DNA from: a virus
IMG/VR virus record: IMGVR_UViG_3300027747_004524
Coordinates: 32,001-96,000 of that record
Direction: 5' to 3' (one strand)
DNA: 64,000 nucleotides
Numbering within the stretch: position 1 is the stretch's first letter; the number at the start of each line of letters is the position of its first letter. Made by a program: the position numbers and the translations under genes. Shown here piece after piece: positions 1 through 64,000 of the stretch. The notes under the pieces were generated by a model. The model searched no databases. It was not told where the DNA came from and was given only the letters and a program-made list of their open reading frames with translations.

Positions 1-2
1 CT

Positions 3-161
3 ATAGACCATAGAGTTGGGAAGACAGATTCTGATGCACCTGACATACCTGTGTTGACCATGCAAGAAGCTTTGGTTTCTTTTTTTATCAAGTTTTTTAT
101 TGTATTGGTCAATTTTATTACGTGTGCTTTTGTAATAGCAAGTATTATCCATCACTGGTAG
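3..161 (+). CDS. 3' end of small membrane protein (partial)
   Basis: Open frame from window edge to TAG 159-161; hydrophobic stretch FFIKFFIVLVNFITCAFVIASII. Confidence 0.5.
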   Translation: MDHRVGKTDSDAPDIPVLTMQEALVSFFIKFFIVLVNFITCAFVIASIIHHW

Positions 162-165
162 AGAT

Positions 166-3100
166 ATGTCAAAAGAAGATGAAGACCTTGAAGCATTGTG
201 TGTTTCTTCTCTTAAAAACAAGAAGCTAGATAATGATCCTAATTTTTATAAAAGGCTTAGGTGGGAGCTTGAGGAGATCAAGGCAAAGAATAGGTCCAAC
301 TATTTCTTAGATCTACACAAAAGAAAAGTTTTTTATCCAAGTAATGAGAATAACTTACTGACTTGTTGGCTTCTGGGTATCGTTTCTAGCGTTGATATCA
401 ACAAAGAGCCTAAATGTGAGTATGGGGATTATCCCGATATCGACGTAGATTTTATTCCGGTTGTGAGAGAGTATTTAAAAAATACTTGGGCTCCTTCTAC
501 TTTCGGTGAAGAGTACGTTTGCAACATAGGAAATTATACTACCTTCGGGATTAAGTCCGCTTTAATAGACATGGCTCGTGTTCATGGTGAAAGCCGTGAT
601 GAAATTTTAGCCTTAACCAAGAACTTAGATGCCAAAGACGATGAAGGCAAGGCTATGACTTGGGACTCAGCCATGAAGCTGAATCCTGATCTTAAAAAGT
701 ATTGTGACAGATATCCTGAGATAGCTGAGTCCGCGAAAAAACTTCTGAATAGAAATAGAGGAATGGGTGTTCATGCTGGAGGGTTGATAATATCTAACTC
801 TCCACTGCCCGAACTAGTTCCACTTGTAAAAAGAAAAGATAACCCTCAAGCGTCTGCTTGGGTTGAGGGCTTGCACGGCCAAGACCTTCAGCCGGTCGGC
901 CTTGTTAAATTTGATCTTCTAGTTATATCAAATCTGCTACAGATAGCTAAATGCTGCGAGTTAGTTAAGAACAGACATAACCTAAAGGGTATTTGTGCAT
1001 TAGAGGGACAGGCAGACTGGTCAGACGTTAAAGCCTGGCGAAACGACTCTGTTGCTTTAGAGATGGCAAACTCCGGTGATCTCAAAGGCATCTTTCAGTT
1101 TGATAGTGAAACTGTAAGAGGCATGTGCCAGAATGGTGGTGTGGACAGATTTGAAGATTTAGTTGCTTATACGAGTTTGAATCGTCCCGGTCCTCTTAAC
1201 ATGAAGATGCAGGAACGATACATCGAAAGAAAAAGGGGTCGGGAAGATTATTCACTACATTCTTTGATAGAACCCATATTAGGCGACACTTATGGGGTTA
1301 TGATTTATCAAGAACAAGTCATGAAAATCCTTAACGTGGTTGGAGAGATTCCTCTTAAGGATTGCGAGCTTGTTCGAAAAGCAATAAGCAAGAAGAAGAT
1401 AGATAGCTTCATAAAGTACAAAGAGATGTTTGTTCGTAACGGCCAAAAGAATTTAGGCGTTAACGAAAAAGAGGTTGAAGATCTTTGGCGAGCTATTGAG
1501 GCTTTTAGCGAATATGGTTTCAATAAATCTATGCACCAAGATACATATATATCTACGCCTAAAGGACTTAAGAAAATTTGTGATTTTCAAAAAGGGGACA
1601 TAGTTTATTGTATCGATGAATTAGGCAACACGGTAGAAACGGAAGTGGTCAATCTTCACTATCATGGGATCTTACAAGGTTATAAAGTAGAATTTGATGA
1701 TGGCTATAAAATAGTTTGCACTTTAGACCATAAGTTTCTCACACAAGAGGGACAGAAGCCTCTCCATGAAATTATATTGAATAAGACTTCTGTTCTTTGT
1801 GAAAAAGAATTTGGAGGAAATTATGCCGAAGAGAAGAGAAGATGGTTGGATGTCGAAGTGCAAAAAGAAGTTCCCCAGGCTAGAGATGTCTTGCTTCCAC
1901 AGCAGCACAGGAAGAATGACGTTAGAATGGTGGACCACCTTTCAGAACATGCTCCAATCTCCAATACCCGGGGTTTGGTGTCTAGGAAAATTGTACGAGT
2001 TGTGCCCGTGGGCGAACGACAAATGTACGATCTTGAAGTTTCCTGCCTAACACACAACTTTATTTTGCCAAATGGAGTAGTAACAAGTAATAGCCATGCC
2101 GTTGCTTATAGCTATGTCTCTGCATATCTTCTTTATCTAAAGTCTCATTATCCCCACGAGTTTTATACCAGCATACTTAGTTGTGAAACACTAAGCGACA
2201 AAATAAAAGAATACAAAATGGAGGCTAAACTCCATGATGTAAACGTGCTTCCTATAGAAGTTAATCGATCAAAGGTCAATTTTGATCTTCAAGGTGAAGA
2301 CATATACTTTGGACTATCCAACGTTAAAGGAGTAGGAGAAGCTCCCGCGAAGAGAATAGTAGACCTACAACCGTTCAGTGGGTTTGAAGATTTTCTAGAA
2401 AGATTTGGGACTGATGCCAACGTTCTCAAACCTTTAATTGGCCTTAGGTGTTTTAATGAAAGCGACCCGGTCACTTTGTGGAAGTTCTCAGAGTGTTATA
2501 AACTTTTTTCAAAAAGAAACGAAGACAAAAAGAAAAGGTACATTGCTGCTTTAGAAAAGTACGAAGAAGAGTTTAAGGAGCTTTTTCCTGAGGAGAGCAT
2601 AAGGCTTAGTGATATAAAAGGAGACTCTCCTTTTGAAGATCCTTATTGGATCAAGTACAATGCAGACGGCGACCAATTTATAGAGAAAAGAGTTGAGTGT
2701 GATAAAGATGATGAAGGAGCTTATGCAAAAGTCGTAAACACCCCAGTAACTTTGGATTGCGGTTTGACCATAGAGAAAGAGACTGTTAAGTACTATAAAA
2801 AGGTTAAAGTCAGAAGAAACTGGAATCGGTTAGTTGCTTTTAGATCGCTTTGGAACAAGAGAAACAAGTCCATTGAAAGGTATAAGCTCATATCAAAGGA
2901 CAGTCCAACGCTTGCAACTTTTGATCCATCAAAACACGATATTGATGGAAACCTTGAAGAAGAACTTAGCAACTTAGACTTTTGTGAAAATAAGTACTAT
3001 GGATTTAGCTGGATACATCCATTGGAGAACAGCCCAGACTATAGGGGCAATCTCACCTTTAACAATTTAAAAGCATCAGAAGACGTTGCTGTGGGGGCAG

Positions 3101-3399
3101 TAGAGATTAAGGTACTTAAGGCTACGAAAACAAAGAGTAAAAAAGGCACAGAATATTACCAAATTCAGGCCGAAGACGTCACAGGGCAATCGAACAAGAT
3201 AATAGTTTGGTTGGACGATTGGGAAAGATGGAGCGAGGAGCTTTCTCCAAACAATCTACTTAGAATAAGGCTTCAGCCGCCTTCTAATGGATTCGCTACT
3301 TTTACACTTGAATCGAACAGTAGCGGATTTAGATGGAAGGGCGTCAAAAAGTACCCTGACAAGAAGGACGATATTAGGATTGTTGTTCTTAGTAGTTAG
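166..3399 (+). CDS. dnaE: DNA polymerase III alpha subunit (DnaE-type), no PHP domain, intein-containing
   Basis: YPDIDVDF, GVHAGG, GLVKFDLL, LNRPGP, YQEQVM, YGFNK/SHAVAY, IYFGLSNVKGVG motifs; C-terminal OB-like region. Confidence 0.95.
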   Translation: MSKEDEDLEALCVSSLKNKKLDNDPNFYKRLRWELEEIKAKNRSNYFLDLHKRKVFYPSNENNLLTCWLLGIVSSVDINKEPKCEYGDYPDIDVDFIPVVREYLKNTWAPSTFGEEYVCNIGNYTTFGIKSALIDMARVHGESRDEILALTKNLDAKDDEGKAMTWDSAMKLNPDLKKYCDRYPEIAESAKKLLNRNRGMGVHAGGLIISNSPLPELVPLVKRKDNPQASAWVEGLHGQDLQPVGLVKFDLLVISNLLQIAKCCELVKNRHNLKGICALEGQADWSDVKAWRNDSVALEMANSGDLKGIFQFDSETVRGMCQNGGVDRFEDLVAYTSLNRPGPLNMKMQERYIERKRGREDYSLHSLIEPILGDTYGVMIYQEQVMKILNVVGEIPLKDCELVRKAISKKKIDSFIKYKEMFVRNGQKNLGVNEKEVEDLWRAIEAFSEYGFNKSMHQDTYISTPKGLKKICDFQKGDIVYCIDELGNTVETEVVNLHYHGILQGYKVEFDDGYKIVCTLDHKFLTQEGQKPLHEIILNKTSVLCEKEFGGNYAEEKRRWLDVEVQKEVPQARDVLLPQQHRKNDVRMVDHLSEHAPISNTRGLVSRKIVRVVPVGERQMYDLEVSCLTHNFILPNGVVTSNSHAVAYSYVSAYLLYLKSHYPHEFYTSILSCETLSDKIKEYKMEAKLHDVNVLPIEVNRSKVNFDLQGEDIYFGLSNVKGVGEAPAKRIVDLQPFSGFEDFLERFGTDANVLKPLIGLRCFNESDPVTLWKFSECYKLFSKRNEDKKKRYIAALEKYEEEFKELFPEESIRLSDIKGDSPFEDPYWIKYNADGDQFIEKRVECDKDDEGAYAKVVNTPVTLDCGLTIEKETVKYYKKVKVRRNWNRLVAFRSLWNKRNKSIERYKLISKDSPTLATFDPSKHDIDGNLEEELSNLDFCENKYYGFSWIHPLENSPDYRGNLTFNNLKASEDVAVGAVEIKVLKATKTKSKKGTEYYQIQAEDVTGQSNKIIVWLDDWERWSEELSPNNLLRIRLQPPSNGFATFTLESNSSGFRWKGVKKYPDKKDDIRIVVLSS
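1528..2091 (+). mobile_element. Mini-intein (188 aa) in DnaE at FNK|SH
   Basis: Block A SMHQDTYI, block B CTLDHKFLT, block F MYDLEV..HNFIL, terminal TSN followed by Ser; removal restores FNKSHAVAY. Confidence 0.93.
1823..2050 (+). CDS. Out-of-frame nested ORF inside the intein (75 aa)
   Basis: GGAGG at 1813-1817 then ATG 1823; occupies the usual intein endonuclease position. Confidence 0.45.
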   Translation: MPKRREDGWMSKCKKKFPRLEMSCFHSSTGRMTLEWWTTFQNMLQSPIPGVWCLGKLYELCPWANDKCTILKFPA

Positions 3400-3441
3400 A
3401 TTTATTGGAAACTAACTTATTTATAGGCAAAAGGAAAAATT

Positions 3442-3939
3442 ATGAACCAAGAACTTGTTATAGATGAGAACAACTTTACACAGTACTTTAGAGATTGCAG
3501 AAATTGCCGTCCTGAAAAGGGAGACATTATGGCAAGATTCACTGCTATCGCTGAGTTCGTAGACGGCAGGATGAAGAAAGATATAATAGATCTTCTTTAC
3601 AACAAAGATAACAAGGTAAATGCAGCCATCCAGGTTATGAGGAAATTAGGCTGTGCCACAGAAAAAGATGCTATACGTATTTGTAAGGACATATGTCAAG
3701 ACCTGTTTTCTGGTATGAAACCTGAAGAAGTTGAGAGTAAAGTGTATAAATACCAAATGGAATCGTTCTATTATACGAAAAAGGAATTCGTACCATTAGA
3801 CGATCCCCATTGGTCCTTAATCGGCATAGCGAACTTAGATGAGTTCCTAGACAAGTCAGGCAACAAACTTAGAATGGAGTCGAAGTTAAATTCAAATCCT
3901 ACAAAGGAAGGGGATGAGCAACAACAGGAAGTTCAATGA
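3442..3939 (+). CDS. Hypothetical protein
   Basis: 165-aa ORF, AAGGA RBS, operon packing. Confidence 0.75.
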   Translation: MNQELVIDENNFTQYFRDCRNCRPEKGDIMARFTAIAEFVDGRMKKDIIDLLYNKDNKVNAAIQVMRKLGCATEKDAIRICKDICQDLFSGMKPEEVESKVYKYQMESFYYTKKEFVPLDDPHWSLIGIANLDEFLDKSGNKLRMESKLNSNPTKEGDEQQQEVQ

Positions 3940-4480
3940 AACGCTATATGTAACAACACCGTATAGACCAGAGCCAGGAAGCTTTGCAAGGTATAAGGGT
4001 TTTTCTGGAGATAAGTATAGAATACCACAGTGGCATTACTGCAGGGATATATTCCACCCACAGCTTTATAACTTAGATCTTTTTTTCTTTTCTCACGACC
4101 CTAATAAAAGCTACAATGTAGCTCGTTTTATGGAAAGATTAGAAAATATGGTGGATATAGACTTCCCATCAGAATACGGTCCAACACAGAGGAAATCTAT
4201 TATGTGGATTAGGCCTTCTGCTTGGTGGACCATAAGATCCATGAGAAGGTCTTTATTTACTATACTTTTGAGATGCGGTAACAGCTATTCGCCAAGCAAG
4301 AAGAATTTTGAGGAATCACTTTTCAGTGATCCTTATGCTCTTGCAACTAAATACGCCATAAAAAGGTTTTTAAGGGGTTATACGCTTTATACTGGAACAA
4401 AAAAAGGATGGTTAGACCAATTTTATGAGGTTAGACTTAATAAAAAGACAATAGATTCTTTGTTGGTAGAGCCTATATAG
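3914..4480 (+). CDS. Hypothetical protein
   Basis: 188-aa ORF overlapping the upstream stop. Confidence 0.75.
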   Translation: MSNNRKFNETLYVTTPYRPEPGSFARYKGFSGDKYRIPQWHYCRDIFHPQLYNLDLFFFSHDPNKSYNVARFMERLENMVDIDFPSEYGPTQRKSIMWIRPSAWWTIRSMRRSLFTILLRCGNSYSPSKKNFEESLFSDPYALATKYAIKRFLRGYTLYTGTKKGWLDQFYEVRLNKKTIDSLLVEPI

Positions 4481-4503
4481 TATTAACTAATTGGAGGTTA
4501 TTT

Positions 4504-5061
4504 ATGGGCGACATGATGGACGATATTAACAAGTTTGCTAAAATATGGGATAATGCTGTACAAAAAGGCATCTTCAATGCCCCTTCATTGCCTGCTAACA
4601 CAGAAGCAGAAAGAGAAGAAGAGACCGACAGAGGTACAGACTTTTTTGGTCAATATCTAGCAGACGATTACGACAGAGATAAGCCTTTAAATGAAGTTGA
4701 TACCAAATATTGGGCCATACTTTCTAGAAAAGCAGACCCGTTGAGTGAAGAGAATAATCCTTTAAAGACCGTTGTTAACGCCATAGGTACTTCTCAAAAC
4801 CCAGTATATCCTAATTCTGTAGGAAAGGACCAGGATTTAAACGTAACTCCAAACTGGGGGTCTGGCGGCAAAGAGATAGAAGAGCTAGAGAAACTAAAAG
4901 TAGAACTACATGAACTTGAATCAAAATTGAATTCTTTAGTTTCTAAAGATCAAGATTCAAAGGTTGAAGGGGTTCAATCCAAGATAGATTCCTTAAAAAA
5001 TGAAATAGACAAATTGAGTGATTCACTAGCGGGCAACAGGTTTGATCCTAAATCTGCTTAG
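4504..5061 (+). CDS. Hypothetical protein with C-terminal coiled coil
   Basis: GGAGG RBS; heptad-rich C-terminus. Confidence 0.8.
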   Translation: MGDMMDDINKFAKIWDNAVQKGIFNAPSLPANTEAEREEETDRGTDFFGQYLADDYDRDKPLNEVDTKYWAILSRKADPLSEENNPLKTVVNAIGTSQNPVYPNSVGKDQDLNVTPNWGSGGKEIEELEKLKVELHELESKLNSLVSKDQDSKVEGVQSKIDSLKNEIDKLSDSLAGNRFDPKSA

Positions 5062-5090
5062 TTGACACTGAATTTCTAGTTGATTACAAT
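5062..5090 (+). promoter_or_regulatory. Sigma70-like early promoter
   Basis: TTGACA-17 nt-TACAAT. Confidence 0.8.
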
Positions 5091-5096
5091 AGCTCC

Positions 5097-5510
5097 ATGC
5101 AAAATAGGGTATTTGATTTTATCATTTTAGGTCTTTGGATACTTATCGCTGTTGTTCTCTACGTTCAAGTTGACCTTGCTAAAAATGGCGCCCCCATAAT
5201 AGCCAAAAGCTTAAGCCTTAGTGAAGAAGAAATAGATATAAGAAAAATTTCTATTTTAGGCGATAATCTTTTTGATTTAGTTTTAGAGGATCAATCTAGC
5301 TCCATGTCTATTGTTGGAAAGATAGATTGTGATGCAATTAACTGCACAGATTCTGAGCTTAGAGACTTATTTAGAAAAGCAACTAAACCTAAAGCTGTTT
5401 TAATTCAAAAACAGAGCAATGATGTTTGGCTTTTAAAAATAAATTTTACCTTAGGTAATAAAAGAACTAGCTTAGGAAGTTGGCTGAACTCTCGCAGGGT
5501 AGACAAATGA
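5097..5510 (+). CDS. Hypothetical membrane-anchored protein
   Basis: N-terminal TM helix; ATGA overlap with next gene. Confidence 0.75.
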   Translation: MQNRVFDFIILGLWILIAVVLYVQVDLAKNGAPIIAKSLSLSEEEIDIRKISILGDNLFDLVLEDQSSSMSIVGKIDCDAINCTDSELRDLFRKATKPKAVLIQKQSNDVWLLKINFTLGNKRTSLGSWLNSRRVDK

Positions 5511-6637
5511 AGAAGGAAGAAGAATCTGGAATCTCTATAAAAGAAAGACCTAAAAAGAAGATAAGAGAAACAACTGTTTCTAGGTGTCATAAATTCTTGT
5601 CTGATAAGATTAGCAAAGTTGTGTGTGAAAGAGGCCATGTCAAGGTTGCCGTTTTTACGCACCCCTCACCAGACCCAGATGCTGTTGGTGGTCTTATGGG
5701 TTTTGCTTGGATGCTTAAAAAATCTTATGAGAATTTAGAAGTAGATTGCTTTTACGATGGAATAATATCTCATCCACAAAACCAAAGAATGGTGAATCTG
5801 CTAGACCCAGATTTGAAGTTGTACACTGAGTGCGATCCGTCTTCTTATGACATTAAAGTTTCTATTGATGTAATTCCATCTCATGCTGCATGTCCTCCTA
5901 ATATTTCCTTTGATTTGGTTATAGACCACCATAAAGAAGCACCTAGCAATTCTTTTAAAGGACTTTATTTAAATCTTAAGGCAGGGAGTGCTTGCTCTAC
6001 GGTTTATCAGCTTATCAAACAACATGGCTTATCTTTTGAAGAGGACAATGATAACGACTCAAAGGTTGCCACTGCTTTGCTTGTTGGAATTATAATAGAT
6101 ACAGATTATCAAACTTCTGATGACACCTCTGAAATAGATCACAAAGCTTATAGCGAACTTTTCAACTTTCGCAATCCGGTTGCACTTAAACAGATAACAA
6201 AATTTAAACACCCTAGAGATTGGGTTCAAGCCAGAGCAAATGTTGCACAAAAAGCTCATGATAGAATAAAAGATGGAGTCTTGATTCATGGTATAGGTTT
6301 TATAACAAGTAGTAACCGAGATTTGATTGCAATTGTAGCGGATGAGATGCTTTCTTGGGAAAACGTAGAGACATCTGTCGCATTTGCTATAGTTGATGGT
6401 GTTCGGGTTGAAGGGTGTGTTAGAAGCACCAACGCTGCTTTGGCTGTCCCGTCCCTTTGCAAAGAGCTAGGCGGTAGTTACGGCGGAGGAGGGGGAAAAC
6501 TAGGAAAAGGTGCATATTATTTTAATCTTGGAAGCTTGTCATTAGACAACGATAGCGAGGATTCTTCCCGCGATAAGCTTTGGGAATGCTTAAATGATAG
6601 AGAGCTAAAAAGAGTATTCAAAATAATAAAGAAATAA
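5507..6637 (+). CDS. DHH/DHHA1 family phosphoesterase (NrnA-like)
   Basis: THPSPDPDAVG, IDHH, GIIIDT, GGGGG motifs; start placed at ATGA overlap. Confidence 0.9.
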   Translation: MKKEEESGISIKERPKKKIRETTVSRCHKFLSDKISKVVCERGHVKVAVFTHPSPDPDAVGGLMGFAWMLKKSYENLEVDCFYDGIISHPQNQRMVNLLDPDLKLYTECDPSSYDIKVSIDVIPSHAACPPNISFDLVIDHHKEAPSNSFKGLYLNLKAGSACSTVYQLIKQHGLSFEEDNDNDSKVATALLVGIIIDTDYQTSDDTSEIDHKAYSELFNFRNPVALKQITKFKHPRDWVQARANVAQKAHDRIKDGVLIHGIGFITSSNRDLIAIVADEMLSWENVETSVAFAIVDGVRVEGCVRSTNAALAVPSLCKELGGSYGGGGGKLGKGAYYFNLGSLSLDNDSEDSSRDKLWECLNDRELKRVFKIIKK

Positions 6638-6657
6638 TATGTTTACTCTTATAATTA

Positions 6658-6846
6658 GTGGCTAACTTTATTTTAAGATGCAACTTTTGCTCCTGGCTTA
6701 GGCTATCTAAAGGTCGTTCTGACGAATTGGATGACCTTAAAGAGGTAGTGTCTTCTTGCTCCAAATGCGGCAAGCCTAGACAGTTCCTTTGTCCCAGATG
6801 TGGCAACAAGGTCAAGATGTTCAGGGCAAAGAATGAAACTAATTAA
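6658..6846 (+). CDS. Small zinc-ribbon protein
   Basis: Three CxxC pairs in 62 aa. Confidence 0.65.
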   Translation: MANFILRCNFCSWLRLSKGRSDELDDLKEVVSSCSKCGKPRQFLCPRCGNKVKMFRAKNETN

Positions 6847-7990
6847 ACGGACCCTAAGAAATCTGGGGTGTGGCTCTCCTAGAGAAGAAGAAAAGGTCCT
6901 TAGCGATATAAAATTCGATAAATTCAAATTCACCAGCAGACAACCTCCTTCTGACAAGAAGGATATTCTGTTTATAAGCTGTTTTGGTGAGTTTGGCTGT
7001 GAGTCTATGGCTTTGATGTATTGCATACCTAGAATCGTTCAAGACACCAATTATTATACCATTTGTGTCGGTTGGCATGGCAGGGAGTATCTTTATAGAC
7101 ACTTGGTCGATGAATTTTGGGGCGTTAAAAAAGAGTATCAATGGATGAGGGAGTATTCAAATGGACTTAAAAACAGCTCAAAGAACATTGTTAATTTAGA
7201 GAAGAGCCTTTCAAAGTACGGCAGGCTGTGTAACCATTATCACTTCTCGGCCATATGCTTCCAGAATAAATGCAAGTCTTGTGGTAATGTTTGGTATAAA
7301 TCTAAACTTCCTTGTACTAAGTGCGGATCTAGCGACACAGAATGGGGAATACTTAATGATGTAAAGAGCAATAAGTCAAAAGCTATCAAGATCCCTTCGC
7401 CTAGTAAAGATTGTTTGGACCATGTAGCAAAGTACTTAAAAACAAATTCAGTCGGTATTTTCGCAAGAGGAAGAGCCTGTTGGGGCAGAAACTTAAGTAA
7501 AGACTTTTATGTTGAACTTATAAACTTTCTTAGATCAAAAGGGTATGATCCAATCTGGCTAGGAGAGAAACAGAGCATTCTTCCATGTCCTGTTTCTGAT
7601 GTAACAGACTTTAGCGTTACTGAAGATGCTTCAAAATTGGAACTTACATTAGCATTAATATCAAAATTGAAGTTCACCGTGCAGTTTTGGACTGCTTCTA
7701 CAAGACTAGCATCCATGGTTGACACTCCTTGGATATTGTTTGAGTCTCCTGACCAAATAGTAGGTAATGGTCAAGAGGGCTTAAGAATTGCCCTTACATC
7801 TGACTTTAACAAAAGGAAGCTAATTCTAGCACAATATAAGAACATTGCTGAGAATGAATCTATAGCTTTTAAGTACCTAGATCAGGCTATAAGCGATCTA
7901 GAGTCGAATAATTGGGACGATATCATAGGCCCTGTGGAGAATCCTGGTGTGATAAAAAACATGCTCCAGAAACAGGAGTCTTGGAGGTAA
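6833..7990 (+). CDS. GT-B glycosyltransferase, GT9-like, with CxxC insert
   Basis: VGIFARGR..RNLSKDFYVELINFLRSKGYDPIWLGE; TASTRLASMVDTP. Confidence 0.6.
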   Translation: MKLIKRTLRNLGCGSPREEEKVLSDIKFDKFKFTSRQPPSDKKDILFISCFGEFGCESMALMYCIPRIVQDTNYYTICVGWHGREYLYRHLVDEFWGVKKEYQWMREYSNGLKNSSKNIVNLEKSLSKYGRLCNHYHFSAICFQNKCKSCGNVWYKSKLPCTKCGSSDTEWGILNDVKSNKSKAIKIPSPSKDCLDHVAKYLKTNSVGIFARGRACWGRNLSKDFYVELINFLRSKGYDPIWLGEKQSILPCPVSDVTDFSVTEDASKLELTLALISKLKFTVQFWTASTRLASMVDTPWILFESPDQIVGNGQEGLRIALTSDFNKRKLILAQYKNIAENESIAFKYLDQAISDLESNNWDDIIGPVENPGVIKNMLQKQESWR

Positions 7991-7991
7991 A

Positions 7992-9128
7992 ATGAATTCA
8001 GTTGCTGACTTTTTAAAAAGAGCTGCCGATAGAAACGGCTTTAACAGAGAAAGGTTTGAGGAAAGAAGGATACCCACCGACTTTTCTGGAATTAGCATCC
8101 TTCCTTTTTTTGGGGATATAAGAAGTTCTTTTGTTCTTTCTTCCTTTTTGCTTTCGAGCTATAGGAAGCAGTTTAAGTCTTCTAAGTACTTTGTATTAGC
8201 ATCTTGGCCCGGAATGCAGAGTTTATTTCCCTACGTTGATGAGTATTGGTCTATCAACGACTTCTCACAGGTTAAAAGGTTCTATGAGGGGGCGGACGGT
8301 TTTTCTAACGATACTGATTTAAATACTATCTTTTCAAGAAACCTAAATGAATTTTTTCGAGATGTCATAAACCCCAAGTCTTTCTCAGAATTCTATATCA
8401 ATGGATTTAGAGATAACTTTTTTGATAAGTTCAAATCTGTTGAAAGGTTTTTGCCGTTTGTCGCTTCATCTGCTGTTCTTGGAAGAGAGTTTCTGAAGGA
8501 TCTTTCAACCTATCCTGGCTATAAGGTTTTTATACACCCATCATTTACTTTTAATAGATGGAATAATGGCAAGGCACAAATTACACCTTTGAGTAAAGAC
8601 TTTTGGCAGGAGCTTATTTCTTATTTGGTTTCAAACAACTGCACACCCGTGGTGTGGCAAAATTATCTTTCATATAACTTACAAGAAGAAACAAACAATA
8701 AATGCATATTTTTTAGAGAAAACGATATTTCTAGGGTTTTACCTGCAATGAGAGCTACCGGTCTTTGCCTAGATTTCTTTGGCTATTTGTCCTATTTTTC
8801 CCTTATGGCTAGATGTCCTTGTATCTCTTTTGACGAACGTCCGAGGTACTTTTTACAAAAGGACTATGAATTAGAGGACTTGTTTCCTTGTGTTAAAAAT
8901 AATCATATTTTTACGTTTTCTACTATATTAATTAACGGAAGTCCTTTTAACTGGAGAAATGATCTCTTTAAGATTGTTTCCTCTAAGATCGAAAAGTTGC
9001 TTCCAGAGGTTGATAGGGATTCGCTTCCTTCAACCGGCGAGTCTTTTGAAATCGTGTCTTACGACAAAGTTAGAGAGTTAAAACTTAGGAAGTTAGGCAC
9101 TAAATTGTTAAGAGTACCAAAAGAATGA
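7992..9128 (+). CDS. GT9-like glycosyltransferase paralogue
   Basis: KVFIHP..LSKDFWQELISYL..NCTPVVW mirrors the upstream gene. Confidence 0.55.
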   Translation: MNSVADFLKRAADRNGFNRERFEERRIPTDFSGISILPFFGDIRSSFVLSSFLLSSYRKQFKSSKYFVLASWPGMQSLFPYVDEYWSINDFSQVKRFYEGADGFSNDTDLNTIFSRNLNEFFRDVINPKSFSEFYINGFRDNFFDKFKSVERFLPFVASSAVLGREFLKDLSTYPGYKVFIHPSFTFNRWNNGKAQITPLSKDFWQELISYLVSNNCTPVVWQNYLSYNLQEETNNKCIFFRENDISRVLPAMRATGLCLDFFGYLSYFSLMARCPCISFDERPRYFLQKDYELEDLFPCVKNNHIFTFSTILINGSPFNWRNDLFKIVSSKIEKLLPEVDRDSLPSTGESFEIVSYDKVRELKLRKLGTKLLRVPKE

Positions 9129-9137
9129 GGAAAATAA

Positions 9138-9383
9138 ATGGTTAAAGTTTACCAGAAAGATCTCCCAGCAAATGCTAGTTCTCAAGATAGAGAGTACGCG
9201 TTCAAAAGGATGTTTTCTATATTTAAAAAGGCTGTTGTAGACGCTGGGATTCTTCAAGAATATAAGAAGAGAGAGTTCTATGAGAGTCCAGGTGAAAAAA
9301 GAAGAAGAAAAAAGAAGGAACAGCAAAATCAAATACTAAAGTCTAAGTTAAGAGAAAACTTTCCAGAAAGATACGGTGAATAA
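9138..9383 (+). CDS. rpsU: Ribosomal protein bS21
   Basis: FKKAVVDAGILQEYKKREFYESPGEKRRRKK; GAGG RBS. Confidence 0.88.
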   Translation: MVKVYQKDLPANASSQDREYAFKRMFSIFKKAVVDAGILQEYKKREFYESPGEKRRRKKKEQQNQILKSKLRENFPERYGE

Positions 9384-9649
9384 TGAGTTCTAATAAGATT
9401 TTAAGTTTATCAATAGACACTGATTTTCAAGAGAGGGTCAAGAAAGAGGCCAAGAGGAAGGATGTTTCTGTTTCTAAGCTTATTCGTGACATTGTAGAAA
9501 AGAGTCTGCCTCCTGAATCAAACGATGGCACTGTTTACGATACGATAATTCTCAAAGTTCCCAGTGAGGCTAAGGCCGACTCTGAAACCCTGAATAATTG
9601 GCTTAAGCCAAGGGTCGAATTAATCGTAAAGAATTTAACTTCAAAATAG
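9383..9649 (+). CDS. Ribbon-helix-helix (CopG-like) DNA-binding protein
   Basis: ILSLSIDTDFQERVKKEAKRKDVSVSKLIRDIVE. Confidence 0.75.
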   Translation: MSSNKILSLSIDTDFQERVKKEAKRKDVSVSKLIRDIVEKSLPPESNDGTVYDTIILKVPSEAKADSETLNNWLKPRVELIVKNLTSK

Positions 9650-9688
9650 AGCTATTGATTTTTCAAATTTTTTTTGTAAAATGCAAGG

Positions 9689-10162
9689 ATGCAATACAGG
9701 CTAGTTGAACTCAAAGATATACCCCCCTCTACAAAAAATCCTTTGGAGAGCATGGGGCCAATAGAAATTTTTAAAATCTGTAACCAAATGGAAAAGGTCT
9801 GCAGAGACAATAATGGTATAGGTCTATCAGCGGTTCAGGTTGGGCTTCCCTTGGACCTTTTTGTTTTGAATAGAAATGAATCTTACGAGTACTATTTGAA
9901 CTGTAGATACGAACCAGCAGGAGATAAGGTTCATTCTATTGAGGGCTGTCTTTCTTTGCTAGATGAATCTGGTTCCATAAGAAGGTTTGAGGTTCAAAGA
10001 CACTCTAGCGTTATTGTAAAAGGCCAGCGTTTGAATGGAGTTGATGTCGAGGACTTTAATTCAACTGAAGTTGGACTCTATTCTATAGTTTTCCAGCACG
10101 AAATAGACCATTCTTTTGGTATCTTCATCAAGGACATAGGTAAAGAAATTTATCTCTCTTAA
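9689..10162 (+). CDS. def: Peptide deformylase
   Basis: GIGLSAVQVG, EGCLS, QHEIDH motifs. Confidence 0.93.
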   Translation: MQYRLVELKDIPPSTKNPLESMGPIEIFKICNQMEKVCRDNNGIGLSAVQVGLPLDLFVLNRNESYEYYLNCRYEPAGDKVHSIEGCLSLLDESGSIRRFEVQRHSSVIVKGQRLNGVDVEDFNSTEVGLYSIVFQHEIDHSFGIFIKDIGKEIYLS

Positions 10163-10163
10163 T

Positions 10164-10439
10164 ATGCTTAGTAAAAACCATCTCAAAGATGTTTGTTTGG
10201 TAGATAGCAACAACCACAATAAGTGCAGGTACTTAGCAGAAGACGAGAATGAAGCAGGAAAGTACCACTGTTTAAAAAAGTCGTCCAAGGCCAAGGATAT
10301 AGACATTGAGGTTCAAGACTTCTTAGCAGAAATGCAAATGAAAGGAAAAGACCCCAAAAGACAGAATGTTCCAATAGGGAACAATTGTTCTGGGTATGTT
10401 ATTCTTCGCAATAAAGAGCAGGGTTACGATAAAAACTAG
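10164..10439 (+). CDS. Hypothetical Cys-containing protein
   Basis: 91-aa ORF in operon. Confidence 0.65.
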   Translation: MLSKNHLKDVCLVDSNNHNKCRYLAEDENEAGKYHCLKKSSKAKDIDIEVQDFLAEMQMKGKDPKRQNVPIGNNCSGYVILRNKEQGYDKN

Positions 10440-10936
10440 TCAATAACAGCCTGGTTCAAAATTTTGAATACTTGCTTTCCTTGTCCTGCTTTTATAGCAC
10501 TTTTTATTATGTCGTCATTTAATTCTACTAGGTTGTGTTTTGCAACCTCTTTAGCAATTATAGAAAGATTCTTCTCGCTTTTTATTGCTCTTACTCTGTA
10601 CCAAAGCGTTGCACCTACGATAAACATAGAAAATACAAGTATTAGTGATCCATCCCCTTGCAAAATTTGTATACCGCTATTCTCATTTCTAGATAATGTA
10701 CCGTTAATATTAAGCAATCCACTCTGTACTTCTTTTAATTGGCTGTTAATTAAGTCAAAGTCTTGTTTTAGTTTCCCTACTTCTGCCATCAGCCCGTTTT
10801 GGTTTGATTTAATCTCTTCTATTTTACCATTACTATTGTTTATTTTTTGTTGGTTTCTTGGGCTAAAGGGACTTACAGAACACCCAGAAAAAACCATTAT
10901 CGATAAAACCAAGCATAGAGCTTTTATTGCTTTCAT
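10436..10936 (-). CDS. Lipoprotein with coiled coil and C-terminal TM (u-spanin-like topology)
   Basis: GGAGG RBS; lipobox VFSG|C; heptads; TM LILVFSMFIVGATLWY. Confidence 0.7.
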   Translation of the reverse strand: MKAIKALCLVLSIMVFSGCSVSPFSPRNQQKINNSNGKIEEIKSNQNGLMAEVGKLKQDFDLINSQLKEVQSGLLNINGTLSRNENSGIQILQGDGSLILVFSMFIVGATLWYRVRAIKSEKNLSIIAKEVAKHNLVELNDDIIKSAIKAGQGKQVFKILNQAVID

Positions 10937-11002
10937 ATTTCCTCCTTTGTTATCTATTGGATTTTTTGTCAAATCTTTTGCCTCTATTGGAGAAAATAGA
11001 CA

Positions 11003-11443
11003 ATGGCTAGTATAGACTTTTGTGATTGTGGGCTAGAAGAAGACTCCTTAGAAACCGCAGATTATAACCCAGATTTAGAGCGGCAGTTACTGTTATTTGC
11101 CACTAGTTTTGTTGGGGAGTTAAAATATATTGCTAAAAAGTATATGGTTGATTTCTTTGCTCAACAGAGCTTTCACCAAGGTGGAAAGATACCTTATGCA
11201 TTATTAAATGATAACTCTAATCTTTCTATGGTAATAAACTATGATATTATCAGAGGGGTTGATCTTGCCTACCATTCTTTAAAAACGCATGATGTTTCAC
11301 AAGATTACACAGATTCCCAAGAAGACATAAGGCTGGTTGTGGATATATTGAACAAACTTTCGGCAGCAAACATACCACAGCAGTTTGCTGGGGGTATGAT
11401 TATTTTGTATCTTAAGTTTGTTGAGGGGGTTCATATTGGTTAG
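11003..11443 (+). CDS. Hypothetical protein
   Basis: 146-aa ORF with GGAG RBS. Confidence 0.7.
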   Translation: MASIDFCDCGLEEDSLETADYNPDLERQLLLFATSFVGELKYIAKKYMVDFFAQQSFHQGGKIPYALLNDNSNLSMVINYDIIRGVDLAYHSLKTHDVSQDYTDSQEDIRLVVDILNKLSAANIPQQFAGGMIILYLKFVEGVHIG

Positions 11444-11759
11444 CAAAAGAGATCTACTATTCTTAGCAGGTAATTTTGATGAAATTGATCTGCCTAAAGA
11501 AAAAAACTATCTTTTCAAATACTTTAGAAAAGAAATCCAACAGAAATTTATTAGATATTTCTTTGCGTTTAATAGTTTTGACAACTTTGTGGACCATACC
11601 GGCTTTTATTGTCAAACTAGATGGCTTAAAATACTCCACAATAAATTAATCAGCCTAGAGTCATTACATAGGGAAGCGAAATCTAATGTAGACCTAGAAA
11701 CTCTATTGAAGATAGAATCTGGAAAATATAAGATTAGGAGGAACGGTGGAAAACAATAA
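11436..11759 (+). CDS. Hypothetical protein
   Basis: TTG start after GAGGGGG; operon packing. Confidence 0.65.
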   Translation: MVSKRDLLFLAGNFDEIDLPKEKNYLFKYFRKEIQQKFIRYFFAFNSFDNFVDHTGFYCQTRWLKILHNKLISLESLHREAKSNVDLETLLKIESGKYKIRRNGGKQ

Positions 11760-12090
11760 ACCTTGGTTTGAAGGAAAAGCCACGCTGGGCATAAACACAC
11801 AGATAGACAGATGGCTTATCGCTGTAGACAAACTATCTAAGTCTATAGAAGAGCTCAAATCGGCAAAAGAGAAGTTTAAGCAAAAGATTTCCAAGTTAAA
11901 AACCCCCACAGGCAAGAGTAAGATAGATACCAAGGAAAAGCAGACGGAACCTTCAAAAGAATTAGAAAAAACAAAGTCCTCTCGAACAGACAAGAAAAAG
12001 CAAGACGTAAAAAAGAAAGACGAAAAGAAGCTTGAGAAACCTTCCGTAAAAGGTAAAAAGCAAAAAGAAGCCAAAGAAGATACTAAGTAA
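11746..12090 (+). CDS. Lysine-rich basic protein
   Basis: AGGAGG RBS, GTG start; K/E-rich. Confidence 0.7.
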   Translation: MENNKPWFEGKATLGINTQIDRWLIAVDKLSKSIEELKSAKEKFKQKISKLKTPTGKSKIDTKEKQTEPSKELEKTKSSRTDKKKQDVKKKDEKKLEKPSVKGKKQKEAKEDTK

Positions 12091-12506
12091 TGAATGCTGC
12101 CGACAATAAGATTGTTAGTCCAATAAAAAACGATCTGGTTTTTTCTGTCCTAGATAGTTGTGGGACACGTATATTTCTCGCTGCTTATAGTGAAGTTAAA
12201 GAGTTAAATGAAACTAGGTTCTTAAGTTGTAAAAATCTTTTGCCCCTTAGTAACTTGGTTTATGATTCTAAGTCTGATAATTATGTTGTTAGCTGTATTG
12301 GTTGTCTAGAAGTTGCAACCATACCAATAAGCATCATTGCCACAATGAAAAACTGTCCCGGTTGGAGTGTTAAGATTCCTTTGCCTGAGAAAATAATTAA
12401 AAGACATTTAAGCTTAAAACATAAGAGGGAAATAAAAAGCTTCCTCTCTAAATTTGATGTAAAAGTCTCTTCTTTTTACATTCAAATGTTGGACCCTAAT
12501 GTATGA
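12090..12506 (+). CDS. Hypothetical protein
   Basis: TAATG coupling. Confidence 0.7.
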   Translation: MNAADNKIVSPIKNDLVFSVLDSCGTRIFLAAYSEVKELNETRFLSCKNLLPLSNLVYDSKSDNYVVSCIGCLEVATIPISIIATMKNCPGWSVKIPLPEKIIKRHLSLKHKREIKSFLSKFDVKVSSFYIQMLDPNV

Positions 12507-12916
12507 ATCTGAATGAACCCGATTTCTTCTTAGGCCTTTGCTTTCTTTTTTCTTCTCTCTCAAAAGATAAAAGACCGCAAGCTTGCTTGGTTGTCAAAAA
12601 GAAGAGAATCATATCCTCAGGATTCAGCAGCGTAGATCTCTTGGGTCCGTTAGAAGGCAGTGCAGAATTTCTTGCTACGTGCAGTATTAGCGACTCACTT
12701 TCCAACTACGAGATTTATTTAGACCACACACCTTCAGTTGTAGTCCTTAATCATCTATCTCATTTTCTGCCTCGAAGAATTGTTTACTTTGAAACAAACC
12801 CTCTTTGTACCGAAGAGGCAAGCTTTACAAAATTTGAGTTCATAAGATTTCAAGGCAACATAAATTGGATTAGAGACAAGGTGGCTTTGATGAAGAGTTT
12901 TGATATTTTTAACTAA
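12503..12916 (+). CDS. dCMP-deaminase-fold protein lacking zinc ligands
   Basis: ACLVVKKKRIISSGF, GSAE, IYLDHTPSVVV, RRIVY align to the deaminase pattern without H or CxxC. Confidence 0.6.
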   Translation: MNLNEPDFFLGLCFLFSSLSKDKRPQACLVVKKKRIISSGFSSVDLLGPLEGSAEFLATCSISDSLSNYEIYLDHTPSVVVLNHLSHFLPRRIVYFETNPLCTEEASFTKFEFIRFQGNINWIRDKVALMKSFDIFN

Positions 12917-12920
12917 TGCA

Positions 12921-12926
12921 TAAATA
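12921..12926 (+). promoter_or_regulatory. T4-like late promoter core
   Basis: (CA)TAAATA just before ATG 12931. Confidence 0.6.
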
Positions 12927-12930
12927 CATT

Positions 12931-13608
12931 ATGAGCTGTTCAAACAACAACAATAGTGCCTGTTCTGACCAATGTGGCTGTCCTTCCGGGATTTGCCCAG
13001 ACTTCTTAATCAGAAGATATGACACCAAACCCGACTACAGGGTTCTTATGGAGGACTGCAATGGGCCTATGGACCTTACGGACTTAATTTTAGAGTCTAC
13101 CATGTGGGCAAAGTCCAAACTGAAAACGAACATAACAAGCACAGATACTGCCCTCTCTTTAGCCGACAACATAGGATTTAACCAAATAATAGTTGGCGAC
13201 ATGCTAATAATAGAAAGAACAAGAGGCTCAGAAAAAGTTCTCGTTACTTCCTTTGACGAGAACAATAAATTAGTTTATGTTGATAGGGGGCAAGACGGCA
13301 CCACAGCACAGGATTGGAGCAGAGGAAATCCAATTAAAATTGTTAAGTTTATGAATAGACCTTCAAAGGTAGAAATGGTTTACGAAGACATTTTAGAAAT
13401 AGATGGAACAACAACACAGAATGTTCTACAGGAAAGTTATTTTATTCATGAGTGGTCGCTCCCTGAGACAGACGCTCCTGGCTGCTATTACCTTGAGTTT
13501 AAACTCATGACACAGGTTTCTGCTCCTGATCAGTGGATCAGGCGTTTTCCTGCTGACAAAGAAGGCTTCTTGATCAAGATAACGGATACTTTTACCAGCG
13601 AGTCTTGA
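12931..13608 (+). CDS. Putative virion protein, BppU-like Ig domain with insertion
   Basis: FLIRRYDTKP..DLT and W..ETDAPGCYYLEFKL pattern; late promoter. Confidence 0.6.
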   Translation: MSCSNNNNSACSDQCGCPSGICPDFLIRRYDTKPDYRVLMEDCNGPMDLTDLILESTMWAKSKLKTNITSTDTALSLADNIGFNQIIVGDMLIIERTRGSEKVLVTSFDENNKLVYVDRGQDGTTAQDWSRGNPIKIVKFMNRPSKVEMVYEDILEIDGTTTQNVLQESYFIHEWSLPETDAPGCYYLEFKLMTQVSAPDQWIRRFPADKEGFLIKITDTFTSES

Positions 13609-13610
13609 AT

Positions 13611-15158
13611 ATGCCATTGGTATCTGAATTTTTATGCGAAAGATTGGGAAACGCAGGCGTTAAGCACATTTTTGGTGTACAAGGCCCTTACATAAACAAT
13701 TTTTTAGATGTAATCTCTCAAAGTGACAGAATCAAGTTCATCAGTAACACTGATGAAAGCCACGCGGGCTTTGCGGCTAACGCGTACGCTAGATTTAATG
13801 GAATAGGCTGCGTTTGTGCTACTTACAACGTTGGTGCGTTAAAGCTGTGCAATTCGGTTGCCGGTGCTTACGCCGAAAGGTCGCCTGTTGTTATCATAGG
13901 CGGTTCCCCAGGTATGAAGGACAGGAATAAAGACTTTCTATCTAATCATTTGGTTGAAAGCTTTAGTTCTCAAAAAGAGATGTTCGACCACATTACCGCA
14001 CATAGTGTCGTTTTAGATAATGCAACAACAGCTGGCTGGAAGATTGATAACGCTCTCAATATTTTAAAAGAAACAAAGCAACCTGTTTATATCGAAATTC
14101 CAAGGGATGTTGCTTCACAACCTATAAAGTATGACGTTTATACGCAAGGCACCCCTAATAACGATAAAAGCGATGGAGCCAGTTTAAAAGAAGCTATAGA
14201 AGATGTCTCTAGCTACCTAAAATCTTCTAAAAATCCCGTTATAATTATGGGAGTTCAAATCACAAGGTTTAATCTTGAGGACTCTTTAATCAAGTTTGCA
14301 GAGAAGCATAATATCCCTATAGTTACAACCTTTTTGAGTAAGTCTTCTATTTGTGAAACCCATCCATTATTTTCTGGTGTTTATTTTGGCGAACAAACCC
14401 GTAATTTAGAGGTTAAGAATCGCGTAGAGTCATCAGACTGCTTGCTGATATTTGGAGAAATGCTAACTGATACTGGCTTTGGGTTTGTTACGCCCAAGTT
14501 TGACAACAGCAATACTATTTTTTGCTCTATAGAAAACTTAAGAGTTAAAAACCACATTTATTGTGGAATTAGGTTCATTGACTTTTGCAAAGACTTTTTT
14601 AGAATTGATTTAGGAAAAAAAGAATTTGTTTCTTCGACTAAGAGCAATAGAACAAAGTTTGTTCCCATAGAAGGACAAGGGATAAGTTTAAAAAGATTTT
14701 TTGAAAAATTGAATAGTATATTAGACGAAAACTTTGTTGTGTTAGCTGATATCGGTGAGTACATGCTTGATGCCGCTGAGCTTGTTGTGCCACATCATCG
14801 TTTTATAAGCTCTGCCTTTTACTGCAGCACTGGCTTGGCTTTGCCCGGTGCAATGAGCGTCCAACTGCTTAATGCGGGCATTCGTCCCTTAGTGGTTGTT
14901 AGCGAAGACTCTTTTCAAACTTCTTCTATGGAAATTAGCACCCTTGTACAAAATAATTTAAATCCAATAATTTTGGTTATCAATCAGAAAAAAAATTCAA
15001 TTAAAAGTTGGAATTACGAAAAAATATGTGATACAATTGGAGGAGTTGGTTATCTCGTAAACGATGAGACAGAGCTTGATAATGCAATTAACGCCTGTCT
15101 TAAGAAAAAGTCCTTATCCGTTATCAATGTTGTTCTCGATGTTTCATCTCAAGTCTGA
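13611..15158 (+). CDS. TPP-dependent 2-oxoacid decarboxylase (PDC/IPDC family), degenerate cofactor motif
   Basis: GVKHIFGV.G, ESHAGFAANAYAR, AGAYAERSPV; GDG replaced by SED. Confidence 0.85.
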   Translation: MPLVSEFLCERLGNAGVKHIFGVQGPYINNFLDVISQSDRIKFISNTDESHAGFAANAYARFNGIGCVCATYNVGALKLCNSVAGAYAERSPVVIIGGSPGMKDRNKDFLSNHLVESFSSQKEMFDHITAHSVVLDNATTAGWKIDNALNILKETKQPVYIEIPRDVASQPIKYDVYTQGTPNNDKSDGASLKEAIEDVSSYLKSSKNPVIIMGVQITRFNLEDSLIKFAEKHNIPIVTTFLSKSSICETHPLFSGVYFGEQTRNLEVKNRVESSDCLLIFGEMLTDTGFGFVTPKFDNSNTIFCSIENLRVKNHIYCGIRFIDFCKDFFRIDLGKKEFVSSTKSNRTKFVPIEGQGISLKRFFEKLNSILDENFVVLADIGEYMLDAAELVVPHHRFISSAFYCSTGLALPGAMSVQLLNAGIRPLVVVSEDSFQTSSMEISTLVQNNLNPIILVINQKKNSIKSWNYEKICDTIGGVGYLVNDETELDNAINACLKKKSLSVINVVLDVSSQV

Positions 15159-15172
15159 GGTATTTATTAAAA

Positions 15173-15709
15173 ATGTCTTTTGAAGAAGACCTTCCTGTCA
15201 ACAGACAGATAAGAAGTCGCCAGGTTCGTGTAATTTTAGAAGATAGGCAGCTAGGCGTTTTTCCTTTTGAAAAAGCCTTAAAGATGGCGCAGGACGCCAA
15301 TCTAGACTTGGTAGAAGTTTCTCCTCCTATCAATGGCACCTCAGTCTGTAGAATAACAGATTATGGCAAGTTTAGGTACGAGAAACAATTAAAAAAGAAA
15401 GAGCAGTTGAAAAAACAACGAACCTCTCAGGTGAATCTTAAGGAACTTAGACTTAGACCTGTTATAGGAAAGCATGATATGGAAGTCAAAATATCACAGG
15501 CAAGGAAGTTTTTAGAGGACAACTCTAAAGTACAGTTCAATATTGTTTTCAAGGGACAACGTGAGATGTCTCACAAAGAACAGGGTTTTTCTGTTATTAA
15601 ACAAATTATAGAGAGCCTATCAGATGCTGGTTTGGTCGAAAGAAATCCTAGGCTTGATGGAAACTGTATAACTTGTGTTATTTCTCCTAAAGTTCAGATT
15701 AAGAAATGA
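15173..15709 (+). CDS. infC: Translation initiation factor IF-3
   Basis: VNRQIRSRQVRV, LDLVEVSP, CRITDYGKFRYE, KELRLRP. Confidence 0.93.
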   Translation: MSFEEDLPVNRQIRSRQVRVILEDRQLGVFPFEKALKMAQDANLDLVEVSPPINGTSVCRITDYGKFRYEKQLKKKEQLKKQRTSQVNLKELRLRPVIGKHDMEVKISQARKFLEDNSKVQFNIVFKGQREMSHKEQGFSVIKQIIESLSDAGLVERNPRLDGNCITCVISPKVQIKK

Positions 15710-16668
15710 GCCAAGCTACTGCGTACAAACTTCTTAGAGAGATATCAGAGTCTGACGAAGACCTTGTCTATCGTATTATGGGCGATTTCGGTCTTGGTCT
15801 TAAAAGATTCGTTGGTGCTGCCGACTTAACCCATCCTGAACTCAATGCTCTTTTCGAAGAGTTTTATACTGAGGACGGTCTTTTCCTAGATAGATGTTTT
15901 GAATTCGTTAAAACAATTAAGTACGCTAATCAAAATGGCTTCTCTAGTTCAGCCGGAGTTTTTGAAGAAAAACTAAATTCTTTCTTTAGGGGAAAGTTAC
16001 TCAACAAGATGTCAAACATCAGGTTGCTGAAAAGTTCCTCTCAAAGGCGAGAAATGAGGTCTCTTAAAAAATATAAGGCGATAAACCTAGACTACCTTTT
16101 TTCTTCTGAGTTTTGGCACGATTATCCTGAGTGTTTCGACTATTATGAAAGAAATAGCTTACTATATGAACAGAAGGTGTCTGATCTTCTTAGCAAAAAA
16201 GATACATATCTTTCTTTAGGCTTTTATTCTTTAGCAGAAGAAGCTGATAAAGACATAAATGAAATAAAGAGATCCGCTGAGTCTCATTATGGTTTTCATC
16301 AAATTAAGTCCACAACAGCTTCTGTCATTCTAGCACGAATGCTTGGCTTTTATTTTGATAAACACGGGATCTTTGTAGAAGGCAAGCTAAAATATTGTCC
16401 TTTTATATGTCCTGTAGAAGATATATTGTATGATGTTCCTCCTGTTATAAAAGATAAAATTGCTTGTTTAGAAGGCTTACCAGAAGCTGATGGCAAACCA
16501 ATCTTTGACGTATTTGCACTTATAGTTCCCACATGTTGTGGTGCCGTTAAGATTCCTGATAAAGATCAAAAAGAAGCTTTAAGGTTTTTTGTAAAAAATA
16601 AGGTCTTTAAGTCTGTACTTGTTGGGGAAAAAAGTAACAAATTATATTTTATAGACCTTGTTTCCTGA
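15706..16668 (+). CDS. Hypothetical protein
   Basis: 320-aa ORF, ATGA overlap. Confidence 0.75.
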   Translation: MSQATAYKLLREISESDEDLVYRIMGDFGLGLKRFVGAADLTHPELNALFEEFYTEDGLFLDRCFEFVKTIKYANQNGFSSSAGVFEEKLNSFFRGKLLNKMSNIRLLKSSSQRREMRSLKKYKAINLDYLFSSEFWHDYPECFDYYERNSLLYEQKVSDLLSKKDTYLSLGFYSLAEEADKDINEIKRSAESHYGFHQIKSTTASVILARMLGFYFDKHGIFVEGKLKYCPFICPVEDILYDVPPVIKDKIACLEGLPEADGKPIFDVFALIVPTCCGAVKIPDKDQKEALRFFVKNKVFKSVLVGEKSNKLYFIDLVS

Positions 16669-16701
16669 TTTATATTTTGTAGAATATTGTTGAGGTGAAT
16701 T

Positions 16702-18180
16702 ATGTTAAGAAATGGTTTTAATTACATTAACGGAAAGTTCTGTGAGCAGAGGAATGACTTTCCTAGCTTGAACCCCTCGGACGAATCAGCAATAGGATAT
16801 TTTCCGCAGTCCACTGTGGATGAGGTCAGTACAACAATACAGGTTGCTAAAACCGCATTCTCAAGCTGGAAAGAAATCTCAAGGTTAAAACGTGCTGAGT
16901 ACTTTTGGAACTTATGTAATATTCTTGAGAAAAGAATTGATTATGTATCAAAAGCGATATCGCTAGAAACTGGTAAGACGCTCAACGAGAGCAAAGCAGA
17001 AGCAATAGAAGCTTTGCATATGGCTCAATACTGTTTTGGAAAAGCAAGAATTAGCAACGGCGAGATAGTTCCATCAGAGATAGCAGAAAGAGATTGCAAT
17101 GTTATAAGGAAGCCTAAGGGGGTTGTGGCTATAATTGCCCCATGGAACTTCCCTTTTGCAATTGGTGGATTTTGGTGTGCCGGTCCTTCTCTGCTTGAGG
17201 GCAATACCGTTGTTTTTAAGCCTAGTGAGCTTACTCCTTTGGTCGGCCAAATAACCGCTGAACTTTTTCATGAAGCTGGTTTTCCCGCCGGGGTTTTTAA
17301 CCTTGTTCATGGCGACGGATCGGTTGGTGAGTCGATAGTTAAAAATGATCTTGTTGATCACATTTGCTTCACAGGAAGTGCTGAGGTAGGAAGACTTATA
17401 AGAATAGCCTGTGCAGAAAGTTGGCATAAGACTTGTAGTTGTGAAATGGGCAGCAAGTCTGCCGTTATGGTTTTTGATGACGCTGATTTAGATTTGGCAA
17501 TTCCTGCTTGTGTAAACAGTGCTTTTAAGCTTAGTGGACAACGTTGTGTTTCTTCGGGTCGTCTTCTTATACAAAGAAGCATACTTGAAGAGTTTAAGCA
17601 GAAATTTGTTGCTGAAGTCTCTAGGTGTCATGTTGGAGATCCCTTTGCTAGTGTCCCGGGCGTTTGTTCTGTCGCTTTTGGGCCTTTAATTAGCAATGAG
17701 CAAAAACTTCGTGTTGAAAGCTTCAACAAAATGGTTTTGGAAGATAAAGACTGCACCGTGCTTTATCACAATTCGACACCCGTAGACAAAGGGTACTTTC
17801 TCTCTCCTTTTGTTTACCAGTGTGAGTGGTCAGATAAGGCCTTTTTGAAGCAGGAGGTCTTTGGTCCTCATGTCGCCATAATACCTTTTGATACTATTGA
17901 GGATGCTATAAAAATATATAACGACACTGAGTATGGCCTTTCCTTGGGCGTGGTGACCAATGACTTTAAGAAAGCCAAGAGAGTCAGGGACAATTGTGAT
18001 TTTGGTTTGGGCTACTGGAATGGTGGAAGCATAGCAGCAGAGTCTCACCTTCCTTTTGGTGGAGTTAAAAAGTCTGGGAACGGTCAACCGTCTGCTGCTG
18101 GACTGTTCGACAGCATTGTCCATAAGGTTTCTTGGACCGTTAATTATGGTGAACTTTCTTTCCCACAAGGATTAAAATAA
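16702..18180 (+). CDS. Aldehyde dehydrogenase
   Basis: IAPWNFP, FKPSE, FTGS, EMGSK, GQRC, EVFGP, PFGGVKKSG all intact. Confidence 0.95.
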   Translation: MLRNGFNYINGKFCEQRNDFPSLNPSDESAIGYFPQSTVDEVSTTIQVAKTAFSSWKEISRLKRAEYFWNLCNILEKRIDYVSKAISLETGKTLNESKAEAIEALHMAQYCFGKARISNGEIVPSEIAERDCNVIRKPKGVVAIIAPWNFPFAIGGFWCAGPSLLEGNTVVFKPSELTPLVGQITAELFHEAGFPAGVFNLVHGDGSVGESIVKNDLVDHICFTGSAEVGRLIRIACAESWHKTCSCEMGSKSAVMVFDDADLDLAIPACVNSAFKLSGQRCVSSGRLLIQRSILEEFKQKFVAEVSRCHVGDPFASVPGVCSVAFGPLISNEQKLRVESFNKMVLEDKDCTVLYHNSTPVDKGYFLSPFVYQCEWSDKAFLKQEVFGPHVAIIPFDTIEDAIKIYNDTEYGLSLGVVTNDFKKAKRVRDNCDFGLGYWNGGSIAAESHLPFGGVKKSGNGQPSAAGLFDSIVHKVSWTVNYGELSFPQGLK

Positions 18181-18596
18181 TGTCAAATTTTGCAAAAGTA
18201 TCTAAAAGTGGCCTTATTGATTTTGCTAGGTTGATATACAAACAGGCTTTAAATGGCTATTGCGACTTAGAGGACTCTGTTTGTATAGGAGAAACTAATA
18301 GTTTTTTTAATTCGCTTGAAAAAGACTTTTCTATTTCTGTTGCCTCTTCAACTTCTAATATGACATTTATTTCATCTAATCCACAAAATTCGCAATACTT
18401 TGTCGGGTTTGACCCTTCATTTAGCTGCACAGTTGGACAAACCAACTATGTAATTGGGGAAGCAAACCCCACTGAACAACAATTGTTGCTTTTTAACGAA
18501 GCAGATTCTTCTGGGAATACTATTAATGAAGTTATAGGAAACGATGAAGAAATCCTCGTTGATAGCAATGAAGTTCATGTTTTTCACAATTTTTAA
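18180..18596 (+). CDS. Hypothetical protein
   Basis: TAATG coupling. Confidence 0.7.
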   Translation: MSNFAKVSKSGLIDFARLIYKQALNGYCDLEDSVCIGETNSFFNSLEKDFSISVASSTSNMTFISSNPQNSQYFVGFDPSFSCTVGQTNYVIGEANPTEQQLLLFNEADSSGNTINEVIGNDEEILVDSNEVHVFHNF

Positions 18597-18607
18597 GAAA
18601 GGTTTAT

Positions 18608-18925
18608 ATGAGCGTTCCAAAGGTTGCGGGTGTTAAGCCAACAGGCTCCCAGGTTCTAGTAGAGATATTGACTCCCAACGAGTTGATGGGAACAAGTTTG
18701 GCAATTACAGACAAGGTAGATCTCAAGGTCCCACTCCAAGGTTATGTAAAAGCAGTAGGTCCTTCTTTCAAGGCAGAGTCTTGGGGCTATGACGTTGGAG
18801 ATAGGGTTCTTATCTCTGGGACTGGTGTAATGGCACCTAATTACGACAGTTCACACAGAGATAGATTTTTTATGGAGCCAACTTCTATAAAGAGCGTTCT
18901 ACTTGAACAAAATGAATCCGTATGA
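18608..18925 (+). CDS. groES: Co-chaperonin GroES/Cpn10-like
   Basis: VKPTGSQVLVE, GYVKAVGP, VGDRVL. Confidence 0.8.
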   Translation: MSVPKVAGVKPTGSQVLVEILTPNELMGTSLAITDKVDLKVPLQGYVKAVGPSFKAESWGYDVGDRVLISGTGVMAPNYDSSHRDRFFMEPTSIKSVLLEQNESV

Positions 18926-19964
18926 AGTTCTTGGCCTTAAGAATTCTGCTTCGATAAAAGATGTAGAAAAAGCCTATAGGGATCTTGCAAAAAAGTATCA
19001 CCCTGACCTTAATCCGGAGGATACAGGTGCAGCGGACAAGTTCAAAGATGTTCAGTCTGCCTATGAGATTCTTAAAAAAGTAAAAACTTCTAACTCATCG
19101 GCTTTTGACTTTGATGAGCGGATGAAGTTCCGCTCCAAGTCAAAATTTAATGACAGTGTTGAAGTAGATTTAAATAGCTTCTTCTCTAACTCCCTATTCA
19201 GGGGAAGGAACATACAGTCAAAAGTAGAAGTTAACTTTTTAGAGGTTTTAACTGGTGTTAAAAAGAATATCAAGATAAAGAAGAAGACTGTTTGTTCTTC
19301 CTGCTCTGGTGAGGGGTTCACAGACTACGTATTTTGTGAACGATGCGAAGGCAAAGGAATTTCTCAGGTACTTCAGCCACCATTTTCTTTAAATCGTCCC
19401 TGTGGCTTCTGTGGAGGCACAGGAAAGATAAACGTTAAAAAGTGTTCTTCTTGCTCTGGCATGGGTTACTCTTCTTACGAAGAGGACTCGGTTGAGGTTA
19501 ACATACCACCGGGTGTGGAACATGGTACTTCAATAACTATTAGTGGAGGCGGGGAGCCTTCTCTTAAAGGCGGTGAAAGCGGTGACCTCATAGTCTTGGT
19601 TGTTGTAAAACCTGATCCTCTTTTTAAGAGGGATGGGGCATCAATCCTTTTAGAGGTTCCTGTTTCTTATACACAAATAGTTTTAGGTTGTTCTTTAACA
19701 ATTCCATGCGTTTCTGGCGAAAGAATTGTTTTGAAAGTTCCGCAATTTACTCAACCTTATTCCAAGTTTAGAGTAAGAGGCAAGGGTCTTCCTTACAAGG
19801 GAAATATTGGAGACATGATAGTTTCTTTAAGGCTTGAAGTTCCTAAAGAACTTGACGAAGAATACAAAAAGCATTTAGAAGGACTTTCTTTTTTTGAGAA
19901 AAAGTATATAACTCTTGGTAGAAGTAGCTGGAACGAAAAGTTTGGTGATTCACAAAAGGAGTAA
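18912..19964 (+). CDS. dnaJ: DnaJ chaperone
   Basis: J domain with HPD, four CxxCxGxG repeats, C-terminal GDLIV/FKRDG. Confidence 0.93.
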   Translation: MNPYEVLGLKNSASIKDVEKAYRDLAKKYHPDLNPEDTGAADKFKDVQSAYEILKKVKTSNSSAFDFDERMKFRSKSKFNDSVEVDLNSFFSNSLFRGRNIQSKVEVNFLEVLTGVKKNIKIKKKTVCSSCSGEGFTDYVFCERCEGKGISQVLQPPFSLNRPCGFCGGTGKINVKKCSSCSGMGYSSYEEDSVEVNIPPGVEHGTSITISGGGEPSLKGGESGDLIVLVVVKPDPLFKRDGASILLEVPVSYTQIVLGCSLTIPCVSGERIVLKVPQFTQPYSKFRVRGKGLPYKGNIGDMIVSLRLEVPKELDEEYKKHLEGLSFFEKKYITLGRSSWNEKFGDSQKE

Positions 19965-19968
19965 AATT

Positions 19969-20181
19969 ATGAGTACAAACAAGCTGGTTTATGTTTTTTT
20001 AGCTTTAACTGGTCTGATTCTGACTTTTAGTCTTGGGATCAACTTTTTTGTAGACAAGGTCTCAGACCGTGTAATCCAAAAGCTAAAACAGGATTATTCG
20101 CCTTCTCCGTATGGTCCAACCATAGATCCTGATAAGATAGATCTAAACAAGGTGAACATAAAGGTCGATCCTAGTTTATAA
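19969..20181 (+). CDS. Small membrane protein
   Basis: AAGGAG RBS; single TM. Confidence 0.7.
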   Translation: MSTNKLVYVFLALTGLILTFSLGINFFVDKVSDRVIQKLKQDYSPSPYGPTIDPDKIDLNKVNIKVDPSL

Positions 20182-20515
20182 TTCTACATGCTGTTATTTT
20201 TGAAGGATACACAGAGGTATCATTTCCAAGCCTTTGCATTGTTAGTTGCATAACTTTACCAATCAAAGGCGTTCCTTGTATTCTTTTAAATTCATCGTAT
20301 GTGAAGAATAGCTTTGACCCATCTTCTAGTTGCATATAAATTGGGTTTATTTTATCATTTAATATGGATATTTTAGACTTTTTTTCGACACTAGGCAGAC
20401 CTAGATCCAAGCTAGGCAGGTGTATCTTTTTTGCCCAAAGGAAGTTTTCCTCTATGCATAGAGACTTAACTTCTTGTATATTCTCTGATATCTCTAGGAA
20501 TTTGTTAAATTGCAT
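20171..20515 (-). CDS. Hypothetical protein with capsid-targeting-like N-terminus
   Basis: MQFNKFLE start; TAAATA on minus strand at 20541-20546. Confidence 0.7.
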   Translation of the reverse strand: MQFNKFLEISENIQEVKSLCIEENFLWAKKIHLPSLDLGLPSVEKKSKISILNDKINPIYMQLEDGSKLFFTYDEFKRIQGTPLIGKVMQLTMQRLGNDTSVYPSKITACRIIN

Positions 20516-20545
20516 GGTTTATTACTCTATTACTCTTAGATATTT

Positions 20546-20878
20546 ATGAAAAACTACAATATTTTATCTGTTTCATCTTTAGTCCCTCTGTCCGTAGAGA
20601 TCAGAGACGAACAAGACGCGGAACCACCAAAATTTTTGAACGTAAAAATAGACTATAGAAATGAGAAGGTTTATTTTGAAGATCCCCCTGAAGGTTTAGA
20701 CCTTAAGGCTCTGGAGAGGCAAATCATTGACTATTTTAAGCCTCCGGTAGTAGAAATTCCAAATGTCTATTATGACTATTTGGAGAAAGTTAAAGAAGTT
20801 AGATCGGGAAATTATGCTACTTCTTTTATGGACGATTATCAAATTAATGGAGAAAACAATGACAGTAGGGAATCCTGA
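20546..20878 (+). CDS. Hypothetical protein
   Basis: 110-aa ORF. Confidence 0.7.
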   Translation: MKNYNILSVSSLVPLSVEIRDEQDAEPPKFLNVKIDYRNEKVYFEDPPEGLDLKALERQIIDYFKPPVVEIPNVYYDYLEKVKEVRSGNYATSFMDDYQINGENNDSRES

Positions 20879-21446
20879 GAACTTTAAGGTTCAAATTAAG
20901 ACCGGTCGAGACGAGGTGGACTCTCGTGTGCCCTGTGACTTTACGAATTTAACTTTGAAAAAATTATTTTCTTGGATAGATGCTCAGCAAGTTAGTAGCT
21001 TTTTAAAAGCTGAGCTGAAAAGAAGTGCTTCAAGATTTCCCCACCAAGCTCTTCCTGCCTGGCAAAGAGATTTTGATAAACATCTTTCAAAGGCACATTC
21101 TAGATTAAGAAAGAAAAAGAATTTATTGAAGCCTGAGGTTAAACCTCTAGAAGATAAGAAAGAAGATCTTTCAAGGCATGTTGAAATGAGGGCGTCCGAT
21201 TTTTCTGGTTTTGAGGATGAAGAACTAGATGAAGGGCTTGAAAATGAAGATTTGTTAGGTAATGAGCTAGAAGCAGATGGCCTTATAAGCAACGTAGAGA
21301 CGCCAACAGAGCTTGAAGCATCTGATCATGTTGAAGCATCTGATCATGTTGAAGCTTCGCAAAACTCTGATCCTGAGCCCATCATTGAGGTGGTGAACGA
21401 AGAGGGTTCTAGTGCTTTTGACGTTTGCAAGGAGAACAATATATGA
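20859..21446 (+). CDS. Hypothetical protein with acidic C-terminus
   Basis: GGAG RBS; EASDHV repeats. Confidence 0.7.
   Translation: MTVGNPENFKVQIKTGRDEVDSRVPCDFTNLTLKKLFSWIDAQQVSSFLKAELKRSASRFPHQALPAWQRDFDKHLSKAHSRLRKKKNLLKPEVKPLEDKKEDLSRHVEMRASDFSGFEDEELDEGLENEDLLGNELEADGLISNVETPTELEASDHVEASDHVEASQNSDPEPIIEVVNEEGSSAFDVCKENNI
21313..21355. repeat. 18-bp tandem repeat (about 2.4 copies), in frame
   Basis: TTGAAGCATCTGATCATG x2 plus TTGAAGC. Confidence 0.85.
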
Positions 21447-21652
21447 AAGCTTTTGCAATCATATCCATTGCTAGACAAGTTGATGGAGAATATTGTGTAG
21501 TTAAAATAGAAAAGGCATACAAAGACTCTTCTTTTGCTGAATCCTATGCAAAAAACCTTTCCAAAAGATATGCCGAAACAATATCGACTCCAAATGGTCC
21601 AATAGATTGCGTTTGTGAAAGAGGCATTTTTGAGATCGATATAGAGGATTGA
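21443..21652 (+). CDS. Hypothetical protein
   Basis: AAGGAG RBS, ATGA overlap. Confidence 0.7.
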   Translation: MKAFAIISIARQVDGEYCVVKIEKAYKDSSFAESYAKNLSKRYAETISTPNGPIDCVCERGIFEIDIED

Positions 21653-21702
21653 TCAACTTTTATTTTTTTGTTACAATTATTTGATACCAAGGAGAACCAA
21701 TC

Positions 21703-22440
21703 ATGAGCACCCCAATAACACCACATAATCCCCTAGAAGGCGACAGGCCAGAACTAAATATAAAACTGCACGAAAGTACAGATGAGCACGTTTCTATAAT
21801 TATTGTTCATAAAGACAGACCAGAATACTTGAACATATGCCTTCAATCTATTGCTGTTACCTCTTTCAACAATAATTACGAAATAATTGTTGTTGATAAT
21901 AATAGCGGCAAAGACTCACAAGACTTTTTATCAGACATAGAAAATGAAGTAAAGGTTGTTAGAAATGACACCAATCTTTATTGGTCTGGTGCCTGCAATA
22001 AAGGCGTTCAGGCAGCAGATAAGAACTCTAAGTACTATATTTTTCTTCATTGCGATGTTGTAATTCTAAACCCAGCTTGGATTGATCTTTTGATAAATGT
22101 TTCTGAAGCACAGCAATCTGGAGTGATAGGTGTTGACACTCAATCTTACATGATAAGCAACAAAAAAGTCGATTTTCTCCAAGATCATATCTTGTTGTTT
22201 ACTAAAGAAGCTTGGAAAGACGTTGGCCCCTGGCCAGAAGAACTGCCAATGATCGGTCATTCCTTTATCATGACCATGAAAGCTCAAGCTAAGGGTCACA
22301 AGCCGCAGGTGGTAAAGAACCCGATTATACACCATTACAGAATGTTTAGTCTAGATGTAAGCGAATTCGAGAGAATGACCGAACACGCTATGTCTCATAT
22401 TCCAAAACTTATGACCGATGTACAGTCGAGGGCAATATAA
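21703..22440 (+). CDS. GT2 family glycosyltransferase
   Basis: VSIIIVH, EIIVVDNNS, N.YWSGACNKG, FLHCDV. Confidence 0.85.
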   Translation: MSTPITPHNPLEGDRPELNIKLHESTDEHVSIIIVHKDRPEYLNICLQSIAVTSFNNNYEIIVVDNNSGKDSQDFLSDIENEVKVVRNDTNLYWSGACNKGVQAADKNSKYYIFLHCDVVILNPAWIDLLINVSEAQQSGVIGVDTQSYMISNKKVDFLQDHILLFTKEAWKDVGPWPEELPMIGHSFIMTMKAQAKGHKPQVVKNPIIHHYRMFSLDVSEFERMTEHAMSHIPKLMTDVQSRAI

Positions 22441-23106
22441 ATGAAACTACTTGTCAAAGACAACAACTACGCCGTTCTAGATTCGGTGCTAGATGATGCT
22501 TATTTTAAGCAATTCTGTCACTACTTTAACACCTTAGACTTTGCGTATCGCTCCCTCACAGGCTGGCAGAAGGTCTGGAGAATCTCAGACGGCCAGGTTT
22601 TAGCAGGCTCACCGTACTATGCTTCTAAAGGTCCTCATAACTGTATGATGGACGGAATGATAGAAGTTATAAACACATTGGCCACACAGCACTTAGAAAC
22701 CATAGTGGGAAAAAAGGGAGAAGATTGGGATGATTTTCTCTTAACGCCATACATATATCCTGTTAACACAAAGATATCATGGCATAATGACTATGGATAC
22801 TCAGCTGCTGCCATATTCTACACCCATAGTTTTTGGGATCCCCACTGGGGCGGTGAACTTTTTATTGCAAAGACTTCTCCGGAGTCGGACGCCAGACTCA
22901 CCTCTCAGCCATCCGATGCTATTGATCGATCATATATGCCAGAGCTATTAAATGAATATGGCCTTGGCCAATATATTTCTCCTCTTCCAAACAGACTTGT
23001 TTTTACAAAAGGAAAAGTTTGGCACGCCATCAACAGAGTTGATGCTTCTGCCGGTGATGCTCTTCGTCGTTCTGTAGTAGCCTTCTTTTACAAAAAGAAA
23101 GATTGA
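22441..23106 (+). CDS. 2OG-Fe(II) oxygenase (prolyl-hydroxylase-like)
   Basis: WHND, WGGELF, PNRLVF, WHAI, RRSV. Confidence 0.85.
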   Translation: MKLLVKDNNYAVLDSVLDDAYFKQFCHYFNTLDFAYRSLTGWQKVWRISDGQVLAGSPYYASKGPHNCMMDGMIEVINTLATQHLETIVGKKGEDWDDFLLTPYIYPVNTKISWHNDYGYSAAAIFYTHSFWDPHWGGELFIAKTSPESDARLTSQPSDAIDRSYMPELLNEYGLGQYISPLPNRLVFTKGKVWHAINRVDASAGDALRRSVVAFFYKKKD

Positions 23107-23107
23107 T

Positions 23108-23455
23108 ATGCCCTACATTGAAAACAGCTTCAGAAAAAGACTTGATATACACATAGAGAAACTAGTGGACTCTTTGTTCAATGCTGTTTCGGAAAAGGAC
23201 ATATCAGAATTTGATGCAAATGATTTACTGAACTGTTCTGGTAATTTAAATTACGTCATGACCAGAATTTGTTCTTCTTTGCTCGTAAACAAACCAACGT
23301 ATGCTAAGGTAGCCATTATTACAGGCGTTCTTGAGAACGTTAAGCAAGAGTTTTACCGTAGAGTCGCTTCACCATATGAAGACAAAAAGATAGAGCAAAA
23401 TGGTGATGTAAAGGGTTATTTAAGCGAAGAGACGAATTTGTTCCATTCTTCGTGA
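23108..23455 (+). CDS. Conserved phage protein (DUF6899-like)
   Basis: MPYI..GNLNY..GVLENVKQEFYRRVASPYEDKKIEQNGDV. Confidence 0.65.
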   Translation: MPYIENSFRKRLDIHIEKLVDSLFNAVSEKDISEFDANDLLNCSGNLNYVMTRICSSLLVNKPTYAKVAIITGVLENVKQEFYRRVASPYEDKKIEQNGDVKGYLSEETNLFHSS

Positions 23456-23847
23456 TCGTGGATCCTAGGGCAATGATCCCCAGAATAGAAGCAAGCATAG
23501 GCCATACAAAATAGCTCTTCGTCATTTTGTTTTTGCCTATTTTTTGTTCCCTTAACTATCTTTGACCATTCTTTTTTCTTGCTTTTGTCTATTAGGTGTT
23601 CCCATACCATGTGTGCTATTTCGTGTAGCGTTGTGAACTTTCTTGAATAATTCCACGGTGCTGCTACCACTATTTTCTTCTTGTGCACATAGCCAATATG
23701 ATCCTCGTCCCCTTTTAGAGTGTTTTTAGGGGTATAGGTAAACTTAAACTTGTTGAGTATTTCTTGATGCTTCTTGGGAAGTGCAGAAATAAGCTGGTCT
23801 ACGTTTTCTTTTTCTTCTGCCTCTATAAAAAGCTTAAAATTCATCAT
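23416..23847 (-). CDS. HExxH metallopeptidase-like protein with capsid-targeting-like N-terminus
   Basis: TTLHEIAH, later ELFC; MMNFKLFIE start; TAAATA on minus strand at 23852-23857. Confidence 0.75.
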   Translation of the reverse strand: MMNFKLFIEAEEKENVDQLISALPKKHQEILNKFKFTYTPKNTLKGDEDHIGYVHKKKIVVAAPWNYSRKFTTLHEIAHMVWEHLIDKSKKKEWSKIVKGTKNRQKQNDEELFCMAYACFYSGDHCPRIHDHEEWNKFVSSLK

Positions 23848-23899
23848 ATGGTATTTATGCTCCTGCAATCTTTTTACGCCTACATGGGTAAATACATAT

Positions 23900-24781
23900 A
23901 TGTCAAAGCTCTCTTTTAAATTCTGGCTTTTGGATGAAGACTCAAGAAGTTTAGCAAAAGTTTATGCTGGTCTTCTCAAGAACGTCCCCCAAGACAAGGA
24001 ACATCATCCTGAAGGTGATGTTCTTACCCATGTTAAGCTTGTTAGAAAAGCCATCCCAGGTGCTATACGTAGATTAAATGTTCTAAAGAACACACCACCG
24101 TTTTCTAACATTCTTGAAGATATGGACTTTAGTTTAACACCAAAAGAGCTACAGATACTTTACATAAGTGCTTGGCTGCACGATGTAGGCAAGGCGACCG
24201 CAACAACAATAGGTGGGGTAAATTATGAGTTCTTGAGGCAGATGGACATTCAATATCAAAATGATGCCTCTAAGATAAAGTCTGTTGGACACGATCTTCC
24301 GGCACACTACTCCCCTTTAATTAACAGGCTTGGAGGTTTCGCTCCACCTGAGACAAAAGCTCTTTACGAAGAAAACAAGGACGTCATAGATTTTATAATT
24401 GACCATCACATGCAATTAGGTCAATTTCCAAAATCTTTTATAAGAGAGCATTTTAATAATGGAAAGGCCATAAACACTCAAAAGCTTAAACTTCTGCTTG
24501 TTTTGATGTGGGCAGACAAAATGGGCAGAACACCAGAATCTGTTAATAAGGCAATGAGCGAAAACGAACGTAAGCTTCTTGACTGCTCTAATGAATCCAT
24601 TAAACAAAAGCAAAATCAAGAAAAGACAGCTAGTAGACAAAAGTCCTTTAATGATCCTGTTGCTATGGCTAGAGGATTGTTACAAAAAGGTCTCTCTAAA
24701 GAATCTGTACTAAAGTCAATAAAGGGAAAGTTTCCCAATATTACAGACGAAGAACTATCATCCATTTTAAGGAGCACATGA
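23900..24781 (+). CDS. HD-domain phosphohydrolase with capsid-targeting-like N-terminus
   Basis: HHPEGDVLTH, WLHDVGK, GH, HH, WAD; TAAATA 23889-23894. Confidence 0.85.
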   Translation: MSKLSFKFWLLDEDSRSLAKVYAGLLKNVPQDKEHHPEGDVLTHVKLVRKAIPGAIRRLNVLKNTPPFSNILEDMDFSLTPKELQILYISAWLHDVGKATATTIGGVNYEFLRQMDIQYQNDASKIKSVGHDLPAHYSPLINRLGGFAPPETKALYEENKDVIDFIIDHHMQLGQFPKSFIREHFNNGKAINTQKLKLLLVLMWADKMGRTPESVNKAMSENERKLLDCSNESIKQKQNQEKTASRQKSFNDPVAMARGLLQKGLSKESVLKSIKGKFPNITDEELSSILRST

Positions 24782-25482
24782 AGAGAAGAAAGCAGAAGCC
24801 TAAGGAAAAAACACAAAACGACAACCAAAGAGCTTATGACCATGACTCAAAGAACAAGTCCTTCCATCTAGAGTTTTTGAATCAAGCACAAAAACTAGCC
24901 TGGGAAGCCTTTGATAAGCATGATGTGCTTTTTCTAATAGGTCCAGCAGGATGTGGAAAAACAATGTTAGCTTGTGCTTTTGGCATAAGTGAAATAGTTT
25001 CTAAGAAGAAAAAGAAGATAGTACTAACTCGTCCAATAGTAGAGGCTGGAGAATCCTTGGGATACCTTCCTGGAACTTTCGAGGAGAAAGTTAATCCATA
25101 CATGTTGCCAATGTATGACTGCATAGATCGTTGTGTTGGAAGAGATGGCCCTCAAAGAGAGATAATATCTAAATCTATTGAAGTTGCTCCTTTGGCTTAT
25201 TTAAGAGGTAGAACTTTTCACGACTCGGTTTGCATTTTTGATGAAGCACAGAATGCTACGATGTCACAACTAAAGCTTTTCCTTACAAGATTTGGCACAA
25301 ATAGTAAAATTATCGTCACAGGAGACCCACTACAGAGTGACTTGCACATTAAAGATCAAGCTCTAATGAATACGGTAAAAAAGCTGGAGAACCTTAATGG
25401 AGTGGGCGTCATCTACTTCAAAGCCAGTTCAATTGTAAGGCATCCTTTGATTGCTTCCATGCTTGAGAGGCTTGAGAGCTAA
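24778..25482 (+). CDS. phoH: PhoH family ATPase
   Basis: GPAGCGKT, RPIVEAGESLGYLPG, LRGRTF, DEAQN, GDPLQSD. Confidence 0.95.
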   Translation: MKRRKQKPKEKTQNDNQRAYDHDSKNKSFHLEFLNQAQKLAWEAFDKHDVLFLIGPAGCGKTMLACAFGISEIVSKKKKKIVLTRPIVEAGESLGYLPGTFEEKVNPYMLPMYDCIDRCVGRDGPQREIISKSIEVAPLAYLRGRTFHDSVCIFDEAQNATMSQLKLFLTRFGTNSKIIVTGDPLQSDLHIKDQALMNTVKKLENLNGVGVIYFKASSIVRHPLIASMLERLES

Positions 25483-25495
25483 TTTAAGGAGGGAT

Positions 25496-27598
25496 ATGGA
25501 TTTTGTTGAGCTTAGAGGTATAGGAGAGCCAAACCTGTTCGGCACTTTGTCTGTTGATCAAGCAGACAGTAGCGATTTTGTGTCCCTTCTTTCCGTTTCC
25601 TATCTAAGCCCAACCTCAGTAGAAACTCAAAATGATTTTGGTCTTTTTTCCTTGGAATCAATCCTAAACCCAAACTCATTAGATACTCAAAATGAGTTTG
25701 GTCTTTTGTTCTTGGGATCACCCCTTAGCTTCTCTTCTTATACTCTAAATATTGAAAATGGTCTTCCTATTGGGACTGAGTTAGGATACTTTTCTGTTAG
25801 CCTAGACGGTGAGTTTTCTTATTCGCTTGTTTCTGGTTTAGGCTCCGATGATAATGGTTATTTTACAATAGTAGATAACAATCTTTTAATTTATTCCGTT
25901 CTTGATAAAAACACGTATCTGATAAGAGTAAGAGCTGAGCAGGGCGATTATGCTTATGAACAAATGTTCATATTAAATGCCATAGACACAGTTAACAACC
26001 AAGGCTTTTTTGATGGTGCTGTAGGATCCTTCACAATTTCCGCAACAGCCTCGCTCTTAGGTTTACAAAACAATGATTACGCAGGTGATTTAGCTTGTTT
26101 GTTTTTAATCTCACAGCAAGGATTATCAAGTCAAGAGTCTCTTGGTTCTTTATATGTTGATGGGTTTATAGGTCTACCTGGAATTTATGATTCCGGATAT
26201 GGGTCTTTGATTTTATCAATGTTATACAATTTGGGAGGCATACCTTCTCAAGAAGGTCTAAACCCTTCTCTTGCCATAAATTACTTTGGATTCTTTCAAC
26301 CAGTTGTTTGGAATGTTGACAAAATTATATCTGTTGGCTCGGCCGTAGTCTGGAATGTAGGTCTGGGTGTAGAAAAATGGTACAGAGTTGAAGGCTGTTG
26401 CATTTTTCCAACAAAGCAGGGCTCTGGGTATGGAATTTCAGGACCTTCTTTTGCGGGCGGATGCGATATATCAAACTTTCAGTCGTCTGATTCCAAATGT
26501 ATTGGGGCTTCTGGTAAGCAACGTTTTATTCAAAACATATTGGCAACCAGCGTAGCGGACGTATGTAGACAACTAAATCAATACAACATGAAGTGGCAGG
26601 TCTGTAGCATACAAGTTTACAGCAATCCCGCTGGTCCTGCATTAGATTCTTGCAACACACTAACTGAAGTGCCTTTTGCTGGTTACCCTGAGTGTATAGA
26701 GGTTTCAATTCACACTGATACCCTTGTTAGGATATCCTATTCTGATCGTGTTTACTCCTCATTTCAGTATTCCGGTTCTGGTGGCTTGAATTTAGAGGGA
26801 AACTCCTCGTTTAGCTTTTCTCAACCTGGGCTATCCTTGTATTCTTATAATGGACATGGAGGGCTGTCTGTTGGGGGTGAAGCTTTTGTAGAAAGTTCTT
26901 GGGAAGATCTATTAAATGTTGATTTAAATTTTAGTTTTAACATTACCTTTATTGAGGCGGTGCAATCATTTAAGCAACCAACTGCTACTTTAGTAGGAGC
27001 TTCTTCGACAATATCAACTTTGTGTGGATCTTGCACTTCTATGCCATCTACAATGTATTGTTACACTAATCTAGATAGGTCCTATCTTCTTTCTAGATTG
27101 ATAGGCAAGAATTCTATAAACTTTCCAAAGTACTTTCCTTTGTATTATAGCACTTTGCTTAAATCTTGGACTTCGAACTATCAGTTCTCAGGCTATGGTG
27201 ATTCTGGCATAGAAAATTGGAACTTCGTCCTAAGCTGGTCGTGCTTAAATCAAATAGGCGGTGAAAGCTCAAGTCCTTATTGGAAGTACTCTATGTTTAT
27301 TAACAGATCACTTTCAAGTAAGGATTTTGATACTAGAATTAATGTTACATTTCCACCCCAGGAGCTATGCCGTCTTATAAACAATTTGTCTGTAGACCTA
27401 TCATTTAGTCTTAACACCATCACAGGTTACGTAGACAATAGCACCGTAGACGTCACAGATCTCGTTTCCATATCAGACAAAATTGGTGTTTTTAAAGATG
27501 CCACTTGGACCGCTGATCCTTGGTTGGACGTTAGGATATCTAGGTCAGCAGTTTCTCCGCAATATCAAACTGTTGATTTATCTCCTTTACTTCCCTAA
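25496..27598 (+). CDS. Large putative virion protein with cadherin-like domain
   Basis: ENGLPIGT..FSYSLVSGLGSDDNGYFTI..YLIRVRA; AAGGAGG RBS. Confidence 0.65.
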   Translation: MDFVELRGIGEPNLFGTLSVDQADSSDFVSLLSVSYLSPTSVETQNDFGLFSLESILNPNSLDTQNEFGLLFLGSPLSFSSYTLNIENGLPIGTELGYFSVSLDGEFSYSLVSGLGSDDNGYFTIVDNNLLIYSVLDKNTYLIRVRAEQGDYAYEQMFILNAIDTVNNQGFFDGAVGSFTISATASLLGLQNNDYAGDLACLFLISQQGLSSQESLGSLYVDGFIGLPGIYDSGYGSLILSMLYNLGGIPSQEGLNPSLAINYFGFFQPVVWNVDKIISVGSAVVWNVGLGVEKWYRVEGCCIFPTKQGSGYGISGPSFAGGCDISNFQSSDSKCIGASGKQRFIQNILATSVADVCRQLNQYNMKWQVCSIQVYSNPAGPALDSCNTLTEVPFAGYPECIEVSIHTDTLVRISYSDRVYSSFQYSGSGGLNLEGNSSFSFSQPGLSLYSYNGHGGLSVGGEAFVESSWEDLLNVDLNFSFNITFIEAVQSFKQPTATLVGASSTISTLCGSCTSMPSTMYCYTNLDRSYLLSRLIGKNSINFPKYFPLYYSTLLKSWTSNYQFSGYGDSGIENWNFVLSWSCLNQIGGESSSPYWKYSMFINRSLSSKDFDTRINVTFPPQELCRLINNLSVDLSFSLNTITGYVDNSTVDVTDLVSISDKIGVFKDATWTADPWLDVRISRSAVSPQYQTVDLSPLLP

Positions 27599-27623
27599 AA
27601 TATAGTTTAGGAGTCTATACTTT

Positions 27624-27887
27624 ATGGTGAACGTAAGTTATTGGGTTTTATCCCTATTTTTTGTTTTATCTTTTTCAAATTTGGTCATTTTGTTTTTTGT
27701 TTCTGCTTTTTTAGTGCGATTTAGGCTGGATTTAATGAGCTTTTTAGCTGATTCCTTACGTGTAAAGCAGCATCCTGTTTCACAAGAATTAGTAGACGCA
27801 AAACCTAAAACATGGGATGAGAAATACGAAGAAGAGGTTGAAATTGTTTCAAGAAGACTACGGCAGAGTGCTGATGGTGAATTGTGA
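27624..27887 (+). CDS. Small membrane protein
   Basis: N-terminal TM. Confidence 0.7.
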   Translation: MVNVSYWVLSLFFVLSFSNLVILFFVSAFLVRFRLDLMSFLADSLRVKQHPVSQELVDAKPKTWDEKYEEEVEIVSRRLRQSADGEL

Positions 27888-28849
27888 AATATACTTCGGT
27901 AAAATATTTAGATCTTAGGTCTAAAAGGAGGTTCGGTGTTGAGCTAGAAATGGGTCACACCGTTCCTAAATCTAGGGTGTCTAATATCATTAAAAGCTTT
28001 TCCGACAAGCCTGTTGTTTGCACTGGTTACAAGTTAAGTTCTAACAACAATTACTGGCATGTTAAAGACGATTCAACTTGCGGCATATTTGGCAAAAACG
28101 GTCCTAAGGGCGTTGAAGTTGCATCGTACGTTGGTGAGAGTTTAGATGACATAGACCACATTTCTTTTGTCGGAAGAATGTTGTCTATGTCTGGGTGCAA
28201 AACAAACTCTAATTGTGGATACCACATTCACGCAGAAGTAAAAGACTTCGATATTAACAATGCTGGTATTTTATTGGCTAGATGGTTAAAAATTGAACCT
28301 TGGGTTGAAAGCATGATTTCGCCTCAAAGGAGAAATAGTAAATATTGTAGGTCTCTTTGTGGGCTAAAAACTTTTGACAAGTCTAAGCTTTGGAAGCCTC
28401 ATGATCTTTTTGTTTTATTTGCTCCTAAAAATTTAGCCACGTTTGAAAATGAAGAAAGAAGAGTTTGTTTGAATTTAGTCAACTATGTAAAATACGTCCT
28501 TTTCCCAGAAGCAAGCAACCCTAGAGGAACCTTAGAGCTTAGATGTCCAGAGGGAACACTAGATTATAACGAGATAAAGAATTGGCTTTACTTTTTTTTA
28601 AACTTTATAGAGTGCTGTAAAGATGAACCTATGCCTTCCGATCTTGTTCCTTGCTCCACAATAGATGATTTTCTTTCATTTGTTGGATTGAATCATAAGG
28701 ACAACAATTTCTTCATATTCAGCAAAGATCTTTTCGATACTAGAAATTGGTTGCTTAATCGTTTGGTCCTAAACGCCCCAGAGTTCTATAAAAAAAAGGC
28801 TAAAAAAAAGTTGTCTTTTTTGAATGAACAGGCACTAGATACTAAGTAA
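27884..28849 (+). CDS. Putative amidoligase (Amidoligase_2-like)
   Basis: RFGVELE, VKDDSTC, VEVAS, CGYHIH, TLELRCPEGT. Confidence 0.8.
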   Translation: MKYTSVKYLDLRSKRRFGVELEMGHTVPKSRVSNIIKSFSDKPVVCTGYKLSSNNNYWHVKDDSTCGIFGKNGPKGVEVASYVGESLDDIDHISFVGRMLSMSGCKTNSNCGYHIHAEVKDFDINNAGILLARWLKIEPWVESMISPQRRNSKYCRSLCGLKTFDKSKLWKPHDLFVLFAPKNLATFENEERRVCLNLVNYVKYVLFPEASNPRGTLELRCPEGTLDYNEIKNWLYFFLNFIECCKDEPMPSDLVPCSTIDDFLSFVGLNHKDNNFFIFSKDLFDTRNWLLNRLVLNAPEFYKKKAKKKLSFLNEQALDTK

Positions 28850-28888
28850 ACTTTTACTAACTTTAACTAAAATTAACTAAGGAGAACT

Positions 28889-29161
28889 ATGATAAATGAC
28901 TTAATTATTGACAATATATACTTTGCTGACCTATTGGCTGCTGATTTCAAAAAGAGGTTTTATTTAGTATCTTATGATGAACTCCAAGCCGCAGCCTATC
29001 TTGGATTGGTAGAGGCAGCAAACAAGTTTAAATCAAACCCAAATAATGGGTTTAGGTCTTTTGCTAAATTCAGAATAATTGGAGCAATGAGAGACTATCT
29101 AAGAGAAATAAGATGGGGTTCTAGAAGGAAGCCGGTCGTTTTTGAATCTATAGAGTCTTGA
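28889..29161 (+). CDS. Sigma factor region-2-only protein (sigma28-like)
   Basis: DELQAAAYLGLVEAANKF..FRSFAKFRIIGAMRDYLRE; stops at 90 aa. Confidence 0.75.
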   Translation: MINDLIIDNIYFADLLAADFKKRFYLVSYDELQAAAYLGLVEAANKFKSNPNNGFRSFAKFRIIGAMRDYLREIRWGSRRKPVVFESIES

Positions 29162-29204
29162 ATTTATCCATGCAATTTACTAGAATACACGCAGGAGAAT
29201 CACT

Positions 29205-30044
29205 ATGAAAATATTTTACTTTTTGGCTTGCTTTCTGCTCCTTCAACAGTCTTTTGCCCAAGAAGCTACGCCCAAAGGATCTTCTTCTACCGTAGCAGAT
29301 GAAGATCCTGAACTTAAGAATTTGCAATGGAACAGATATGTAAAGGGCGATTACGTTGTTCTTAGCATCGATGAAAGCCAAGGAAGATGGCTAATTGATA
29401 ATATTGACCTGGTATCAAAATGGTGTACAGGTAGGTGGGGGTTAAAAGACATACCACTATCGAAAGAGTGCAGGATATTTTGTGTTCCCTCTAATCATTT
29501 ATTAAAGAAACTATTTAACATAGAAGATTCTAAAGCAGAAGTTAGACGAAATACGGATGGTTCAATAAGTATTAATGTGATTTGGCTGAGCTTAGAATCT
29601 TTTAACAAAGAATCGGTTGCTCCTTACTTAACTCACATACTTTTCTCCCAATCTTCAAAACCAGTTTGGTTTGTTAGAGGGGCAGAGATAATGAACTCCC
29701 CTTTGGCATCTATTAAATCTAAACTTCGTACAAAGGACTTAGGCCTCTCTTGTGAGAGCATTCTCTCTTTTACAGCAGAACAGTACGGCTCTTTATCTAA
29801 AGACAAAAAAGAGTCTTTCGATACGCAGTCTTTACTTCTTTGCCTGATGCTTCGAAAAGAACTTGGCCAAATTAAGCTGTTGTCTTTTTTAGATGGTTCC
29901 GATTTTAATTCCAATATTCGTAAAGTTTATGGATACAAAGACATGGCTGATTTTGAGTCTAAATATAAAATGTATTGCAATGACTTGTTAACTAAGATTA
30001 ACACGGTTCCTGACTTTTATTTTATTGTGAAAGGAGTTGATTGA
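29205..30044 (+). CDS. Secreted hypothetical protein (possible degenerate gluzincin-like)
   Basis: Signal peptide; YLTHIL..PVWFVRG. Confidence 0.65.
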   Translation: MKIFYFLACFLLLQQSFAQEATPKGSSSTVADEDPELKNLQWNRYVKGDYVVLSIDESQGRWLIDNIDLVSKWCTGRWGLKDIPLSKECRIFCVPSNHLLKKLFNIEDSKAEVRRNTDGSISINVIWLSLESFNKESVAPYLTHILFSQSSKPVWFVRGAEIMNSPLASIKSKLRTKDLGLSCESILSFTAEQYGSLSKDKKESFDTQSLLLCLMLRKELGQIKLLSFLDGSDFNSNIRKVYGYKDMADFESKYKMYCNDLLTKINTVPDFYFIVKGVD

Positions 30045-30304
30045 TGTTTTATTTATTTGGCTGGATTTTGTTCGGTCTTTTAGTAGGGATCGTTGCAAAA
30101 TACATACATCCTGGAAAGGACCCTGTTGGGATTATCCCTTCTTTGATAGGTGGCGTGGTCGGCTCCTTTGTAGGAGGTTTAGTCAACTATACGCTGTACG
30201 GAACTTTATCGGACTTTAGACCCGCAGGTCTTTTTATGTCTGTTATTGGAGCTGTTGTGTTTTTTGCTTTTCTTCGTTGGTATTCTTCAAAAAATGTTAA
30301 CTAA
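30044..30304 (+). CDS. GlsB/YeaQ/YmgE transglycosylase-associated membrane protein
   Basis: WILFGLLVGIVAKYIHPGKDPVG..GVVGSFVGG. Confidence 0.85.
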   Translation: MFYLFGWILFGLLVGIVAKYIHPGKDPVGIIPSLIGGVVGSFVGGLVNYTLYGTLSDFRPAGLFMSVIGAVVFFAFLRWYSSKNVN

Positions 30305-30506
30305 AGACTTAGTAGAAAGCCTTCGACAAAGATATGATGTGCACCCTTTAGTTTTTAATCGGTGTGTAGGCCGAGCAAAGAACGACGCAGAGCTTTTTGA
30401 CATGCTCGACTCATTTCCTAAGAAGTTTCCAATAGTTTGGTCTGAAGAGGAATACAGGTGGATTACCACAAACGATCCTTACTTATTCCAAGATTTTGAT
30501 CTATGA
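30294..30506 (+). CDS. Hypothetical protein
   Basis: Operon packing. Confidence 0.65.
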   Translation: MLTKDLVESLRQRYDVHPLVFNRCVGRAKNDAELFDMLDSFPKKFPIVWSEEEYRWITTNDPYLFQDFDL

Positions 30507-31099
30507 ATGTTTTTGAAGAGTACGCATCTCGTAAAAAAATAAGCTATCCAATAGCTTATCATACTTCCTCATCTTTGATTATTTTTGAATCAGACAAAAG
30601 AAAATGGAACGCAAAATTGTGTGTTTTGACTGTGGTGTGGAATTCTAATCCGCATCATCCTGGAATGTACAAAATTTGCTTAAGGTCACCTTATAACAAC
30701 GTTATTCCGCAAAATCTTTTACACTTAGACAAGACTCATTTTTTTGTTGAAAAATCTTGGTTTGAATATGAGGAATTCTTTTACAAATGGAAACCTAGTT
30801 TAGAAGGGTTGCGTCCTGTTTATGATAGTGAATCTTTATTATCTGCGTGGGAAATTTTTGTTTCTGTAAATGAATGTTTGTTTTTAAACCAATCAACCTT
30901 TGTAAAGAAAAAGCTTTTTGAAACTTTAGACCCCACCGCAACCCCCTCAGAAAGGCTTGCCTCTCTTTCTGAATTGACTTCCTCTTCTTCTTTTGACCAT
31001 ATGCTTGGTGCGTGGAAAAAAGGTTTTCTTGCTCCTATTGAAGAAGATTACATGAATTGGTATAAAAAGTTTATTGGGCTTTATCATGAAGAGTTTTGA
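30503..31099 (+). CDS. Hypothetical protein
   Basis: 198-aa ORF, ATGA overlap. Confidence 0.7.
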   Translation: MNVFEEYASRKKISYPIAYHTSSSLIIFESDKRKWNAKLCVLTVVWNSNPHHPGMYKICLRSPYNNVIPQNLLHLDKTHFFVEKSWFEYEEFFYKWKPSLEGLRPVYDSESLLSAWEIFVSVNECLFLNQSTFVKKKLFETLDPTATPSERLASLSELTSSSSFDHMLGAWKKGFLAPIEEDYMNWYKKFIGLYHEEF

Positions 31100-31379
31100 C
31101 AAAAAAAAGTTTGATTCACTTCAAAAGTCTGGCAAGGTCTGCATCCTGCAGTTTTGGTCTGCTTGGTGTGGCGATTGCTTCGATGTTGAACATCTAGAAA
31201 AATTTCAAAAGCACAATAGGGGTGTTTGCGTTTTTAGAGTTAACTTAGAAGACAATGAAGAATTCGCAGAGAAGTATCAAGTTAAAATAACTCCTTCTTA
31301 TCTATTCTTCAAAAACTTTAAGCTTCTTGAAACTCTTGTAGGAGTTCAAACCCAATCTTCTCTTGAAAGGTCTTTATGA
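31086..31379 (+). CDS. Thioredoxin-like protein
   Basis: FWSAWCGDC, cis-Pro region ITPSYLFFK. Confidence 0.8.
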   Translation: MKSFDKKKFDSLQKSGKVCILQFWSAWCGDCFDVEHLEKFQKHNRGVCVFRVNLEDNEEFAEKYQVKITPSYLFFKNFKLLETLVGVQTQSSLERSL

Positions 31380-32419
31380 AAAGAGTGCTATTAACAGGGG
31401 CCAGCGGCTTTATAGGAACACATTGCTTAAAGTATTTTATTGAAAATACCGACTGGTTTGTTGTGGCAATAGACTCTTTTCGTCACAAAGGCACTTACTC
31501 CAGGCTTTCCGAAATTGATATTCCAAAAGACAGGGTTTGCATCTTAAATCATGATTTGTCGGTTCCACTAGATGAGGTTCTAGAAAACAAGATTTTAGCA
31601 AGATCCATCGATCCATCTGGTTTGGTGCTAAGCTCTAAAATAGATTACGTTATAAACATGGCATCAGATTCTGCCGTGGAAAGATCTGTTTTAAATCCTG
31701 GTTCTTGTTGGTCCAATAACTGCAACTTAATTTTTAACGTTCTTGAATTTGCAAGAAAAGTTAAACCTAAGGTTTTTTTTCAAGTTTCTACTGATGAGGT
31801 TTATGGAGATTGCCCTCCCAATAGCTCTCATTTTGAGTGGGACACTATAATTCCTTCCAATCCATATTCTGCGTCCAAAGCAGCACAGGAAGCTCTTGCT
31901 ATATCTTACTGGCGTACATACGGTGTTCCTGTTGTTATTACCAACACGATGAATACAATAGGCGAATGGCAAGACAAAGAAAAGTTTTTGCCTAAAATTA
32001 TATGGAAAGTTGCAACAAACCAAGAAATGGAAATCTACGGCGAAAAGAATCAGTCAGGACATTACGAAACAGGTACTAGGTTCTACTTGCACGCTCAAAA
32101 CCATGCTGACGTTTTTGTTTGGTTGGCAGACAAGCCGCTTTCCTCTTATGAAGACGGAGACCCATTGCCAGATAGATATAACGTTGTTGGCGATGTTGAA
32201 TTAAGCAACCTTGATATGGCGGAGCTTGTTTCTGAAATTATGGGAAAGAAGCTTAAATACCGTATAGTTTCTTCTGAGTCTGTTAGAAAGGGCTACGATA
32301 AGCGATATGCCCTTGATGGATCAAAACTCAGGGAAATGGGCTGGACTGCTCCTGTGCCCTTTCTAAGGGGCTTAGAGAGGATCGTTAGATGGACTTTAGA
32401 TAACCCTTGGTGGGTTTAA
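31376..32419 (+). CDS. rmlB: dTDP-glucose 4,6-dehydratase-like NAD-dependent epimerase/dehydratase
   Basis: TGASGFIG, STDEVYG, NPYSASKAA, GYDKRYALD. Confidence 0.85.
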   Translation: MKRVLLTGASGFIGTHCLKYFIENTDWFVVAIDSFRHKGTYSRLSEIDIPKDRVCILNHDLSVPLDEVLENKILARSIDPSGLVLSSKIDYVINMASDSAVERSVLNPGSCWSNNCNLIFNVLEFARKVKPKVFFQVSTDEVYGDCPPNSSHFEWDTIIPSNPYSASKAAQEALAISYWRTYGVPVVITNTMNTIGEWQDKEKFLPKIIWKVATNQEMEIYGEKNQSGHYETGTRFYLHAQNHADVFVWLADKPLSSYEDGDPLPDRYNVVGDVELSNLDMAELVSEIMGKKLKYRIVSSESVRKGYDKRYALDGSKLREMGWTAPVPFLRGLERIVRWTLDNPWWV

Positions 32420-32485
32420 CAATCCTAATTTTGAATTAGTCAAAATACCCATTTTACACGCACCCTTTTTCTGTTATACTCCAAT

Positions 32486-33235
32486 ATGGCATGGTATTTT
32501 ACTTCTGACTGGCATCTAAACCACTCTAACATCATTAAGTACTGTAACCGACCCTTCACAAGCATCGAAGAAAAAGAGCTAATTGAATCTGCTTATAAAG
32601 GCTTAATACCCTTAAAGAGCATTAAGATAAGTCAAGAATCTTTAGATAGAATGAATAACTCAATAATAGAAGCAACAAACAATGTTGTTTGTGAAACCGA
32701 TAACTTGGTAATTTTAGGTGACTTTTGTTGGACTTCTACTCCTAAAGATCAAATTCGTGATTTAGTGTCTAAGTTAAGATGTAAAAATCTTTATCTGATA
32801 TGGGGAAATCACGATAACAGACAGACTTTTTTACCTTTTTTTAAGGCAACATATGATCAATATGTATTTCACATAGAAGGTCAGCATATATTTGCCATGC
32901 ACTACCCTTGCAAATCTTGGTATAGATCTTCTTATGGAAGCTGGATGCTTTATGGCCATGTACACAACCAATTATGTCATCAAGATAATGGGCTTCTATC
33001 AGACACAGAGTCTTCTGCTCTTAAAAATGCACTAGAAAGTTTGGTTGGTTCTTCCTGCCCATCTATTGATGAGTCGTCTATTAACACTGCATATAACTCT
33101 ATCTCTAGCATATTTCGAAAGAAACTTTTTGCACTCGATGTTGGCGTGGATAACCAGAGAGAGGGTGTTCCATTTGGAACCCCTTGGAGCTTCAGTGAAA
33201 TTAGATGTCACATGGAAAACAAACTTCTTGGTTAG
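32486..33235 (+). CDS. Calcineurin-like metallophosphoesterase
   Basis: SDWH, GDF, GNHD, GHVH, DVGVD. Confidence 0.88.
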   Translation: MAWYFTSDWHLNHSNIIKYCNRPFTSIEEKELIESAYKGLIPLKSIKISQESLDRMNNSIIEATNNVVCETDNLVILGDFCWTSTPKDQIRDLVSKLRCKNLYLIWGNHDNRQTFLPFFKATYDQYVFHIEGQHIFAMHYPCKSWYRSSYGSWMLYGHVHNQLCHQDNGLLSDTESSALKNALESLVGSSCPSIDESSINTAYNSISSIFRKKLFALDVGVDNQREGVPFGTPWSFSEIRCHMENKLLG

Positions 33236-33343
33236 TTATAAGTCCTTGTTTTAAAAGCACTTGTAATAAAAACTTGCTTCATTACTTTTTACACCTGTTT
33301 TTCCCGATGCGTCCTGCTACTATTGTCTTAGCAGGATACTAAA

Positions 33344-33916
33344 ATGAGTTGCCAACCAAAGCCCTGTTACGAACAGAGCCATATAAACGTTGAAGACTAC
33401 CTTTATATGGTCGAAGCAATATCGAACAAGTTTAACTCCGAACGCGTAAGAAGCATTAGAGACTCTGAAATCTACGGATATCTTTCACAAGAGCTGGTCT
33501 CCTGCCGTTTAAGATTCAATCCCTCCAAAGCATCCTTTGATAAGTACCTTTCTTCTCACCTTTTTAACAAAGCCATAGATTTTGTAAGAAGGTCGAAAAG
33601 AAAGAAGAGATGTCATGGTTGTTTTTCAATGGACCAAGAAGATATAAACAACCTTCCCCAGCCTAGTTCAAACAATGTTGTCTCTACTGATTTGCTTCCT
33701 ACTCTTTTGGCAGAATGTTCTCAAGACTCTCCTAGAGACGTTCAGGACAGAATGATTCTTATGGAGCACTACCTCACAGGAAGAAGTGTTGCCGAGCTTT
33801 CAAAAAAGTACAATACAACAAGAGTGACGATATACAACAGAATCAAGAAAAGCCTTAAAAAAATTAGAGAGAACCACAACTTATCTTTTGAAACTGGGGG
33901 TGATATTATGTTCTAG
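33344..33916 (+). CDS. Sigma-70 family factor (regions 2 and 4, ECF/sigma28-like)
   Basis: RFNPSKASFDKYL..NKAIDFVR; SVAELSKKYNTTRVTIYNRI HTH. Confidence 0.75.
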   Translation: MSCQPKPCYEQSHINVEDYLYMVEAISNKFNSERVRSIRDSEIYGYLSQELVSCRLRFNPSKASFDKYLSSHLFNKAIDFVRRSKRKKRCHGCFSMDQEDINNLPQPSSNNVVSTDLLPTLLAECSQDSPRDVQDRMILMEHYLTGRSVAELSKKYNTTRVTIYNRIKKSLKKIRENHNLSFETGGDIMF

Positions 33917-33983
33917 TTCCTTGCTTTTATTGTTACTTCGTTAATTCACACTCAATTTCACAATTTAGAATCGGAGATTTAAA

Positions 33984-34361
33984 ATGTCCCACTTTGAACC
34001 CAGACCTAACGTTAATCCGCCCTTTAAGGTAGATCTTTGTTGCAACGTCAACATCGAAGTTCATGTTGCAATGAGACTTGGTGAACTTATTAAGGCATCG
34101 AGAACAGAAGACAAACAGCTTATGGCCTTGGGCCATAGACTCGCTTCTGCGATGACTCATCTCATTGACCAATTAGACAACAGGCAGTTTGAAAGACTAT
34201 CGCAGCATATGGACGAGCAGTCTGATGACTCCTACGAGTCTAATGATTCCGATTCTTATGTTACAAAGGCTAGACGCTCTTTTCCAAACTCAATGGATTA
34301 CGTTAAGGGTTCCATGGATATGAAGGATTTTGTTTCGGCTGTTGCGTCTAAAAAAGAGTAA
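33984..34361 (+). CDS. Hypothetical protein
   Basis: GGAG RBS; followed by terminator. Confidence 0.75.
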   Translation: MSHFEPRPNVNPPFKVDLCCNVNIEVHVAMRLGELIKASRTEDKQLMALGHRLASAMTHLIDQLDNRQFERLSQHMDEQSDDSYESNDSDSYVTKARRSFPNSMDYVKGSMDMKDFVSAVASKKE

Positions 34362-34382
34362 AGCTACCTATTTTTAGATCTC

Positions 34383-34417
34383 AAAAACCCCTGCCCTAAA
34401 AAGGCAGGGGTTTTTTT
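34383..34417. terminator. Intrinsic terminator
   Basis: AAAAACCCCTGCC-loop-GGCAGGGGTTTTTTT. Confidence 0.85.
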
Positions 34418-34449
34418 GTTTGACAATCAGCTACTTTTTACTTATTTTT

Positions 34450-34587
34450 ATGGAATGTGGCCTTACAGATGACGACCAAACTCTATTTTTGATGAACGTT
34501 AGAAGGCAACCTTCATTATACAAACTTTTATTTGTTCCTCCTCTTGCTTGGTCTGCGGGCTTTTACCTATTTTCAAAAAGCATTTGA
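34450..34587 (+). CDS. Possible 45-aa small protein
   Basis: ORF after TTGACA at 34420; no clear RBS. Confidence 0.3.
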   Translation: MECGLTDDDQTLFLMNVRRQPSLYKLLFVPPLAWSAGFYLFSKSI

Positions 34588-34632
34588 CGCATGGCTTTTA
34601 TATGTTAAAATACTTTTTAAGAGGATTCTTTT

Positions 34633-35313
34633 ATGGGTATGTTTGATCGAATAGAAGTCCACAAGGAAATTGCTCTTCCTTATCCTAACGATTTTGGAAA
34701 TTTCGATTTTTCTGAACTTGAATTCCAAACAAAATGTTTAGAAAACTGCCTTTCTGATTACATTCTTAAAAAAGATGGATTGTACTTGCTAGAAGACGGC
34801 AAACTAGTCAATAAGCAGTTTCATGGAGTCCTAGACTTTGGTGCGTATTACACAACTGACTTAATTGATTACTTGATCGATTTTAGAGCAAAATACACAG
34901 ACGGTACCTTAGTAGAAGTTAAATTACATAGATTCCAAAAGTTTTTTCATGAAAGCACAAAAGAAAAATTTAAGATTTTGAAGGATAGGGAAGAGAAAAG
35001 AAGAAAAAATATTTTTTTAAGACTGCAATCATTCTTTGTCCGCTTTATTGGGTTGAAGTCTAAATGGCTTGGTGTCTTCGAAAAAGATAACACTATAATT
35101 TCTTTGTACTCGCCCAAATTGATACTTCTTAGAAAAAGAGATTTTAGAGGTTGCTATTCTTATGGACTAATGCTAGAAAACTTTGACTTTGGTTTTAAGT
35201 TCAGCTTTAGTCATCACGATAATGTTTTTTGCATTAAGTTTTTTGGATTTGGCTTTGAACTAAGAAAGTTTTTAAGTCCACTTTTCGAAGATTTTATAAA
35301 TGAAAAGACTTAA
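34633..35313 (+). CDS. Hypothetical protein
   Basis: GAGG RBS, 226 aa. Confidence 0.75.
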   Translation: MGMFDRIEVHKEIALPYPNDFGNFDFSELEFQTKCLENCLSDYILKKDGLYLLEDGKLVNKQFHGVLDFGAYYTTDLIDYLIDFRAKYTDGTLVEVKLHRFQKFFHESTKEKFKILKDREEKRRKNIFLRLQSFFVRFIGLKSKWLGVFEKDNTIISLYSPKLILLRKRDFRGCYSYGLMLENFDFGFKFSFSHHDNVFCIKFFGFGFELRKFLSPLFEDFINEKT

Positions 35314-35563
35314 AGAGGGAGATAAGGTAAGGGTTTCTGGCGGACCTTACTATCTCACTAAAGAAGGAAAGAAAATTAAATTGGGCGAGAGGGGAGTCGG
35401 TACGTTCATGGGGATGCACCCAGACGGAAACGGAGCTCTCATAGCTTTTAACGGCGACAAGTCTTCTAGCTACGTTTACGTAGGTCCAACCCATGTGTCC
35501 CCCATAACAGGAACAACTATGACCTCCCACAAAATATCTAAAAAGAGATATCGTAGGTCTTAA
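35300..35563 (+). CDS. Small SH3/KOW-like protein
   Basis: LKEGDKVRVSGGPY. Confidence 0.65.
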   Translation: MKRLKEGDKVRVSGGPYYLTKEGKKIKLGERGVGTFMGMHPDGNGALIAFNGDKSSSYVYVGPTHVSPITGTTMTSHKISKKRYRRS

Positions 35564-35570
35564 TCTATTT

Positions 35571-38500
35571 TTAACTACATGTACCTGTAGTATTACAGGT
35601 TACTGTTCCTGAAACGGTTCCTATATTATTGGACGCATTATTAAAGGTAGCATTTCCGTTGATAGTTCCCTCGTTAACTGATGTGCCATTAAATATAGCG
35701 TTACCATTAACAATTGAAGTTCCGTCGTAGTTAACAGAATTATCATAGAAAGTAGCATTTCCGTTAACAACTCCTCCAAGGTAACGAACGTTGTTGTCTC
35801 TATAATTTTTTGAATTATCATAGAATGAGGTTATTCCATTTGTAAAGCCATGGTTGTTATTGTAGGTGTAAAACCGAGCCGCTCCTGTAACGATTCCAAT
35901 GTTTGATGTATTACGAAACTCCCAAGTAGTAATCTCTGCATCCCCACCACCAGCATTATTAACATAAGTTAGTCCTCCAACACTTCCGTTTGCATAGCCA
36001 GTAACATCTACCGCAACACCATATTCGTTCGAAGTCAAATAATTAAATGTAACGTTTCCATTAACTTGTCCTAAGTTTATTGCAGAATCATTAAAAGTAG
36101 CGTTTCCTGCTACTACTCCACAATTTCCTACCTCAAAGTCTCGTCCAATGCGAGAGCTGTTATTAAATGTTGCATTACCTTGAACTGTACCGTAATTAAA
36201 AACAGAGGTATCGTTGAAGGTTGCATTTTGATTAACAGTTACATAATTTACGTCACTAACTCCGCCATTATACGTCCCAGCAGCAGAGCTGTTGTTAAAT
36301 GTTGCGTCTCCTTCTATTACACCGCCTATCCAAGGCTCACCACCGTTGTTACCACCAAAACCTGCACATGAATTGTCATTAAATGTTGCATTTCCTTTAA
36401 CTCTTCCGTTCATAATAGAGTTGTTATTAAATGTAGCGTTACCATTTATTATGCCATAAAAGTTATCTCCGTGTTCGTTCGATAGCGAGGCATCGTTGTT
36501 AAAGGTTGCATTTCCCGATACAGTGCCTTGACACACTGCGTTGTCGTTAAATATTGCGTCACCGACTATAGGGTAATCGTTGGTCACTATAGAAACGCAC
36601 TTTGAACTATCGTTAAAGACAACAGGATTGTTTATCATGTATAATTTTCCATAGTTTGCTCCGTCGCCAGAAAGTAATGCGTTGTTGTTGAAGTTAGCTG
36701 TGCCATTAACCGTTAAACCTATCGCGAGCTCAGCGTTTACAACCAAGTTTAGAATTGTAGGTGGTGTTATACTACTAGTGTGAGTTAAAGGAGAATCTAC
36801 TACAACTAAACCTGTATACTGATCTGGTGCCGACGTCGAAACTGTATGGGCAGCATCAGAGTACCAATTGGACGCGTTCCATGAACCCCCCGATCCCGCA
36901 CTTCCTGTCCAGAAGTATCTTTCTACTAAATCGCAAGGTGGAGCTCCTATATCAATCTGTCCAGACTCATATTGAACATGGTTTATGCAACCGTCACCAT
37001 TTTGGTCTAGGGTTGTTGGGGATCCGTTTATATAATAAGTGCTGTCACATAAACTATAACCACTGTCGTAGTCGCCGTTAGATGGATCGAATGTTAAACT
37101 TCCGCCTGAGTAGCTCTTTCCTTCCCAACATCCGTTACCAGTAGAGTCTAGTGTTGTTTCAACGTTATCAATGTAATAATAATAACTATTCCATCCTGTT
37201 GGTTGAATGTTTCCTTGATAATAAGGGTGATAGAAGACGAGGTCGGGACCGTTCCAAACTCCGTTTCCGTTAGAGTCTAGAGTTGTTTCAACGCTATTAA
37301 TGTAATAATAATAACCATTCCATCCTGTTGGTTGACTGTTTCCTTGATAATATGCGGAAGTATTCCAGTATCCACTTCCATTAGAATCTAGCGTTGTTTC
37401 AACGCTATTAATGTAATAATAATAACCATTCCATCCTGTTGTTTGACTGTTTCCTTGATAATAAGGACTACCGTTCCAAACTCCGTTTCCGTTAGAGTCT
37501 AGTGTTGTTGCTTGTCCACTAACGTAATAAGTGCTGTCACATGTGAAATAACCAGTACCACTCGATGAATCAAATGTTAAACTTCCGCCTGAATAGCTCT
37601 TTCCGTCCCAACATCCGTCACCATTCTGGTCTAGAGTTGTTTCAGTATTGCCGACATAATAATAATAACCATTCCAACCTGTTTGTTGACTGTTTCCTTG
37701 ATAATATGCGGAAGTATTCCAGTATCCACTTCCATTAGCATCTAGAGTTGTTGCTTGGCCGCTAATGTAGTAAGTGCTGTCACATGAGAAATAGCCTGTA
37801 CCATTGGATGAATCAAATGTAACTACTCCGGCTGAGTAGCTCTTTCCGTCCCAACATCCTATTCCAAAAGAGTCTAGTGTTGTTGTTTGGCCGCTAATGT
37901 AATAAGTGCTATCGCAACTATTAAACCCTGTGCCGTTATTTGGGTCAAAATCAATATTACCACCTGAGTAGTGAGCGTTATTCCAACATCCATCGCCATT
38001 CTGGTCTAGTGTTGTTTCAGTATTGCTGATATAATAATAATAACTATTCCAACCTGTTTGTTGAGTGTTTCCTTCATAATATGCTTGAGAACTCCAGTAT
38101 CCACTTCCATTAGAATCTAGCGTGGTAATTTGTCCATCTTTATAATAAACTCCTGTGCACGAATTCCAACCATTATAAACTAAAGACGCTGTTGGCATTC
38201 CATTTTGATAGTCGGTGCTGTTTAAGCAGCCATTGCCACTACTATCCAATGCAGTTGCTTGGCCGCTAATGTAGTACACATCGTCACAAATGTTGTAACC
38301 GTTGTCTGTTGAAGGGTTGAAGAGAACCGAAGCAGGAGTTGCACCATTAAGTCCATATAGAATATTATTCCAACATCCAGATCCATTAAAGTCTAGTGTT
38401 GTTGCTTGGCCGTTAATGTAGTAAATGCTGTTCCAATAACCGGATCCATTAAAGTCTAGTGTTGTTGCTTGTCCATCTATATAGTATGTGTTTCCATCCC

Positions 38501-38639
38501 AGCCATTCTCAAAAGGTGTAGGTGAAGGTGTAGGAGAGATACCTGTAGGTGAAGGCGTGGGAGAAACACCTCCTGCTACTCTGTTAAAAAAAGCTTTTTT
38601 AACACTATCATCATATCTAATAATCTTTGGGTTTGGCAT
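35571..38639 (-). CDS. Repeat-rich putative tail fibre/receptor-binding protein
   Basis: TPSP linker, many YYIxGxxTTLDxxGxG repeats, C-terminal GNATFNxxS beta-helix-like repeats; TAAATA on minus strand at 38671-38676. Confidence 0.75.
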   Translation of the reverse strand: MPNPKIIRYDDSVKKAFFNRVAGGVSPTPSPTGISPTPSPTPFENGWDGNTYYIDGQATTLDFNGSGYWNSIYYINGQATTLDFNGSGCWNNILYGLNGATPASVLFNPSTDNGYNICDDVYYISGQATALDSSGNGCLNSTDYQNGMPTASLVYNGWNSCTGVYYKDGQITTLDSNGSGYWSSQAYYEGNTQQTGWNSYYYYISNTETTLDQNGDGCWNNAHYSGGNIDFDPNNGTGFNSCDSTYYISGQTTTLDSFGIGCWDGKSYSAGVVTFDSSNGTGYFSCDSTYYISGQATTLDANGSGYWNTSAYYQGNSQQTGWNGYYYYVGNTETTLDQNGDGCWDGKSYSGGSLTFDSSSGTGYFTCDSTYYVSGQATTLDSNGNGVWNGSPYYQGNSQTTGWNGYYYYINSVETTLDSNGSGYWNTSAYYQGNSQPTGWNGYYYYINSVETTLDSNGNGVWNGPDLVFYHPYYQGNIQPTGWNSYYYYIDNVETTLDSTGNGCWEGKSYSGGSLTFDPSNGDYDSGYSLCDSTYYINGSPTTLDQNGDGCINHVQYESGQIDIGAPPCDLVERYFWTGSAGSGGSWNASNWYSDAAHTVSTSAPDQYTGLVVVDSPLTHTSSITPPTILNLVVNAELAIGLTVNGTANFNNNALLSGDGANYGKLYMINNPVVFNDSSKCVSIVTNDYPIVGDAIFNDNAVCQGTVSGNATFNNDASLSNEHGDNFYGIINGNATFNNNSIMNGRVKGNATFNDNSCAGFGGNNGGEPWIGGVIEGDATFNNSSAAGTYNGGVSDVNYVTVNQNATFNDTSVFNYGTVQGNATFNNSSRIGRDFEVGNCGVVAGNATFNDSAINLGQVNGNVTFNYLTSNEYGVAVDVTGYANGSVGGLTYVNNAGGGDAEITTWEFRNTSNIGIVTGAARFYTYNNNHGFTNGITSFYDNSKNYRDNNVRYLGGVVNGNATFYDNSVNYDGTSIVNGNAIFNGTSVNEGTINGNATFNNASNNIGTVSGTVTCNTTGTCS
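37282..37441. repeat. Near-exact 111-bp-period internal duplication in fibre gene
   Basis: 37282-37330 is identical to 37393-37441. Confidence 0.85.
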
Positions 38640-38822
38640 GTCTTTCCTTTTTGTGCACTTACTATTACTTTATTTACGGACTTTTCGCCTAATTTTGAAT
38701 TAGCTTTGGTAGGTTTTTGGTAATTTGGGTAGTTTATTCGATATCTTCAGCCATTGATTTTACTTTTCTGCTTTTTGAGCTATAATACTTGGGTGTTCGT
38801 AACTCTCTAAGAAAGGATCTTT

Positions 38823-39314
38823 ATGAAACCTTGTTTTTTTGCTTTGATGATTGCCCTGACTACTCAGGTTCTTGCTGCTGATTCGACTTCTCTTACCACT
38901 CCTGACAATACCAAGAGTATTCTGACAACCGAGCAAGCTCAGACCGCTCAGGCCGCCCCTGCACAGCAAACCACTGCATCGGCACAGCCTTGTGCTTGTA
39001 CCTCTAAATGCAGTTGCAATGCTCCTACCCTCTCTTATAGGGGCAAGGACAAGATTGCTCCATGTGCTGTCCAAAAGGCGGGTTGTCTGTCTTTCTGTGA
39101 GAAGAGCACAGACGCTTGCTGCAACACAACCTCGCAGAGAGTTAGTGTCGAGGTTCCTATTTGTGCTCCTGCTTGCCCAACTAAGGAGTCTGTTACCAGA
39201 AGCCGAAACGGAAAGAGAGCCGTGTACGACTACGGCAGATATGAAGCCGTTCTTCGTGCAGATGATTCTGGTAACGTAGAAGTCAGATATAGAAAGAGAT
39301 TGTTGGACCGATAG
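38823..39314 (+). CDS. Secreted Cys-rich protein
   Basis: Signal peptide; VEVPICAPAC..YDYGRYE; followed by terminator. Confidence 0.8.
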   Translation: MKPCFFALMIALTTQVLAADSTSLTTPDNTKSILTTEQAQTAQAAPAQQTTASAQPCACTSKCSCNAPTLSYRGKDKIAPCAVQKAGCLSFCEKSTDACCNTTSQRVSVEVPICAPACPTKESVTRSRNGKRAVYDYGRYEAVLRADDSGNVEVRYRKRLLDR

Positions 39315-39339
39315 TTCCAACAATACTATTAATTGAAGT

Positions 39340-39373
39340 AAGCAGGCCATGGGAAACCATGGCCTGCTTTTTT
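39340..39373. terminator. Intrinsic terminator between convergent genes
   Basis: AGCAGGCCATGG-GAAA-CCATGGCCTGCT-TTTT. Confidence 0.88.
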
Positions 39374-39776
39374 ATGTGCTTACACAGACTTTTACACATC
39401 CACCACTGCCGCTTCCACCACCACCACCACCACCACCACCACCACCACTACCACTACCATCGCCTTGGGAGCTTATTACAGTTGAGTATTCTTTTCCTGG
39501 TTGAGGTCTGCAACTTGATGGCGAGTTTTCACCACCACCAGAACCGGGATCACCATATCCATTACATCCAAATGATATTGTAACTTTTACATTGCCTTTA
39601 TTTGAAGACCAAGAAGGTGTTTGTGTAACCGATTTAGAGGGTACACATTCTCCGCTGTTGTTGCCTCCATTGTCTCCATTACCTCCGCCTTTACACGGTC
39701 TTTTAGACGGAGAGCATGATGATTGGCTCTTTAGTTGATTGTTCCAAGTTATTCTCTCTAGAAACTTAACGTCCAC
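39372..39776 (-). CDS. Gly/Ser/Cys-rich small late protein
   Basis: AAGGAGA RBS, GTG start, TAAATA on minus strand at 39793-39798; poly-Gly tract. Confidence 0.7.
   Translation of the reverse strand: MDVKFLERITWNNQLKSQSSCSPSKRPCKGGGNGDNGGNNSGECVPSKSVTQTPSWSSNKGNVKVTISFGCNGYGDPGSGGGENSPSSCRPQPGKEYSTVISSQGDGSGSGGGGGGGGGGGSGSGGCVKVCVST
39415..39447. repeat. (CCA)11 trinucleotide tract
   Basis: Uninterrupted CCA run encoding poly-Gly on the minus strand. Confidence 0.9.
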
Positions 39777-39823
39777 ATTATCTCCTTTGTTCTATTTATG
39801 TAGAAACTAAGGAGATGTTAAAG

Positions 39824-39896
39824 AGCCGATGGTCGGAGTCGAACCGACGACAGGCAGTTTACAAAACTGCTACTCTACCAACTGAGTTACATCGGC
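39824..39896 (-). tRNA. tRNA-Thr(UGU), no encoded CCA
   Basis: GCCGATG/CATCGGC acceptor, GCAGT-TTTGTAA-ACTGC anticodon arm, GGTTCGACTCC T arm. Confidence 0.95.
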
Positions 39897-40072
39897 ATAA
39901 GCGTTTCGTATTCTCGATCTTGAGAAATTGTGAAAACCAAGATGTCTTAGATTATACCACCTTTTTGACGCTGACACAATTCTTCTTCGCTTTTGTCAAA
40001 AAGGTGGTAAAAACGCCTAAATATAGATAGTGGGCATGTACCCAATTTTAAAACAACAACATTACCTTAACA

Positions 40073-40903
40073 ATGAATAATTCAACCACACTAATCGTCG
40101 CAACTTGGGCTCGTCAAGATTCGCTGGATATTTCCAAAAGTATGTTGGTTAGATCTTTTAAGAAACATAATCCTTTAGATTCTATTTATCATATTCATTT
40201 TAATCGTATCAACTACGCAGCATTAGAGCTAGAGTTTGCTGGTAAGTATGGGTATCAATTTGAGTTCATACTTTATAGAATTTTTCTTCTTAGAGATGCT
40301 TTGAAAAAGGCCTACTTAAAAGAAGACTTTGAAAGAGTTGTTTTTTGCGACACATCAGATGTGATTTGCCAGGGTTCTATTCAAGATATACCTAACAGTT
40401 TCGACTTGGATTCTTATGTGATATTCGGAGCAGAAAAGAATCAATGGCCCGGTGTAGAGGCAAAGAAACAATGGGCTAACTATAACGATTATTCTTCTTT
40501 TGATCTTAATAATCGTTATTTCATTAATGCTGGGGTTGTTTTGTCTAAACTCGAATTATTCATTGACTTATTGGATCAATGTGTTTATAAGGCGCTTCCT
40601 ACATTCCCTCGTTCATTAAATACTCTTGCTTATGCTGGAGATCAAGGCGTTTACACATATTATTACAACAACTTGAATTCTAAAGCAGTAACTCCTAAAA
40701 TAAAATTAGATTATGGTAATTTTTTGGCACTCAATACGTTTTCAACATCTTTGGACGATTACTACTTTCACAATGAAAAGGTTTACTCAAATCATACTGG
40801 GGTCGCACCAGTTTTTGTGCATGATAATGGTTGCAATCACCATGGGAGCCCAAGACTCACTCAGGTGTTCAATCTAAACAAATTGTACGAGGATGAAACA
40901 TGA
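40073..40903 (+). CDS. PLOD/LH3-type GT-A glycosyltransferase domain
   Basis: FCDTSDV, FGAEKNQWP, FINAG, DQG, KLDY, PVFVHDNG; TAAATA 40018-40023. Confidence 0.7.
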   Translation: MNNSTTLIVATWARQDSLDISKSMLVRSFKKHNPLDSIYHIHFNRINYAALELEFAGKYGYQFEFILYRIFLLRDALKKAYLKEDFERVVFCDTSDVICQGSIQDIPNSFDLDSYVIFGAEKNQWPGVEAKKQWANYNDYSSFDLNNRYFINAGVVLSKLELFIDLLDQCVYKALPTFPRSLNTLAYAGDQGVYTYYYNNLNSKAVTPKIKLDYGNFLALNTFSTSLDDYYFHNEKVYSNHTGVAPVFVHDNGCNHHGSPRLTQVFNLNKLYEDET

Positions 40904-41133
40904 ATGTTTGGCTTAAGTTCAATAGAGCCAGAAAGATAGCAGAGTTCTTACAAAAAAAGTACTTTGATATGCACTACGGCGATCCAGATGACCCCTTAGA
41001 ATTTAAAATTCTAGAAGATCTTTGGAGTCATCCTCTGCACACCGTAGATATGTCTCTAAATATAGTTTGGGACGATAGAGATCGTCTTGTTTGGCTTCAG
41101 GTAGGAGTGAGAGAAGGATCGGTCCCCAGATAA
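40900..41133 (+). CDS. Hypothetical protein
   Basis: ATGA overlap. Confidence 0.65.
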   Translation: MNVWLKFNRARKIAEFLQKKYFDMHYGDPDDPLEFKILEDLWSHPLHTVDMSLNIVWDDRDRLVWLQVGVREGSVPR

Positions 41134-41226
41134 GGCTTTGACGCATCCGCCATGTGTGGAAGGCGATCTTGGGTCGTCAATTTTGGCGACCCTTGCATTT
41201 TTATTGTTTTGTGCTAAATTTGGTGC

Positions 41227-41484
41227 ATGGAAAAAGAGTTAATAGATCAATTTATCCGTAGATTTGCCTACGGAAAAGAAATTAAGCAAATAGATTCTTT
41301 TGGAGCCCATAGTGGGTCTCCTTTTTACTTCTATTGCGAAGATTGTGGTATACCTACTGAAGCTTTCCCCGAACAACCAATAGTCGATCCCATCAAATCA
41401 TGCAGCCAATGCGTTTTCCTTTCTGAAAAAAGAATGCTAGATCAAGCAAAAGCAGTGGCAAAAAAGTTTTTTGGTTTTGAGTAG
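41227..41484 (+). CDS. Small zinc-binding hypothetical protein
   Basis: CEDC and CSQC. Confidence 0.65.
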   Translation: MEKELIDQFIRRFAYGKEIKQIDSFGAHSGSPFYFYCEDCGIPTEAFPEQPIVDPIKSCSQCVFLSEKRMLDQAKAVAKKFFGFE

Positions 41485-41492
41485 GTGCTAAA

Positions 41493-41687
41493 TTGGAAGA
41501 GAAGTCTTTGTCTGAAATTTCGGCTGTTTTTTCTTTGGTTCTTCTGATTTTGATTTTTGCTTTTCCTATGAACTTTTTGTGGAACAGCGTTTTGTTGGAC
41601 CTATTTGGTCTTTCTCCTTCTACGTATTGGAAAATGGTGGGCCTTAGTTTCTTTGTGTATTTTTTTTCTAAGATAGCTAGGGCTTGA
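41493..41687 (+). CDS. Small two-TM membrane protein
   Basis: TTG start after AGGTG; hydrophobic. Confidence 0.55.
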   Translation: MEEKSLSEISAVFSLVLLILIFAFPMNFLWNSVLLDLFGLSPSTYWKMVGLSFFVYFFSKIARA

Positions 41688-41712
41688 CAAAACACTCTAT
41701 TTTTTTTATGAT
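41684..41712 (+). promoter_or_regulatory. Sigma70-like early promoter
   Basis: TTGACA-17 nt-TATGAT. Confidence 0.75.
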
Positions 41713-41749
41713 TGAATTAGTTCGGAAACTTTGCACGAAAGGAAACAAA

Positions 41750-41986
41750 ATGACAAGTAACATTTTCTGGCAGCAGAAGGATTCCAAGACCTGCTGCAAC
41801 TCTAACACCACAGCTCAGCTGGACGCTTCTTCTGAGATTAGTGCAACCAGCGGGGGTTGCTGCTCAATGTCTTCCTCAAAAGAAGACATTATTAGAGAAA
41901 GAGCATATTTTCTTTGGGAAGAAGCCGGTCGTCCCGAAGGAGATGGAATCGATTTTTGGATCGAAGCAGAGAAACAGTTTGTCTGA
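41750..41986 (+). CDS. DUF2934-domain protein with Cys-rich N-terminus
   Basis: IRERAYFLWEEAGRPEGDGIDFWIEAE. Confidence 0.8.
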   Translation: MTSNIFWQQKDSKTCCNSNTTAQLDASSEISATSGGCCSMSSSKEDIIRERAYFLWEEAGRPEGDGIDFWIEAEKQFV

Positions 41987-42010
41987 TTTTCTATAAAACT
42001 CACTGTTTGA

Positions 42011-42048
42011 AAATAGGATAGGAACATAGTTCCTGTCCTATTTTTTTT
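42011..42048. terminator. Intrinsic terminator
   Basis: ATAGGATAGGAAC-ATA-GTTCCTGTCCTAT-T8. Confidence 0.8.
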
Positions 42049-42142
42049 GATCCTTTCATGTGCTTAGGAACGTAGGGGCAATTTCTGCACCTGTTCCCAC
42101 AACATTGTTTTCTTGACGCCAATTCTTCTCTGGACATTGGCT

Positions 42143-42502
42143 TTATTTCTTTATGTGCTTTATGCTCCATGGTTCTCCTTCACCGTTGTTTGCTGCAAAA
42201 TTGCTGTTCTTTTTAAGATGGCTTGGTTCTCCTTTTATGTGTTTTATATTCCATCTTCCACCTTCTCCGCTGTTCATTCTTTTCGGTGGGCTTCCTGGTA
42301 TGTGCGTTATGTCGAATTGTCCTCCATCATTATTCTTAAATATTCTCTCGTCAATTGACATATAAAATATTGCATCTGCACTTCTTGTGGGATACCACTG
42401 TGGAGGATACAAGCCTATCCCACCATAACCTAATGGATATAGCCCTGTTTTTGCACCAGCGTTGGTTCCTTCGCTAATTAACCAATCTTTGAACTTTAAC
42501 AT
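42143..42502 (-). CDS. Hypothetical protein with capsid-targeting-like N-terminus and WxIxHI repeats
   Basis: MLKFKDWLISE; TAAATA on minus strand at 42508-42513. Confidence 0.75.
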   Translation of the reverse strand: MLKFKDWLISEGTNAGAKTGLYPLGYGGIGLYPPQWYPTRSADAIFYMSIDERIFKNNDGGQFDITHIPGSPPKRMNSGEGGRWNIKHIKGEPSHLKKNSNFAANNGEGEPWSIKHIKK

Positions 42503-42595
42503 ATTTTTATTTAGTCATTCTTTCCTAAATATGATTAGAATTTTTGACTCTCTTGATCGATTCTTGTATATTATTACCTATCGAAAGGTTAGCTT

Positions 42596-43207
42596 ATGGT
42601 TGGTACTATCCAACAATCGAAAGTTTTAGTTCTGAATAGGTCGTGGCTTGCTATAGGGATAACCACTTTAGAGGTTGCCATAGCCCGCGTCATGTCCGTT
42701 TACGCAGACGGAACTCCTAAGGCAAAAATCGTTGATCCTGTAAATGATTTTAGATCTTTTGATTGGACTGATTGGACAAAAATGAGACCGACTGCTGGTG
42801 AAAAAGGTATAAGAACTGTGAACTACGTTCTTAGAGTACCTGAGGTGATACAATTTACAAAATATGACAAGATGCCATCTAGAAAAATACATTACAACCG
42901 AAGAACAATTTACTTAAGAGATAACAACCAATGTCAATATTGCTCTTCAAAGAACGATCTTTCATTGGACCACATTATCCCTAGATGCCAAGGTGGATTG
43001 ACTACATGGGATAATATTGTTGTTGCCTGTGTTAAATGCAATCTCAAAAAGGCCGGAAGAACCCCTCAGGAAGCAGGCATGAAACTTTTAAAAGTTCCAT
43101 CAAAGCCTAAATCCAATCTTTTTGTGACTACTGTAAAAGTTAAGTCCTGGGAAGCATTTTTAGGCGAAGCATACTGGATGACGGAACTAGACCACGACCA
43201 CGATTGA
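42596..43207 (+). CDS. HNH endonuclease (McrA-like)
   Basis: VLVLN, CQYC, LDHIIPR..GG, ACVKCN. Confidence 0.9.
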   Translation: MVGTIQQSKVLVLNRSWLAIGITTLEVAIARVMSVYADGTPKAKIVDPVNDFRSFDWTDWTKMRPTAGEKGIRTVNYVLRVPEVIQFTKYDKMPSRKIHYNRRTIYLRDNNQCQYCSSKNDLSLDHIIPRCQGGLTTWDNIVVACVKCNLKKAGRTPQEAGMKLLKVPSKPKSNLFVTTVKVKSWEAFLGEAYWMTELDHDHD

Positions 43208-43773
43208 ATAATAAAATGACACCGGCACCAATTTATACATTTTTAGTTAATAACATAGATTATGAGATCATATACTCTCAGCCACTTCCTAGTAGTATAG
43301 AGAATGTGATAGGCAATCTTAACGAACAAGCCGTTTATGTACCTTACATAAACAAGCCATTAAAGAATGGCGATGCTTTTACTCTTTATGGCAAGAGGGC
43401 ACAAATAGTTTATGATATGTTCATTGGTAAACGTCCAAAGATTTTGGAACTTTTAGCCACAACAGATCATATTCCTACCTTGATAACAAAAGATTTAGAG
43501 TTTGATAAGGTTTCTTTGCCTATAAAATCTGCTATTTCTTCTAGCTATAAAGCCACCATAATAAATCGTTCTAGTCGTGAGGCTTTCTTTATTACAAAGG
43601 CATTTGACTCAAATGGTGATTCTATAAACATTTCTTTGAGCTCAAACGAGAGTTTAGACCCTTCTTCTCCTTCTGAATCGTTCTCCGTAAGTGTAGTTGG
43701 TGGAGCTATTTTAGAGCTAAAACTTCAAGCTTCTGAAAAGTTCTATTTCACATACAATGAACTAACTTTTTAA
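43204..43773 (+). CDS. Hypothetical protein
   Basis: 189-aa ORF in operon. Confidence 0.7.
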   Translation: MNNKMTPAPIYTFLVNNIDYEIIYSQPLPSSIENVIGNLNEQAVYVPYINKPLKNGDAFTLYGKRAQIVYDMFIGKRPKILELLATTDHIPTLITKDLEFDKVSLPIKSAISSSYKATIINRSSREAFFITKAFDSNGDSINISLSSNESLDPSSPSESFSVSVVGGAILELKLQASEKFYFTYNELTF

Positions 43774-44282
43774 TGACTTCTTTAGAAACCAACGTTAAAG
43801 ATTGTTTCATAATCTCTCCTAATAGGATTCGAGATGACAGGGGGTTTTTTCAAGAAACCTTTGAAAAAGAAAAATACAGTTTTTTACCTGACTTAAATTG
43901 GGTTCAATCTAATTGGTCTTCGAGTAAAAAAAATGTTTTAAGAGGCATTCATTGTGCTTCATATTCTAAATTGGTTACTTGCGTTAAGGGTTCTGTGTGG
44001 GACGTTGTTATCGACTTAAGAAGAGATTCGTTTAGCTTTAAGGAGTTTTTCTTTGCCGAGTTAAGCGAATCAAATGGCAGACAGATTTATGTCCCCAAAG
44101 GTTGTGGTCATGGTTTTCTTTCTCTAGAAGACGAATCTTGTGTATTTTATCTTCAATCTGGTCTTTACTCTGTTTTAGGAGAAGAAACTTTTAAGTACGA
44201 TAGTTTTGGTGTTGACTGGCCTAAGAATGGCGAATATATTTTGTCTGAGCGTGATTCTCTAGCAAACCCTTTTAAAGATTAA
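43773..44282 (+). CDS. rmlC: dTDP-4-dehydrorhamnose 3,5-epimerase
   Basis: DDRGFFQE, NVLRGIH, DVVIDLR, VPKGCGHGF. Confidence 0.92.
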   Translation: MTSLETNVKDCFIISPNRIRDDRGFFQETFEKEKYSFLPDLNWVQSNWSSSKKNVLRGIHCASYSKLVTCVKGSVWDVVIDLRRDSFSFKEFFFAELSESNGRQIYVPKGCGHGFLSLEDESCVFYLQSGLYSVLGEETFKYDSFGVDWPKNGEYILSERDSLANPFKD

Positions 44283-44285
44283 AAT

Positions 44286-45461
44286 ATGTGGTCCGCTATT
44301 TTTGCTTTTTTTGCTTCTTTGGTAGGCGTATGGGCAATATTTAAGTACGTACTTCTTATAGAAGTTAGAATAGACACTAATACTTTTAAGACTCTCTATG
44401 AGCTTTGCAAAGAAGAAAAAAAAATAATTCTTCATGAAGAGCTCACCATGGAGAATAGGCATCCTGTGTCTTTTGCGGCATTCTGCTTTTTTAAGGGGGC
44501 CCCATGGTTCTACATAGACAGAAATGAACGACTCATGCAGGCCGGTTGGAATGGAAAAGATCATGTAACCAATGTTACCTGCCTTCGATGGAAATACAAA
44601 CTTCTTAAGAACTACTTTAACCAAAAAATAAAAGACATGCAGCTAGAAGCTCTTGGTGTGCCTGTTGAGCTGATGCTTCCTTATGGGACTGATAAAATAG
44701 GTTCTATTAAGAAGAGTTATCCTGAGCCCGTTGTAGAAGATCATCTTTGGAAAGACTTTGAAAAAGAAGTAGAAGAGGTTTCACAAGGTGCTAGAAACAA
44801 AACTAGTGCTTTGCTATATGGCTTGCCAGGTAACGGGAAAACTAGCTTTGTTAAGCATCTAGCAACAAAGCACAGGTTGCCGATAATGATTTTCACTTTA
44901 GACCCAGAATGGAACAATCATGATCTACTCCTGTTGTTTTCTCAGATACCTAAAAGATGTATTGTTTTATTTGAAGATTTTGATAATTATTTTGATAAAA
45001 GAAAATGTATCATGGGCGGTGAGAACAAGTTTGTTAAGTTTACCTTTGATATTATATTGAATGGTCTAGATGGAGTTTATACAACTCATGAGAACGTAGT
45101 CTTTGTGATGACCGTTAATGATATATCTAAAGTTGATTCTGCTTTAAGAAACAGACCTTCTCGCTTTAAGTACACAAGACATTTTGATAACCCCCCAATC
45201 GAAGTTAGGAAAAAAATTCTTCCTGATGATTGGGCAAATTCCACCGAAGGTCTAAACCTAGACCAAGTTTTTAGAATGGCAGAGTATAGAAAAAGAGGTC
45301 TCTCAGTTGTTGACTCTTTGAACATGTTGGAAAAGGAACTGAACAAAAGCGATATAGAAGCTATAGCTTACGAACGTTTCAAGCACAGAGAATCACTATC
45401 CATAGAAGGATCTGCTGAAGAAGATTGGGATTACGCAATCGACTTTCTTAAATCAAAGTAA
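44286..45461 (+). CDS. BCS1-like AAA+ ATPase with N-terminal TM and DUF2934-like tail
   Basis: GLPGNGKT, FEDFD, LNGLDG, RPSRF; C-terminal IEAIAYERF..EEDWDYA. Confidence 0.8.
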   Translation: MWSAIFAFFASLVGVWAIFKYVLLIEVRIDTNTFKTLYELCKEEKKIILHEELTMENRHPVSFAAFCFFKGAPWFYIDRNERLMQAGWNGKDHVTNVTCLRWKYKLLKNYFNQKIKDMQLEALGVPVELMLPYGTDKIGSIKKSYPEPVVEDHLWKDFEKEVEEVSQGARNKTSALLYGLPGNGKTSFVKHLATKHRLPIMIFTLDPEWNNHDLLLLFSQIPKRCIVLFEDFDNYFDKRKCIMGGENKFVKFTFDIILNGLDGVYTTHENVVFVMTVNDISKVDSALRNRPSRFKYTRHFDNPPIEVRKKILPDDWANSTEGLNLDQVFRMAEYRKRGLSVVDSLNMLEKELNKSDIEAIAYERFKHRESLSIEGSAEEDWDYAIDFLKSK

Positions 45462-46353
45462 AGTCTATGAATTGGGTTTCTAAAATTTCTCTGGGGAATA
45501 AAGCACCAGATGCCAGTTCTGGTGTTTCGCTGTTCTTCCATTTGGATTTAATTCTTCTAAGTATCTCTGGCGTGTGAGTAAAAAACATTTCTATTGGTTG
45601 AGTTGTTACATGTTCCTTTATAATGCTAAATCCTGACTCCCTTATTATTTTTTTGTAAAAACTGATTGGATCTAGAATTTTTAAAGTCCTCATCTCTTCC
45701 AGACCCATGGAAATAAGCTCCTCCTCAGTAAATACCAAATGCAGATAAGCTTTGTTTAACTGCTTGTAGATATGTGTTCCATGTCTGCTTGACCATGGAT
45801 GAATTCTTAATATTACTTTTCCTGTTTGTGGTTTTTTAACGCTTTGTATCTTTGCTAGTTCTTCTTTTGGATTCTTCGTGTGATCTAATACGTCATTAAC
45901 TAGAATTATGTCGAATGGGCCTAGCTTCTCTACATCTTCCCAATTGCTTGTAAGTGTGAGTTTGCTTGGTTTGTCGAAATGTTCCCATTCTTGGTTTTTT
46001 AAGTCATACCCGACTGATTGTTCTGCCTCTTGGTTTGCAACAACGTATGGTATGTGTCCCTCTCCACATCCAAAATCTAAAAAGCTTTTTTCTTTTAAGC
46101 TTTCTCCTATAAACTCCTCAACGATACCATTTGCTCTAGATATTTTGTCTTCTTCTGAATCTCCACATATTAGGTCTTTAGGAACTGCTTCTGGCCAAAT
46201 GCCAGACTTCGAAAGCATCCTAAGCTCGGTAATCTCAGAAAGCTTGTCCACCGGTTCTGGTATTACTCTATTTTCTTCATCTAGAAGTGTTTTAAGAAAG
46301 TCACTTATGTGATTTAAGGCTCTTATATACTCTTTAATGTTTTTTTGGTTCAT
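45448..46353 (-). CDS. Class I SAM-dependent methyltransferase
   Basis: LDFGCGEG, DIILVNDVLDH. Confidence 0.8.
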   Translation of the reverse strand: MNQKNIKEYIRALNHISDFLKTLLDEENRVIPEPVDKLSEITELRMLSKSGIWPEAVPKDLICGDSEEDKISRANGIVEEFIGESLKEKSFLDFGCGEGHIPYVVANQEAEQSVGYDLKNQEWEHFDKPSKLTLTSNWEDVEKLGPFDIILVNDVLDHTKNPKEELAKIQSVKKPQTGKVILRIHPWSSRHGTHIYKQLNKAYLHLVFTEEELISMGLEEMRTLKILDPISFYKKIIRESGFSIIKEHVTTQPIEMFFTHTPEILRRIKSKWKNSETPELASGALFPREILETQFIDFTLI

Positions 46354-46397
46354 TTTTACTCTCTTATAATATAAGAGTTATCCTAATTAATTTACAT

Positions 46398-47180
46398 ATG
46401 GAAGATAAAAAGAATACTATATCTAGAACTATAGAAAGAAAACAGTTTGATGGCGACGTTGAGATAATAGTGCCTTTTTACGGCAAACACTCTAACGTAA
46501 GCAAATTGTTGCAATCTATATTTAACAGCATCCACTCTAACCGGTATCTTATTACCTTGGTTGACGATGCTTCAAAGAACGACAACTACTACTCACAGAT
46601 TCAGAAAGCAAATCTACCCGGCGTTAGAATTCTTAGAAAAACCACTAACGGTGGTTTTGGATCAGCCGTTAATTTTGCCCTAAAAAATCCATTTAAATTT
46701 TCTGAACCTGAAAGGGTAATTCCGTATGTTGTCATAATGCACTCAGACGTTTTGCCTTCTTCTAAAGACTGGCTTTTTAATTTAGGATCTTCTTTAGAGA
46801 GAATGAAGGCAGACGGTGTTAAGATGGTTTCTCCTCTTACCGACAATCCTGTGGACCCAATAGAACGCTTGGTCTCTAAAACAATGAATCCGAATGAAGA
46901 CGATTTTGTTTTAACAGAAGAAGAATTTTTACCAATGTATTGTTCTATATGCCATAGAGACTTATTTAAGTATGTAAGTATTCCCGAGTTGCCGTCTCAT
47001 GTTGGTTTAGAAGCAAAAGAGTTCGCTCAAGGAATGAGAGCTAGAGGCTTTTTTCAAGGAGTTTGTTGTAAGAGCTGGGTTCACCATGAAGGAGGATCGA
47101 CATTAAAGCTGTTTGAGAAAAAAAGGCGTAGGCTCAATAATGTTGCCAAAAATCAAGGAACTGACGGCACAAACGTTTAA
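46398..47180 (+). CDS. GT2 family glycosyltransferase
   Basis: IIVPFY, LVDDAS, GFGSAVN, MHSDV, VHHEGG. Confidence 0.85.
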   Translation: MEDKKNTISRTIERKQFDGDVEIIVPFYGKHSNVSKLLQSIFNSIHSNRYLITLVDDASKNDNYYSQIQKANLPGVRILRKTTNGGFGSAVNFALKNPFKFSEPERVIPYVVIMHSDVLPSSKDWLFNLGSSLERMKADGVKMVSPLTDNPVDPIERLVSKTMNPNEDDFVLTEEEFLPMYCSICHRDLFKYVSIPELPSHVGLEAKEFAQGMRARGFFQGVCCKSWVHHEGGSTLKLFEKKRRRLNNVAKNQGTDGTNV

Positions 47181-47243
47181 TTCAGTTTCTATTTTTACTA
47201 TATAATTTAGTAATGGATTATTCATTCAAGGAGGATTTTTTCA

Positions 47244-47399
47244 ATGAAATGCAAAAAACCAGACGGAACCTATACGGTAGCTTCTATGAAGTACTACTAC
47301 CCACGTTGCAGTAGAATTCTTCAGTCTTTAGGCATTTGCAATGGTAAGGCTGGAGCATGGGTTGCAGCCGTAACTGTTTGTGCACAAAGACTCTTCTAA
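47244..47399 (+). CDS. 51-aa Cys-containing small protein (below the ORF-track cutoff)
   Basis: AAGGAGG RBS, ATG..TAA, downstream terminator. Confidence 0.7.
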   Translation: MKCKKPDGTYTVASMKYYYPRCSRILQSLGICNGKAGAWVAAVTVCAQRLF

Positions 47400-47420
47400 T
47401 GTTTCATAAAATTTGAACAC

Positions 47421-47460
47421 AAAAAAGGAGCCGCTGGGTAACCCCTGGCGGCTTTTTTTT
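47421..47460 (+). terminator. Intrinsic terminator
   Basis: AGCCGC..GCGGCT followed by T run. Confidence 0.7.
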
Positions 47461-47487
47461 GACAATTTTCTTTTTTCTTGGTACAAT
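47459..47487 (+). promoter_or_regulatory. Sigma70-like early promoter
   Basis: TTGACA-17 nt-TACAAT upstream of csrA. Confidence 0.8.
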
Positions 47488-47528
47488 TTTTTTGTTCCGA
47501 AACTTTCTTTCAACATGAAAGGGACTTT

Positions 47529-47729
47529 ATGTTGGTGCTTAGCAGAAAAAAGAATGAAAATATAGTTATTGGTGACGATGTAAAAGTTTATGTTGTAGAC
47601 ATTCGAGGCGACACTGTGAGGCTTGGCATAGTTGCACCCGACAATGTTCCGGTCCACAGAAACGAAGTTTACGAAGCAATCAAAGAACAACACTATGACC
47701 GCCCTTCAGCCCAAAGAAGAAGACATTAA
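47529..47729 (+). CDS. csrA: Carbon storage regulator CsrA (copy 1)
   Basis: MLVLSRKKNENIVIG..VRLGIVAP..VHRNEVY. Confidence 0.93.
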   Translation: MLVLSRKKNENIVIGDDVKVYVVDIRGDTVRLGIVAPDNVPVHRNEVYEAIKEQHYDRPSAQRRRH

Positions 47730-48348
47730 GATTGTTTCTTTTTTAGAAAAAATTTCTGAAGAAGTAAGTTATCGCTTTTTTGGAAAGAAACTTTATTTAA
47801 GCATAAAGCCTAGGTTTGAAAAAAACCTGGGCTTTATGTCCTTAAACGATACACTGTTTTTTGGGCCAAAGATTTTTTCTTTGACCCCCACACAGATTGT
47901 AATTGAAACTTTTCACGAGATGGTGCATCGTGAAAATGAAAAGAGAGGAAACAAGGACGTTGGAACAAACTGCTATCACAACAAGCATTTTCTTAAGGAA
48001 TGCGTTCAACGTGGGTTTTTTGTTATAAAGCACAGAAATCAAGGTTGGTCATTGCTATCTCTTTTGCCACCTAGAAACGTAGTTGAAATCAATTCCCTAA
48101 AAAATCCAGAGAAAGTCACGAACACAGAAGCGAGCAAAGCGGTAAATGAGATTGTTGAAGAAATTTGTTGGAAATATTTTTACAACTGTAGGTCTTCTAT
48201 TCCTTCAAAACGAGAATATACCTACAAGTATACATGCTCATGTCCTTCTCCATTCAATAGCATACGCTCAGGTCGTGGCCCAACTAGCATGAACCCACCT
48301 AAAATTGTGTGCATGGTATGTGGACAGATGTTTACCCCAGCTGAATAG
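47695..48348 (+). CDS. SprT-like zinc metalloprotease
   Basis: HEMVH, HNKHF, C-terminal YTCSC..CMVC; start uncertain. Confidence 0.75.
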   Translation: MTALQPKEEDIKIVSFLEKISEEVSYRFFGKKLYLSIKPRFEKNLGFMSLNDTLFFGPKIFSLTPTQIVIETFHEMVHRENEKRGNKDVGTNCYHNKHFLKECVQRGFFVIKHRNQGWSLLSLLPPRNVVEINSLKNPEKVTNTEASKAVNEIVEEICWKYFYNCRSSIPSKREYTYKYTCSCPSPFNSIRSGRGPTSMNPPKIVCMVCGQMFTPAE

Positions 48349-48372
48349 GCAGACTGGGCAAAATGGGAAGAA

Positions 48373-49089
48373 ATGCCCTTTTTTGGGCGGTTTTACAACG
48401 CCAAAAACGCTGTTAAACTTAGGGCATCCCTCTACTTGGTGGCATGGTGCGTCGTGAGAATAATTTACCCCCCTAGACCTAAAGGCAGGATGCTTCCTTC
48501 CGATTTGCCTTCTTATGAGGCGACCGGTCAATGGGTTGCCCAAAGGAAGTTTAGGGGTTCTAGGATAGTAGTTTATATTGGCAAGGATAGGAGCATAACG
48601 GTAGGTTCAAGGCACGGCAAGCCTTTCGCAAATTTCGAATTTACTCCTCAGCAAAAAGATGAGCTAATTTCAACGTTGAACTTAGAAGAGGGAAAAGATT
48701 ACTGGCTGGATGGGGAGCTTATGAACAAAGATGTAGGCTCCACAAAAGAGGTAATATTTTTTGATATTCTTCAAGCGGGCAAGTACTTGTTCTATCGCCC
48801 AGCACAGATCGAGAGATTCCAGCTTTTAACCAACATTTGTAACTCTCCTTCAAAGTTGTGCAAGGCAGGGATTGCATTGGAAATCTCGAAAAACTTTTGG
48901 CTTGCTGAATTATTTGACAAGAATTTCGAAGACCGTTATAAAGAGAGCCTTCAAAATCCACAACTTGAGGGGTTGGTTCTTCGTAAAAAGAATGTTGGTC
49001 TAGACTTTACTGGAGAAAAGGAATACGAAACCTCTTCTCTTTTAAGGTGCAGGAAGCCCTTTTCTGAAGATAAGGGTTACGAGTTTTGA
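48373..49089 (+). CDS. Minimal ATP-dependent ligase-like nucleotidyltransferase
   Basis: AQRKFRGSR, LDGEL, FFDIL, EGLVLRK; no OB domain. Confidence 0.75.
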   Translation: MPFFGRFYNAKNAVKLRASLYLVAWCVVRIIYPPRPKGRMLPSDLPSYEATGQWVAQRKFRGSRIVVYIGKDRSITVGSRHGKPFANFEFTPQQKDELISTLNLEEGKDYWLDGELMNKDVGSTKEVIFFDILQAGKYLFYRPAQIERFQLLTNICNSPSKLCKAGIALEISKNFWLAELFDKNFEDRYKESLQNPQLEGLVLRKKNVGLDFTGEKEYETSSLLRCRKPFSEDKGYEF

Positions 49090-49147
49090 AAAACTGATTG
49101 TTTTTTTTGTTTTCTTTTCTTCTTACTCGTGAAAAGGGATTTTTTCG

Positions 49148-50593
49148 ATGAAAAAAGCTAGTGGTGTCGAACAACTTCACGGCAACTTCTACAAAGTTCC
49201 ATTTTCGTCAATTCTGACCCCAGATAAAACTGAAGATTCTAGCGACTACTCTTTCTCTAATCCTAGGCTGCTTACTCAGACCGGTCTTAACGCCCTTACT
49301 GATAAAAAAGTTTCTTCTGATCTGCGTGAAGATATCAAGAAAAGAACTCTTCTCACAGCTTTAATTTGTAGATGGGTCGATCATAATGGAGAGCTAAGGC
49401 CACAGCTTGTTGGTGGCGACCGTAGATATAGAGCTTTGGATTACCTCATTAAAAGAAAAGAAGAGGTTGTTGATCCAAGAACTCAAGGTACTTCCAAAGC
49501 TACCGCAGATGTTGCATACGAGCACATCGTATGCCAGATCTTTTCTTGTGAAACCGACTTGGATGCAGCAGTTCTGTCTTGGGCAGAAAACAAGAATAGA
49601 GTAGACTTAACAGAAGGTCATGAAATTGCTGCTGTCATGGAACTTAGAAAGTTCAATGTTCCTGATGATAGAATCTTAGAGGTTCTGCAAAAAGACTCTA
49701 AATGGTTAAAAGAGACGGATGATCTGATTGAATCTTTAGATCAAGAATCTTTGAACCTTCTTTGTGAAGACAAGCTCAAAAGAGGAGCTGCCATTCACGT
49801 TGCAAAGATAGACGTAGAAAAGCGGCCAGCTGTTCTCAAGGCTGCTTTAGAAAGGTCCGAGGAAATCCACGATAGAAAAATCGAAGCCCTCGACAAGCAA
49901 CTTGTTTCTGTTAACAAAAAGAAAGACAGAGCAGAGACAAAAAAGGTAATAGCTGAAGGCTGTGGCGATAAAAAGCTTCTGGAAAGAGCACAAAAAGTCC
50001 TCAATAGGTCTGAGGAAAGAGAAAAAGAAATAGCAGAAAAGCGTTCTAAGTCAAAGCCAATAGCCTCCAAAAAAATGGTAGAGGTTGCTTGTAAGGAGGT
50101 TGGCGTTGATGTTGATGAGTCCAAAAAAGCCGGGAAGAAATCCATCAGAAAGGTCATGGATCAAATTCAAGAAATAATTGAGAAAGAAGGCGAAATCTCC
50201 TTCCTGGAAGGCGAGAGCATCTTTCTTGATGTAACTTTCCTTGAGTTGATCAAGATGGTTTTGGACAAGCACGCTTTGAACGACTCCATAGACTTTGCAG
50301 AAACTTTGTCTGAGTGGCGAGATCTCTTTCCAGAAGAAGGTTCCGTTGCTACAGAAGATGAGGAAGAAGAAGATCAAGACGAGGAAGAATCTTCTTTGAC
50401 CGATCAAGACAATGAAGATGAAGACGAAGATGAAGACAAAGATGAAGACAAAGATGAAGACGAAGATGAAGATAATGAAGACGAAGAAGACGAAGGTGGA
50501 GACGATCAAGCTGTAGAAGACAACTATTCTGAGGATAATTATCCTGAGGATTGCGACTTCTATAATGAAGAAGACTCAGAAGACGATGACTGA
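49148..50593 (+). CDS. ParB/Srx-like protein with coiled coil and long acidic tail
   Basis: NPR, QLVGGDRRYRAL, ENKNRVDL; D/E-rich C-terminus. Confidence 0.8.
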   Translation: MKKASGVEQLHGNFYKVPFSSILTPDKTEDSSDYSFSNPRLLTQTGLNALTDKKVSSDLREDIKKRTLLTALICRWVDHNGELRPQLVGGDRRYRALDYLIKRKEEVVDPRTQGTSKATADVAYEHIVCQIFSCETDLDAAVLSWAENKNRVDLTEGHEIAAVMELRKFNVPDDRILEVLQKDSKWLKETDDLIESLDQESLNLLCEDKLKRGAAIHVAKIDVEKRPAVLKAALERSEEIHDRKIEALDKQLVSVNKKKDRAETKKVIAEGCGDKKLLERAQKVLNRSEEREKEIAEKRSKSKPIASKKMVEVACKEVGVDVDESKKAGKKSIRKVMDQIQEIIEKEGEISFLEGESIFLDVTFLELIKMVLDKHALNDSIDFAETLSEWRDLFPEEGSVATEDEEEEDQDEEESSLTDQDNEDEDEDEDKDEDKDEDEDEDNEDEEDEGGDDQAVEDNYSEDNYPEDCDFYNEEDSEDDD

Positions 50594-50622
50594 GTAAAAA
50601 ATAGTCATATAATTTGGAAAAA

Positions 50623-50660
50623 AAGAAGGGGTGGTAGGCTAACGCTTACCGCCCCTTCTT
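50623..50660. terminator. Hairpin/terminator
   Basis: AAGAAGGGGTGGTAGGC-TAAC-GCTTACCGCCCCTTCTT. Confidence 0.7.
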
Positions 50661-50674
50661 GCATAAATAGTTAT

Positions 50675-50965
50675 ATGATTAGTTTATGTCCAAACTGTGG
50701 GCACAAGTTGAGCAAAGAGCTTTTAGACGGTATTACACAATGCTGTCATTGCAACAGGGTAGTGTCTACTACCATTCTAAACGAGCTGCTCTCGGCAGCA
50801 TGGGACGCCCGTAAAAACGACCTTTCAGCGGAAGCCATCCAATGGCAGACCAAACTTGACAAAGATTTTTCTAATTTGGTTTATTATTTCATTTGCGTTC
50901 TTGGCTACTCTCACGATGAGTTTTTAAATCTCATGCGAAAATTCCACCTAATAAACAAATCCTGA
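50675..50965 (+). CDS. Zinc-ribbon protein
   Basis: CPNC..CCHC; TAAATA 50664-50669. Confidence 0.7.
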   Translation: MISLCPNCGHKLSKELLDGITQCCHCNRVVSTTILNELLSAAWDARKNDLSAEAIQWQTKLDKDFSNLVYYFICVLGYSHDEFLNLMRKFHLINKS

Positions 50966-51059
50966 AAAAAAATTTAAAAAATGGGTTTGCGAAAAAGATT
51001 TTTTCTGCTATACTGAATCCGTTGGTTCGGTTCCTTTTTAGCAAGAAAGGCTTTAAGCT

Positions 51060-51275
51060 ATGGCTAGAGTTAAGAAAGAGACCCAGGAAAAAGTTTCTGC
51101 AATTATGAAGGAGGCTTCTTTTATCTGGCAAGAGATTCACCCGAAGCTCGACCAGATTCAGAAGCAGTTCAACGAGATTGGTGATGGAGCAACCACCAGA
51201 AACAAGAAGCTTGAAAGAGTAATCAAATACTTTTCGAACTTTGTTGGTGATTCCAAGACTCCTTCCAACGACTGA
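51060..51275 (+). CDS. Hypothetical protein
   Basis: After TTGCGA..TATACT promoter-like site. Confidence 0.7.
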   Translation: MARVKKETQEKVSAIMKEASFIWQEIHPKLDQIQKQFNEIGDGATTRNKKLERVIKYFSNFVGDSKTPSND

Positions 51276-51284
51276 GGTGATAAG

Positions 51285-51779
51285 ATGCCCAAGGGCAAAA
51301 AAACATGTCCTGAATGCGGCATCGAGAGCGGTGTCCGTACCTCTACATGTGGGTGCGGACACCGCTTTTCTTTCAAACAACCTTCTGTGGATCAATCTCA
51401 AAAAGCTATCCACACAGCAAATACTGGTGTAAACATCGGTGCAAATACTGCTGTAAAGGTAGAACAAACAATAGTTGAAAGACCCGCACAAAGTCCTAGG
51501 CTATTCTCTTCTATCTCTTGTCCGCTTGTTCAAACCCCAGCAGGAAGATGTCCTACAAAGCCACAGGGCTTCATTAAAAAGGACTGGCCCGATGGACCCG
51601 CTACCACTGAGGCTGTTGAGTCTTGGGCACTCAAAGTCTTTTCTAGCGGCAACTACCTCCCAGATGCAGTCATATACTGGATTCATGAGTTTTGGGACAT
51701 GAATCTTAATTATGGCGAAGAATACAAGAGAGTAAAATCAATTGTTCTAAGAACTTTGTGCGGAAGTCAACAAGAATAA
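51285..51779 (+). CDS. Protein with N-terminal zinc ribbon
   Basis: KTCPECG..CGCGHRF; GAGG RBS. Confidence 0.75.
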   Translation: MPKGKKTCPECGIESGVRTSTCGCGHRFSFKQPSVDQSQKAIHTANTGVNIGANTAVKVEQTIVERPAQSPRLFSSISCPLVQTPAGRCPTKPQGFIKKDWPDGPATTEAVESWALKVFSSGNYLPDAVIYWIHEFWDMNLNYGEEYKRVKSIVLRTLCGSQQE

Positions 51780-51989
51780 TTATACATTCTTTGTTACTTC
51801 TTTGCTATCAGATCTAATATCCGATCTACTTGATAGCTCACTTCTTAGTACTGTGATTTCTTTGTCTGCTTCTATTCCAACTCTTACTTTATTCTTATTG
51901 TCTATTCTAACAATAGTTATCTTGATATCGTCCATATTTGGACCTCTTAAGATAATTGTCTCGTCTTTCTTTCTGCTCAGAACTAACAT
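51780..51989 (-). CDS. csrA: Carbon storage regulator CsrA (copy 2, divergent)
   Basis: MLVLSRKKDETI..KVRVGIEA..VLRSEL; GGAG RBS. Confidence 0.88.
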   Translation of the reverse strand: MLVLSRKKDETIILRGPNMDDIKITIVRIDNKNKVRVGIEADKEITVLRSELSSRSDIRSDSKEVTKNV

Positions 51990-52248
51990 CCTATTTCTCC
52001 TTTTCTTTTTCAAGCAGCTAATCTAAATTTTGCTTTAGCACATAAACCCTTTGTTTGTTTGTGCTTAGTCCTAAATCAATATAGTGGCAGGCTTTTATTT
52101 TTCACCTGTTCGCAAAAAAAAATAAACCTTGGTTTTACAATCCTACTTTTTTGGCGTACACTTCTTATAGAGACAAAAGACTTTGAGTAAAAAGCCCTTG
52201 CTCAAAGATTCTTTTTGAAAATAGAAGGGCTTTTTGGGAGATTGAAAC

Positions 52249-52698
52249 ATGCCTGCTAAAGGTTTTTCGTCCCTTGAAAAGAAGCTTCAGAAGACGGCCA
52301 CTAGTCTTGAAGAACTTTTCAATGCCCTTGGCGATTTCGTCTCTGTCAACTTTGAAAGAGTGACAGATACGGTGGTCAAGGCCGGTAATAAGAAGGTTGT
52401 TCGTAAGGCCGCGAAGAAGGCTAAGGTTCAAAAGACCACCAAGGCCAAATCTTCGGGAACCAAGAGAGGCCGTCGTGCCGGTGGTGGTTTAAAGGAAGCA
52501 CTTGTTGAAATCTGCTCTGAGGCTGGTAGTCCGCTTACTGAAGCGGAGATTGCTACCAAACTCTTGGCCGATCAAACCAAGTACAAGTGGAACAAGAATG
52601 AAAGCACTCTCTATCAGACCCTTCGCAGGGCCGTCAAAGAGAAGCTGATTTCTGATTCTGGTAGAGATAAGAACTCCAAGACCTATCAGGTCGCTTAA
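52249..52698 (+). CDS. Basic winged-HTH nucleoid-like protein
   Basis: K/A-rich linker plus LKEALVEI..PLTEAEIA..TLYQTLRRAVKEKLI. Confidence 0.7.
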   Translation: MPAKGFSSLEKKLQKTATSLEELFNALGDFVSVNFERVTDTVVKAGNKKVVRKAAKKAKVQKTTKAKSSGTKRGRRAGGGLKEALVEICSEAGSPLTEAEIATKLLADQTKYKWNKNESTLYQTLRRAVKEKLISDSGRDKNSKTYQVA

Positions 52699-52706
52699 AG
52701 AAAGGA

Positions 52707-53099
52707 ATGGTGGCATCTATGGCCGTTGCAGAAAAGTCTGGTAAAAGCAAGCCGAGCAAGGCTAGTATTGCTCGTGACTTCATGAAGAAGATCGGAGCAT
52801 TCACCAAGAATCCACCCGAGAATTGGGTGGAGAAGGTTGAAGGACACTTGAAGGACCAAGGTTTTTCCTTACCGGCTTCAAGCAGGGTCCAGATCTATGC
52901 CATTAAGAGCAAAGCAATGAAGAAAAGCTCGAAAAGTTCGAGCAAAACTTCTGCCAAAGCTTCTAAGAAGAAACATACCGGAAGTTTGCAGAAAGTGTCC
53001 ATATCGGACCTGTCTGCTGCTAAAAAGTATGCCTCTTCTAATGGTGGCGTAGAGAAGTGCATTGATATCTTTAAGGCACTTCAGCTGCTTTCGAAATAA
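52707..53099 (+). CDS. Basic hypothetical protein (Planctomycete-like family, from recall)
   Basis: SKASIARD..VSISDLSAAKK..GGVE. Confidence 0.7.
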   Translation: MVASMAVAEKSGKSKPSKASIARDFMKKIGAFTKNPPENWVEKVEGHLKDQGFSLPASSRVQIYAIKSKAMKKSSKSSSKTSAKASKKKHTGSLQKVSISDLSAAKKYASSNGGVEKCIDIFKALQLLSK

Positions 53100-53124
53100 G
53101 CTTTAATCAGCTTCTTTAAAAGAG

Positions 53125-53156
53125 AACCCTGCTGAGCTTGCTCAGCAGGGTTTTTT
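53125..53156. terminator. Intrinsic terminator between convergent genes
   Basis: AACCCTGCTGAG-CTTG-CTCAGCAGGGTT-TTTT. Confidence 0.9.
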
Positions 53157-53724
53157 ATTTGTTGTTTTTAGTGCTTTCCATTAGATCTTTTACATTGTCT
53201 TTACAGAAGCCATGCTTGCCTCTTTCAATGAATTCATAGATAACACCTGTTAGTTGACTTGGCTTTGTAAAAACTTGTGTTAATCCTGGACATGTTAGTG
53301 GTTTATTTGAGGAGAACTCTGCATAACCCTTTGTTCGCCATTCTTCCATCGTCTTCTCTACACTTTCTACCTGATATGCTATATGATGAACTCCTCCTAC
53401 ATTGTCTCTTCTAGCAACCCACTGTCCTACTATAGATTCTGGGTCACCGTCTGATACGAATATTTCAGGAGGTAAGTGATATTCGGCAAACTTTGTCTCA
53501 TCAATATCTCTGTTTGTGTTTGGTCCCACGTATTGTCTTATTAGCCAATGTAATTCATCAACTACTGGCTTTTCTGGTGGTTCTAGTGCTATGCACTTAG
53601 CACAAGTTCCATCTGCAAAGTTAATGTCGAATTCTGTTTGAATTCTATAGCCCAATGCATCAATGAAGAATTGGGCTGTTTTTTTTCTATCCAAGGCTCT
53701 ATATGCAATGTGGTCTAGCCTCAT
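53155..53724 (-). CDS. VOC/glyoxalase-fold protein (HPPD/MCE-like)
   Basis: LDHIAY, GVHHIAYQV, GVIYEFIER. Confidence 0.8.
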   Translation of the reverse strand: MRLDHIAYRALDRKKTAQFFIDALGYRIQTEFDINFADGTCAKCIALEPPEKPVVDELHWLIRQYVGPNTNRDIDETKFAEYHLPPEIFVSDGDPESIVGQWVARRDNVGGVHHIAYQVESVEKTMEEWRTKGYAEFSSNKPLTCPGLTQVFTKPSQLTGVIYEFIERGKHGFCKDNVKDLMESTKNNK

Positions 53725-53776
53725 GTTATTATCCCCTTTTTATAGTTAACCTTCAACTATAAAATAGTATTTTCTA

Positions 53777-54298
53777 TCAATTATCCAACGACCAATGCAT
53801 AAAAAGTTTGGTCGTCCACTGGTCAGGCAAACACACCAAATCATCCCGCCAATGTTCCATAGTGCGGCCCAGCATCATGGCACCATCACCATCTTCAACA
53901 TTAAGAACAACTGTATTCCCCTTTTTGTCTATGCAATAAAGAGGCCATTCGTTTGTTAATGTAGACTTTAATGATATTGATAGGGTGTAATCTAACCCAA
54001 CCCTATCGACATGTTTTTTTAATCGCCCGCCGTTGTAGTAAATTCTTCCGTAAGTATTAGCAGGCTTTATTTTTATTTGAAGCTTTTTTGCTATTTGTGG
54101 TGTTAAGGCTCTTAAATATTGTTCAAACTCCGGGCAGTTTCCTCCATATGATTCTCCGTAGTGATCGGAGGCACCGCTCTCATGCTTCAGCATGTTTTCA
54201 TTCTTCATCCGAAAAAGAATGTCCGTAAAATGCTGACAGATAGAAGGAGGTAATATGCCTTTTACATAAACGTAACCAAGATCGCTAAAGTGCTGCAT
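53777..54298 (-). CDS. 2OG-Fe(II) oxygenase
   Basis: NTYGRIY, KHVDR, DGDG, EHWRD, LFMHW. Confidence 0.8.
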   Translation of the reverse strand: MQHFSDLGYVYVKGILPPSICQHFTDILFRMKNENMLKHESGASDHYGESYGGNCPEFEQYLRALTPQIAKKLQIKIKPANTYGRIYYNGGRLKKHVDRVGLDYTLSISLKSTLTNEWPLYCIDKKGNTVVLNVEDGDGAMMLGRTMEHWRDDLVCLPDQWTTKLFMHWSLDN

Positions 54299-54320
54299 GT
54301 TGGTCTCATGATAAATTAAA

Positions 54321-54366
54321 TGGGACGTGAGGGAATCGAACCCCCGACCAAAAGATATGAGTCTGT
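54321..54366 (-). pseudogene. Relic 3' half of an intron-less CAU tRNA
   Basis: ACAGA-CTCATA-TCTTT-TGGTC-GGGGG-TTCGATT-CCCTC-ACGTCCC-A; no D arm on this strand. Confidence 0.7.
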
Positions 54367-54423
54367 CTCACAGTTTCTCCTTTTGGCGTCCACAACATTA
54401 TATGCAAAAATCTTTTTTTTTCA

Positions 54424-54440
54424 ACGTAGCTCAGTTGGTT
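54424..54440 (+). pseudogene. Inverted tRNA 5'/D-arm fragment
   Basis: ACGTAGCTCAGTTGGTT; its ACGT matches the relic acceptor. Confidence 0.5.
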
Positions 54441-54474
54441 ATTATTTTTTGATTAGACCATACTATATAAAAGT

Positions 54475-55041
54475 ATGGAATACGATAAGTTAAAGGGTTA
54501 TCTTGATAAGAACATGACTCTAAGGCAAATTTCAATCGAAAGCAAAAAATGTCTTGCTTCTGTTCGTTATTGGATGAAAAAACATGGGTTTAAACCTAAT
54601 TTTGCGAACTTTAAGGGAGGCTATAAACCTGGTCAAAAAATAATTGGCAATGACAGATATTGTCCTTCTTGCAAAGTTTATAGAAACATAAACGATTTTT
54701 ACTCAAGAAGGAAAACTAACTGCACGGGCTACTGTAAGACTTGTATATCTAAAAAGACTACTGAACGACAAAGAAAAATTAAGAAGGAGATGGTCGAATA
54801 CAAAGGGGGCAAATGTCAAAACCCGAAGTGCTCCACGCCAGGAGGATATAGTCGTTCAATAAATGGTTTGGACTTTCATCATATAGATCCTTTGAAAAAA
54901 GAATTTAGTATTTCTCAAATAAGGCTTACTAAGATGAACAAAAAAATTAAAAAAGAGTTGGATAAATGTATTTTGCTTTGTGCCAACTGCCATAGAGAAA
55001 GACATGAAGAGCTGCTTCTTGAAAGAAAAAAAAGCACCTGA
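54475..55041 (+). CDS. Free-standing HNH homing-endonuclease-like protein
   Basis: N-terminal HTH-like region, CPSC..YCKTC, KGGKCQ, LDFHHIDP, LLCANCHRERH. Confidence 0.88.
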   Translation: MEYDKLKGYLDKNMTLRQISIESKKCLASVRYWMKKHGFKPNFANFKGGYKPGQKIIGNDRYCPSCKVYRNINDFYSRRKTNCTGYCKTCISKKTTERQRKIKKEMVEYKGGKCQNPKCSTPGGYSRSINGLDFHHIDPLKKEFSISQIRLTKMNKKIKKELDKCILLCANCHRERHEELLLERKKST

Positions 55042-55047
55042 AAACAG

Positions 55048-55332
55048 TCCGAGAGGTGGGGCACGATCCCACAACCCACAGATTATGCAATCCACTTCGG
55101 CTTTCGCCGCCAGAACTTCTTCTGTTCGTGGTCTGGACTATGCCTTCACCTTTGTTGTTGCCAACTTTAGGTGGGTGATTATAGTCTCTACACGTTCCCT
55201 TTCGGGCTTCGCTCGGCGTTGGGTCGTCCTTTTGAGACAGGCCGTTCACCGAATTTACACCTGACTAACCACCCGTTTCCAGATGGCCGACCCGTAAAAG
55301 TCTGTTGCTCTAACCAATTGAGCTACTCTCGG
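55048..55332 (-). tRNA. tRNA(CAU), probably Ile2, split by a group I intron (exons 55332-55299 and 55087-55048)
   Basis: CCGAGAG/CTCTCGG acceptor, GCTC/GAGC D stem, ACAGA-CT^CATAA-TCTGT anticodon arm. Confidence 0.9.
55088..55298 (-). ncRNA. Compact group I intron (211 nt), no internal ORF
   Basis: 5' U.G P1 (GACU/GGUC), AAAUUCGGUGAA, AACGCCGAGC, GUAGAGACUA, AAGGCAUAGUCC core elements, GAAA L2/L9 loops, terminal G. Confidence 0.9.
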
Positions 55333-55339
55333 AATGTTT

Positions 55340-55999
55340 TCAGACGCTCTTTTGTGTGATCACCTCTTCAACCAATGACTCAATTTTTTTCTTTGCAAAC
55401 TTTTCCAAAGACAGTTCGTTTTTTGCCATCTCTGGAATTATTCTTTGACGAACCCAATTTCTTCTGCTGCCCTTGACTGCAGAGTTGGTTTCGTCCTCTA
55501 CAATATAATGCTTTAATTTGTTTCTGTCAACGTACTGTTGAAAATCTTTTTTCTTCGTTAGAAGAAATGGGTGCACAACCTTATAGTTTGGAAATAGACT
55601 CCACAAGGGAATTGGTTCGTGATCTGGTTTCCCCCTGAAACAGTTCAGAAGGTAGCTTTCAATCCAATCGTTTAAGTGGTGGGCCGTTATTAGAATTCCT
55701 TCTTCCTCTTTGAAAATAGTAGAATAGAATTCAACTCTAGCTCTTCTGCATTCTGATTCTGTGTTTAGATTATTGCCATATCCACAAATTCCTTTTATGT
55801 GAAATTCTTCGCAAAACTTTTGGAAATTTTTTTCCATTTCATCGTTTTGTTCTCTGATTTTGTGGTTAAAGTGTACTCCAACAACCTTGTATCCTTTCCA
55901 CATTAACCAATGCAAAGATGCTAAACTGTCTACTCCCATAGAAACTGTAACGTAAACAGTTTTTTCTTTGTTGAGTAATTGCTTTATGATCTTTATCAT
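55340..55999 (-). CDS. tilS: tRNA(Ile)-lysidine synthase, catalytic domain only
   Basis: SMGVDS PP-loop, HFNH, RRAR, TAHHLND..ES, HPFL, DETN, RNWVR. Confidence 0.88.
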   Translation of the reverse strand: MIKIIKQLLNKEKTVYVTVSMGVDSLASLHWLMWKGYKVVGVHFNHKIREQNDEMEKNFQKFCEEFHIKGICGYGNNLNTESECRRARVEFYSTIFKEEEGILITAHHLNDWIESYLLNCFRGKPDHEPIPLWSLFPNYKVVHPFLLTKKKDFQQYVDRNKLKHYIVEDETNSAVKGSRRNWVRQRIIPEMAKNELSLEKFAKKKIESLVEEVITQKSV

Positions 56000-56136
56000 G
56001 TTCCTATTTCCGAATTTTGAATTTGCCTAATTTCTTTTTGGGCAAGGCTTTACATCTTGAAACCTACGTGTTATCATTAGGTTGTGTAGGCTAAGTATGG
56101 GCTTAACAAGTACAAAATTTAGAATAGGAGATCTAA

Positions 56137-57408
56137 ATGGCTAAGAAAACTATGAGTTGCGACTTTTGCGGCAAACCAAACAAGGCGGTAGGAACTTTAA
56201 TCGAATCACCTTCTTTTGACAAGGAGGTAAACGGAAGACCAAAGGGAACTAATTTTTTCATCTGCTATGGTTGCGTTGAATTAGCTCATAAGATGGCAAG
56301 ACAAGACAACAAGAAACAAAACAACCAGCAGAAGCAAACAGAGACTTCGGCCTATCCTGTTTCTCCTAATCCCAAAAAAGTTGTTGAGTTTCTTGATCAA
56401 TATATTATTGGACAAGATTTGGCAAAGAAAACTCTTGCCGTTTCTGTTTGTAATCATTATAAGCGTCTTATTTCTCAAGAAGACGATGATGTTAACATTG
56501 AAAAGTCTAACGTGCTTCTAATTGGCCCAACCGGATCGGGTAAAACTCTTTTTGCAAAAACCTTAGCAAAATATTTGAACGTTCCTTTTGCGATTGGAGA
56601 CGCTACAACCCTAACAGAAGCGGGCTATGTGGGGGAAGACGTAGAGAACCTTGTTCTAAAGCTTCTTCATGCTTCTGACTTTGATGTTGAGGCCGCACAG
56701 AGAGGCATCATTTACATAGACGAAATAGACAAGATAGGCAGAACAAACAATAACGTCTCCATCACTAGAGACGTTTCTGGCGAAGGTGTTCAACAGTCTT
56801 TGTTGAAGTTGGTAGAAGGAACTGTTTGCAATGTCCCTCCAGCAGGAGGCAGAAAGCATCCCGAACAACAGTTTATTCATGTTGATACCACCAACATTCT
56901 GTTTATCTGTGGTGGTACATTTACTGGTTTAAATGACATAATCAAGAAGAGAATTGGTAAAACCGCTATTGGGTTTAACAACTCCTCTTCGGATAATATC
57001 GAAGACAAAGATCTCTCATTTCAGGTTGTTGAAGAAGACTTGGTTGAGTTTGGCCTGATTCCAGAGTTGATTGGTAGGCTTCCTTGCATCACTCCCTTGA
57101 AGCAGTTTGACATTGAATCTCTTGTTAGCGTTTTGTGTGATCCGAAGGACTCTCTAATCATGCAATACAAGAAGCTGTTTAGGTTTGATAACGTGGAATT
57201 AGACTTCACAAGGGAAGCTTTAGAGGCTATTGCCAAAAATGCCCTTGATAAGGGCACTGGAGCTCGCGGCCTTAGAAGTTCTATGGAGAAAATACTCCTT
57301 GAACTGATGTACGAAGCCTCCGATCATAGGGGAGAATCGATTGTGATAACCGATGGCGTCGTTTTAGGTAAGGAAAAGCCTTGTTTTGCCAAAAATAAGG
57401 CTGCATAA
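56137..57408 (+). CDS. clpX: ClpX ATPase
   Basis: CDFC zinc finger, [34 protein letters not shown]. Confidence 0.96.
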
Positions 57409-57420
57409 CTAATTTAAGTT

Positions 57421-57984
57421 ATGCGAGTTTTTACCTATTTCGATAGCAATCTTTGGGATCTCCACAACAAAGGTTGGCGAAAGCTTGGTAGCATCGATGC
57501 TGTGGCATTGATGTCTCCTGACTTAGATGCGGATGACAGGAGGGAAATAGAACGCTTGTTTCCCTCCTGTCATCTTATTGATACATCTTTCTATGATATG
57601 TGCAATTTTATCCTTAGCCAAGTTAAGGACGGCCAAGAGTATTTATTTACATCCCCTGCCAACTACCCTCCTTTTGAATTTCCCACAAACAAAGATGCAT
57701 TTTGTAGATCAAAGGAAGACGCTTCTTTAGACCTTAAAATGCAGCTTTCTGAACCAATAACAAGTCTTTTGAATAAAGTAGACCTGATAAAAAGCACAGA
57801 GGTTGTGTTGGATTCATCCTTGATTTTCGGCACAACAGATTTTTGGGTTGCTTTTGTCGGCTTCCAGAATTATTTGAAGCAAGCTGGCTACTTTACCAAC
57901 ACAGTTAACGCAAAATATGGTGATTTAGTACTGAGTCTTTTTTATCGTAATTCTTCTTCCTTTTCTACAGAAATCCAGAAATGA
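57421..57984 (+). CDS. Hypothetical protein
   Basis: 187-aa ORF in operon. Confidence 0.7.
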   Translation: MRVFTYFDSNLWDLHNKGWRKLGSIDAVALMSPDLDADDRREIERLFPSCHLIDTSFYDMCNFILSQVKDGQEYLFTSPANYPPFEFPTNKDAFCRSKEDASLDLKMQLSEPITSLLNKVDLIKSTEVVLDSSLIFGTTDFWVAFVGFQNYLKQAGYFTNTVNAKYGDLVLSLFYRNSSSFSTEIQK

Positions 57985-58394
57985 CAACCCCTATATTTGT
58001 TTATGGAACGTTAAAAAGCGGTCACTCTAGGAACACTCTTCTAAAGGACCAGAGATATCTCGGTACAGCATCAACAATTCCAAAGTATAAAATTTACAGA
58101 TACAGCTCTTTTCCTGCATTGGTTTCTGACGATGATGGTAAGAGCATATTTGGTGAATTGTATGAAGTTTCTGATTCCTGCTTGGTTGAGTTAGATGAGG
58201 TTGAAGGCACAAAGTTTGGATTGTTCTCTAGGGGTACGATTCTTCTGAAAGAAACTACATTTTTTTCTTTACCTCTATATAAGAGATCTTCAGACATGCT
58301 AATGGAAAACTCTGCGATAGCTTATTTTTTTGTTAACAAGGAAAAATTGTCTGCTTTAAAAGATTGTGGGAACAATTGGACCATTATGGAGTAG
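57981..58394 (+). CDS. Gamma-glutamylcyclotransferase (AIG2-like)
   Basis: IFVYGTLKSG, FPAL, GELYEV, LDEVEG. Confidence 0.88.
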   Translation: MTTPIFVYGTLKSGHSRNTLLKDQRYLGTASTIPKYKIYRYSSFPALVSDDDGKSIFGELYEVSDSCLVELDEVEGTKFGLFSRGTILLKETTFFSLPLYKRSSDMLMENSAIAYFFVNKEKLSALKDCGNNWTIME

Positions 58395-58398
58395 AGCA

Positions 58399-58794
58399 GT
58401 GAACCAACAATACTATTTCTTCTACCCCCTCCTTTCTATCTTAGTTTTGTTCTGTTTAAGATTTATCTTCTTACTTAGGAAAGAGAATAACAGGCTTTAT
58501 TCTTTAAATAAAGAATTGGATATTAAATTAAAAAACGATATAGAAGATACTCTGGGGCTTGCTACATCCGAGCAGCTTGTAAAGCAATTAAGGATAAGAA
58601 CAAACATGCCTTTTATACTTCTCTTACCGATAAAAGAGAGAGACTATAATGGGATTACGATAGAGTCCCACGGCATAAATCAAACTTCTTGTTTTGCAAT
58701 TCTTCATTTAGCAAAAGCTATAACTGCACAGAATTTTAAAAAAAATGGCATGGAGCCTCCTAAGCTTCCTCCTTTAAATGATTATTTTGAGTAA
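58399..58794 (+). CDS. Membrane-anchored hypothetical protein
   Basis: N-terminal TM; GTG after GGAG. Confidence 0.65.
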   Translation: MNQQYYFFYPLLSILVLFCLRFIFLLRKENNRLYSLNKELDIKLKNDIEDTLGLATSEQLVKQLRIRTNMPFILLLPIKERDYNGITIESHGINQTSCFAILHLAKAITAQNFKKNGMEPPKLPPLNDYFE

Positions 58795-58853
58795 TCTCTA
58801 TTTACTCAAGAGAAGTTTTCATATAAAATTCTTTCTATCAAAAGGAAGAATTT

Positions 58854-59714
58854 ATGAAAACTCTAAAAGACAGACATAGCAAAGCTAAAAACTATTGTGA
58901 GCGTGTTTTTGCTCACGACAACTTTAAAAGCACAAAAGAAGTCAAAAAGTTTATATCTAGAGTTTTTGACTTTTCTTCTCCAAACCTTCTTTCGCAAGAA
59001 GATGAGATTATTCTTTTTAAGAAGATGAATTATTTTAAGTTTAAGGCAAAGCGTTTGCTTGAGGTGGAAGATATTTCTGAGAAGAGACTTTTAAAGGCTG
59101 AGTCGTTCATAAAAGAAGCAAAAAATATTAGGAACTTTATTGCTGAGTGCAACTTTCGTCTTGCTAACCAAGTTTTGAAATGCAATATTTCGTACTATAA
59201 AAAGAACAGTTTGGTAGATTCCCTTTTGTCCGATGCCTACTTCGACATCATAAAGTCTGTTGACTACTTCAATTGGACCCTGGGCAATAGGTTCAGCACT
59301 TACGCCACATGGGTTGTTAAGAAAAACTTTTTCAGGGAATCGAAAGAAAACCAAAAGAGATCCAAAAAAGTTGTTCATCTGGAAGACTTTGATTCTTCTC
59401 TTATGAAGGAGGGTGAAAGCTCATTAAAGATAGAGCTTGATCATAAAAGCCATAAACAGGTGGTTTCAATTCTTCTTTCAATGTTGGAAACAGGAGACTG
59501 TGCTAAAGATCAAAAAAGGCAGGTTTTTATACTAGAGCATTATTTTGGCCTTAATGGACAAGACGATTGTACACTTGAGGAAATAAGCCACAAACTTGGA
59601 ATTACTAAGGAGCGAGTAAGACAGTTAAAGGAGAAAGGGCTCGATTGGCTTAGGGGCCAAATAGCACATATGAATTTAAATTACGATTCTATTTTCGAGT
59701 CTGTGAGGTATTGA
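58854..59714 (+). CDS. Sigma-70 family factor (RpoD/RpoS-like)
   Basis: LFKKMNYFKFKA, NFRL, GNRFSTYATW, TLEEI..LGITKERVRQL. Confidence 0.9.
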   Translation: MKTLKDRHSKAKNYCERVFAHDNFKSTKEVKKFISRVFDFSSPNLLSQEDEIILFKKMNYFKFKAKRLLEVEDISEKRLLKAESFIKEAKNIRNFIAECNFRLANQVLKCNISYYKKNSLVDSLLSDAYFDIIKSVDYFNWTLGNRFSTYATWVVKKNFFRESKENQKRSKKVVHLEDFDSSLMKEGESSLKIELDHKSHKQVVSILLSMLETGDCAKDQKRQVFILEHYFGLNGQDDCTLEEISHKLGITKERVRQLKEKGLDWLRGQIAHMNLNYDSIFESVRY

Positions 59715-59739
59715 CAAACTAATTAATTTAGATCATAAT
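59711..59739 (+). promoter_or_regulatory. Sigma70-like early promoter
   Basis: TTGACA-17 nt-CATAAT. Confidence 0.75.
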
Positions 59740-59778
59740 AGGACCCTCGTCCAGAACACAAGAACAAGGGGGTTGCCT

Positions 59779-60021
59779 ATGCTAAGAAGATATAAAATAA
59801 TTAGCGGAGAATTTTCATTGGTCCTTAAAGAGGCCGATTGTGAAAAAGCTGCTTATGAGGCTATACGTCTTCATAGTGAGAGCAGACACCACTCCCAGCT
59901 TGGTCAATTAACAATGGTGGAGTGCAAGCAAGAAGATGTTAAGTTTTTTTTCACTCAAAACATTTTAGACGATCTTATTTATGAGCCAACAGCAGTAGCA
60001 AAAAATCTCTCCCGCTTTTAA
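59779..60021 (+). CDS. Hypothetical protein
   Basis: AAGGGGG RBS, own promoter. Confidence 0.65.
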   Translation: MLRRYKIISGEFSLVLKEADCEKAAYEAIRLHSESRHHSQLGQLTMVECKQEDVKFFFTQNILDDLIYEPTAVAKNLSRF

Positions 60022-60092
60022 TTGTGGATTTATATGACATTGCGAACGGGTCAATCGTCCCGCTGTACCGTGATCCGGTTCTTGATTAGCCT

Positions 60093-60851
60093 ATGATCTG
60101 CTACACGCGTAATTTCGAAGATGTTATTTTACAAAGAGTTTTTTCTGAAGTTGTTCAGGGCAGTTATTTAGACGTTGGTGCCTCTTCGCCCGTCTTGGAT
60201 AGCAACACTTACGCTCTTTATGAAAAGGGCTGGCGAGGTGTTGCTATAGAGCCCATCCCAGACTATAAAGACTCATGGGAGAAATATAGACCTCACGACA
60301 TTCTGATAAATTCTGCCGTTGGTTCTTCCAAAAAAAATTTAACTCTACACATATACGATCAGGCCCCACAATGCTCTAGTGCCTCTAAAGATGTGCAAAT
60401 TCACTTAGAATCTGCCGGTCTACAAAAAACTCGTACGTTAACAGTTTCTGTTTTGTCTTTAGATGATCTAGTAAACAAATACTTTTTACAAAAAGTTTTG
60501 CATCTTCTTTCCATCGATGTAGAAGGAATGGAAAAAGAAGTGCTGCAAAGTTTAGACTTAAGAGTTAATCGCCCTTGGGTTGTGATTTTGGAGGCAACTC
60601 TTCCTGGAACTTCAAAGCCTACCCACCACGCTTGGGAACCTTATTTGTTAAACAATGGTTACTTGTTGACTTATTTTGATGGGGTAAATCGTTTTTATCT
60701 TGCCCAAGAACATAGGCGTCTTTTGGTGCATTTTGCTCTGCCCCCAAACGTTTGGGATGGGTTTCGCTCTATAAAGGAGCTAAATCTAGAGAGCCAAGTC
60801 CAACAACTAAAAGCCCAAGTCCAGAGTTTGCAAACGCAAATTTTGAATTAA
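60093..60851 (+). CDS. FkbM family methyltransferase
   Basis: EDVIL, YLDVGA, SNT, AIEP, LSIDVEG, FDGVNRFY. Confidence 0.9.
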   Translation: MICYTRNFEDVILQRVFSEVVQGSYLDVGASSPVLDSNTYALYEKGWRGVAIEPIPDYKDSWEKYRPHDILINSAVGSSKKNLTLHIYDQAPQCSSASKDVQIHLESAGLQKTRTLTVSVLSLDDLVNKYFLQKVLHLLSIDVEGMEKEVLQSLDLRVNRPWVVILEATLPGTSKPTHHAWEPYLLNNGYLLTYFDGVNRFYLAQEHRRLLVHFALPPNVWDGFRSIKELNLESQVQQLKAQVQSLQTQILN

Positions 60852-61056
60852 GGCTATTCTTAAACTTAGCTTTAGCTGGGCAAAATCATTGTACCCTATA
60901 AGGGTGTGCCTCGGAGCTAAAGGCTTCCAAAAACTGGTTTTACAACGGTTTTTTGGTTGCTATGCTTAAGGTACCAAGAGAGTCAATCATTCTCTGGGAC
61001 TCACAACGTTTGTGAAGTCCCTGAATTTAGAATGGCAACTTTCTAGGAGTAATGTT

Positions 61057-61998
61057 ATGTCTGCTGCTAAAAAGAATGTAACTGGTAAGTCTGCTCCTTC
61101 GAAGAGAGCCACGCTTTCTTCCATGGAAGTTCTGGCAAAGCTTCAGGATGATAACGTTGATCTCAAGTCAACCGTTAAAAAGACCGAATCCAACAAGGAA
61201 AAGTGGGAGCTTCCGCTTGATGACTCCTCTAAGGAAGTCGCAAGTCAGTGGGTTTGTGCTAAGACTATAGCTGACATTGTCAATGCTAGGATGAACAATG
61301 TCAAAGAGCAGTTTTGCTCGTATGCTATCGAGAAGATGGCTGAGAAGATCTTTTCGATGAGATGTCATCCTGGAAATCCGAACGTTGTTCTCAAGAACAG
61401 CTTGGGTAAAGATGACCACAAGTTCATCCTCGTCATGCAGGATAACTTTAAGGTAGAAGTTCCCAAGAACTTCCCTGATGGAGTTAATCAGGTTGAGTGG
61501 CTGAAGGATCATTTCAAGGAACTTCTTCAGCAGGTTGGCTTGAGGAAGGACAACGCAAGCAGCTTGGTTGAAAACGAGATGGAAGTTTTCCCCGTGACCG
61601 GTATTAGGAGCCTCACAGAACTTCTTGATGGTCACTATGGCGAGAAGAGGGTTTGGTTCGACAGCAGTGAAGAGGAAAAGGAAGCTGGCACGAGGCTTGC
61701 TGCCCTGCTTATGTGGGACGGAAGTTCGCCTACTCCCGATCCCCTTTCTGCTTCGGACAAGTCCATTGTTGTTCGTCGGGATACCACTGTTACGATGAAG
61801 AGCGACTTCTATAGTAGAGTTGCCCTTTATTGTGATAATGTCGAACAGCTTAAGGGTGTCTTGACGATTATCAAGCCCATCACGTTCCCGAGTTATAGTA
61901 AGTTTGCTATAAGCGATAGCGAGATGGATCGCACCAAGAGAAAGATCGAGGCTGCTGCTGAGATTCTTGGGTCTGGTTCTAATCTGGAATCTAACTGA
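61057..61998 (+). CDS. Hypothetical early protein
   Basis: AGGAG RBS; TTTACA..TATGCT upstream. Confidence 0.8.
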   Translation: MSAAKKNVTGKSAPSKRATLSSMEVLAKLQDDNVDLKSTVKKTESNKEKWELPLDDSSKEVASQWVCAKTIADIVNARMNNVKEQFCSYAIEKMAEKIFSMRCHPGNPNVVLKNSLGKDDHKFILVMQDNFKVEVPKNFPDGVNQVEWLKDHFKELLQQVGLRKDNASSLVENEMEVFPVTGIRSLTELLDGHYGEKRVWFDSSEEEKEAGTRLAALLMWDGSSPTPDPLSASDKSIVVRRDTTVTMKSDFYSRVALYCDNVEQLKGVLTIIKPITFPSYSKFAISDSEMDRTKRKIEAAAEILGSGSNLESN

Positions 61999-62007
61999 TC
62001 TGTTGTT

Positions 62008-62070
62008 TTGGCTAGGTGCGTGTGGTTTTCCTCCTTTTGCCCACGCACCTAGCCAAACTTTTTGGAGGAC
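62008..62070 (+). promoter_or_regulatory. 15-bp perfect hairpin with anti-SD loop upstream of an RBS
   Basis: TTGGCTAGGTGCGTG / CACGCACCTAGCCAA; loop TCCTCC; GGAGGA at 62064-62069. Confidence 0.65.
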
Positions 62071-62076
62071 ATAACT

Positions 62077-62997
62077 ATGGAAGGCAGTAAATTTGACTTT
62101 GGTGGATACAGACACACCAAAGAGAACGCTATGCTTATAAAGCAGCGTAGACAACGCATTTTAGAGATGAGAGATTCTGGTCTTTCATTTGATGAGATTT
62201 CAAAGGCATTTGGCTTATCAAAAGCCAGATGTAGGAAGATTTACTCGACCGCTTCTAACGGTAAAAAGCCAAAATCTTTGAATGTGTCTTTCTATGTTAG
62301 AGATGTTTTAAGAAGTCACCTTCCCCTTTTGATTCTCAAGGAAGGCTCATATGTAAAAATGAATTATCCTTTGCTGTTTATTGTTCTTGAGTCTAAGAAC
62401 GACTACTTCAGGCAGAAAAAAGCAAAGCAATACATTAGAATGATAGTCCACTCCTCCAGGCAGGAGTTGTTGAATGCTTACAACAACCTTTTGCTTCGTT
62501 TTGGTCACAACAACCCTGCTAAGAAGTGGATTAGATCTGAGGGTGCTGTTGTTCCATCTTGCTTTTGGAACAATAAAGAAATCGAATCTTTTTTGCTTTC
62601 ATGTTTGTCGATAAAGCATCCCTCACAGGACGCGGTCGATGTGGTTCTTCAGAAGGTAAAACAGATTCTTGATGTTTCTCCTGATTTCTCTTTGACAGAT
62701 GATGAAAACGCTAAAGAAACTAAACTCGATCTTGACAACAAAACACTACCTAGCGATTTGCTAAACAAGTCGGACGAGCTTGTTTCTTATATTGAGATTA
62801 TTAAGTCTGATGAGTCTCTAAAGAGAGAAGACTACATTTTTGTTTTGGATTCTGCTTTGGATTGTTTGAAGTCATTTAGGAGCATGTTTTCTTCGCCTGT
62901 GGTTGAAAAAGAGCCTGAAGAAGAGCCCGTTAAAGAAAAGGATAAGGAACCTATTAAAGAAAAGCCAAAAGCGTTTTGGCCTAAACCTAAGTTTTAA
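62077..62997 (+). CDS. Hypothetical protein with N-terminal sigma4-like HTH
   Basis: RILEMRDSGLSFDEISKAFGLSKARCRKI. Confidence 0.75.
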   Translation: MEGSKFDFGGYRHTKENAMLIKQRRQRILEMRDSGLSFDEISKAFGLSKARCRKIYSTASNGKKPKSLNVSFYVRDVLRSHLPLLILKEGSYVKMNYPLLFIVLESKNDYFRQKKAKQYIRMIVHSSRQELLNAYNNLLLRFGHNNPAKKWIRSEGAVVPSCFWNNKEIESFLLSCLSIKHPSQDAVDVVLQKVKQILDVSPDFSLTDDENAKETKLDLDNKTLPSDLLNKSDELVSYIEIIKSDESLKREDYIFVLDSALDCLKSFRSMFSSPVVEKEPEEEPVKEKDKEPIKEKPKAFWPKPKF

Positions 62998-63013
62998 TTT
63001 TGGAGGACTACTC

Positions 63014-63526
63014 ATGAAAAAGTTCATTTTAACGTTTTTGATTGTGGTTCTTGGAACCCCTCTTGCAGAGGCCCAGACAAAGACCCAGGCTAAGACAGAC
63101 AAGGCACAAGAGGGCGTTAACGCTGCTATGCTTCGCAATTTTGAAGCCTGTAATCGAGAGGACATTAATGCGGTTATGGACTCTTGTTCTATGGAAATGC
63201 CCGATAGGGACAAGTTTGAGAAAGAGACTTTGACTGTTTTTAAGGACAAGGACATATATTATCGGCTTCTTGATTGCGAGCTGTTGGAGGTTAAGTTTCC
63301 TTATGCACTCGCAAGAATTAGGCAGCAGACTCTTTTAGAAGACAGAACTGCTAACGACCAGGGCCAGAAGCTCTATAGGAATTCGAGTGCTCTTATACCG
63401 GACGAACACGTAGAATACCTTAACACCTTTAAGTATGAAAATGGCGAGTGGAAACTCTTGGTTATTGTTAGCGAAATGAGGCCCTTTAATCCTGACAACT
63501 CTGATAAGAAAGAGACTGAGAAATGA
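63014..63526 (+). CDS. Secreted NTF2/SnoaL-like protein
   Basis: GGAGG RBS, signal peptide, FEACNREDINAVM..YENGEWKL. Confidence 0.7.
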   Translation: MKKFILTFLIVVLGTPLAEAQTKTQAKTDKAQEGVNAAMLRNFEACNREDINAVMDSCSMEMPDRDKFEKETLTVFKDKDIYYRLLDCELLEVKFPYALARIRQQTLLEDRTANDQGQKLYRNSSALIPDEHVEYLNTFKYENGEWKLLVIVSEMRPFNPDNSDKKETEK

Positions 63527-63834
63527 GTGCCACAAAGAAAGATATAGCGAAAATATTTGCAGAAAAGACTTCTATTCATCCATCTACATCACTTAAAATG
63601 ATCGATCAACTTTTTGATTCAATCACAGATGTTCTTGTGGAATCGGGTAGGATAGAAATAAGAAACTTTGGTGTGTTTGAGACAAAGAAAACCTTGCCTA
63701 GAAAGGCAAGAAATCCTAAAACTGGTGCTGTTATTTTCACCATTGAAGGACATAAGGTTAAGTTCAAAGCTGGAAAAGAGATGTTGGTCAAGTTGAACAA
63801 CAAACCCGTACTTGTGAACGATCATGCAAACTAA
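63523..63834 (+). CDS. HU/IHF family DNA-binding protein
   Basis: TKKDI, GRIEIRNFGVF, ARNPKTG, VKFKAGK. Confidence 0.93.
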   Translation: MSATKKDIAKIFAEKTSIHPSTSLKMIDQLFDSITDVLVESGRIEIRNFGVFETKKTLPRKARNPKTGAVIFTIEGHKVKFKAGKEMLVKLNNKPVLVNDHAN

Positions 63835-64000
63835 TTCCTTTGATATCAAAACCTTTGCGTCTTTTACCTCTCCTCTGGAGCGTTGTTCCTTTTTATGGGA
63901 GCATTATCTGTCGAGAAAGAGGCAAGACAACTTTGAACCATTGTGGGTTCTTAAACCCTATTCTTTGGTTAAAAGCTTCTTAGACCTTGAAGGAAAGACA
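63824..64000 (+). CDS. 5' part of hypothetical protein (runs off window)
   Basis: ATG overlapping the HU/IHF stop; open to window edge. Confidence 0.5.
   Translation, partial: MQTNSFDIKTFASFTSPLERCSFLWEHYLSRKRQDNFEPLWVLKPYSLVKSFLDLEGKT

Follow-up and report, generated by a model that had tools for sequence, protein, structure and literature searches.

A polymorphic cassette of an HNH endonuclease gene and an intron-split tRNA(CAU) gene in a huge freshwater phage: a candidate for collaborative homing in a tRNA gene

Gene order at the locus

The window analysed here is a 64,000-nt stretch (positions 32,001 to 96,000) of the 122.9-kb IMG/VR virus record IMGVR_UViG_3300027747_004524, and all coordinates are those of the window. 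The estimated completeness of the record is 25%, which implies a genome of several hundred kb, and the best relative in the database is an uncultured phage of 595 kb; the carrier is a huge freshwater phage. The locus consists of a free-standing HNH endonuclease gene on the plus strand (188 aa, 54475-55041), an intron-bearing tRNA gene on the minus strand, tRNA-A (55048-55332), and, also on the minus strand, a gene for a TilS catalytic domain (219 aa, 55340-55999). The HNH ORF is intact and ends with a TGA stop at 55039-55041. It converges on tRNA-A, whose discriminator A lies at 55048, leaving 6 nt (55042-55047) between the two genes; every coordinate that the preliminary description had given for this abutment is correct.

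TilS and the intron-split tRNA(CAU) gene

The TilS assignment rests on TIGR02432 (101.1 bits, over the 93.6 cut-off) and on the Pfam PP-loop family (E 6.7e-27). tRNA-A begins 7 nt past the TilS stop on the same strand, a position from which it is probably a tRNA-Ile2. The linkage of a CAU tRNA to TilS is retained in three other loci (L043, L045, L047).

tRNA-A is divided into a 5' exon (55332-55299) and a 3' exon (55087-55048) by an IC3-like intron (55088-55298, minus strand) inserted between U33 and C34. The earlier description of this element as a 211-nt group I intron lacking an ORF is borne out. In a narrow search of 321 nt, Rfam RF00028 matched positions 55292-55111 with 26.2 bits (E 6.9e-5), a score below the gathering score of 50, and an Rfam search of a 3-kb stretch did not detect the intron; an nhmmer profile of the intron family matched it with E 2.9e-27. 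No ORF lies wholly within the intron, and 211 nt is too short for a nuclease gene. The P1 helix is formed by GACU (55302-55299) and GGUC (55292-55289), with the pairs U55299.G55292, C55300-G55291, A55301-U55290 and G55302-C55289. The terminal G of the intron (omega-G) is 55088, an invariant column in 10/10 aligned introns.

These ten sequences, the 211-nt intron and nine other phage or bacterial tRNA introns, make up an alignment whose consensus has 41 predicted pairs, 24 of them with compensatory changes, and supports the core helices P3-P9. The final exon base is always U and faces a conserved G directly 5' of P2. The adjoining guide positions covary with the exon: the pair is A-U here, C-G in L048 and L049, U-A in L017 and C-G in L008. 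P7, a pseudoknot, was judged by eye, GACTAT/ATAGTC here corresponding to GAGCA/TGCTC in L017. A 20-nt 3' element of the intron was found in 36 IMG/VR loci, mostly tRNA genes, in which the introns sit at various positions of the anticodon loop. The U33/N34 site recurs in CAU tRNAs (L014/L015, L031, L043), in tRNA-Arg(UCU) (L048, L049) and in tRNA-Leu(UAA) (L030, L032).

With splice sites after U33 (55299) and after G55088, the predicted anticodon loop is CU-CAU-AA and the anticodon of the spliced tRNA is CAU, as had been proposed. This reading follows from the group I rules (a U before the 5' splice site, a P1 containing a U.G pair, and a terminal G) and is conserved in L043. A default run of ARAGORN missed tRNA-A. 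With introns allowed, the program returned a Lys-UUU anticodon, which comes from its fixed convention of placing introns between positions 37 and 38; this was rejected because the implied intron would end in U and because the same reading turns into a "UUA stop" in the relative L043, whereas G/CATAA stays conserved. A tRNA-Lys identity from BLAST of the 5' exon against phage tRNA-Lys was likewise rejected, the resemblance being a generic one of the D-arm and anticodon stem.

The HNH endonuclease

The 188-aa protein matches PHROG 2255, "HNH endonuclease", with E 2.5e-27, and Pfam HNH (PF01844) weakly, with 17.7 bits, under the gathering cut-off of 21.4. At E<=1e-5, 2170 homologues were found; the nearest is 87% identical, and the ten closest (P0001-P0010) span 71-87% identity. 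The HNH catalytic motif with its flanking CxxC zinc ligands is present, and residues H135, H136, N171, H173, H177, C114, C169 and C172 are invariant across 19 sequences. The AlphaFold model (pLDDT 85.9) predicts a three-helix HTH-like module at the N-terminus, followed by a zinc-ribbon-like sheet accompanied by a long helix and, at the C-terminus, by a beta-beta-alpha-Me HNH unit made of strands 132-136 and 165-169 and helix 170-187. Foldseek searches with this model gave weak matches to Hpy99I, Gme HNH, T4 EndoVII, Cap5 and the Cas9 HNH domain, none at E<=0.001; sequence and fold searches of the PDB gave no significant match to the whole protein. Scans of viral contigs with the single protein gave one partial HNH match (L004), with no tRNA nearby.

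Occupied and empty alleles

A second, broken tRNA gene lies beyond the HNH gene. Positions 54316-54364 (minus strand) hold the remnant of a resident intron-less tRNA(CAU), tRNA-B, covering tRNA positions from about 29 to 73 and 5 nt downstream; positions 1-28 are missing. The remnant is identical at 49/50 nt (98%, E 6e-19) to positions 29-76 of the intact, intron-less, TilS-linked tRNA(CAU) of L045. It carries a 1-nt deletion in A37/A38. The corresponding contig from another metagenome has an extra base behind 54355, and the deletion in the window thus reflects later decay. In the leader upstream of the HNH gene, a D-arm-like tRNA fragment, ACGTAGCTCAGTTGGTTA (54424-54441, plus strand), aligns weakly to tRNA-B positions 4-22 and is inverted relative to the remnant. 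No further copy of the remnant or of the leader was found in the other fetched loci or elsewhere in the 122-kb record. A 30-mer of tRNA-B searched against 185,579 genomes had a single match, in a Planctomycete MAG; this tRNA has a different acceptor stem and lacks the synteny, so the match carries no information about the host.

Public contigs were compared over 53700-56100, and no RNA run was found to contain the stretch. Run X2, another metagenome from a study different from that of the probable source sample, contains an assembly bubble in which the same flanks (more than 99% identical) are joined by two branches. The left flank is a contig of 3.9 kb with its end at 54356 (22.7x), the right flank one of 24 kb that begins at 55381 (24x). 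The full branch is a 1076-nt contig (11.6x) with the structure of the window. The other is an 87-nt contig (7.5x) that joins 54356 to 55381, skipping 1024 nt and bearing 36 other letters in their place. Reverse-complemented, these 36 letters match, base for base, the stretch of tRNA-B in L045 that the remnant lacks at its 5' end, which identifies the branch as the empty allele. As assembled, the empty allele is TilS followed by an intact intron-less tRNA(CAU), with no tRNA-A, intron or HNH gene. The joint comes from one run, is seen in contigs rather than reads, and its two sides measure just 21 nt and 30 nt; the positions at which the contigs end, their depths and the perfect agreement of the inserted letters are all consistent with a bubble. 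Another X2 joint, 54349 to 55304 (2.3x), leads into an unrelated tRNA-Val-like gene and was rejected as an allele.

The polymorphic cassette is thus about 1.0 kb long (about 54365-55380) and comprises the leader, the HNH gene, the intron-bearing tRNA-A and the tail of TilS, the last 13 codons of which (55380-55340) fall within it. On the left the junction falls between tRNA-B positions 28 and 29, in the anticodon stem and at a distance of 5 nt from the intron insertion; on the right it falls, at 55381 in X2, 13 codons before the TilS stop. At the level of assembled contigs, the two alleles show that the cassette has taken the place of nt 1-28 of the resident intron-less TilS-linked tRNA(CAU), that the HNH gene and the intron-bearing tRNA travel together, and that cassette-bearing and cassette-free genomes coexist in nature. 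Coexistence of both forms is as expected if the nuclease and the intron spread together.

Relatives of the locus and of the nuclease

One syntenic relative, L043 (L043/L044), has a TilS that is 58% identical in amino acid sequence, the same intron-bearing tRNA, and a convergent, abutting HNH gene of a different family. The latter protein combines Pfam HNH_4/HNH/HNH_5 matches with an HTH module, and BLASTP against the HNH of the window gives E 0.34; the closest relatives of its family (HNH-B) adjoin intron-less tRNA-Glu. Over 292 nt, tRNA-A and its L043 counterpart are 92.8% identical and show compensatory changes within the anticodon stem, and the intron is better conserved (94.3%) than the exons (88%) or TilS (58% of amino acids). 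L045 and L047 have an intron-less tRNA(CAU) directly after TilS and no nuclease. Thus two of the four TilS-syntenic genomes have both an HNH gene and the intron and two have neither, a sample too small for significance by itself. The co-occurrence that the preliminary description had proposed as a check was found, both or neither being present in the two X2 branches and in these four genomes, although the numbers are small (2 versus 2).

Homologues of the HNH gene are concentrated in tRNA arrays. A tRNA gene lies within 100 nt in 60/80 homologous IMG/VR loci and within 300 nt in 68/80, an adjacency that the first of these counts shows not to be chance, and in several homologues the C-terminal tail arises from antisense reading through a tRNA T-arm. 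tRNA-Arg(UCU) is the most frequent neighbour. Most family members adjoin intron-less tRNAs, and an intron of the same family is nearby in no more than 3-4 of these 80; such an HNH gene can therefore be carried without the intron. Of the earlier proposal that nuclease and intron home together, the joint presence or absence in the X2 bubble and in the TilS-syntenic relatives is upheld; two things speak against an obligatory link, namely that 5/7 convergent tRNA-Arg(UCU) neighbours of the family are intron-less and that the kin of the L043 HNH adjoin the intron-less tRNA-Glu.

The pairing of nuclease and intron recurs elsewhere. The two best full-length IMG/VR relatives of the HNH, in L048 and L049 (45-47% identity), abut a tRNA-Arg(UCU) gene with an intron of the same family (206 or 209 nt) at U33/U34. 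These two loci have only the HNH gene and the intron-bearing tRNA-Arg(UCU) in common; their flanks are unrelated even when translated, and no exon remnants were found beside either module. In L031, a member of the HNH family (E 2e-14) lies inside a CAU-tRNA intron at U33/C34, in antisense orientation, with the 5' splice site on one side and the guide sequence on the other. Another HNH family is encoded within the tRNA-Leu(UAA) intron of LR756511 and also occurs free-standing next to ORF-less tRNA-Leu introns (L010, L027, L030). Presence/absence polymorphism at the HNH site is seen in the X2 bubble, between L045/L047 and the window phage/L043, and between L048 and L049. The long "introns" that ARAGORN draws over the HNH gene in L069 and L100 do not belong to group I. 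In L100 a tRNA is apparently split by the HNH gene itself.

A model for cassette movement and its alternatives

The reading that we favour, with a confidence somewhat above even, is collaborative homing in a tRNA gene, in which the HNH gene and the tRNA(CAU) with its ORF-less intron would form a mobile cassette. The break made by the HNH enzyme would fall within the anticodon arm, or immediately 5' of it, in a tRNA(CAU) gene that lacks the intron. A cassette-bearing genome would then serve as the template for repair, with TilS and the 3' part of the tRNA providing homology on either side, and the HNH gene would be copied along with the replacement tRNA. The carrier would be immune, its resident target being truncated and its replacement tRNA being interrupted by the intron at U33/C34. 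Splicing would give back a working tRNA(CAU) for the phage TilS, and the cassette would therefore cost the phage little.

The structure of the occupied allele constrains the target. The joined tRNA-A exons and tRNA-B are identical over 13 nt around the anticodon arm, AGACTCATAATCT. The carrier retains the T-arm and the acceptor 3' strand of tRNA-B and, in X2, AGACTCATAATCT, so the recognition site must reach 5' of position 29. As the joined exons resemble tRNA-B in precisely this part, the intron would be the obvious guard of tRNA-A against cutting. A target confined to the anticodon loop would be cut in the carrier itself, since the cassette-bearing remnant in X2 keeps AGACTCATAATCT intact. 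Immunity could also come wholly from the truncation of tRNA-B.

This last point is central to the main rival, which we regard as unlikely. According to it, the nuclease is an ordinary HNH enzyme of tRNA arrays that targets either the segment of tRNA-B lost to the cassette or the boundary between TilS and the tRNA; the intron arrived as a passenger of the replacement tRNA, immunity is by deletion of the target, and two selfish elements share a hotspot without cooperating. The HNH family at large fits this picture, with most of its 80 loci adjoining intron-less tRNAs, an intron of the family nearby in just 3-4 of them and the HNH-B relatives next to intron-less tRNA-Glu, and T4 SegB is an example of a tRNA-cluster nuclease that targets a T-arm motif with no intron involved (PMC2330249). 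A passenger role is harder to reconcile with the 13 nt shared with tRNA-B, which would make the joined exons of tRNA-A a near-cognate target if the intron were absent, and with the pairing of the same HNH family with the U33/N34 intron family in three architectures.

Two lesser explanations carry less weight still. Nuclease turnover, in which the intron lost an endonuclease of its own (cf. L031, LR756511) and the free-standing HNH gene came later to a recombination hotspot without any functional tie, has been proposed for such loci (PMC10448857) and would account for the unrelated HNH genes at the same spot in the window phage and L043, as it would for the existence of intron-encoded HNH forms. 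The 211-nt intron has no trace of a degraded ORF, however, and in X2 the intron and the HNH gene are inherited as one block; we consider turnover without a functional tie improbable, and turnover is in any case compatible with cooperation today. Least probable, to the point that we give it little credence, is plain mosaic recombination between diverged co-infecting phages, with an HNH enzyme that is inactive or has another role, such as an attack on host or competitor DNA. Phage genomes are mosaic, and the right junction does fall within the conserved TilS gene, where homologous exchange is easy; but on the left the junction falls within the anticodon stem of a tRNA, the module is found again between unrelated flanks, the HNH family is tightly tied to tRNA genes, and all catalytic and zinc-binding residues are conserved.

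Beyond collaborative homing as such, a doubtful possibility is that the cassette is a destroy-and-replace element for AUA decoding, in which the HNH enzyme would inactivate the intron-less tRNA(CAU) of co-infecting phages, possibly also that of the host, while the intron-protected replacement would work with the minimal TilS. If this were true, intron, nuclease and tRNA would be one addictive unit, and group I introns at U33/N34 would be a widespread, overlooked immunity device in phage tRNA arrays.

Significance

To our knowledge only a handful of collaborative homing cases are known, all in protein-coding genes. Collaborative homing is a proposed route from ORF-less introns and free-standing nucleases to composite mobile introns. 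The locus adds a candidate tRNA-gene case for which the occupied and empty alleles are both present in nature, and because the nuclease lies outside the intron, inside it or is absent in related loci, the steps of the pathway can be compared directly. A 2014 review placed every phage intron known by then in protein-coding genes, although phage tRNA genes are numerous (PMC3984707). Such introns of group I are in fact common among the tRNA genes of phages, with dozens of IMG/VR loci in the present survey. In a literature coverage that is incomplete, so that the negative is weak evidence, no subsequent description of group I introns in phage tRNA genes alongside free-standing nucleases was found. 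What appears to be new here is a candidate case of collaborative homing in a tRNA gene with the twist of a replacement gene and with natural empty alleles. Furthermore, standard tRNA finders miss or mis-read intron-split genes such as tRNA-A, and the HNH family may yield nucleases with long, tRNA-gene-specific recognition sites.

Comparison with known systems

The Azoarcus intron is inserted after U36 of its tRNA. It resembles the intron described here in being small and of IC3 type, in occupying the anticodon loop of a CAU tRNA and in its conserved core motifs. Here the insertion point is U33/C34, the host is a phage, the nuclease is outside the intron, and the intron has an extra conserved 3' element, GTCCAGACCACGAAC...GGCGGCGAAAGCCGAAGTGG. 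A 40-nt 3' exon in PMC13168695 is consistent with the Azoarcus insertion after U36.

Several phages have free-standing nuclease genes among their tRNA genes. ORF45 of Felix O1 (NP_944866), which is about 42% identical to the HNH of the window over the zinc-ribbon and HNH part, sits between tRNA genes of the Felix O1 tRNA cluster; it has 130 aa, lacks the N-terminal HTH module and has no intron nearby. The tRNA region of T5 carries HNH endonucleases. SegB of T4, which lies in the tRNA cluster and is a homing endonuclease of the GIY-YIG type, recognizes a motif in tRNA-gene sequence and drives the inheritance of itself and of neighbouring tRNA genes (PMC2330249). It belongs to a different nuclease family, acts where an intron is absent and targets a T-arm motif; the carrier described here retains the resident T-arm, so its target has to be 5' of that arm. 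A precedent for a nuclease directed against the anticodon region of a tRNA(CAU) gene is an intron-encoded enzyme specific for the tRNA-fMet anticodon region, as cited in PMC3984707. Cooperation of a free-standing HNH enzyme with a neighbouring group I intron that is unable to move alone is known from T4 MobE, which trans-homes the nrdB intron with its defunct I-TevIII (PMC2790892); there the host gene is protein-coding and the intron keeps the defunct ORF, whereas here the host gene is a tRNA and the intron is ORF-less.

For collaborative homing itself, the established cases are protein-coding genes, in T7-like phages and in one cyanophage (PMC3984707, PMC10448857, PMC6083498). According to the accounts in PMC3984707 and PMC10448857, the intron in the T3/PhiI DNA polymerase gene pairs with an adjacent free-standing HNH endonuclease (Bonocora & Shub 2009), and the psbA intron of cyanophage S-PM2 with F-CphI (Zeng et al. 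2009). The psbA case, named as the precedent in the preliminary description, is rightly one of collaborative homing, but F-CphI is an Endo VII-motif enzyme and not an HNH nuclease (PMC6083498). The present locus shares with both systems the existence of an intron-less allele in related genomes. It differs in that its nuclease gene is convergent with the host gene and abuts its 3' end, and in that the host gene encodes a tRNA rather than a protein. Furthermore, the cassette brings in a complete gene as a replacement and leaves the resident gene truncated.

TilS C-terminus and T arm at the insertion

In the empty allele, which was found in another metagenome run (X2) and carries an intact tRNA-B, the resident intron-less tRNA(CAU), the TilS frame has no tail of its own and would continue into the tRNA-B gene. 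The same arrangement is seen in L047, a TilS relative with an intron-less tRNA(CAU), where the start of the tRNA is overlapped by the TilS ORF. The cassette provides TilS with a different 13-codon C-terminus (55340-55381), similar to that of L043, a relative with TilS and the same intron-containing tRNA.

The T arm of tRNA-A, the intron-split tRNA(CAU) of the cassette, lies at 55056-55072 on the minus strand. Its T loop is AUCGUGC, which carries A54 and U58 where U54 and A58 are usual and by its sequence looks like a reciprocal swap. The X2 copy of tRNA-A is the same at positions 54 and 58; the L043 counterpart, 93% identical elsewhere, has a normal T loop, UUCGAGU.

The tRNA-B remnant

The 3' remnant of tRNA-B in the window (54364-54316, minus strand) lies directly downstream of a near-consensus sigma-70-like promoter at 54397-54424 on the same strand (TTGAAA, 16 nt, TATAAT; 11/12 match). 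GGACG in the new 5' sequence of the remnant can still pair with CGUCC, the old acceptor strand. Because the promoter is upstream and this pairing is retained, the remnant might be transcribed as a tRNA-like RNA. Alternatively, the promoter match may be a chance product of AT-rich DNA (8 such sites found, 4.4 expected).

A 30-nt stretch of tRNA-B spanning the anticodon, variable and T-stem regions has a sole carrier among 185,579 species, the bacterial tRNA(CAU) of the Planctomycetaceae MAG CAZIAZ010000016.1 (L144, 6807-6882). The acceptor stem of the bacterial tRNA differs from that of tRNA-B, and the match is at best a weak hint of the host.

Related introns and split tRNA genes

Elsewhere in the record, outside the window (G000:C1), a second, weak RF00028 match was found at 4876-5057 (12.1 bits, E 0.1), and low-stringency ARAGORN called a tRNA-Thr(CGU) at 30299-30616, interrupted by an intron of 228 nt; the intron-family profile matched neither. 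An HNH gene of the same family as that of the window appears to split a tRNA gene in locus L100 (2365-2955), where the ribozyme core is absent and the next gene is an intact tRNA-His(GUG), immediately adjacent. The locus may represent a further case of a resident tRNA destroyed beside a replacement.

The conserved 3' module of the window intron, GTCCAGACCACGAAC ... GGCGGCGAAAGCCGAAGTGG, marks a large group I intron family in viral contigs (IMG/VR loci L008-L043), whose host tRNAs, by the present reading, include Leu-UAA, Arg-CCU, Arg-UCU and CAU. These introns occupy several anticodon-loop positions, T preceding every 5' junction (inferred or ARAGORN-set), and at no fewer than five loci (at least L012, L016, L023, L034 and L038) the module is apparently in protein-coding DNA. 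In a 595-kb uncultured phage (L005, LR756511.1, 406725-411822), the tRNA-Leu(UAA) at about 1870-2660 of the locus is interrupted at U34|A35, the classical site, by a group I intron; this intron contains a 189-aa HNH ORF and, over its 3' third, is 75% identical to the window intron.

Follow-up and report, generated by a model that had tools for sequence, protein, structure and literature searches.

Within the window, the whole 64,000-nucleotide stretch of viral DNA that was analysed, a gene for a one-domain tRNA(Ile)-lysidine synthase (mini-TilS) is directly followed by a CAU tRNA gene, which is interrupted by a group I intron and abuts a free-standing HNH endonuclease gene. TilS allows a CAU tRNA to read the isoleucine codon AUA. 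We consider it probable that the locus is a conserved AUA-decoding module of huge phages, colonised here by two selfish elements, the intron and the HNH gene. This reading draws on the anatomy of the locus, the conservation of the gene pair, the covariation of the intron fold, a splice junction read from an empty-site allele, and a presence/absence polymorphism of the insert.

The features of the locus are collected in Table 1. A preliminary description had tilS ending at 55340 and the tRNA starting at 55332 on the same strand, and the ORF and tRNA calls returned the same coordinates. The tilS stop codon TGA occupies 55342-55340 (-), and the tRNA runs on the minus strand from C1 at 55332, 7 nt past the stop, to A73 at 55048. 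The carrier of the locus is a giant freshwater phage.

Table 1. Features of the mini-TilS/tRNA(CAU) locus, in window coordinates
Feature	Position	Strand	Remarks
mini-TilS gene, 219 aa + stop	55340..55999	-	PP-loop ATPase domain only of tRNA(Ile)-lysidine synthase, without C-terminal tRNA-binding domains
tRNA(CAU) 5′ exon, positions 1-33	55299..55332	-	last bases C32 U33; ARAGORN and empty-site allele of L011
Group I intron, 211 nt, IC3-like, ORF-less	55088..55298	-	RF00028 match and covariation
Intron P2	55288-55267	-	
Intron P3	55261-55258 with 55177-55174	-	
Intron P4	55253-55247 with 55218-55212	-	
Intron P7	55186-55181 with 55141-55136	-	
Intron P8	55173-55170 with 55150-55147	-	
Intron P9	55131-55128 with 55095-55092	-	
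tRNA(CAU) 3′ exon, positions 34-73	55048..55087	-	C34 A35 U36 A37 A38; T-loop AUCGUGC; discriminator A73; CCA not encoded
Bracketing stem, 5′ arm	55335..55347	-	overlaps final tilS codons and stop
Bracketing stem, 3′ arm + U8	55026..55046	-	arm 55046-55034, then U8 55033-55026; terminator-like
Free-standing HNH endonuclease gene	54475..55041	+	convergent with tRNA; 6 nt from tRNA 3′ end
Remnant of older intron-less tRNA(CAU), about positions 29-73	54321..54366	-	one anticodon-loop base lost; Rfam T-arm match
Polymorphic insert, ~1.02 kb	54357..55380	n/a	last 13 tilS codons, intron-tRNA, and HNH gene with its upstream region

Related loci bear L numbers below; those in IMG/VR were obtained with an alignment query, and a single-protein query for related loci found none. 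Of 7 distinct assembly loci, 6 have a CAU tRNA just 3′ of mini-TilS and on its strand, as do 15 of the 19 IMG/VR loci that could be assessed. The spacing is 3 nt in L017, 7 nt in L011, ~270 nt in L018 and ~1 kb in L014 and L005, and in L013 and L016 the tRNA overlaps the end of the mini-TilS ORF. The linkage persists although the TilS proteins share only 47-75% identity and the tRNAs fall into four acceptor-stem types, each of which has G3-C70. AUA is the commonest isoleucine codon of the phage (28.2 per 1000 codons, 46.6% of isoleucine codons). Linkage, G3-C70 and codon usage support the earlier proposal that the phage supplies its own enzyme-substrate pair for AUA decoding, and the view that mini-TilS and the CAU tRNA form a conserved module of many large uncultured phages is well supported. 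That AUA decoding is in short supply in the host is an assumption. A gene resembling that of a CCA-adding enzyme is present elsewhere on the same contig; the 122-kb fragment, which represents about 25% of the genome, yielded no match to IleRS or RNA ligase families.

The sequences flanking the tRNA form a duplex around it, a 13-bp stem of −21.6 kcal/mol (z −6.4 versus shuffles). The stem shows covariation in L011, and L017 and L018 have it too, built from other sequence. No terminator was found at the locus by a simple scan, because the 'loop' of this stem is the tRNA itself. The 7-nt spacer and the 13-bp stem followed by U8 make the suggested transcriptional fusion of tilS and tRNA plausible, and the two are probably transcribed together, with transcription ending at the bracketing stem and U-run.

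Joining of the exons would yield the anticodon loop CUCAUAA, seven nucleotides with U33, a CAU anticodon and A37. The tRNA is not of the initiator type, as had been argued from a Watson-Crick 1-72 pair: C1 is paired with G72, the D-stem is GCUC/GAGC (no A11-U24), and the anticodon stem, ACAGA/UCUGU, is without the three G-C pairs of initiator tRNAs (no G29-G31 run). Judging by pairs 5-68 and 6-67, both of which have changed compensatorily relative to L011, the tRNA is under selection. Its T-loop is unusual (A54/U58).

It is unlikely that this is an elongator tRNA-Met that adjoins mini-TilS for shared expression only, the enzyme acting on host tRNA-Ile2 or on another phage tRNA. The CAU anticodon would suit a methionine tRNA, and so would A26 and the GGGUU variable loop, which resemble those of E. 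coli elongator tRNA-Met. The window tRNA has A4-U69 and G5-C68 and is without C4-G69 and C5-G68, pairs that are frequent, though not universal, in the tRNA-Ile2 family and are present in the linked tRNAs of L017, L018, L143, L151 and L154. It is also without C29-G41; C4-G69 and C29-G41 are elements used by E. coli IleRS and TilS. The absence of these two elements counts for tRNA-Met, as does the short TilS of phage PA5oct, which has no adjoining tRNA, but some linked tRNAs show the full GGGCC Ile2 signature, and the linkage itself has outlasted the divergence of enzymes and acceptor stems described above. In addition, G3-C70 occurs in the window tRNA and in every mini-TilS-linked tRNA examined, and G3, A3, C70 or T70 excludes both Met and fMet in 234 bacterial genomes (Silva et al. 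2006, PMC1635315), a rule derived from bacterial and not from phage tRNAs. These features point to isoleucine as the identity of the tRNA.

Mini-TilS scored 101.1 bits with TIGR02432, the equivalog model of the TilS N-domain (curated cut-off 93.6), and 94.8 bits with PF01171. Its sequence relatives in the PDB are TilS only, the alignment covering residues 19-228 of 1wy5 (a chain of 317 aa), and the best folds for its AF2 model (pLDDT 91) are the TilS structures 2e21, 3a2k and 1ni5 (TMq 0.76-0.80). The protein stops where the N-domain and linker helix stop, and the C-terminal tRNA-binding domain or domains of solved TilS structures are absent. The description of a 219-aa TilS with the catalytic domain only was therefore correct, there being nothing beyond the TIGR02432 N-domain. 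More than 300 proteins of 205-238 aa, with near-invariant catalytic motifs, make up the family. The PP-loop is SMGVDS, versus canonical SGGxDS, and SMGxDS is found in 119 of 120 family members, which indicates that the variant is selected. We give very little credence to the possibility that mini-TilS is a diverged PP-loop enzyme with a non-lysidine role, for example another modification of C34 or of the anticodon loop of the linked tRNA: the altered PP-loop, the loss of all C-terminal tRNA-binding domains and a score of 59 bits with the full-length TilS model NF007942 (cut-off 606) would be in keeping with such a role, but the N-domain equivalog cut-off is passed, the TilS motifs HFNH.LR, TAHHLND..E, EDETN and RN..R are conserved in the family, TilS structures outrank TtuA, MnmA and QueC as both sequence and fold matches, and C34 is invariably part of a CUCAUAA loop in the linked tRNA. 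Mini-TilS would be expected to form lysidine.

The intron had been placed between U33 and C34, with a U·G pair in P1 and a terminal G, and an intron-less allele and the P1 pairing both bear this out. Only when the 5′ exon ends in ...ACAGACU, the intron extends from UUUACGGGUC... to ...GGAUUG and the 3′ exon begins with CAUAAUCUGU... are both U(-1) and a terminal G (55088) obtained. The closest relative, L011, has the intron-less allele ...ACAGACT CAT AATCTGT..., which fixes the junction unambiguously at U33/C34. P1 consists of G30-C, A31-U, C32-G and U33·G, formed with intron bases 55292-55289 (IGS GGUC), and its U·G wobble is kept in 8 of 8 related introns.

An Infernal-type search with group I models had been proposed for the intron. 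RF00028 matched 55111-55292 (-) over the whole model with 26.2 bits (E 7e-5 for the searched 321-base stretch), below the Rfam curated cut-off of 50, and group I membership therefore rests on the covariation test. Bacterial introns are absent from the RF00028 seed, and Williams (2020, bioRxiv 10.1101/2020.01.27.920355) started from raw hits at a threshold of 18-20 bits. In an alignment of 8 related introns covering 56 pairs, 96.9% of cells were paired and 21 pairs showed compensatory change, versus 32-44% paired in slid controls; P3, P7 and P9 were invariant. Between the window intron and its 95%-identical copy in L005, a P2 pair changes from C-G to U-A. The covariation supports the predicted P1-P9 fold, whose core includes the P3/P7 pseudoknot, and splicing in vivo would be guanosine-dependent. 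An RNAalifold alternative, in which the guide GGUC pairs with GACC at 55133-55130, is invariant and overlaps P9, and was not adopted. A second RF00028 match on the contig (G000:C1:4876-5057, 12.1 bits) lies within a coding sequence and was discounted as a chance hit.

Both states of the locus were found in one public metagenome run (X3), which yielded an insert-bearing contig (depth 11.6) and an insert-free one (depth 7.5), the flanks having a depth of 23-24. In the insert-free contig, 54356 is connected with 55381 by 36 nt that restore the older tRNA to full length. The reconstructed empty allele folds as a perfect tRNA and is identical to the tRNA adjoining mini-TilS in L156; the evidence for it in X3 is a single 87-nt Logan contig that matches over 21 bases on one side and 30 on the other. 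The segment 54321..54366 is the 3′ remnant of the resident tRNA(CAU) displaced by the insert. Extra DNA-contig depth over 55093-55293 came from related introns in other contigs and not from the window locus, and a 54349-to-55304 joint belongs to an unrelated tRNA-Val-like contig.

The HNH protein has the motif CANCHRERH and a weak PF01844 match (17.7 bits), and its gene matches annotated phage HNH homing endonucleases at the DNA level. The protein is 52% identical to an ORF adjoining an intron-less tRNA(CAU) in L152 and homologous to an ORF of L013; intron-less alleles adjoined by the same HNH family are found in L152, L013 and L150. The intron and the window's HNH gene are therefore not an obligate team. 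That they travel as one unit was already made less probable by L005, where the HNH gene beside the 95%-identical intron is unrelated, and the intron-less alleles weaken it further. The HNH enzyme may act in mobility.

It is very improbable that the intron is a selected regulatory gate, with splicing and then lysidine formation as checkpoints that time AUA decoding or shield the anticodon from host nucleases. The intron does split the loop at exactly the base modified by TilS, with a P1 that uses the 5′ strand of the anticodon stem, and as the anticodon loop is absent before splicing, splicing must precede TilS action. Of the two sequential checkpoints in the preliminary description, the order of the steps therefore stands, but a designed checkpoint is at odds with an intron that is mostly absent and polymorphic. 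Intron-less alleles are the majority of mini-TilS-linked tRNAs, the insert is polymorphic within the single sample X3, an unrelated intron class is inserted after U36 (site 5) in L144 and L153, and phage tRNA-Leu(UAA) genes also harbour members of the window intron's family. Purifying selection acts on the intron core, as it would on a gate, but a selfish intron whose ribozyme resides in a needed gene would also be subject to it. The idea that the precursor hides the anticodon from host anticodon nucleases found no support, and once spliced the tRNA would have no more protection from nucleases than other tRNAs. The intron has the look of a mobile passenger rather than of a switch.

For a conserved module colonised by selfish elements, the course of events can be outlined as follows. 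The intron, of the after-U33 tRNA-Ile2 class, and the HNH gene would have come on the ~1-kb insert, which would have taken the place of the 5′ portion of an intron-less tRNA(CAU) already resident there. The intron would self-splice in a guanosine-initiated reaction, P1 being formed by exon GACU and intron GGUC (U33·G), and U33 would be joined to C34 to complete the anticodon loop. The ends would be matured by host RNase P and CCA-adding enzyme, C34 would be converted to lysidine by mini-TilS with ATP and lysine, and the tRNA, charged by host IleRS, would read AUA. A bolder version is possible but doubtful. In it, mini-TilS, without known tRNA-binding domains, would form a private pair with its co-encoded tRNA, recognised by the anticodon arm alone, and AUA decoding in huge phages would be independent of host TilS and tRNA-Ile2. 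Since the phage needs the pair, the anticodon-loop DNA would have become contested ground for selfish elements of two intron classes and no fewer than three families of nuclease, and the intron would confer immunity against endonucleases that cut intron-less alleles.

Among known introns, the cyanobacterial tRNA-fMet(CAU) intron 'fMet.2Ug', one of four classical classes (Williams 2020, bioRxiv 10.1101/2020.01.27.920355), shares with the window intron its insertion between U33 and C34 of a CAU loop, a small IC3-type fold, U(-1) and terminal G. Here, however, the host tRNA is of the Ile2 type and not an initiator, the carrier is a phage, and the intron sequence is closer to Opitutae tRNA-Ile2 and phage tRNA-Leu introns than to fMet.2Ug. 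The self-splicing IC3 intron of Azoarcus sp. BH72 pre-tRNA-Ile(CAU) ('Ile2.5Ug') is likewise ~200 nt long and located in a tRNA-Ile2 anticodon loop, but it follows U36, leaving C34 in the 5′ exon; it is the phage relatives L144 and L153 that carry the Azoarcus-type site. An exact 25-mer of the intron core had no match in 185,579 species genomes, and a looser P4 pattern was needed. The nearest cellular introns lie after U33 in tRNA-Ile2 genes of Opitutus/Opitutia MAGs (Opitutae, Verrucomicrobiota; L022, L104, L079 and L138), are 81-84% identical to the window intron, and have the same start UUCACGGGUCG... and the same end GUGGUAAG. Their context is cellular, with no adjacent tilS, and L022 lies beside type I restriction enzyme and Thoeris genes. 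For the host of the phage, Opitutae are a weak candidate.

Two jumbo Pseudomonas phages, MIJ3 and PA5oct, have an annotated TilS (Imam et al. 2019, as cited in PMC7318152). The PA5oct protein is also short (203 aa) and transcribed during infection, but it is only 28% identical to mini-TilS and no tRNA lies within 2 kb of its gene; this phage TilS has been discussed as a host-like protein and not as half of an enzyme-tRNA pair. T4-like phages (PMC1524935) have CAU tRNAs that bear Ile2 signatures and are believed to decode AUA, but these depend on host TilS and their genes are intron-free. Free-standing homing endonucleases beside their targets include T4 SegB in a tRNA cluster, and in 'collaborative homing' an ORF-less intron is paired with a neighbouring endonuclease (PMC3984707). 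As in those systems, a free-standing HNH gene here abuts a tRNA with an ORF-less intron, and the resident allele was displaced by an insert whose breakpoint falls in the anticodon arm; unlike in collaborative homing, the HNH family is also found beside intron-less alleles, and the HNH enzyme here is a putative homing endonuclease.

TilS, tRNA-Ile2, IC3 introns in bacterial tRNA genes, free-standing HNH genes and jumbo-phage TilS are each known singly. We found no published account of a conserved one-domain TilS tied to its own tRNA across many huge phages, of group I introns inside phage tRNA genes (all phage introns known to a 2014 review were in protein-coding genes; PMC3984707), or of a population snapshot in which such a tRNA allele is replaced by one bearing an intron and a nuclease gene. 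Mini-TilS and its tRNA offer a natural minimal pair for studying tRNA choice by TilS, and possibly for work on codon reassignment.

With introns allowed, ARAGORN, which had also been proposed as a check, recovered a 285-nt split tRNA with a 211-nt insert, but placed the intron boundary so as to read Lys(UUU); the boundary was corrected by the L011 allele. A default ARAGORN run misses the gene. At such loci intron-tolerant finders mislabel the tRNA as Lys(UUU) or suppressor and default finders miss it, so errors can arise there in catalogues of phage tRNAs and in proposals of codon recoding.

The product of the tilS ORF, mini-TilS, passed TIGR02432, the equivalog model of the TilS N-domain (101.1 bits against a curated cut-off of 93.6), and scored only 59 of 606 bits with the full-length TilS model. 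Sequence matches in the PDB were to TilS chains only; mini-TilS aligns to residues 19-228 of the 317 in Aquifex TilS, and ends with the N-domain and linker helix. The top structure matches of an AlphaFold model (pLDDT 91.1) were also TilS (TMq 0.76-0.80). These results agree with the minimal, catalytic-domain TilS of the preliminary description. The family contains more than 300 metagenomic proteins, many on contigs of 170-490 kb, and its best 120 members range from 205 to 238 aa, with 50-75% identity. The TilS motifs are almost invariant across the family, and the PP-loop reads SMGxDS, not SGGxDS, in 119 of 120 members. Pseudomonas phage PA5oct has an annotated short TilS (203 aa) that is only distantly related (28% identity) and, unlike mini-TilS, has no adjacent tRNA.

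Features of the tilS-tRNA locus (window coordinates)
Feature	Position	Strand	Remarks
mini-TilS ORF, 219 aa	55340-55999	minus	TGA at 55342-55340
5′ stem arm	55335-55347	minus	13 bases before tRNA; includes tilS stop
tRNA(CAU)	55332 (C1) to 55048 (A73)	minus	starts 7 nt past tilS ORF end; no encoded CCA
Intron	55298-55088	minus	placed by U(-1) and terminal G; exon 2 begins C34 A35 U36
3′ stem arm and U8	55026-55046 (arm 55046-55034)	minus	overlaps last HNH codons, opposite strand
HNH gene	54475-55041	plus	ends 6 nt from tRNA 3′ end
Insert, ~1.02 kb	54357-55380		last 13 tilS codons, intron-bearing tRNA, HNH gene
tRNA(CAU) 3′ remnant	54321-54366	minus	one loop base lost; Rfam scan match is a lone T-arm

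The split tRNA of the window was not detected by default ARAGORN. When introns were allowed, it reported a split tRNA 285 nt long, of which 211 nt are insert, with the boundary set to yield Lys(UUU). A single placement satisfies the presence of U before the 5′ splice site and G at the intron end, with exon 1 ending in C32 U33 (55300-55299). The closest relative, the 444-kb phage contig L011 (mini-TilS 72% identical), carries the same tRNA, intron-less, 7 nt past tilS, reading ...ACAGACT CAT AATCTGT.... At the level of sequence, this intron-less allele is independent proof of the predicted U33/C34 junction, and the proposed anatomy, tilS followed by a tRNA with an intron between U33 and C34, is confirmed. 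Two double compensatory changes (pairs 5-68 and 6-67) distinguish the acceptor stems of the window and L011 tRNAs, indicating that both copies are kept as working cloverleaves. The T-loop (AUCGUGC, 55061-55067) carries A54 and U58 where U54 and A58 are usual, as though the tertiary pair had been swapped; the intron-less alleles of L011 and of another phage locus, L016, share it, and L005, L013 and L017 have a normal UUCGAxU loop. A ClpX-like AAA+ unfoldase gene with the ClpX zinc finger (56137-57408, plus strand) is divergent from tilS, a neighbourhood retained in L011.

The TilS-tRNA module is real and conserved. Assemblies provided the surroundings of eight mini-TilS family members, representing seven distinct loci; a CAU tRNA lay directly downstream on the same strand in six of these, and in 15 of 19 assessable IMG/VR loci, some of which are near-duplicates. 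The linked tRNAs have at least four acceptor-stem types (CCGAGAG, CCGACTA, GGGCCGA/GGGCCAT and GGGACGT/GGGGCGT). All contain G3-C70, and the GGGCC types additionally contain C4-G69 and C5-G68. In 1070 bacterial CAU tRNAs, G3/A3 and C70/T70 exclude Met and fMet; C4-G69 and C5-G68 are frequent in tRNA-Ile (Silva et al. 2006, PMC1635315). AUA is the top Ile codon in 120 ORFs of the contig (28.2 per 1000 codons, 46.6% of Ile). Together, the linkage, G3-C70 and AUA usage make an enzyme-substrate pair, as originally suggested, the best reading: the phage would supply its own TilS and its own tRNA-Ile2 for AUA decoding, although the evidence is circumstantial.

The window spans bases 32001-96000 of an IMG/VR virus contig of 122.9 kb with 38% G+C, whose CheckV completeness of ~25% indicates a fragment of a huge phage. 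Several studies of freshwater and lakes have yielded metagenomes with near-identical DNA. Outside the window, the contig contains a PolyA_pol/CCA-adding-enzyme-family gene (G000:C1:112153-112590; 83.6 bits, 419-aa open frame), which fits tRNA genes lacking an encoded CCA. In another phage branch (L013, L016, L017), RNA ligase (PF09414) and CsrA genes lie two genes upstream of mini-TilS and the tRNA, a hint of a neighbourhood for tRNA repair and modification; the window's contig showed no RNA ligase. The tilS frame of several relatives continues into or through the tRNA gene (the variant of window 55381 onwards in the public metagenome run X3; L013 4001-4717; L016 3001-3666), which accounts for family members of 230-238 aa; with this overlap, RNase P cleavage would leave tilS mRNA without a stop codon. 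The window tilS has a proper stop ahead of the tRNA.

The Rfam group I model aligned end to end (positions 1-253) with the intron but scored 26.2 bits, under the curated cut-off of 50, and the fold was therefore tested directly by covariation. With a core 29-mer and a looser pattern, related introns were found on nine IMG/VR phage contigs, in each case within a tRNA gene: four CAU tRNAs and four tRNA-Leu(UAA) split after U33, and one tRNA-Leu(UAA) split at the classical 34/35 site. An alignment of 8 sequences was annotated with a P1-P9 structure that includes the P3/P7 pseudoknot; 96.9% of cells were paired and 21 pairs had changed on both sides. None of 500 shuffles was as good, and controls slid by 1-3 columns were only 32-44% paired. 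P2, P5, P6a, P8, P9a and P9b covary, P3, P7 and P9 are invariant, and P2 has switched from C-G to U-A between the window intron and the 95%-identical copy in the phage locus L005. The group I assignment stands on covariation, and we take the intron to be an intact IC3-type ribozyme, presumably self-splicing. A 443-nt relative in a phage tRNA-Leu(UAA) gene (L007 2660-3118, identical in L008) has a P6 insert with three T-arm-like hairpins (GAGTTCGATTCTC, GTGGTTCGATTCCAC and CTGGTTCGAATCCAG). The freshwater metagenome runs X1 and X2, which show loose ends at window 55093 and 55293, contain further contigs (one 20 kb long) on which a related intron splits another CAU tRNA, with a 3′ exon beginning CATAATTCCGAGG; the community therefore carries multiple copies of this intron family.

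The intron had also been proposed to act as a checkpoint on the tRNA and to hide the anticodon from nucleases. Both roles are unsupported. The majority of mini-TilS-linked tRNAs are intron-less; L005 and L014 have the same intron as the window, whereas the intron of L144/L145 and L153 is a different one, 191 nt long and inserted after U36 (the Azoarcus-type site); and phage tRNA-Leu genes also host the window's intron family. These comparisons point against a gate, as does the polymorphism of the insert. The intron, although real, is a mobile passenger.

The polymorphism was found by comparing contigs from X3, a DNA run from another study, with the window locus. Two forms lie between shared flanks of depth 23-24: a 1076-nt contig colinear with the window (depth 11.6), and a single short contig of 87 nt (depth 7.5), on which the empty form rests, joining 54356 to 55381 via 36 bases. 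These 36 bases and window 54321-54356 together make a perfect intron-less tRNA(CAU), identical to the one adjoining mini-TilS in L156. The two forms and the remnant indicate that ~1.02 kb was inserted in place of the 5′ part of the resident tRNA. The right-hand breakpoint falls within the anticodon arm, only a few bases away from where the intron is inserted. A tRNA 5′-half look-alike (ACGTAGCTCAGTTGGTTA; 54424-54441, plus strand) lies a short way upstream of the HNH start; it overlaps promoter-like hexamers and has the opposite orientation to the remnant, 60 nt away.

An ORF at the same position beside an intron-less tRNA(CAU) in L152 is 52% identical to HNH over its whole length, and homologues are also present in L013 and L150. 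The HNH gene beside the 95%-identical L005 intron is unrelated, and in L140 and L147 the gene found near the tRNA encodes Endo VII. As nuclease genes occur with or without an intron, the tRNA 3′ flank is a hot spot for free-standing nuclease genes, and the intron and HNH are best regarded as two distinct selfish elements. T4 SegB, in a tRNA cluster, is a precedent for such a gene at a tRNA, and collaborative homing for an intron with a neighbouring nuclease.

A P4-based pattern matched at least 120 bacterial loci, which were sorted by the U(-1)/terminal-G rule. Among the matches listed, the majority were Leu(UAA) 34/35 introns; others were introns of Arg(CCU) and Ile2 genes, located after position 36. 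A split after U33 was seen in initiator-type CAU tRNAs of a few MAGs, two of them labelled as candidate-phyla bacteria, and in tRNA-Ile2-type genes of Opitutae and Burkholderiales. Of all these introns, those closest to the window intron were in Opitutus/Opitutia MAGs (81-84% identity), one at a locus adjoining type I restriction enzyme and Thoeris genes, a cellular context. Williams (2020; bioRxiv 10.1101/2020.01.27.920355) describes four classical classes (Leu.3Ug, Arg.5Ug, fMet.2Ug, Ile2.5Ug) and 17 new ones; introns of this type are therefore already known from bacteria. Finding them in phage tRNA genes contradicts the summary in a 2014 review (PMC3984707), which places all phage introns then known in protein-coding genes; our literature search found no later report of introns in phage tRNA genes.

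A stem of 13 bp, which A-U pairs extend to as many as 19 bp, brackets the tRNA and is followed by U8; the wider flank duplex has a predicted energy of -21.6 kcal/mol (z -6.4). The same stem occurs in L011, where it shows compensatory changes, and analogues that differ in sequence occur in L017 and L018. The stem looks like a terminator with the whole tRNA as its loop, or a processing stem, and fits co-transcription of the tRNA with tilS. A near-consensus sigma-70-like match inside tilS (55530-55502, minus strand; TTGACA, 17 nt, TATATT; 11 of 12 positions), which may not be the host's promoter type, lies ~170 nt upstream of the tRNA, and this predicted promoter could drive the tRNA alone.
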